Shown here: positions 1-64,000 of the stretch, piece after piece
How positions within the stretch are numbered: the first letter of the stretch is position 1
Layout: each line of letters starts with the position of its first letter
From: Eledone cirrhosa
Lineage: Eukaryota
Length of the DNA stretch: 64,000 nucleotides
Direction of reading: 5' to 3'
NCBI GenBank assembly: GCA_964016885.1
Contig: CAXHJY010000437.1
Coordinates: forward strand, 218,207-282,206
The notes under the pieces: model-generated
Database searches by the model: none
The model's input: only the letters and a program-made list of their open reading frames with translations
What the model was told of the DNA's origin: nothing
Program-made: the position numbers and the translations under genes

Positions 1-183
1 TTATCAGGTCCTCCCAGGTTTTTCTGGGTCTGCCTACTCCGTGGCTACCGTCTATCTTTATTGCCCTGCACATTTTTATACAGCTGTCGTCTTTCATGCG
101 CATCACGTGACCATACCAACGTAGCCTTCTCTCGAGTAAACAACATCTGATCCCTCTTACTTCTAATTTTTCCCTTAGTTCGT

Positions 184-1110
184 TTATACTTTGCCGTTCA
201 CGTATGTTACGTATGCAAAGTATGTGTGCATAAAAGATATATTACTATTACACAGTATATAAAGTATATTACTATTACACATCCCGCGGAGCATGCAAGC
301 TTCGTTCCTCTCTAGTCTGCGTATATCCTCTACACACAATGCCCAGGTCTCACTGCCATGCAACATTGCTGTTCGTATGCAGGCATCATACAACCTGCCT
401 TTCATTTTTAGGGAGAACCCTTTAGCGGCTAATAGTGCTATAAGCTCTCTGAACTTTCTCCATCCAATTCTGACTCTAGCTACTGTACTTTCAGAGCACC
501 CTCCCCCACTGCTGATTTTGTCACCCAGGTAACGGAAGCTGTCTACTATTTCTATAGAACCCTCTGCGCAGTTGAAATAGCTAGTATTTTGTGGCCACTT
601 GCTGCTACTTATTGCACCAGAGCACTGGCCACATGTAAAATCTATGTTCTTAGTTAGTTTACCTGTGATCCCACTACATCTTTTATGCACCCATACTTTG
701 CATTTGGGACACAAAATGGAGTTTCTACCTACGCCTTTCCTACACACTGAGCATGGCCATTTCCCGGAAGGGACCGCCGCCTTATTTTCTTTACTACAAA
801 CTAGAACTTTAGTCTTAGCCAGGTTAATTTTAAGGCCTTTTGATTCTAGGCCGTGCTTCCATGTTTGGAATTTCTTCTCTAGCTCAGCCATTGATTCAGC
901 TATGAGTGTTAGGTCATCTGCGTATAGGAGTTCCCATGGGCAGCCGGTCTTGAACTCCTCTGTTATAGCCTGAAGGGCAATAATAAATAGTAGGGGGTTA
1001 AGAACAGAGCCCTGATGAACACCAAATTTTACAGTAAACTCTTCACTATATTCGTTGTTAATTCTAACCTTGCTGACTGTTTCTTTATACATGGCTTGTA
1101 TAGCTCTCAC
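184..1110 (-). pseudogene. RTE ORF, C-terminal part: RT YADD region + PHD finger, disrupted by an insertion near 212-273
   Basis: [32 protein letters not shown]; the frame is lost after MCNSNI. Confidence 0.88.
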
Positions 1111-1127
1111 AAGCCATTCGTCAACAC

Positions 1128-3164
1128 CTAGTTTTCTAACAGCCCACCAGATATAGAACGGGGGATTCTGTCGAAGGCATTCTCCAGGTCAACAAAAGCT
1201 AAGTATAGTGGTTTACTTTTAGCTAGGTACTTCTCCTGTAGTTGTCGTACAATGAAAAGAGCGTCTGTGGTACTTTTGCCTGACACAAACCCGAACTGCA
1301 TTTCATCTAGATCAATTCTCTCTCTGATTAGTTGCGCTATTACTTTTTCCGTTACCTTCATGACCTGGTCGATTAATTTAATGCCTCTATAGTTACTCCT
1401 ATCTAGGGCGTCTCCTTTACCCTTGTAACAGTTAATGATGATGCTGCTACGCCAGTCCTTCGGAACAACCCCATTCTGTACGACTTGGTTAACTATCCGG
1501 GTGACCATGGTGTGTCTCACCGTACCAGATGCCTTCAGCATCTCGGCAACTATTTCCGAAGGCCCAGCCGCCTTACACGTCTCCATATCCTTGATTGCCT
1601 TACTTATTATACTACCCTCGGCTAACACTGCTGGTCCCTCTATTGGATCGATCTGGGGGAGACTGTCTTTCTCCCATTTGTTCTCCTCATTTAGAAGCCT
1701 TTCGTAGTGACACTTCCAAGCTACCTTCTTATCAGTGTCGGTGATGGCAAGTATGCCATCATCGTTAAGTACACACTTCTCCCCGACAATATCACGGTTT
1801 TCCTTGACACATTGCCTAGCAATCCTGAACACCTCACGTTTTTGGTCCTCCCGTTGTAGAACATGCTTGAACTTTCTTTCCTCTGCTTCCCTTCTTGCGA
1901 AGTACACTTGTCTCCTAGCTTCCCTCCTGGCCCCTTGATAGTCTTCTCTACTTCCCCCATCCCGCCATACTTTCCAAGCCTGCTTTTTGGCCTTGATTGA
2001 CCCCTCCACCTTACTGTTCCACCACCATGTTACTCTCCTCCTGCCTACAAGCCTGCTCCAGCCACAGACTTCGTCTGCCGCCTTCAGCAGGTTTGCTTTC
2101 AGGAATTCCCACTGCTCCTCTATATTGTACGACTCTAATTGCTCTTCCTTACTGTCGAAAGCATCAAGTAGTATGCTTTTAAATTTATTTCTGGCTGTGG
2201 GGTCCTTTAGCTTCCATATTTTTCTCCTGAGGACAGTCCTCTTCTGTTGTCTAATGCGTCTCGTCCTGACTATTAGGTCGCTGATTATCAGTCTATGTTG
2301 GGAGGTGCATTCTTCGTGGGGGAGGGATTTATAGTTTACAACAGACACTCTGTCACGTCTTCTGGTAAGGATATAATCTACCTGGCTTGTGTGTTCCCCC
2401 GATCTATAGGTGATCAGGTGATTGTCCCGTTTTTTGAAGTTAGTGTTACAGATAGTTAGGTTATTTGCGTCACAGAATTCCAGGATTCTGGAGCCTTCCT
2501 TATTTCTAGTACCAAACCCATAGCCTCCATGGATTTCGTCGTAGCCGTCACAATATTGTCCAACGTGACCATTTAGGTCGCCTGCAATAATTATATAGTC
2601 ACTGTCGGTTATTTGGGAGGTAGTGAGCATCAGTGTCTCATAGAATCTGTCTTTTATAGTGCCGGGCAGTCCGGATTGGGGTGCGTACGCAGATATTACT
2701 GTCACCGTAGTTCTATTGAGGACAAGTCTTATTTTAATTATTCTGTCGTTCACTCTATTTACGTCTATTATCTTATCTGCCCACTTTTCTGCTACCATGA
2801 TTTCTACTCCACCCAGCCCATTGTCATTGCCCACCCAGAAAAGCTTATAGCATCGTTTTTTACCCACAATGAATCTAGGAGACCCACCCCTCCACCTGGT
2901 CTCTTGAATACAACAAACATCGACCTCCTTACGTTCAAGCATTTCTACAACCTCGTTAGAGCGACCCTTTAAGGTGCCTACATTCATGGTATCAACTCTG
3001 AAGTTTTGGATTGCGTTTGGAGGGTGGGAGCGGTGGGGAGGGGGGGGGGTTATGTTAGCCATCCGCGGCCGAAACAAGGAGGAGTGCTCGCATTCTCGTC
3101 CAGATTTTTCTGGGCGTCCAGATTTTTCTCTCTTCAACTCTCCAGAATTCCGTAGTCCATCCAT
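1128..3164 (-). pseudogene. RTE ORF, N-terminal part: APE endonuclease + RT N-terminal half, ending at a frameshift near 1150
   Basis: 678-aa ORF; 1-bp deletion relative to copy 2 (accagat-atag vs accagataatgg) shifts RSIIWW out of frame. Confidence 0.9.
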
Positions 3165-3700
3165 CCGTCATATCGAAAGGCAACTAGGTAAGCGATAGTA
3201 TAGGCCTCTGGCTTATGATTGGTCCACGTAATAATAATTGTGGTGCGTGGGGACGGGTGTTGAGTTGTTAGCGAGAAGGTTAGGTTTAAGTAAGATCCTC
3301 GTATTTAACAAGCAATAACAAAAATACAAGATTTGTTTTGAAAAATACGACAAAAATACAGGAGGATTTGTTTTGGAAATGCGATAGAATAGCGAGTAGC
3401 GAGGCAAAGATTGGAATCGGGTAAGAGAAAATGCTATAGAATTGTCGGATGGGGTAGACTATGGAATTGAGTGGATTGTAGAAATGCAAGAAAAATGTGT
3501 ACATTACATTATACCGTGAAGGAAAGCAGCCATGAATTTGGCGAATGTGATTACTTGTGGGGTTTATCTTATATATATAGATAGAGAGAGAGAAGGGGGG
3601 GGGAGGTTTGGCCGCATGATGTAGAGTGGGGTGGCTGACCGCGAACTCTCATGATGTAGGGAAGGGGGAGGAGATATTAAGGAGCGGGAATTAAGATAGT

Positions 3701-5382
<1,682 letters not shown>

Positions 5383-6305
5383 GAAACCCCAGAGTTACCT
5401 CCCCGCATGCATTAACTCCCCTTAGCCACACACACACTTCCGGTATTCAATGGCGTCTCTCGAAACGTAACAACCTCCTGTATCGAACTAAAGAACACCA
5501 GACTACGATCTCTAACTGGATTGTCGTGGATTATGTGAAAGGCATATAATCGAAATATACACTCCCTTGACCATGAAAATGCCGAAGTACATGAATTACT
5601 TGACATCCCTGCGTTGTGCACTCCAATACTTATAACACTTTTAATGCTTGCACTATCTTTAATGCTTATAATATTTCTCCACACACAGACTACATCAATC
5701 ATATAAAGACTTTGCCACCAGATCTACCAACCTAACACTCTTATTTACCTACCTAAGTGCCTCTACCACACATATCTCTCTGCCACACTATATAAACAAG
5801 ACGCACATGCGTGCCACACATATAACATTTGCACTATATAACCACTTATCTTCATGTTGTACTTTAACCTATATCTTTGATTTTTGATTGTACCTATTAA
5901 TATAAATGTAATCTCGAAGTGTGTACTGCCACTCTAAATTTTGTAATGAATGTTGACCCACAATGTTTGAATATGTATCAATGTTTGAATATGTATTGGT
6001 ATGTCTCTCGGCTGAAAAGGAGGTCATATAACTGTCCATGCATTAATAAATTGCTCCGAAGAATCCAAACCTCGGTTTGGAGGAAACAGCTGTAAGCACA
6101 ATAATGTTTTGAACAGTTCTTTGATTCTTATATTTCATATAACTGCTCTGTAAATCATCTGATGTTTTTACATTGAGCTACTTAACTTACTGGTAATAAG
6201 GTAGTAATACATTACTGCCTACCACTATTTAGGGTGTGTGTAAAATACTTACAACTGCTTAAGGTTTTGTGTTTACATAACCATAAATAGTATAACTAAT
6301 ACTAT
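5383..6305 (+). mobile_element. Penelope-like (Naiad-type) 3' UTR / pseudo-LTR fragment
   Basis: Homologous to 61500-62282 (agttacctcccc..cacttccgg; gaaaaggaggtca..ttgctccgaagaatc..cctcggtttggaggaaac) and to the reverse complement of 59615-59790. Confidence 0.75.
6052..6098 (+). ncRNA. Minimal type I hammerhead-ribozyme variant
   Basis: tgct-CCGAAGA-a-tccaaacc/tc/ggtttgga-g-GAAAC-agct-GTA-agca: stems I and II plus a palindromic stem III, as in Penelope pLTR hammerheads. Core position 4 is C rather than U. Confidence 0.65.
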
Positions 6306-6424
6306 ATGTATATGTATATATATGTATGTATATGTATATATATGTATGTATATGTATATATATGTATGTATATATATATGTATATGTATGTATATATATA
6401 TGTATATGTATATATATATGTATG

Positions 6425-6460
<36 letters not shown>

Positions 6461-6461
<1 letters not shown>

Positions 6462-8885
6462 CATCATCATCATCATCATCATCAACGTTTAACGTCCGTG
6501 TTCCACGCTTGCATGGGTTTGGACGGGGGTAGTCCCACTTGAGGCAAGAGTGATTGTCTTGCTCGCATAGGACTGTCTGGCAGGTTTTCTACAGTTGGAT
6601 GCCCTTCCTAACACCAACCACATTTACAGTGTGGGTCTGGGAGGTTTTTACCGTGTTGCCTACACGGCCACATTACAGCGTGGACTGTGTGTTTTTTTGT
6701 CGTGACACCTACACGATCTCATTTGTTTCGGCCTGGATGGCGCGGCACCAACATAACTTTACATAGAACGGGGTGCTGTGGATGGGGTGGGGGTGGCGGC
6801 GGGAGGGGTGTATTTTGTTAGAGATGCCTACTGGCAAGGCGGGTCTTCTCTGTTACTGAGTACCGCCAAAGGTCACGGTCCAGTGACATTGTCTTGGAAA
6901 GGTGTAAGTGTGTGAGGTCGGAGTTTATCAGCTCATCCCATGTTTTTCTAGGTCTGCCTATTCCGTGGCTACCGTCTATCTTTATTGCCCTGCACTTTGT
7001 AATACAGCTATCGACTTTCATGCGCATCACGTGTCCATACCAACGCAGCCTTCTCTCGAGTAAACAACATCTGATCCCTCTTATCTCTAATTTTTTCCTT
7101 AGTTCGTTTATGCTTTGCCGTTCACGTATATTACTGTTACACATCCAGCGGAGCATGCAAGCTTCGTTCCTCTCTAGTCTGCGTATATCCTCTGCACACA
7201 ATGCCCAGGTCTCACTACCATGCAACATTGCTGTTCGTATGCAGGCATCGTACAACCTGCCTTTCATTTTTAGGGAGAACCCTTTAGCAGCTAATAGTGG
7301 TATAAGCTCTCTGAACTTTTTCCAACCAGTTCTGACTCTAGCTACAGTACTTTCAGAGCACCCTCCCCCACTGCTGATTTTATCGCCCAGGTAACGGAAG
7401 CTGTCCACTATTTCTATAGAACCCTCTGCGCAATTGAAAGAGCTAGTATTTTGTGGGCACTTGCTGCTACTTATTGCACCAGAACACCGGCCACATGTAA
7501 AGTCTATGTTCTTAGTTAGCTTACCTGTGATCCCACTACATCTTTTATGCACCCATACTTTGCATTTAGGACATAAGATGGAGTTTCTACCTACGCCTTT
7601 CCTACATACCGAGCACGACCATTTCCCAGAAGGGACCGCCGCCTTGTTTTCTTTCCTACAAACTAGAACTTTGGTCTTAGCCAGGTTAATTTTAAGTCCT
7701 TTTGACTCTAGGCCGTGCTTCCATGTTTGGAATTTCTTCTCTAGCTCGGCCATTGATTCCGCTATGAGTGTCAGGTCGTCTGCGTATAGGAGTTCCCATG
7801 GGCAGCCTGTCTTGAACTCCTCTGTTATAGCCTGAAGGGCAATAATAAATAGTAGGGGGCTGAGAACAGAGCCCTGATGGACGCCAACTTTTACGCTAAA
7901 CTCTTCACTATATTCGTTGTTAATTCTAACCTTGCTGACTGTTTCTTTATACATGGCTTGTATAGCCCTCACAAGCCATTCGTCAACGCCTAGTTTTCTA
8001 AGAGCCCACCAGATAATGGAGCGGGGGACTCTGTCGAAGGCTTTCTCCAGGTCGACAAAAGCTAAGTAGAGGGGTTTACCTTTAGCTAGGTACTTCTCCT
8101 GTAGTTGTCGTACTATGAAAAGAGCGTCTGTGGTGCTTTTGCCTGACACAAACCCGAACTGCATTTCATCTAGATCAATTCTCTCTCTGATTAGTTGCGC
8201 TATTACTTTTTCCGTGACCTTCATGACCTGGTCGATTAATTTAATGCCTCTATAGTTACTCCTATCTAGGGCGTCTCCTTTACCCTTATAACAGTTAACG
8301 ATGATGCTGCTATGCCAGTCCTTCGGAACAACCCCATTCTGTACGACTTGGTTAACTATGCGGGTGACCATGGTGTGTCCCACCGTGCCAGATGCCTTCA
8401 GCATCTCAGCAACTATTTCCGAAGGCCCAGCCGCCTTACCAGTCTTCATATCCTTGATTGCCTTACTTATTATACTCCCCTCGACTAACACTGCTGGTCC
8501 CTCTATCGGGTCGATAAGGGGGAGACTGTCTTTCTCCCATTTATTCTCCTCATTTAGTAGCCTTTCATAGTGACACTTCCAAGCTACCTTCTTATCAGTG
8601 TCGGTGATGGCAAGTATGCCATCATCGTTAAGTACACACTTCTCCCCGACAATATCACGGTTTTCCTTGACGCATTGCCTGGCAATCCTGAACACCTCAC
8701 GTTTTTGGTCATCGCGTTGTAGAACATGCTTGAACTTTCTTTCCTCAGCTTCCCTTCTTGCTAAGTACACTTCTCTCCTAGCTTCCCTCCTGGCCACTTG
8801 ATAGTCTACTCTACTTCCCCCATCCCGCCATACTTTCCAAGCCTGCTTTTTGGCCTTAATTGACCCCTCCACCCTATTGTTCCCA
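6461..8885 (-). mobile_element. RTE family A, copy 2 (5'-truncated, open RT-PHD frame, 3' UTR and (GAT)n tail)
   Basis: Highly similar to copy 1; (CAT)n at 6461-6484. Confidence 0.95.
6818..8872 (-). CDS. Uninterrupted RTE reverse transcriptase frame with PHD insertion (no endonuclease; lacks a native start)
   Basis: 684 aa; [38 protein letters not shown]. Confidence 0.85.
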
Positions 8886-9099
8886 TATATATATGTATAT
8901 GTATATATATGTATATATATGTATATGTATATATATGTATATATATGTATATGTATATATATATGTATGTATATATATATGTATATGTATGTATATATAT
9001 ATGTATATTAATTGACCCCTCCACCCTATTGTTCCCATATATATATGTATATGTATATATATGTATATATATGTATATGTATATATATGTATATGTATA

Positions 9100-10226
9100 T
9101 CATCATCATCATCATCATCAGCGTTTAACGTCCGTGTTCCACGCTTGCATGGGTTTGGACGGGGGTAGTCCCACTTGAGGCAAGAGTGATTGTCTTGCTC
9201 GCATAGGACTGTCTGGCAGGTTTTCTACAGTTGGATGCCCTTCCTAACACCAACCACATTTACAGTGTGGGTCTGGGAGGTTTTTACCGTGTTGCCTACA
9301 CGGCCACATTACAGCGTGGACTGTGTGTTTTTTTGTCGTGACACCTACACGATCTCATTTGTTTCGGCCTCGATGGCGCGGCACCAACATAACTTTACAT
9401 AGAACGGGGTGGTGTGGATCGGGTGGGGGTGGTGGGACGGGGTGTATTTGTTAGAGATGCCTACTGGCTGGAGCAGGTTTTACTATATATTTAGGTAAGG
9501 CGGGTCTTCTCTGTTACTGAGTACCGCCAAAGGTCTCGGTCCAGTGACATTGTCTTGGAGAGGTGTAAGTGTGTGATGTCGGAGTTTATCAGCTCGTCCC
9601 AGGTTTTTCTAGGTCTGCCTATTCCGTGACTACCGTCTATCTTTATTGCCCTGCACTTTGTTATACAGCTATCGACTTTCATGCGCATCACGTGTCCATA
9701 CCAACGTAGCCTTCTCTCGAGTAAACAACATCTGATCCCTCTTATCTCTAATTTATTCCTTAGTTCGTTTATGCTTTGCCGTTCACGTATATTACTGTTA
9801 CACATCCAGCGGAGCATGCAAGCTTCGTTCCTCTCTAGTCTGCGTATATCCTCTGCACACAATGCCCAGGTCTCACTGCCATGCAGCATTGCTGTTCGTA
9901 TGCAGGCATCGTACAACCTGCCTTTCATTTTTAGTGAGAACCCTTTAGCAGCTAATAGTGGTATAAGCTCTCTGAACTTTTTCCAACCAGTTCTGACTCT
10001 AGCTACAGTACTTTCAGAGCACCCTCCCCCACTGCTGATTTTATCGCCCAGGTAACGGAAGCTGTCCACTATTTCTATAGAACCCTCTGCGCAATTGAAA
10101 GAGCTAGTAGTTTGTGGGCACTTGCTGCTACTTATTGCACCAGAGCACCGGCCACATGTAAAATCTATGTTCTTAGTTAGCCTACCTGTGATCCCACTAC
10201 ATCTTTTATGCACCCATACTTTGCAT
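9100..10226 (-). mobile_element. RTE family A, copy 3 (5'-truncated inside the PHD finger)
   Basis: ORF 9491-10213, 3' UTR nearly identical to copy 2, (CAT)n at 9100-9120. Confidence 0.95.
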
Positions 10227-10367
10227 GTATATATATGTATATATATGTATATGTATATATATATGTATGTATATATATATGTATATGTATGTATATATAT
10301 ATGTATATGTATATATATATGTAAGTATCTATATAGATATAGTATGTATATATATAGAATATATATA

Positions 10368-10530
10368 TAACTGCTCTGTAGAACAACTGATGTTATTACA
10401 TTGAGCTATTTATCTTACTGGTAATGAGGTAGTAATAAATTACTGACCTTCACTGTTTAGGGCTTAAAATATATATAACTATAATATGTTTTTGTATATA
10501 CATAACCATAAATAGTATCCTTAATATTAC
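10368..10530 (+). mobile_element. Penelope pseudo-LTR tail fragment
   Basis: Similar to 6140-6300 (actgctctgta..ctgatgtt..tacattgagcta..cataaccataaatagtat). Confidence 0.7.
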
Positions 10531-10602
10531 GTATGTATATATATACGTATAAAAATGTGTATGTATATATATATGTGAATGTATATATATATATATATGT
10601 GA

Positions 10603-10640
<38 letters not shown>

Positions 10641-10659
10641 ATGTATATATATGTGAATG

Positions 10660-10698
<39 letters not shown>

Positions 10699-10734
10699 GT
10701 ACATATATATGTATATATATGTGTATGTATACGA

Positions 10735-10975
10735 GAAAAAAAATACACAGTCCACGCCCTAATGTGGCCGTGTAGGTAGCACGGTGAAAAGTTCCCAGTT
10801 CCACACTTAAATGTGGTTGGTGTTAGGAAGGGCATCCAGCCATAGAAAACCTGCCAGATAGTCCTATATGAGCGAGACATGGTCACCCGACCAACCTTGC
10901 CTCAAGTGGGACAACTCCCGTCTAACCCATGCTTTCGCGGAAAGTGGACGTTAAACGAGGATGATGATGATGATG
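10735..10975 (+). mobile_element. Solo RTE-A 3' UTR / SINE tail
   Basis: ttaggaagggcatccagc motif, cccgtctaacccatgc, (GAT)n tail. Confidence 0.85.
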
Positions 10976-10997
10976 TGTATGTATATATATGTAAATG

Positions 10998-11035
<38 letters not shown>

Positions 11036-12122
11036 TATATATGTGTATATATGTATATATATGTATATGTATATATGTATGTGTATATATGTATATATCT
11101 ATATATGTATATGTATATATGTATGTGTATATATGTATATATATGTATATGTATATATGTATGTGTATATATGTATATATATATGTATATATGTATGTAT
11201 GTGTGTGTATATATGTGTATATATGTATATATGTATATGTATGTATGTATGTGTATATATGTATATATGTATGTGTATGTGTATATATGTATATATGTAT
11301 GTGTATATGTATATATATATATGTATGTGTATATGTATATATATATATATGTATATATGTATGTGTATATGTATATATGTATATGTATATATATATATAT
11401 GTGTATGTATGTATATGTATACATATATATGTATGTGTACATATGTATATGTATATATGTATATGTATATGTATATATATATATATGTATGTGTATATAT
11501 GTATATGTATATATATATATATGTATGTGTATATATGTATATGTATATATATATATGTATGTGTATATATGTATATGTATATATGTATATGTATATATAT
11601 ATATGTATGTGTATATATGTATATGTATATATGTATATATGTATATGTATATATATATATATGTATATATGTATATGTATATATATATATGTATGTGTAT
11701 ATATGTATATGTATATATATATATGTATGTGTATATATATCATCATCATCATCACCGTTTTACGTCCGTTCTTCCACGCTAGCATGGGTTAGACGGGTTG
11801 TCCTGTTGTGGGCAGTGTCTGGTCGGCTGACCATGCCTTGCTCATACAGGAACTGATCTGTGTATATATATGTGTATATATATGTGTATATATATATGTG
11901 TATATATATATGTGTATATATATATATTTTTATGTGTATATATAAGTGTATATATATGTGTATATATATATGTGTATATATATATATATGTATGTGTATA
12001 TATATGTATGTGTATATATATATATGTGTATATATATATATATGTGTATATATATATATGTGTGTATGTATATATATGTGTGTATGTATATATATATATA
12101 TATATATATTTATATGTGTATG

Positions 12123-12161
<39 letters not shown>

Positions 12162-12364
12162 ATATGTATATATATATATAAATATGTATGTGTATATGTA
12201 TATATATATAAATATGTATGTGTATATGTATGTGTATATGTATATATATATAAATATGTATGTGTATATGTATGTGTATATATATATATATGTATGTGTA
12301 TATGTATATATGTGTATATGTATATATGTCTATACATGTATATACATATGTGTGTATATGTATG

Positions 12365-12396
<32 letters not shown>
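10976..12396. repeat. (TA/TG) microsatellite array with a minus-strand RTE/SINE tail at about 11740-11858
   Basis: Visible; the insert matches 24401-24511. Confidence 0.92.
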
Positions 12397-14325
12397 CTAT
12401 TAGTATCACATTAATCTGTCAAATTTTCCAATATAAAACATGTTTAAAGGCTGCTTTTCTGATGGGACGCTGCATATTTGAAATTCTATGTATATATGCA
12501 AATGTATGCACTATACTCTGGCATATATACACTTGTATGCACATGTGTATGGAATAATATCTCTTTTCTAAACTTTTCTAATGTTGTTTTGATGTTGTAA
12601 CAGTTGTTGTTCTTCCTGTTGTCTGTAAGATGCATGCACCAACTATAATACAGCTGATATATAATCTGTCTGTATTCTCATTACCAGCCAAATTCTTTTC
12701 AGTATCAGGCTTGTTTTCTACACATTCTGCGAAAATTGCAGATATTGGAATATTAACAAGGGCTATCTAACTAGCTCTGGAAAAAAATGGATGTTAGAAT
12801 TGTTCATAGATAATGGCGATTATAATAATAGTATTTTTGTTACTGTTGTTGTTAGTGGTGGTGGCTAGCTTTGGTTGAGTAAATCTATTATTAAAGATGT
12901 TTTAGCTTTGAAAGTTCTTCAGCTGTAGTATACATTATCCAAAGCCTCTTTCCATTTTTTAAAAACACTAAGGTGGGATTTGAGGGAGATTTGGTTGCAA
13001 ATTCTAGCAGATGACTGATCGTGAAAAGACTCCCTCATTGGCTCCTTATTGTTCATGTTGTTTAGCCTCAGGTCAACCCTAAACAAACAGATTTATGATG
13101 AAAGGTGTTTTTGTCAGAACTTAATCATGCAGTGTGTCTTTCTTGAAACATTAGAATGCTATTTGAGGGATATATGGCTGTTATTTACTGTGCACATCGT
13201 ATAACAATGTAGCAATTCCCTTTTTGGCTCATTTTCATTGTTGACTAACACTTTTGATCATTAATTTTCTCAGTCAGTGTTGATTTAGTGCTAAACATTA
13301 ACAACATATGCATGATGTTTGTAGAAATTCATGAGAAATGAATTCAGTATGTGTAACATTGAGATGAGCTGAGTGAACAGCTAAGCATTAAAATATATAT
13401 ACAGAGAAATTAGTTGGGCCTGATCAGAGATGATAATACAAATACACAAGTGTTGGGTGAAAACCATACTGTGAGGTTACCGGTTGTGGAGGAGGATGTA
13501 GGAAAAGTGATATTAGACCTCATGGACAAGAGATGAAGGTGGAGATAAATAGGACATGATGATGATGGCAATAACCTGTTTAATACAAATGAATGCTTTT
13601 ATGTTCTGCCACACCCTACAAACTAGTTATATAGAGATAAATGAGTGAACAGGTAACTTGCTTTTCAAATTTTTGCAAATTAATGGTTGGAGATAAAATA
13701 TGGATGAGAAGGAAGCTGGAGAGGAATTCAATAACATTGTTCCAATCACTTCTAGTTCAGTTTCATTTACAAAAGAAAAAAATTAATGTGAGAAATTAGC
13801 CAATCATTCTACTATCTGTTTTTAGTTTCCATAAATACCATTGATTTTAGCTCAGTCTCTGTGTTGTTTTTATATTATGTTGTATTTGTTTAGTTTTACA
13901 ATACAATGGAAGTATTTCAGCACTTCAGTCTTTCAATTACACCCTCATGTCAAAAATATTTAGAATTTCTATCAAAAGATTTTGTTATTCAGATGCTTAA
14001 ATCACTATCTTTTAAAATCACAAATTTACGTTTTACTTTTTAGAAATGTTCATTTTTCTCTTTATTTCCTACTTGAAAAAAAGTTATCAGTTTATGTAAA
14101 TTTTTGCTTCTTTGATTAGGGTTTATTGAAAAATAAGAAGATATTAAAATCTGTAGAAATCTTTTGCAAATATATTTGTTGTTTTGGGATATAACTATTG
14201 AAATACTTTATTTACTAGTATTGTACACATTCTTTTTACATCCCACACATATAAAGAATGAAACCTGAATTTTCCTTTAATTCATTAGTTTTCTTTTAAC
14301 TGCATTATTTTTTTGTGTTAAACAG

Positions 14326-14405
14326 CAGGAATATGTGTAGTAAAACAGGAATCTGTGTAGTAAAACAGGAATCTGTGTAGTAAAACAGGAATCTGTGTAG
14401 TAAAA
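14326..14405 (+). repeat. 20-bp tandem repeat x4 (caggaatctgtgtagtaaaa)
   Basis: Visible; the first unit has one mismatch. Confidence 0.95.
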
Positions 14406-14420
14406 CAGTCTGCAGAACAT

Positions 14421-14605
14421 TATTGGCAGTATCAGTAGAGGGTCGGACGCCATGCTTTCCAGTATAGAGTTACGCCCTTTATGGTCTGAGTTCAAATCCC
14501 GCCGAAGTTAACTTTGCCTTTCATCCTTACGGGGTCGATAAAATAAAGTACCAGTAATGCACTGGAATAATTGCTGGCCTTGTGCCAATAGTAGAAACAA
14601 TTATA
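14421..14605 (+). mobile_element. tRNA-related SINE
   Basis: B-box-like GAGTTCAAATCC; second copy at 20111-20292 (-); decayed copies near 15690 and 49330-49850. Confidence 0.8.
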
Positions 14606-15075
14606 ATAATGTTGTTTCATAAAATAGCACCATATATGGCACCTGAATTATTTAGTTTCAAAATACTTCTACTTTCTGTTTGCCTTTCTCTTGTCTAGAT
14701 ACAAGATTGATACAGTGTAAGATTGATACAGTGTAAGAAGGTATGAGTATGTTAGTTCACATGGTTGATATGTCCCACTTGTTTTATAATGCCCTTTTCA
14801 TATCCTTGCTTAAAACAATGGAGTTAAACTGCAATCAAAGGAAAGTCAAAGAGATTTTAGGATTATATTTAACTGCTTTACCCTTATTTCCTATTCTTGC
14901 ATGGATGAAATGGTTTATTTGTTTAATCAATTGTTTTTGATTATTTGAGGTTTATAGAGCTCCATACTCTTCCTCTGTTAATAATCTAGTTATGAAGTAG
15001 TAGAAGTAAAACCTTAACTTACTTTCTTGTCATGAAAATTGAAGTAAGCTTGGTTATGTGTCTTACTCAGAAACT

Positions 15076-15147
15076 CAATAGTTGCAGTGATGAGAACTCG
15101 TCTTTTATCCATGGATAAAAGACGAGTTCTCATCACTGCAACTATTG
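15076..15147. repeat. Perfect 72-bp palindrome (36-bp arms, no spacer)
   Basis: caatagttgcagtgatgagaactcgtcttttatcca|tggataaaagacgagttctcatcactgcaactattg. Confidence 0.97.
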
Positions 15148-16239
15148 TACTAATCTCACATAGTAATCTCTAGATTAACTGATGCTATTAACAGGATGTG
15201 GCAAAAGCAAATCGAAAGAACAAGAATACAGTGACATAACAATACTAATAATGATAATGATAAAACTACTACTACTACTGCTAAAGATATTTCGATGATA
15301 AGTATTCCAGTTGTTCGGTCAACAGGATGGCCCACTCATTAAATATATATGTAAATATATTTGTAAATGACTGAGTATTCCACAGATCCACACATACATA
15401 TGTATACCCTTAACATAATTCTCAGAGAGGCTCATGATACAGTGTGTAACAAGGTTAGCCTTTTGAATTACCTATACAGTCAACCTAATAGACATATGAC
15501 CTGTTTATGTCCACTCAGTTTCACTTGCCATGTCTAGGTCAACCTGAGGCCATAGTAAAAGACACTTAACACTGCACACATTATGTAAGAAGAGTACTCT
15601 CAATTCAATAGAAATAACAACACTGCACATAGTGCACAGAGCTGTGACTGGTAATGCAGTGACATAATAAAAATAAGACTAATGGTGATAATTGTTTCTA
15701 CTTTTGGCACAAGGCCAGTAATTATCCCAGTACGTTACTGGTACATGATGATAATAATAATAATTTTCATTGGCCATACTGGCAATATAAAAGTATGTAG
15801 TCGACTAAAAACCTTGAAGGCAATGCTCCATGGCTGCAGTCCAATGACTGACTCAGGTAAACAGAAGTAAAGAAAAGAATATAAATATGCTTTATAAATA
15901 GAAATATGTTCCATACATAAATGGATTTCATACATGAATATGTTTTTTACATATAGATGTGTATTATACAAATAAATATGCTTCCTACACATAAATGTTT
16001 TATACACACATGCATATGTACACATACACATATATATGTTTTATACATAAATGTATATTATATATATGTATAATTACTATATATTCATAAATGTACTTCA
16101 CGTATATAAATATATATAAATGTGTTTTGCACTTATAAACTCTCTCTTCTGTCATTGCCAAGGTCAAAAACAAAATGATATTGAATTATATCCAGTTGAA
16201 AATTGATCTACTACTTAGAAGAAACCAAAATGGGTTCTG

Positions 16240-17560
16240 TCCTGGAAGATTGACAGTGGCACACATTTTGGCACTTAATTGAGTGTGTCCAACACAATAA
16301 CAGAAAAGCTGTTATAATATTTGTTGATTTTAAGAATACAATATGAACATCAGTGGAAAATGTTCCATATTCACAAAGCTTCTTTTGCATACCACCAAAT
16401 CTAAATGTTATCAAGATATGTATGAAAATACAAATACGAAGGTAATTGCACCAGATAGAGAGACAGTTTTCATCGAAATAGGCACTGGTGTTTTTCAAGG
16501 AAACACCTTAACGTCACACCTCTTTGCTCTTACATTGGATTACACTATGGAAAAGGCTACAAATGAGAATGAAGAATAGCTTGGTTTCCAACTGGAGCAG
16601 ATACAGAGAATTTCTCCAATTATTGTAATGGATTTTGACTTCACTGATAACATAGCATTAATTTCTTGGGGAATTAGTGCTATGCACAGCAACTACTGCT
16701 TCCGATGGAAACAGAAGCTAGCAAAGTAGGATTACACCTAAATGCAAAGAAAACTAAAGTGTTGAGTTGCATCTATAGACCTCTCAGCATAATATGTAGG
16801 ACAGAAGATTACGCCAAGGAAGTGGACAACTTCAAATATCTAGGTGCTTGGACAGAAGGTAGTGAAAAAGATTTTTGGGTGAGAAAAGCACTTAATCAGT
16901 GTACCACAAGTTGAAGAGGATATGAACATCATGGGTGAACACAAGACTTAACCCTTTAGCATTTACATTACTCTATATTTACTGTTATATGTTCACAGTA
17001 AAGGCTTTACCTCACATAATATCGAATTTATGAGATCTTGATATTATTTATTTTGAGAACAATAATCAGTGTGAGCAGCCAGTTACGGCCAGTTTGAACA
17101 GAAAGAGGTGAGAGAATTCCGGCCGGATGTGGCCTGTTTACATGCTAAAGAGTTAAAGAAAGGCTTTTTATTGAAACACTTGAATCTGTTCTGTTTATGG
17201 AGCATAACAAAGCAAATAGAAAAGAGAATTAATGGCTGCTATACAAGAATGTTGTACATGACACTTAATGTTTCATGGAAACAGCAACTCGCCAGCAGAG
17301 AATTGTGTCAGCAGCTTCCACCAGTAATCGAAAAGATAAGGCAAAGGAGAATGGGATTTACAAACCAATGTGTTCATCACCATGAGAAAATAACAAGGGA
17401 TCTTGTTCTGTGAGAACCATCAGATGGATATACAAAATAGGAGTAGAAGGAAAAGAAATTACATTGATAACCTGCTAGAAGCTACAAAAATGGATGATAT
17501 AGGAAAGCTCAGAATGCTGATGATGCTTTTGAGGGCATGTGTAAAGACAGTTGGGTAACC
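16240..17560 (+). pseudogene. Old degraded RTE RT (related to family B)
   Basis: Fragments GVFQGNTL, GLHLNAKKTK, VDNFKYLG, INGCYTRML, with stops and frameshifts. Confidence 0.85.
16952..17152. mobile_element. piggyBac-type MITE (TTAA target duplication)
   Basis: TTAA|CCCTTTAGCAT ... ATGCTAAAGAG|TTAA; it interrupts the RTE relic. Confidence 0.8.
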
Positions 17561-17669
17561 TGGTTATCTGCATAGGTAGATAGATAATACATATAAATAT
17601 ATTTCATATATAAATGTATTATATATTACCCTATTATTTCTCTATTACATGTTCCAGCTGATAAGCTGA

Positions 17670-18215
17670 GACCATGCTGGGGCACAACTGATCATCATCT
17701 AGTTATCTGCAGCGTGAGACTACCTAAAGCCAAAGAAGCCCAAAAAACTGGCAGATCCAGGTCGATCTACAAGATAAAGAGGGTAGCATTGGTGCATAAG
17801 GAAGTCAGGACCAGGTATGCAGATACTATTGCTGCCAACTTCAGAGAACTCTCTGTACAAACAGAGAATGTTGAAATAAGTGGAGATTGTTCAGCAGTTT
17901 CTGCTTCAGCTGTTAAATGCTGTGGTAGAAATAGGCTTGCTGTGGCACCAGATGACAAGAGGGCCTCTTGGTTCAATCAAGTGGTCAAAGATGCCATCCA
18001 AGCAAAGGAGGAGGCCTACAAAGTTTGGTTTGAAAATAAGTTCTACTTCAACATGAGGTTCAAGCAGGCACAAAGAATTGCAGCAGAGATGGTAAAGGTG
18101 CCCAAACATAAGATATGGGAGGACTTTTGGGTTGAGCTGGAATCCAACTTCAGATCAGTAAATAAAATGTTCTGGCAGACCATCAACCGACTTCGTAATA
18201 AGAAGTCCTCCTCCA
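17670..18215 (+). pseudogene. RTE-like LINE fragment (APE end and linker)
   Basis: TDHHLV motif, SWFNQVVKDAIQAKEEAYKVW, KMFWQTINRLR. Confidence 0.75.
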
Positions 18216-19466
18216 CACCTACTGGTGGTGGTGGTGGACTAAAGAGTTTTGATACACATAGATGTGCTTTATACATATAAATATGTTTTATACATAAAAT
18301 GTTTTATCCATAATGAATGTTATAAACTTACCAAAAACAATGTTTTCATATTTGATTTATTTGATTACCTGCAATTTCCATATGTATGCAGTGAATATGT
18401 ATTGTCTTACAACTTTTTTAGTTCAAATGCTATCTCAAATTTTCACTATCAGTTACAATGTCCTTGTTTTACTTGCTTCCAACTAGAAATGTCTAACAGA
18501 CTACTTTGTACATACATCTCATATGATATACTTTTGTATGTCTGTGTGTACATATATTTACATATGCGGCAGATATGTTTTTAATTATTTGTGTGTATAT
18601 GTGTGAGTGTATGTATGTGTAGATCTGTATGAGTGTAAATGTGTAAGAGTATGCATCTGTGTGTGTGTCTCTCTCTCTCTCTCTCTCTGTGAGTGCATGT
18701 GTGTATGTTTATTTTCATTTCTTAGAATTTCAAATTAACTGTTTAATATCTCTGGGGCAAAAATCTATTGAATTATTAATAAAATCTATTAAATTATTCA
18801 GACCTCATTATTTGTATGTTGTAAGTGAATTTTCTTCAACTCCCTCCTCCTCGTTATCATCAATATCATACATACACACTCACACACAGAGCTAAGTATA
18901 TATGTATATCTGTATATCATATATATATACATATATGTATATATACAGCTCTATTCTTCTGATGCTTTCTTCTCCCACAAAGATATATATATATACATGT
19001 ATGTATGCACATATATATATATGTGTGTGTGTCCTTACAGTATCAAGATAAAAATTTTGGTGTATAGAACTAAATGTATGACATTTAAATTGAACAATAG
19101 ATTATGAAGAGGACCAGTTAGACCTGGGGACAAAAACAAACATAGAAAGTGATGTACAGAAAGGAAAATATTGGCTGGCAATAACTGCCACAACTAGATG
19201 GTGTGGAAGACACTGAGATGAAAGACTAAGACAATAGTCATGTGATAGGAGAAGAGATATGGTCACAGTAAATAAGCAACAGCAAAAGAAAAGGAGGGGT
19301 AGCCCTGTGTGTCACAGATGATGTTGCAATATTGGCAACAGGTACAAACATTTGTGGTTATTAACCATGGAAATGTATGTACATTGTTTCGACCCCTACC
19401 AACTATATTGCTGTTTCATCCAGGGTTACAATGTCTGACAAAGTAGTTAAACATTGTCCTTGGAGT

Positions 19467-19469
<3 letters not shown>

Positions 19470-19501
<32 letters not shown>

Positions 19502-20032
19502 AAATATTGTGTACAGTGCTCAGATGCACTACAACTCATCAAAAAGTGCATGTATAGTACATAGGGTATGTACAAACATCAGGAAAATGAACAGCGCATG
19601 AGTCATGATATACACATGTGTGCATGTGTATGGAAGGGGTACATCAGGTGTAGTTTTGACGAATTTTGGGAAGCATGAGGGTTTTAAAGGATGCAGTGTC
19701 TCGGCAGCTAACAACTGACGCAAGCAGTTTGTTCCATGCTTCAGCAACTCTAAGCGTGAAAAAATGTTTCAGAAAGTCATGGGAGCTGTGCTGTTTTCTG
19801 ACTTTGTAGGCATGTCCACGTGTATTAGACACATGGAGATCAAAAAGGTGCTCAGGGTTGTTGTTGGCGAGATGGTTAATAACTTTGTGGGTATTTACCA
19901 AGTCCATTGCCAGACGTCGGAGCTTCAATGAATCCATGCCCAGAGAAGCAAGGTGTCAGAGTATGGTAGGTGTCTGATGGAGGGTATGCACTTGGTTGCA
20001 CGTCTCTGAACAGTTTCCAGGAGGTCAATGTT
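19470..20032 (-). mobile_element. CR1-like LINE 3' fragment with (ATT)n tail
   Basis: Reverse complement of about 30700-31258; TRGHAYK, FFTLRVAEAWNKL. Confidence 0.9.
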
Positions 20033-20110
20033 CCTTGTTGCCATTTTTTTCATTATATCAAAGACAAAAACAAAATAAAATTTATTCATGAGTGAATAAT
20101 AATAATATCA

Positions 20111-20292
20111 TAATTGTTTCTACTTTTGGCACAAGGCCAGCAAATACCCCATTACATTACTGGTACTTTATTTCATCGACCCCGTAAGGATGAAAGACAA
20201 AGTTAACCTCGACGGGATTTGAACTCAGACCATAAAGGGACGTAACAATGCTGGAAAGCATGGCGTCCAACCCTCTACCGATACTGCCAATT
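20111..20292 (-). mobile_element. tRNA-related SINE (same family as 14421-14605)
   Basis: Reverse-complement similarity along its full length. Confidence 0.8.
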
Positions 20293-20634
20293 AATATTTA
20301 TTTTGTTTGCAAGCAAAAAGCCTCACAAACATCATGTGTGTTTTTTAGATGAACAACTTCATCCTGTTCCAGCGGTAGCTGAGAGAAAACAATTGTTTTG
20401 GGGTGTTTGCTCCTTATCAAGATTGTGTATTCTCGTCTCTGTTACCCACTGGAACTACTGAGAGTATATAGTATATATCGGCTGATTAGCCTCATTTGCA
20501 TACCGAGTGACTTTTGCAGCCGGCTTTGTCAAAAATTAAAAAACAAAATTTGTTTTTGTTCTTAACATGGTGGATACCTAAATGTATTCATAACTGAATA
20601 ATAATAATATTATTATTATATCATAATATTATTA

Positions 20635-23055
20635 ACGCTGATAAGAAGGTAGCTTGGAAGTGTCACTACGAAAGGCTACTAAATGAGGAGAATAAATGGG
20701 AGAAAGACAGTCTCCCCCACATCGATCCAATAGAGGGACCAGCAGTGTTAGTCAAAGGTAGTATAATAAGTAAGGCAATCAAAGATATGAAAACGGGTAA
20801 GGCGGCTGGGCCTTCGGAAATAGTTGCTGAAATGCTGAAAGCTTCTGGAACGGTGGGACACACTATGGTCACCCAGATAGTAAACCAAGTCATACAGAAT
20901 GGGGTTGTTCAGAAGGACTGGCGTAGCAGTATCATCATTAACTGCTACAAGGGTAAAGGAGATGCCCTAGATATGGGTAACTATAGAGGCATTAAATTAA
21001 TCGACCAGGTCATGAAGGTCACAGAAAAAGTAATAGCGCAACTAATCAGAGAGCGAATTGATCTAGATGAAATGCAGTTCGGGTTTGTGTCAGGTAAAAG
21101 TACCACAGATGCTCTTTTCATTGTACGACAACTACAGGAGAAGTACCTAGCTAAAAGTAAACCCCTATACTTAACTTTTGTCGACTTGGAGAAAGCCTTT
21201 GACAGAGTGCCCCGTTCCATTATCTGGTGGGCTCTTAGAAAACTAGGTGTTGATGAATGGCTTGTGAGAGGTATACAAGCCATGTATAAAGAAACAGTCA
21301 GCAAGGTTAGAATTAACAACGAATATAGTGAAGAGTTTAGCGTAAAAGTTGGTGTTCATCAGGGCTCCGTTCTTAGTCCCCTACTATTTATTATTGCCCT
21401 TCAGGCTATAACAGTGGAGTTCAAGACCGGCTGCCCATGGGAACTCCTATACGCAGATGATCTAACGCTCATAGCTGAATCAATGCCTGAACTAGAGAAG
21501 AAATTCCAAACATGGAAGCATGGCCTAGAATCAAAAGGCCTTAAAATTAACCTGGCTAAGACTAAAGTTCTAGTTTGTAGTAAGGAAAATAGGGCACCGG
21601 TCCCATCTGGGAAATGGCCATGCTCAGTGTGTAGGAAAGGAGTAGGCAGAAACTCCATTTTATGTCCCAAATGCAAAGTATGGGTGCATAAAAGATATAT
21701 TACTATTACACAGTATATAAAGTATATTACTATTACACATCCAGCGGAGCATTCAAGCTTCGTTCCTCTCCAGTCTGCATATATCCTCTGCACACAATGC
21801 CGAGGTCTCACTGCCATGTAACATTGCTGTTCATATGCAGGCATCATACAACCTGCCTTTTATTTTTAGAGAGAACCCTTTAGTGGCTAATAGTGGTATA
21901 AGCTCTATGAACTTTTTCCATCCAGTTCTGACTCTAGCTACTGTACTTTCAGAGCACCCTCCCCCACTGCTGATTTTGTCACCCAAGTATTCTAAGAATA
22001 TAGATTTTATATGTGGCCGGTGCTCTGGTGCAATAAGTAGCAGCAAGTGCCCACAGAATAGTAGCTCATTCCATTGCACAGATGGTTCTAGTGGACAGCT
22101 TCCGTTACCTGGGTGACAAAATGAGCAGTGGGGGAGGGTGCTCTGAAAGTACAGTAGCTAGAGTCAGAACTGGATGGAAAAAGTTCAGAGAGCTTATACC
22201 ACTATTAGCCGCTAAAGGGTTCTCTCTAAAAATAAAAGGCAGGTTGTATGATGCCTGCATATGAACAGCAATGTTACATGGCAGTGAGACCTGGGCATTG
22301 TTTGCAGAGGATATACGCAGACTGGAGAGGAACGAAGCTTGCATGCTCCGTTGGATGTGTAACAGTAATATACGTGAACGGCAAAGCATAAACGAACTAA
22401 GGAAAAAATTAGAAATAAGAGGGATCAGATGTTGTTTACTCGAGAGAAGGCTACGTTGGTATGGTCACGTGATGCACATGAAAGACGACAGCTGTATAAT
22501 AAAGTGCAGGGCAATAAAAATAGATGGTAGCCACGGAGTAGGCAGACCCAGAAAAACCTGGGACGACTTGATAAATTCCGACCTCACATACTTGCACCTC
22601 TCCAAGACAATGTCACTGGACCGAGATCTTTGGCACTACACAGTAATACAGAAGACCCGCCTTACCTAAGTACAAAGTGAAACCTACTACAGTCAGTAGG
22701 CACCTCTAACAAAAATACACCCCGCCCCACTACCCCCACCCCGTCCACACCACCCCTTTCAATGTAAAGTTATGTTGGTACCACAACATCCAGTCCGAAA
22801 CAAATGAGGTCGTGTAGGTGTCACGACAAAAAAACACACAGTCCACGCTGTAATGTGGCCGTGTAGGTAACATGGTTAAAACCTCCCAGTTCCACACTGT
22901 AAACGTGGTTGGTGTTAGGAAGGGCATCCAGCTGTAGAAAACCCGCCAGACAGTCCTCTGTGAGCGCGACAACCACTCTTGCTTCAAGTGGGAAAACTCC
23001 CGTCCAAACCCATGCAAGCGTGGAAGACAGGCGTTAAACGAGGATGATGATGATG
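20635..23055 (+). mobile_element. RTE family A, copy 4 (5'-truncated, internal inverted duplication 21722-21989)
   Basis: ORFs 20745-21821 and 22271-22669; 3' UTR and (GAT)n tail. Confidence 0.93.
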
Positions 23056-24400
23056 TATAGAATTAAATGTACAACATTTAAGTCAAACAATGTGTGACAA
23101 AGAGGGCCAGTTACACCAGGAGAAGAAAACGCACAAACAAAGTGATGCATAGAGGGGGAAAATGTTAGCTGGTAGAAATATGGCAGTGACTTCAAAGTTT
23201 CAACTTGATTGCATCATCTTCATATATATAATTTCTTTCTCAACTCTGAGTCAATGAAATAATTATGTGCATATATTGATTAAATCAGCTATGTATACAT
23301 CTCTGCCTTACAATAGTTTCCTGTCAATACAATATAAGCTATTGTCGTTTTTGTGTTACGAAAAATATCAATTGAATGTGCCTTAAGCACTTAACCACCT
23401 CACCATTTATTTGACAGCAACATCTAGTGCTTCATTGGGAAATATAAACTATGTATGGTTCCCTTAAAACCCTTTAAAGCAAAGGATACATTTCTTGTCA
23501 TTTTATATATAACTGTTACCATCTACATACATTTGTAATGAATTTATATGTAACTCATTTCTTATATAAAACTTTTCTCTTTCTGTTTATAGGTAAGATA
23601 TTATTTACTATCTTCATTCAGGAATGTAAATTCCTTTGAGAGATTGGTAAGTAAAGGCATTTTTATCCAAAGAAGCTTTTTGTGGATGTGGAATCTCATC
23701 TTTGTTGAAAACAATTTTCTGATGTGAGTTATTGAGTGAGCCTTTAGATGGCTAACAAAGATGTTTGATTTTTGGAGAAAGTATTTAAAATCAGTCTTTC
23801 CATTGGGTATAGCAATGTTCTTTGTTGAAATATCTATGGTTTGACTTCTGTGTGAGCACACAACAAGATTGTGTACTGATTTAGTGATCTTAGAAGCCTA
23901 CAAAAGCAGAAAATCTCAATATTTATAATAGGGTATTATATAAGTTTATTCATTTATTTCCTTACAACATAGCAGCAATGATGTTTGAATAAATCAACTT
24001 ACATGTTTATATAGAGTGAATAGCTTGGAAATCAGATGGTTGCTTCTGACAGGATCTGTTGGAAGGAGTCTTTGATGACTCTTCCCCCATGACCCTTACA
24101 GGAATAAGTATTTATAGGCAAAGAAGATTACATACACATACACATACACACACACATATATATATATGATTGGGAGGACTCGTCAACTATATCAAAGTCA
24201 TGACAGCCTCCATAGTGCTGGTGTTATGATAAGATAAACTCACTAGAGCATGGCAATGTATATAAGCAAGAATTGAATCGTCAGCCTGTCTGATAGGTGA
24301 GTAACTACTGCTTGAGTACTGACTCAATCTGAGAGGACACCTGTAAACAAATGTTAAATGATGACAATGATGAAGATGATGATGTGTATATATATATATA

Positions 24401-25772
24401 TCATCATCACCGTTTTACGTCCGTTCTTCAATGCTAGCATGGGTTAGACGGGTTGTCCTGTTGTGGGCAGTTTCTGGTTGGCTGACCTTGTCTTGCTCAT
24501 ACAAGAACTGATTTTGGCTTGATTTCTACAGCTGGATGCCCTTCCTAACACCAACCTCATTTACAGTGAGTGCTGGGTGCTCTTTGCCGTGGTGCCTACA
24601 TGACCACTTTACAGTGTGAGCTGGGTGCTTTTTTGCAGTGGAAGGGTGTGGGGGGCATATTGTCTATATGCTTCAGCTTCAGCTTGTACCCATGGGAGGT
24701 CGGGTACTCTGTATTACTGCATGATGCCAGAGGTCATGGTCATGTGTCATCGCCTTTGAGAGGTGTAATTGGGTAAGGTCGGCTTTTATCACCTCATCCC
24801 AGGTCTTCTTGGGTCTCCCCACTCCGTGGTTTCCATCGACTTCTAGTGCCCTGCACCTTTTTATGCAGCTGTCTTCCTTCATACGCATCACATGTCCATA
24901 CCAATGCAACCACCTCTCCTGCACACAGCATTTGATTCCTCTTATGCTCAGTCTCTCTCTCAATTCATTTATGCTTTGCCGTTCGTGTATATTACTATTA
25001 CACATCCATCGGAGCATGCAGGCTTTGTTTCTATGTAAGTCTTCCACCTTCAGCGCCCAGGTCTCACTACCATGCAACATCGCTGTTCGTATACAAACAT
25101 CATACGGTCTGCCTTTCATTTTGAGGGAGAAGCCTTTTGCAGCTAGCAGTGGTAGTAGTTCCCTAAACTTCTTCCATCCCGTTCTTACCCTAGTTATTGT
25201 ACTTTCTGAACACCCACCTCCGCTGCTAATTCGGTTACCTAGGTAGCAGAAGCTGTCTACTGTTTCTACAGAGCCCTCCCAGAGATTGGTGGTACTTGTT
25301 TCCTGTGGCTGTTTGCTGCTTGCTGTCCCAGCACAGCTGCTACATGTAAAGCCTACATTCTTAATTAAGCTTCCTGAGATCCCGCTACATCTCTTGTGTA
25401 CCCATTGTTTGCATTTGGGGCAGAGAATGGAGTTCCTACCTACACTTTTCCTACATACTGAGCAAGGCCATTTCCCTGAGGGGATCTGGGTTCTGTTTTC
25501 TCGTCTACTTACAAGGACCTTAGTCTTTGTCAGGTTGACTTTGAGACCCTTTCTTTCTAGTCCCTGCTTCCAAGTTTGGAATTTCTTCTCTAGTTCTACC
25601 ATAGATTCAGCTATAAGTGTGAGCTCATCTGCATACAGGAGTTCCCATGGGCATCCGGTCTTAAACTCCTCTGTTATTGCCTGCAGGACTATGATGAACA
25701 GTAGAGGGCTAAGAACAGAGCTCTGGTGGACACCGACCTGTACGCTAAATTCCTTGCTATACTCATTACTAT
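24401..25772 (-). mobile_element. RTE family A2 (diverged subfamily), 5'-truncated, PHD retained
   Basis: ORF 24679-25878: LLYADEL, CSVC..CPKCKQWVHKRC..CSSC; SINE-like 3' UTR. Confidence 0.92.
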
Positions 25773-26933
25773 ACAGATATATATAATTGGTGGTAGCAGT
25801 AAGATAGCATTTTGATATAATGGAGGAGTATATGAAAACATATAATAATTCGCTGCTGAAGAAAACTATTTTTTTCATAACGGGGAAAAAAATACTTTCT
25901 CTATTTTCCTCTGTGAATGTATAAAAGAGTTGCCAAACAGTGCTGTTTCAAGATTACTTAATCTTTCATCAGTGATACTCATTCATAACTGGCATTTTAT
26001 TGGCATGAAATAGACTATATTTTATATAGAATTTTGCATGATGACCATTTGCAGGAGATGTTCATTTGTATATAGCATCAACTGACATGTACTCTCTCTC
26101 TCTTACATATATAATGTTTAGTCTGGTTCTCCAGGCTGGGATGGGTTGGAGAACATTTTTTGAGGCAAAATTCTATGACTAGAACAAATCAATAAAACAG
26201 AACAAAACAAAAATCGAAATCCTTATTATTGTTACTATTATTTTTTTTATTTTGTATTAAAACATATTAGTAACTGGAAAAAAAACTTGGGTAGACAGGG
26301 AGCATGTAAAATGTATCAGTGGACTGGGGGATAAAAGTGTTATCCTTGTTTTATAATTATAAGTTCTAGGTTTAAATCCTGCCAAATACTATGTACACAT
26401 CTTGGGATAAGACACCTGATAATGATCAGAGATTAAACCTATCAAGAAATCATAAAATATATAAATAATAAAACATATAAATAATAAAACATTTTTCATC
26501 TTTAATGATGAGGTTAATAGTCTGAAAAATTGTAATGATTATAACAATAACTCATCTCAGACATTTAATCAATGATTTCTCTGATATCTTACTTCCGAAC
26601 AATATGTCTGGTTTATAGAGAAGTGTAAATGAGATGGTGAAATGATGATGATGATTTTTTGCGGGTTTTTTCTTTAAGTAAAGATTGTTTGTAAGATAGA
26701 TGAATGTTAACAAGTAAAATGATTTCAATCAAGAAATGAAATTTAGTGTTAGAGATTCAGTTCTGAGAGAGAATATATCTAATTTAACTTTTGTCCTGAC
26801 TACTTTTACTTTTGTCTAGACATAAGGTAATACTGCTATTATCAGCCTTGACTGAGTAGATTTATGAGTAGAAGCATTCAAGATTTGATCATCTAGTCTT
26901 TTTTTAAAGGTATAATATATCAAGAACTACATT

Positions 26934-27315
26934 CTTCTTCTTATTCACCCACTTATTCCTGTGAGGGTTGTGGGGGAACAGTCCTCAAACACTCCCTCCA
27001 GTGAGTCATGTCAGAAGCAACTGTCTCCAACTGATTCAGCTGGATTCCCAAGCATGACCAGACAAGCTCATGGATGTTATCCAACTATCTTGCTTGGAGT
27101 CTACCCCTGGATCTCTTACCTGTTGGTTTTGCCCATAAAATCTGTCCAGCAATTCTTTCCTGAGATATTCTAACCACATGCTCATAATATTGGAGCTGTA
27201 ATCTCTCAATTCGGAGAAGTAGTGGCTCTACCTGGAATGACTCTCTGATCTCAAAGCTATGCACTTTATTGAGTAACGTTACACCAAAGACCCTTTGGCA
27301 GAACCCCATTTTGGC
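26934..27315 (-). mobile_element. RTE (Rex3/Expander-like) 3' fragment with a 13-bp TSD
   Basis: VEPLLLRIER..KRSRGR; (GAA)n tail; TSD caagaactacatt at 26921-26933 and 27316-27328. Confidence 0.85.
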
Positions 27316-27534
27316 CAAGAACTACATTATACTAGATATATATGACTCTTCATTTTATGATGGTTGGGTGTGATTTGGCTTCTATTTATGGCAGTTCAAG
27401 TGACTGCATAGAGGCTTGTATTTTGTGGAAGCAGGAGGTGGGGTTGTCTCTGAATTGACTGCTATATATTAGTTATTTATGTAATAAACATAGAGCATGG
27501 CAAAACGGGAATAGAGGTCCACAATCTAGATATC

Positions 27535-28042
27535 ATAAACAGACATCTAGTAGGCACCTCTTAACCACTATACCCCTTCCATACACCTCCCATGGCCCAA
27601 CACCCACCCACCCACTTCTGACCACACCACCCTTACACTGTAAAACTATGTTGGTATCATAACAAAAAATCACCCAGCCTCCACTGTAAAGGGGTTGTGT
27701 GGGTGTCACAACAAAAAGCACCCAGCCCCACACTGTAAAGTGGTCATGTAGGTGTCATGACAAAAAGCACCCAGCACACACTGTAAAGTGGTCATGTAGG
27801 TGTCATGACAAAAAGCACCCAGCACACACTGTAAAGTGGTCATGTAGGTGTCATGACAAAAAGCACCCAGCACACACTGTAAATGTGGTTGGCTTTAGAA
27901 AGGGCATCCAGCCATAGAAACCTAGCCAGAAACAGTTCTATATGAGCAAGACATGGTCATCTAACCTGACTTGCCTCTAATGGGACAGCCCGTCTAACCT
28001 CTGCTAGCGTGGAAAAATGGTTTTTAAACGGTGATGATGACG
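27535..28042 (+). mobile_element. Solo RTE-A-type 3' UTR containing a 48-bp tandem repeat (three identical units 27729-27872 plus one diverged unit)
   Basis: Unit cacactgtaaagtggtcatgtaggtgtcatgacaaaaagcacccagca. Confidence 0.9.
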
Positions 28043-28384
28043 ATATATTGATATAGATATAACTAAATAGTTCAGTTTTCTTTGGTTCAATCTGTGTGGC
28101 ATCTTGGGAAAGTCTTTATTACCACAGAATTAAGCCACTTTGTGTATAGATGAAAACTGTTTGAAAGCCCATCAGACGTATTATACCAATAATTCAAAGA
28201 GCCAGCCTTGTCACATACTATCTCATACTAACTTTTCCTGAGAATTACATTAAGAGAACAGATGCCTATGCAATAATCAACCACTTACATGTTAATTTAA
28301 TAACTAAGCCACTCCATTGATAAAATAGTTGGAATACTCATCCATTCAGGAATATACATATAGAACAAAATCATCAGACGTTAA

Positions 28385-28419
<35 letters not shown>

Positions 28420-29705
28420 AAAAAGAACATGAAATCATAATTTAGCATTTCTCTACATTTGAAGCAGTCTGAATCCTTTTTCAAACAAAGTTATATGGAA
28501 GTCAGTTCTGCTAAACGTTTTAGCATTAATTTAATTTCTGTTGCATTTCTCAATAACATTTAAAAAGAGATAAAACTGGAAGGGGAGAGAAATGAAGAAA
28601 AATATCAAAATAGAAAAAATAAACATGATGAATTTTTACACCTTGATGTAGTTGGATTGAGACTAATGCAACACTTCCTATTGAACTATCAAGGTTTCGA
28701 AGGTATGTCCTGCTTAGCTGTTCCAGCTAGTAGAAATAGTAGTCAAATCACACTCCTAATAACACTCTACTATCCTGAAAAAGAAATAACTGCATTGGAT
28801 AATCTAGTTTTAAATAGATTGTCTGAATACTTAAAAAGGGTGAGATGGTCATAGCTGGAATGACTTTGATAATAATTTTGTTGTATCAGAGTTTACCTTG
28901 GACTAAATAACAACAATATAATTAAACCAGTTAGGGAGCCATTCTGTGGTCACTAAATCAGCTGGCAAGAACAGACAATTCTTCCACAAATTCCACCCTA
29001 AAAGACATGCTGAATAATCTAGTCCTAGATATATTAGGACAAAAAAGATGGTTTAGTCATAATTGGAACACATTTGAAGATAGGTCTACTTTATCAGGAC
29101 TGACCTAGGGTTGAACAAAAACAACAATATTCCTCTTGACTATCAGCTATAAACTTTCAATTTTAATTGTATATGTGGAATTAGATATGCTAGCTCAGCC
29201 CTTCATAGATTCTTTCCACTCACAAACATACGATACACCATTAAAAAAGAACAAGAATTTACAAGGAGTTTCATTATGAAATGCTGATGGCATATATAAT
29301 GAATATAAATGGCACCAACCATAGATCCAAACAGTGCCGAATTACATAAATAAGTAAATATGTAACTAAATATAGAAGTAAAAAATACAAAAACAAAAAT
29401 TCAGCTGCTTCTCCTCAAAGAAGTAAAATTTCTATCATAATCTATTTAGTTTCAATTGCAATGTTTTTTTTTTTAAATTGTATTCGTGAAATATATCTGT
29501 AGGCTACAAAATATCGACCCAGTGAATCTATTCAGAGTACTTGAAAATGAAATAGTTAATGTATGTATGTACATATGCATGTATACATACAGACACACAC
29601 ACGAGTGTGTATATATGTATGTACATATGCATGTATACGCACACACACACGAGTGTGTATATATGTATGTATGTAGATATGTTTTGTTTGTTTGTTTGTT
29701 TTTTT

Positions 29706-30003
29706 GTGCCTCTCCTTTGTTCTGTCCTACGCCATCTTGTTTGGTGTATGGCGTAGGACAGAACAAAGGAGAGGCACAAGGGGAGAACAAAGAAAATAGT
29801 CCCCAGTCATTGAAGAGGTCGCAGAGTGTGTGACGAAGGAGCTTTGACAATATATGAACAATCGTCTGGTTGTGGAACCAACCAACGAACCGGAAATTTG
29901 TAAATTCCTAAATTTATAGATTTGATTTGTGATAAATTGAAGTGAGAGTGGCTGGTACGTGTGTTTCTTGTTGGCAGCATGACCCTCCCAAAGCATAACA
30001 ATA
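29706..30003 (+). mobile_element. Solo Penelope pseudo-LTR with a 30-bp fold-back at its left end and a decayed hammerhead (29805-29849)
   Basis: Similar to 32729-32992; arms 29706-29735 and 29748-29777 are exact reverse complements. Confidence 0.85.
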
Positions 30004-30023
30004 TGTATATATATATATATATA

Positions 30024-31378
30024 TTGCTAAGGCTTTTAATTCTGTGCCACACAAAATACTTATGGCAAAACTCTCTGCAATGGGTGTGAGGGATGATCTT
30101 TTCGACTGGTTGAAATCCTTCATTCTCAGCCGAAAAGAAGTAGTCACGGTTCTAGGACAGCATTCTTCACCATATGAGATGTCATCTGGTGTACCACAGG
30201 GATCTGTTCTTGGTCCCCTTTTGTTTGTGGCATATATTAATGACATAGATGCCAACTTACAGAATGCCACGGTACTGAAATATGCAGATGACATCAAGCT
30301 GTACCTTGAAATCAAAAGGACTGATCCTGAAATCTACAACTCTTTCCTACAATCAGACCTGGACACAATGCAGCAATGGATCACAGACTGGCAACTGAAT
30401 CTGGCTGTGGGCAAGTGTACCACCATGTATTTTGGGAGGAAAAATCCAGCGTCCACATACTCCCTCCACAACACTGATATCAAGAAGTCCTCTTGTGAAC
30501 ATGACCTGGGCATTACTGTCAGCAGCGATTTGCGTTGGACAAAGCATGTCTCTAAGATTGTCAAGAAGGCCGAGGGTGTCTTGGCATCACTCAGCAAGAC
30601 CTTTGTTAGCCGCTCTCCAGCCATCTATTTAAAACTGTTTACAGCTATGGTACGACCACACTTGGAATTCACATCATCAGTCTGGAACCTCTATCTTGCT
30701 CAGAACATTGACCTCCTGGAAACTGTTCAGAGACGTGCAACCAAGCGCATATCCTCCATCAGACACCTACCATACTCTGAACGCCTTGCTTCCCTGGGCA
30801 TGGATTCATTGAAGCTCCGACGTCTGGCAATGGACTTGGTAAATACCCACAAAGTTATTAACCATCTCGCCAATTGCAGCCTTGAGCACCTTTTTGATCT
30901 CCATGTGTCTAACACACGTGGACATGCCTACAAAATCAGAAAACAGTACAGCTCCCATGACTTTTGTAGACATTTTTTCACGCTCAGAGTTGCTGAAGCA
31001 TGGAACAAACTGCCTGCGTCAGTTGTTAGCTGCCGAGACACTGCATCCTTTAAGACACTCATGCTTCCCGAAATACGCCAAAACTACACCTGATGTACCC
31101 CTTCCATACACATGCACACATGTGTGTATCATGACTCGTGCACTGTTCATTTTCCTGATGTTTGTGCATTGTCCTATGTACTGTACATGCACTTTTTGAT
31201 GAGTTCTGGTGCACCTGGGCACTGTACACAATATTTCATTATTATTATTATTATTATATCATGACTCATACACTGTTCATTTTCCTGACATTTGTACATT
31301 ATTCTATGTACTATACATGCACCTTTGATGAGTTGTAGTGCACCTGAGCACTGTACACAATAATTTCATTATTATTAT
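30024..31378 (+). mobile_element. CR1-like LINE, 5'-truncated, open RT frame (30044-31093), duplicated 3' UTR
   Basis: SGVPQGSVLGPLLF, KYADDIKL, DLGI, VRPHLE, VQRRATK; two (ATT)n tails. Confidence 0.92.
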
Positions 31379-31640
31379 ATTATATGTATGTATATATATA
31401 TTGTATATATATATGTATGTATATATATCGTTTCTGAATTTGTTTAGCAAGATTCTTTATCTGAAATCGTGTGTTGAAACCGATATTGTTATACTTTGGG
31501 AGGGTCATGTTGCCAATAAGAAACACACGCACCAGTTGCTTTCACTTCAATTTATTATATATTTATAAATTTACAAATTTATAAATTTATAAATTTCTGG
31601 TTGGTTGGTTGGTTCCACAACCAGATAGTTGTTTATATAT

Positions 31641-31685
31641 AGTCATAGTCCTTTCGTCACACACTCTGTGACCTCTTCAGTGACT
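31641..31685 (-). ncRNA. Minimal type I hammerhead ribozyme (left pLTR)
   Basis: Exact reverse complement of 32781-32825. Confidence 0.7.
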
Positions 31686-31749
31686 GGGGATTCCTTTCTT
31701 TGTCTCCGTGCCTCTCCTTTGTTCTGTCCTACGCCATTTTGTTTCTGAT

Positions 31750-32572
31750 TGCGGGTTTGGTGCGGGTGATGGGAGATGTGTCCCGCGTGTGCGGCCCCGA
31801 GGGGCTGGGGAGACACATGCGGCGCTTCATCCACCGTGTGCGGTTCTCTGGCTGCAGTCAGAGAGAAGGAGTCGGAGTGTGTGGGGGAGCCGGAGCCGGA
31901 TGGGAAGGGATGGTGGATAGTGACATAGGTGGGACCTGCCCCTTGTATGGGGGCAGGTTTTGGAATGGAGTGGAGAGAGCTAGGAACGGGGCTGGTGGGG
32001 TAGACTCATGGTGTGATAGCAATGGGTGCCAGGGTGTGGTGTTCGTCGATGCAGCCCCTGGGGGCGAACTGGCCTGCAAATTTGGGGGGGCGCTAGATAG
32101 ACATAGGCTCAGTATTGGGATGGTGGAAAGACCGGGTGCCTCCGTGGGAGCACTTATTGGCAAGACGTGCCCTTTCCGGGGGCCCTCATGTATAGATGGG
32201 GAGTGTGTAGCCTGTGGAATAAGCCCCCATATTGACTGTAAGGCTGGAAATGTGGTGTGTGGCGTGGGGTGTGCTGAGGGACAGTGTAGAAACAGGGATG
32301 TAGTGTACATAGGTGAGACAGCTCGTAGTATAGGGGAACGGATAAATGAACACTGGCGAGACCTTCAAGATAATAAAGAATCATCTGTACTCTACCAACA
32401 TGCTAAGATAGAACACAAGGGTAAATTAGAGAACATAGAAATAAAAATAGAATCTACACACAGAAAAGATGCAATGTTTAGACAAATTACAGAGGCAATG
32501 AACATAAAGGAATTACAACCAAAATTAAATAGAAAATATGAGTGGAACAGCAACATTACAACTTACAATTAA
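31750..32572 (+). pseudogene. PLE RT-thumb/linker + GIY-YIG endonuclease; the 5' about 540 nt is apparently A-to-G hypermutated
   Basis: Open frame; Gly-rich and Lys-poor until about 32290, then normal A-rich coding sequence. Confidence 0.85.
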
Positions 32573-32780
32573 GGACAAAATGAAAACACACACACACATA
32601 GAACAAACAATCAACCAATAACATGTAAATAAATAAATAAACAAATAGATAAATGAACATAAACACACACAGACACCCGGATGTGGCGCATGCGCAAACT
32701 GAGCACACAACACACACACAGAAACAAAATGGCGTAGGACAGAACAAAGGAGAGGCACGGAGACAAAGAAAGGAATCCCC

Positions 32781-32825
32781 AGTCACTGAAGAGGTCACAG
32801 AGTGTGTGACGAAAGGACTATGACT
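32781..32825 (+). ncRNA. Minimal type I hammerhead ribozyme (right pLTR)
   Basis: agtca-CTGAAGA-g-gtcaca/gagtg/tgtgac-GAAA-ggac-TA-tgact. Confidence 0.72.
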
Positions 32826-33107
32826 ATATATATAAACAACTATCTGGTTGTGGAACCAACCAACCAACCAGAAATTTATAAGTTTGTAAATTTATAAATT
32901 TGTAAATTTATAAATATATAATAAATTGAAGTGAAAGCAACTGGTGCGTGTGTTTCTTATTGGCAACATGACCCTCCCAAAGGATAACAATATGTATATA
33001 TATATATATGTATATATATGTATATGTATGTATATATATATATGTATATGTATATATATGTATATGTATATATATGTATATGTATGTATATATATGTATG
33101 TGTATAT

Positions 33108-33138
<31 letters not shown>

Positions 33139-33302
33139 TGTATATATATGTATGTGTATATATATATATATGTATGTATATATATATATGTATGTATATA
33201 TATATATGTATGTATGTATATATATATATATCTATGTATATATATGTATATATATATATGTATATAAATGTATGTATATATATTTATATATGTATATATA
33301 TA

Positions 33303-33630
33303 TGGAGGCACATGGCTTAGTGGTTAGAGCATTGGCCTTGCAATCGAAAGGTTGTGAGTTCAATTCTCAGACCGGGCGATGTGTTGTTTCCTTGGGCAAG
33401 GCACTTTATTTCACATTGCTCCAGTTTACTCAGCTGTAGAAATGACTGGGGTCCCTATCATTCCACTGCAAAGTGGTCGTGGAGGTGCCACGGCAAAAAA
33501 GTACCCAGCACTCACTGTAAATGAAGTTTGTGTTAGGAAGGGTATCCAGCTGTAGAAATCAAGCCAGAATCAGTTCCCGTCCCACCCTTGCAAGCAGGGA
33601 AAAGCGGACGTAAAATGAAATGATGATGAT
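33303..33630 (+). mobile_element. tRNA-derived SINE with RTE-type 3' half
   Basis: A box TGGCTTAGTGG, B box GAGTTCAATTC, central tccttgggcaaggcactt, ttaggaagggtatccagc, (GAT)n tail. Confidence 0.88.
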
Positions 33631-33791
33631 ATGTATATATATATATATATATATCTATGTATATATATGTATATATATATATATATATGTATGTATATAT
33701 GTATATAAATGTATGTATATATATTTATATATGTATATATATGTATGTATATATATATATATATGTATGTGTGTATATATATATATGTATG

Positions 33792-33828
<37 letters not shown>

Positions 33829-34366
33829 GTGTATATATGTATGTGTGTATATATATTTATATATGTATGTGTGTATATATATATATATGTATATATGTAT
33901 GTGTGTATATATATATATATTTATATATGTGTGTATATATATATATATGTATATATGTATGTGTGTATATATATATATATTTATATATGTATGTGTGTAT
34001 ATATATATATATTTATATATGTATGTGTGTGTATATATATATATATTTATATATGTATGTGTGTATATATATATATATTTATATATGTATGTGTGTGTAT
34101 ATATATATATATTTATATATGTATGTGTGTATATATATATTTATATATGTATGTGTGTATATATATATTTATATATGTATGCGTGTGTATATATATATAT
34201 TTATATATGTATGTGTGTGTATATATATATATTTATATATCTATTTGTGTATATATATATATATTTATATATCTGTGTGTGTATATATATATATATTTAT
34301 ATATCTATGTGTGTGTATATATATATTTATATATCTATGTGTGTATATATCTATATATATATTTAT
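33631..34366. repeat. (TA/TG) array with higher-order units of about 28 bp
   Basis: Recurrent atttatatatgtatgtgtgtatata.. Confidence 0.9.
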
Positions 34367-34976
34367 GTCAGGTCACCAGTCGGTGCTACTGGTAACATGT
34401 ATCCCAGTACAACCTGTCTCATGGTCGGGTCGTTGGCGACTAAACTGGCAACCCCACCAAGGTTTCTTGGTGAGGAGGGTGACTTTGGGCATCCTGCAGG
34501 ACTAAAAACAAAACCTGTCAAAGGGCAAAGGAGCTCTTAAGAATCAATGGCAATCCAAAATCACCGGGCGAGATGACCCCTTAGCCTTTGTCAAGGCAGA
34601 ATTCTAGGACAAGGAAAACTCTGATATAACACCGGCAACTCTGATGGTATCCAATGATGTTGACTTGTTCTTCTTTTTGGTAAATATCATCTTGGTTAAG
34701 AGAGTGGGACTGGCTTTGTGCAGTGCTTTTGCTCACTAGAAAAGCTTCACGGCACAGGCATTGCTTTATATCTGGAGATCTCTCTGCACTTGTCATCACA
34801 TCGTATCATGGGCCCAGCACTATGTGTCAATAATTGTCGCAAGTGTAGTGTTTGTACCAGAGTTTTCAAGTCGCTGGCTGGACTAAAAAGTCACACTCGT
34901 TCAGCCCATCGGTAGGAGTTCTCCTACATGGATATAAAGTAGTGGCCGTACTCGAAAACGAGTTGGCAGCCACCAT
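34367..34976 (+). mobile_element. 610-bp non-autonomous RTE-derived element, copy 1
   Basis: Same ends as 52829-53438; 3' part encodes [15 protein letters not shown] zinc finger + stop, then an actcg-aaaa-cgagt hairpin. Confidence 0.75.
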
Positions 34977-35037
34977 GTATATATATATATATGTATGTAT
35001 ATATATATGTATGTATATATGCATATATATATATGTG

Positions 35038-35075
<38 letters not shown>

Positions 35076-35086
35076 TGTATGTATAT

Positions 35087-35447
35087 CTTAGTCTAAGTCT
35101 TAGATTCTTCCGCGCTGTTCGGCGCATCGAGCAGTAGGTACTCACCAACGGTCACAATCAGCGGCAACTTTTTCGAGACCGTTTCGGAACGTTCGTCGCC
35201 AGGTGATTCTTGGGCAACCCCGCCTCCGTTTACCACCAGGCAGAGTCCAGTTCATCGCTGTTTTCGAATGCCGTTCATTTGGCAGATGCAGAATATGGCT
35301 AGCCAGACGGCAGCGACGCTCCGTGACCATTCTCTGTAGCTGCCACAACTCGGCTCTCCACAGAATCTCCCCGTTTCGCACTCAGACTGGTGGAAAGCGT
35401 TCAGCCGTCTCTCTATTTTTGCCATACTCTTCCAGGTCTCGCTCGCA
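35087..35447 (-). mobile_element. RTE-like LINE 3' fragment (family C) with (ACTAAG)-type tail
   Basis: ASETWK..RLNAFHQ, RRCRLASHIL, GKRRRGCPRITWRRT. Confidence 0.8.
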
Positions 35448-35499
35448 TATGTATGTGCAATATGTATATGTATGCGTATATATATGTATGTGTATATAT

Positions 35500-38400
35500 C
35501 TAAGGCGGGTAAAATTCCCGAGATCCATGGACGAGTTCTCTCCAGCGGTCTCTGTCCCTCATTATCGCTGCCATATCCTGCATCTCCAACAGACCAGTGT
35601 CTGTCATTAGGGCATCAACATATGTTAACCTTGGTCTTCCTCTTCTAGTGTGTCCATGTAGGGGCTCCCAAAGGAGCACTGAGTGCAATGTCAACTCTGG
35701 ATGTCGGTGAGCATGTCCAGCCAACCTCAGTCTCCTCTGTGTCACTTTTGAGCTGACTTTTGGAATGCTCCCATACAGCTCTGAGTTTTTCATCCTCAGT
35801 GTATACTGATTAATGTTCAGAGCCATCCTCAGCATTCTCGTGTAGCACCCATCCACCATCTGAGTGAGTCTCTTGGTCAGTGTCCAAGTCTCAGACCCAT
35901 ACAGCAGCACAGACTCCACTACAGCAATGAAGAGGCGGATTTTCAGGTCTCTACGAAGGTCCGACTTCCACACCGATCTCAAGCTGTGACACGCCGCCCA
36001 GGCCTTGCTCTTCCTCTCAACCACATCATCTTCCGTATTCCCAATCTTTGCTCCCAAATACAGGAAGTCCTCAACCAATTCCAGCGGCTTCCCGCCTACA
36101 TTAGTGATCCCCTCTGGCTTCTCAACATTCTCTACCAGATATTTTGTTTTAGTCTCATTCATTCTCAGCCCCACACTCATCGACACAGTCTCAACCTCCC
36201 GCATCAAATCCTCTGCCTCCTTCACTGTATTTGTCACCAAAACTATGTCGTCGGCAAATTCAGCATCCGATACCTTTTTCGCCCCAACTCTCCTGCTCTG
36301 AGCCGGTGCTACAGTAAAGCCAGTGTCCTGGTGTTTCTCCAGTGCAAGGCGCATACAATAGTCCACTACGATGATAAAAAGGTAGGGAGCCAATGTATCT
36401 CCCTGGAGCACTCCAGCCAGTATCTCAAAGAACTCTGTCATCCCATCAGGTGTAATGACTTGGGCTTTGGTGTTGGTGTAGAGCAGTGATATCAGGTTCA
36501 CTATCCTCTTGGGGATTCCATAAGCCTGTAAGATCTTCATCAGGCAGTAACGGTCCACAGAATCAAAGGCCTTCCTAAAGTCAATGAAAACCATGACCGC
36601 AGGAAGGCACTTTGCTCTAGCTCCCTCTAATATCCTCCTCAGCATCAGGATGTGACTGGTGGTTGATCTACCCTCTCTGAAGCCGTTCTGGTTGTCCCTG
36701 AGCTTCTTCTCCATCTCAGGCTGGATCCTGTTAAGAATCATCCTGTTGAGGGTCTTTGCCACAAGTGACGTCAGTGAGATCCCCCCGGTAGTTATTGGTG
36801 TTAGAGAGATCTCCCTTCTTTGGCACTGGGACGATGTTACTGATCCGCCACTGATTCGGGGCAACTCCTTTCTCCAGTGCCCCGTTACAGAACCCCAGGA
36901 TGATATCATCAAAATCACACCTCTTCATCACCTCTGATGCCACTCCATCTTCTCCATGAGCCTTGCCCTCCTTGATCTTCTTCTTGGCTCTCTGAAGCTC
37001 CTCTCTGGTGAAGGGCTCTGTCTCAACATCCAGTTCCTCAAACAGCCGCCTGATCTCCCCAGTGCTCTGGGCTGTGGAGGGTAGCTCTCCTAGTAGGGTC
37101 CTAAAATGGTCTAGCCATTTCCTCTTCCTATCCTCGGGCCCCGTTCCCTGGATCTGACTCGAACACCTTTTCTTCCTCCCTGTGATCTCGTTGATGATCA
37201 TCCAGCTCTCCTTACATCCAGATCTGTCAACCGCTCTCTCCACACTTCTGATCTTCTCTATCAGTGCCTCCTCTCTGACCTCAGTGTAAGCGGTACAGAG
37301 CTCTTCCCTCATCACCTCCACAGTCTCCATCCTCTCCTCCGTAGGATCAGCATAGAATTGGTCCCTGGCAGCTTTCAGGTGTTCTCTGGCTGCACACACT
37401 TTTGGGTTTGCAGAGCTGACGTGCTTCCCTTTGTTCTTTTTCCTCGGCACCAGGGTTTCACTTGCTTCCGCCACTGCATTGGTGAAGTGCCCGTACCTTC
37501 TCGTCACACTCTCCTCAGTCCATCCAATCTCTCTCTCCTCTGACTCTCCACACAGAGCACTAAACCTGTTTCTCACTTCCACTGTGAACCTCTCCTGTAG
37601 CTTATCATCTTCCTTGAAAGCTCCCCAGTCATAGATTGTTCTCCGGGGCTGAGCCTTGCTCTTTCTTAAGCTCACGCGGACCTCACTCATAACAAGCCGG
37701 TGGTCACTACCCAGTGTACTGAAATAGCTGTATGGTTCCGTGTTCAGAACACTATTCCGCCACTTTTTCCTCACCAGAATGAAATCAATCTGGGACTTGG
37801 ACAGGTGCATATCTGAGATGTAGGTCCACATCTTCCCCAGATTCTTCCTAAACCCTAGGTTGGTCGCCATCAAGTTCGCCTCCAGCAGGGTGTCTCTCAG
37901 TAGTCTTCCATTTCGGTTGGTGTTGTTATGGAAGTACCAGCAAGGATCTTCACTGCCCTCCTTACTCAGATGTGCATTGAAGTTCCCCAAAACAAGCAGG
38001 ATATTGTGTGCCTGAGTGGTGTTGACAGCTCTACACACCTCCTCATGGAACTCCTCGGCATTAACATCATCGTCCCTCTCGGTTGGACTATAGGCTGAGA
38101 TGACTGTCAGTCTTGGGTTTCCATTGAAGGTCACCCTCAACACTCGCGGGGAGATAGGCATTATTTCCCTCACCAACAGATTGGTTTTTGCACTGAACAC
38201 AAAACCCACTCCTCCCACTGCAGCATTTGTTGTGTTCTTCACTGCCGATGTAGTGATGAGCTGGCTCTTCCTCCCGATCATCACACTCCTCACGGGCTCA
38301 TCGTGTAGAATCCTGTGTTCTTGGATCGCAAGTATCTGTATACCACTCTCCTCGAACAGATGTCCCAACTCCTCTCTCTTCTCCAGCGTTCGAATAGTCC

Positions 38401-38810
38401 TCAAATTCAAAGTGCCCATTTTGATGGCTCTTCTGCAGGACAAAACTGCATTCTTTATATTTGTCTCAGAGACAGCTCATCCATCATCCACTGGCCCTCT
38501 CTGTGGCTCTAAGCCAGCAGAGTCATAACGACCAGGCTGCTCCTTGACAGCGTAATTAGGGGCTCTAACCCTAGTGCTGTTAGATCGACTCTCCATATTT
38601 CTTTTCAATGGCTGACAATACCTTACTGGCGCCACTCGAATAAGGTAGTTATTTAACCCATAAATGGAGCCCTAACAGGTACTACCACCCCGGGCCAGGG
38701 CAGACCTGGGAGTCATGACAACTAAGGGGTAACTCCACATTCCCCACATCTCCTGAACTCCCGAACTGGAGCCTTGCCACTGGATGTAGTTTAATGTCAT
38801 ACCCAGGACA
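35500..38810 (-). mobile_element. Full-length RTE LINE family B: 5' UTR, APE and RT; single frameshift near 36785
   Basis: ORFs 36731-38443 (AIQEHR, SAYSPT, QIDFIL, GSDHR) and 35500-36918 (QNGFR, FIDFRKAFDSV, LQGDTLAP, FADDI, YGSETW). Confidence 0.94.
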
Positions 38811-38822
38811 TATATATATATG

Positions 38823-38890
<68 letters not shown>

Positions 38891-40440
38891 TATGTGCGTG
38901 CGTGTGTTTGTGCGCATCTGTCAACAGAATGAACCTCGGTTGGCGTCAGAAATGAGTGGTCCAGTTTTTCGATCAAAGAAACAGATAGCTTGGAAAATTA
39001 ATGCGTACAAGTGGCTGAGCATTCCACAGACATGTGTACCCTTAATATAATTCTCAAGGAGATTCAGTGTGATACACATGTGACAAAGTTGCCCCTTTAA
39101 ATTACATGTACAGTCCATCTGACTGGCTTCAGTTGACCTGAGGCTAATATAAATGATACTTGTCGAAGATGGGATCAAACCCTTATGTTGAAGAATATGG
39201 TGTCTTTGGAAGACTTTTTACTGGTTTTTGTGTGTGTGTGTTTTGTTTTTTTGTCACAACACACCTCGATCTTGCCTCATACTCTAAACCAGACAAACAT
39301 ACAGTAGAATCCTTTTCTCTTCTACTCATCTTCTCTTATGTTTACCCAGGCTAAGCTAGGTACCTCAGCTAGTCTATACATAATATAAAAGACTTTACCA
39401 TGATGTTTTGACTAAATAATATAGTCTAAATGATAAGACAGTAAACATGCACATATACGTACACCAAGTCCGAACACAGAGGAGTCAAACTCCCGTGAAG
39501 TGAGTTTCTTAACCATTCCACCATGCTGTCTCCACATATGCTTATATATGCATGTGTGTATAGATTCTATGGACTTATTCAGTAAAGTTCTTGATATCAA
39601 GAGGTTCATACTCCACATTTATTTATAATGTTTTTAAACCAGTATATAACTCAGCTAGTTGTTCCACTGTTGCTGCTCAGTTGATTTATGTTACAGAGAG
39701 TGTTTTTGCTTACTAATCAAATATCAATCCCAGTGAGTTTTATGAGTGTACATGTAGGGCTATTTATGAAGTATATTTTGAATTCTTTCAAGGTTGTGAA
39801 TGTCTTCTGCTTAACTAGACTTTCAATCTTCTTATCTGACCTAATGTTTTTGTATATATCACTGTTAGTATTTCTATATTTCATAGTTAGCTTATTAGGT
39901 AGTAGCTGATCATATTTATGGTCACTTCGTATAAGTTATTATTAGTCTTGCATGAGAAATCAAATTTATTAATAGAGGTGCTAAATTACATAATATCTAA
40001 TCTAAGCTTATTTTGAAAAGGGCTGGAGTACTTATGTAGTTTAAAGATTAAAACAAGTTTGAAGGGTGTTACATACTTAACTCTTCTGGGTGGTGATGCT
40101 ATATTAAGTGGTGGTGGTGGTAGTGGTGGCAGTTATTTCATCACAGATACATCACCTTGTTCCCTACTTTCTGTAGCAGTAGTTTGATGTAGAAATTCTT
40201 AATCAGGTAACCCCGTATCAATGGTATCCATAGATATAAATACTTGTGATAGGTACAGCACACAATTTCAATAGTTAATTCTTGCCAATCTTCAGTAGGT
40301 CCATATGAATCAATCAGTTGTAAATCCATGTGCAGGAACAGCTTTTAATATGTGGTTGCAATATATTAACCACAAGTAATAAGACAATATATTGCAGAGT
40401 TAACATGTTTTTTATTAAAATCTAATCATTTTATTATATA

Positions 40441-40645
40441 CTAGCAGAATGGCCCGGCGTTGCTCGGGATTTGCTCTAGGGTTCTTATATATTTGATATG
40501 TATTTATCCTTATCGAGCCTTGTGAAATAAATACGTTTGTTTATATTTTGTTATTGTGTATGCAAAAATATCTGTACACGAATATATAATTATATATATA
40601 TATATTATACATTATATATATATTATACATATATATATATTATAC

Positions 40646-40704
<59 letters not shown>

Positions 40705-64000: not shown

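Follow-up and report, generated by a model that had tools for sequence, protein, structure and literature searches.

Sense-strand A-to-G tracts in a Penelope-like element family suggest that ADAR-edited RNA entered the germline DNA of an octopod

Sixteen insertions of one Penelope-like element (PLE) family carry tracts in which adenines of the element's sense strand are replaced by guanines. The tracts are strong in 14 insertions and weak in two (loci L094 and L104), and altogether 1517 of the 4132 tract adenines read as G. These tracts very probably derive from element RNA that was hyper-edited by ADAR and then reverse transcribed into the germline. Such edit-writing happened independently at least 14 to 16 times in the family. 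In a broader reading, to which we assign a probability of about 0.65, ADAR edits would routinely enter the octopod germline through a PLE whose head-to-head mode of insertion makes double-stranded RNA (dsRNA), and the edits would serve as single-molecule barcodes of two reverse transcription reactions from one sense RNA, one at each end of the break. ADAR edits dsRNA in dense clusters and disfavors adenines that follow a G, reverse transcriptase (RT) reads inosine as G, and coleoid cephalopods are known for heavy RNA editing. The host is an octopod, its ADAR2 deaminase exon (locus on contig C6) being 95% identical to the Octopus vulgaris protein. A second A_deamin locus (C1:146.4 Mb) is closest to ADAR1, and two more A_deamin loci were seen, at G000 C25:17350492-17356918 and C1:320727439-320727711.

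One edited copy lies in the window, i.e., the whole stretch of 64,000 nucleotides that was analyzed. Its direct arm (31745..32993, plus strand) is a 5'-truncated PLE corresponding to family positions 2807-4052 (coordinates of locus L108:4404-8660); a 3' tail is absent, and the arm runs out into a (TA)n microsatellite. Downstream of the edited tract, the arm comprises the unedited rest of the GIY-YIG endonuclease ORF (32301..32572, plus strand), 99% identical to the paralogs, and an unedited 3' pseudo-LTR (32720..32993, plus strand). An inverted head-to-head arm (31483..31747, minus strand) is a copy of the pseudo-LTR, unedited like the matching part of the direct arm, which it overlaps by about 3 nt at the junction. 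Only this inverted arm carries a 55-nt 'tail' (31428..31482, minus strand), followed by (TA)n. At about 32785-32830, the 3' pseudo-LTR contains CUGA-N-GA, a stem II and GAAA, which resemble a hammerhead core. This core-like motif and its stems fold, with a z-score of 0.13; Rfam gave no hammerhead match, and its only matches to the element were sub-threshold hairpins.

Using the unedited part as a query in its own genome, we scored the best 40 of 1153 candidates, and all but the window's own were at 99% identity. Other copies of the family are longer, up to about 4.1 kb, and are found both in tandem and head to head. A direct Pfam scan of the element ORF returned no family; the 1091-aa frame of L110 has its nearest Atlas clusters at 0.95-0.97, several of them with RVT_1, GIY-YIG and HTH_animal, and paralog L022 has a CX4CxxC linker upstream of the GIY-YIG motif. 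The family thus shows the traits of EN+ PLEs, with one ORF for an RT plus a GIY-YIG domain at the C terminus, and the PLE layout of pseudo-LTRs, an inverted 5' arm, a tail at one end, tandem copies and an AT-rich target. Upstream inverted 5' pieces are present in L066/L181 (C28) and L070, e.g., 1801-2007 placed before 2805, and resemble L1 twin-priming inversions. Near-identical 5' truncations are shared by L177 and L178 (2963, 2962) and by the window copy, L180 and L181 (2807, 2807, 2805), possibly reflecting preferred RT stop sites, or chance. A subfamily comprising L035, L038, L039, L044, L046, L048, L053 and L054 has some 40-100 nt duplicated in tandem where the ORF ends and the 3' UTR begins (family positions ~3633-3736). 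On C27, the head-to-head insertions L095 and L098 lie 170 kb from each other and are almost the same, which probably reflects a segmental duplication or a duplicate in the assembly. In the ORF of L110 (4255-7527), an Asn-rich N-terminal insert upstream of the RT is like the N-rich inserts of rotifer Penelope elements (PMC3846280). A CX2-5CxxC linker before GIY-YIG marks the Neptune and Nematis clades (PMC8557442), and by its Cys-rich linker the family would belong to the EN+ PLEs of Neptune/Nematis type. Described members of these clades share with it the single ORF with RT, CX4CxxC and GIY-YIG, the pseudo-LTRs, the inverted 5'-truncated arm, the one-end tail and (TA)n (PMC8557442, PMC3846280, PMC11167929).

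The hyper-edited tract of the window copy (31755..32300, plus strand) starts 10 bases inside the copy's 5' end. It spans the stretch between the RT core and the endonuclease, the linker rich in Cys and the first part of the GIY-YIG domain. When the majority base of each column was taken from the arms at 29 paralog loci, with adenines counted over 31746-32300, 121 of 223 family adenines were G in the window copy, and only three other substitutions were found in the tract (a T>A, a C>G and a T>C). Comparisons with individual full-length paralogs over 31750-32300 gave 120-123 A>G and 3-13 other changes each, and at 117 of the 125 A>G sites G was absent from all paralogs. An equally G-rich family consensus was rejected, the paralogs being A-rich across the tract. 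A previous sequence-only reading of the window had described an abrupt compositional flip, and its base counts for two 60-base blocks are exact (14 A and 33 G at 31861-31920; 32 A and 10 G at 32401-32460). It placed the end of the edited segment at 32290; the edge is indeed sharp, with none of the 80 fixed adenines of the next 199 bases changed, but it lies 10 bases further, at 32300.

The same reading noted that 11 of the 14 adenines surviving in the first block follow a G. This count is correct, but as evidence for 5' G avoidance it is inflated because the G before a surviving A often was an edited A. Neighbor context was thus read from the unedited family, not from the edited copy. Editing then reached 41/59 adenines (0.69) after T, 53/83 (0.64) after A, 14/35 (0.40) after C and 13/46 (0.28) after G, and the avoidance of 5' G that had been predicted was found (Fisher p=1e-4, 5' G versus the rest). 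Adenines before a 3' G were changed at 34/49 sites (0.69) versus 87/174 (0.50) for the others (p=0.02). At the protein level, 79 of the 186 tract codons differ from a real paralog, with Lys going from 16 to 3 and Gly from 6 to 38. One frame is open across 31649-32572, as had been pointed out; the lack of stops is however automatic, because sense-strand A>G cannot make a stop from a sense codon. Three motifs proposed to lie one such change away from their usual form, SGY, NVVY and PGTS, were borne out, but FVDATP was not, the real paralog having FIDTTP, three edits from FVDAAP.

The window copy is young, in agreement with the sequence-only reading, as it departs from the majority base of the family at only 5 of 670 non-A sites. 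Ordinary decay was rejected as the cause of the tract on this 0.75% divergence. Locus-wide hypermutation was rejected as well: a young, unrelated LINE fragment between two copies of the pseudo-LTR family (30025..31250, plus strand) is not hyper-edited and showed 7 A>G, 7 C>T, 3 G>A and 4 other changes over 1226 columns, which makes it a control against locus-wide mutagenesis. The proposal that a hyper-edited RNA was retrotransposed is supported by the family baseline, the nearly pure sense-strand A>G spectrum, the 5' G avoidance and the existence of more edited copies.

On the other side of the LINE fragment, a second, older pseudo-LTR copy of the PLE family (29748..30004, plus strand) has G at 15 of 83 adenines and 5 other changes, with none of its 15 adenines after a 5' G changed; the equivalent paralog arms have 0-3 A>G, and this copy is probably edited too. 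If edited copies make up only about 1% of the family, its position 1.7 kb upstream of the window copy calls for an explanation. At 29704-29779, a short inverted piece at its 5' end forms a perfect hairpin some 30 bp long, and Rfam microRNA matches there were sub-threshold. Elsewhere in the window, an RTE-like LINE with endonuclease and RT frames was recognized by eye (35500-38476, minus strand), and 48-bp tandem repeats lie inside a dispersed SINE-like repeat (27665-27938 and 33462-33576).

The further edited copies expected genome-wide were found. With the edited tract as a query, six more copies ranked above the unedited 77% baseline, and 6/6 had sense-strand A>G clusters. Scoring of 234 distinct arms (267 kb), restricted to columns with at least 6 arms and 80-90% agreement and with a background built from arms no more than 5% diverged, gave the total of 16 edited insertions; the small number of remaining clusters belonged to older copies with a mixed spectrum, and none of the 234 arms held a cluster dominated by T>C. 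This sample was enriched for edited copies by design, and frequency was taken only from motif scans. An A/G-blind 30-base motif, with zero mismatches permitted, matched about 2970 family arms, of which 1/100 among the first listed was hyper-edited. An edited motif requiring at least 3 of 5 hot A>G changes, with two mismatches permitted, matched 14 arms, 7 of them insertions outside the motif design. About 0.5-1% of family arms are edited. The mirror T>C motif, which was placed on unfitted sites and is less sensitive than the fitted A>G motif, matched 0 of the ~2970 arms (versus 14 for A>G, p=1.2e-4). With a LINE motif that was likewise unfitted and less sensitive, 0 of 1110 matches in a young LINE family were edited; the difference from the PLE has p=0.016 for 14/2970 and p=0.12 for 8/2970, when the six design arms are left out, which is only suggestive of a specificity of editing for the PLE over the LINE.

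Edit patterns were compared between insertions over 79 pairs, giving a median Jaccard index of 0.37 and a maximum of 0.59. The insertions thus share hot sites but not patterns and are therefore independent events, and for the 16 insertions at hand, amplification or duplication of one edited ancestor was rejected. L172 on C28 and L173 on C1, which belong to an older subfamily, have tracts (family positions ~3100-3444) with different patterns but a common end at position 3444, which hints at a common source whose duplex ended at a fixed point.

The spectrum of the changes was established on the first nine insertions. G replaced 864 of 2374 tract adenines, compared with 264 of 69328 in 137 unedited arms, and the other 11 substitution types were each at background, with no excess of A>T or A>C of the kind expected from inosine misreading. 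APOBEC-type G>A changes did not stand out (6/1001 in the tracts versus a 0.9% background). Pooled editing rates by 5' neighbor were 0.55 for T, 0.44 for A, 0.23 for C and 0.14 for G, in line with the ADAR rank order U>A>C>G. By 3' neighbor, they were 0.53 for G, 0.35 for C, 0.33 for A and 0.30 for T; TAG and AAG were the best triplets and GAC, GAT and GAA the worst. The spectrum and context of the tracts thus fit ADAR preferences. ADARs have been described to prefer 5' U and A, the 5' base being the most influential, and ADAR2 to prefer a 3' G (PMC3113232), and 5' G is depleted at ADAR sites (PMC2873906).

As judged from the assembly, the edits appear to be present in the DNA and to be old enough to have aged. 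CpG dinucleotides created by editing show C>T at 9/181 sites, versus 8/629 at unedited CpA (CMH p=0.005, stratified by copy). At non-A sites, the edited copies diverge by 0.4%-10.6% from the majority of the young family, and subfamily differences account for part of this. In inverted twin arms, a given element position reads A>G on one strand but T>C on the opposite one, which base-calling bias would not produce. Two runs, X1 and X2, contained 47/47 of the sampled tract words and a third, X3, a fraction of 0.47, and no RNA run was among the listed runs with these words; as the runs are from one sample, maybe the assembly source, we do not count them as support.

The arms of head-to-head insertions indicate when the edits were made. 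Eight edited insertions have a scorable head-to-head second arm, and the overlap is edited in four of them. Shared and discordant edits in these four numbered 94/7, 33/0, 49/4 and 13/3, for a total of 189 of 203 sites shared, and the Jaccard index was 0.81-1.0 between twin arms versus at most 0.59 between insertions. At L093, the tract ends at the same position in both arms. The remaining four edited pairs, of which the window copy is one, overlap only past the tract, where the two arms are almost free of edits, with only 2-3 shared A>G. As both arms share edits, editing preceded DNA synthesis; the sense-only changes and the sharing between arms are indirect evidence that the edit was made on the RNA.

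Of the 33 scorable head-to-head pairs (8 of 41 tail comparisons were unscorable), 32 have a tail on one arm and not on the other; the tailed arm is the long one in 17 pairs and the short one in 15. In L093 and L171, the long arm contains the whole of the short arm. In L179, by contrast, it is the short arm that bears the tail and neither arm contains the other, and the two share 49 edits. Pairs with the tail on the short arm are non-nested, and therefore one arm cannot be a fold-back copy of the other. It is likely that one sense RNA, copied twice, builds both arms. In vitro, a PLE protein cuts and extends both strands, two RT start sites define the tail, and a dimer is predicted (PMC11167929).

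We propose the following sequence of events. The sense RNA of the element would become partly double-stranded, and ADAR would deaminate about half of the adenines of the paired stretch to inosine, as the spectrum and context suggest. The element's own RT, primed at a cut (TA)n site, would then read inosine as G and write the edits into the genome. Two target-primed reactions, one per broken DNA end, would copy the same sense RNA from two start sites. The duplex partner would most likely come from the family's own head-to-head inverted copies, the transcripts of which would supply hairpins or antisense RNA. Such pairs are frequent: we found 64 among the 234 arms, and 30 of the 100 first listed arms were in such pairs by hand count. 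No duplex partner for the tract was found within the 64-kb window, and no internal inverted repeat matches the tract, the only one in the element being 38 nt long. Twelve of the 16 insertions have a tract that starts 31 nt or less from the copy's 5' end. Their 3' ends vary from family position 2410 to 3980, and the last ~70 bases are always spared. A simple read-through hairpin should pair the pseudo-LTR too, and the spared 3' end and varied tract ends speak against it. For the RNA to be used, the region where the RT binds and starts would need to stay unpaired.

Several other explanations were weighed against this model. The twin arms might match because one was copied from the other, by fold-back or gene conversion, or because both came from an edited genomic parent, the editing itself being real. 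Self-priming on an antisense template has been proposed for PLEs in a paper that left the question open (PMC3846280), the nested short arms of L093 and L171 would suit such fold-back, and an edited parent could be missing from the assembly. Nevertheless, fold-back requires nesting, and in 15 of the 33 scorable pairs, including L179 and the window copy, the tail is on the short arm and absent from the long one. Private differences between the arms of unedited pairs (264 discordant out of 16598 sites) also imply that arms were not recently homogenized. Furthermore, no two insertions have the same edit pattern, and no parent copy already carrying the same edits was found among the scored insertions, so that we regard this explanation as unlikely. 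Much less probable still is the action of another adenine deaminase, either an ADAT/TadA-like enzyme on single strands or ADAR on the DNA of an RNA:DNA hybrid, during or after integration. More than one A_deamin locus exists in the genome, and ADARs edit DNA in hybrids in model substrates (PMC12925331). However, edits made once two cDNAs existed would differ between arms, and the observed ones are shared; moreover, first-strand cDNA is antisense, and its editing would give T>C, which was not found. The neighboring LINE is also unchanged. An error-prone RT, with adenine misincorporation like that of diversity-generating retroelements (DGRs) or under dNTP imbalance, would account for changes confined to the template adenines of retrotransposed copies. 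DGR mutagenesis is A>N, whereas the spectrum here is A>G only, with A>T and A>C at background. RT errors would also be independent in each arm, contrary to the 189 of 203 shared sites and the common tract end of the L093 arms, and we find this explanation hardly credible. The same is true of an assembly or sequencing artifact arising from edited RNA reads or systematic base-calling errors. Clustered-mismatch artifacts are documented, as G-to-A in Sanger traces (PMC2873906), and the window is on a high-numbered contig (C464). The other 15 insertions are nevertheless on large contigs, each with its own flanks and its own pattern, the inverted twins show A>G and T>C at the same element positions, and the edit-created CpGs have decayed.

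A different question, compatible with ADAR editing of the RNA, is whether hyper-editing is a selected anti-retroelement defence of which the copies are the disabled products. The sequence-only reading had raised this possibility, for which no direct support was found, and we consider it rather improbable. Editing changed 79/186 codons in the window copy, and 5' truncation is somewhat stronger in edited arms than in a sample taken in order of position (14 versus 30 arms, one-sided p=0.011), with the tract starting within 31 nt of the 5' end in 12/16 insertions. Against this, only ~0.5-1% of arms are marked, and their RNAs were edited yet integrated; 5' truncation affects most copies in the absence of editing, and the window copy has it in any case. 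In vitro, RT products were not shortened by inosines (PMC10877575), and human ADAR1 restricts L1 without its catalytic activity, no edits having been found in L1 RNA (PMC5224506). RNAs destroyed after editing leave no fossil, and the effect is therefore not measurable from the genome alone. We thus treat the tracts as a by-product of editing that turned into inherited mutation.

Partial likenesses to this system have been described. In avian retroviruses (Rous-associated virus as well as avian leukosis virus, reported in 1994 and 1995), nearly 50% of A changed to G in a stretch by ADAR-type hypermutation, in one case in an inverted-repeat region (PMC12925331); those are infectious retroviruses, whereas here an endogenous PLE family has many independent copies of different ages in an invertebrate assembly. 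APOBEC-edited LTR elements and endogenous retroviruses similarly show clusters of one type, biased by strand and context, when a copy is compared with its family (PMC4866542, PMC2873906). APOBEC however acts on cDNA and yields G>A, in contrast with the A>G in ADAR context that arose here before cDNA synthesis. The dsRNA of Alu-type inverted repeats is hyper-edited with dense A>G, 5' G depletion and 3' G preference (PMC2873906, PMC3113232, PMC4365171), but those are mismatches between RNA and DNA, and ours are between genomic copies. In the accessible text of three PLE papers, ADAR-marked copies are not mentioned (PMC8557442, PMC3846280, PMC11167929), nor is such a case in that of a review of RNA editing and retrotransposons (PMC5974252). 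Among titles and abstract openings of the open literature, we found none that describes endogenous retroelement copies edited by ADAR in genomic DNA.

If our interpretation is correct, the family represents a sequence-level, family-wide case of A-to-I edits becoming inherited DNA changes, and an ADAR counterpart of APOBEC-edited retroelements. Copies with A>G tracts may be common and overlooked, because a published screen sought G>A and filtered it against A>G; as far as its accessible text goes, it considered LTR elements only and found 19 invertebrate genomes at noise level (PMC4866542). The edits would also offer a natural test of the PLE template strand and of the origin of inverted arms. 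The literature on PLEs had left the template strand open (PMC3846280), and for these copies the edits would identify it as sense RNA and trace the two arms to a single molecule. ADAR would also have been active on retroelement RNA in cells that feed the next generation, and the fossils would record, with dates, how active ADAR was and which sites it preferred in germ cells or early embryos.
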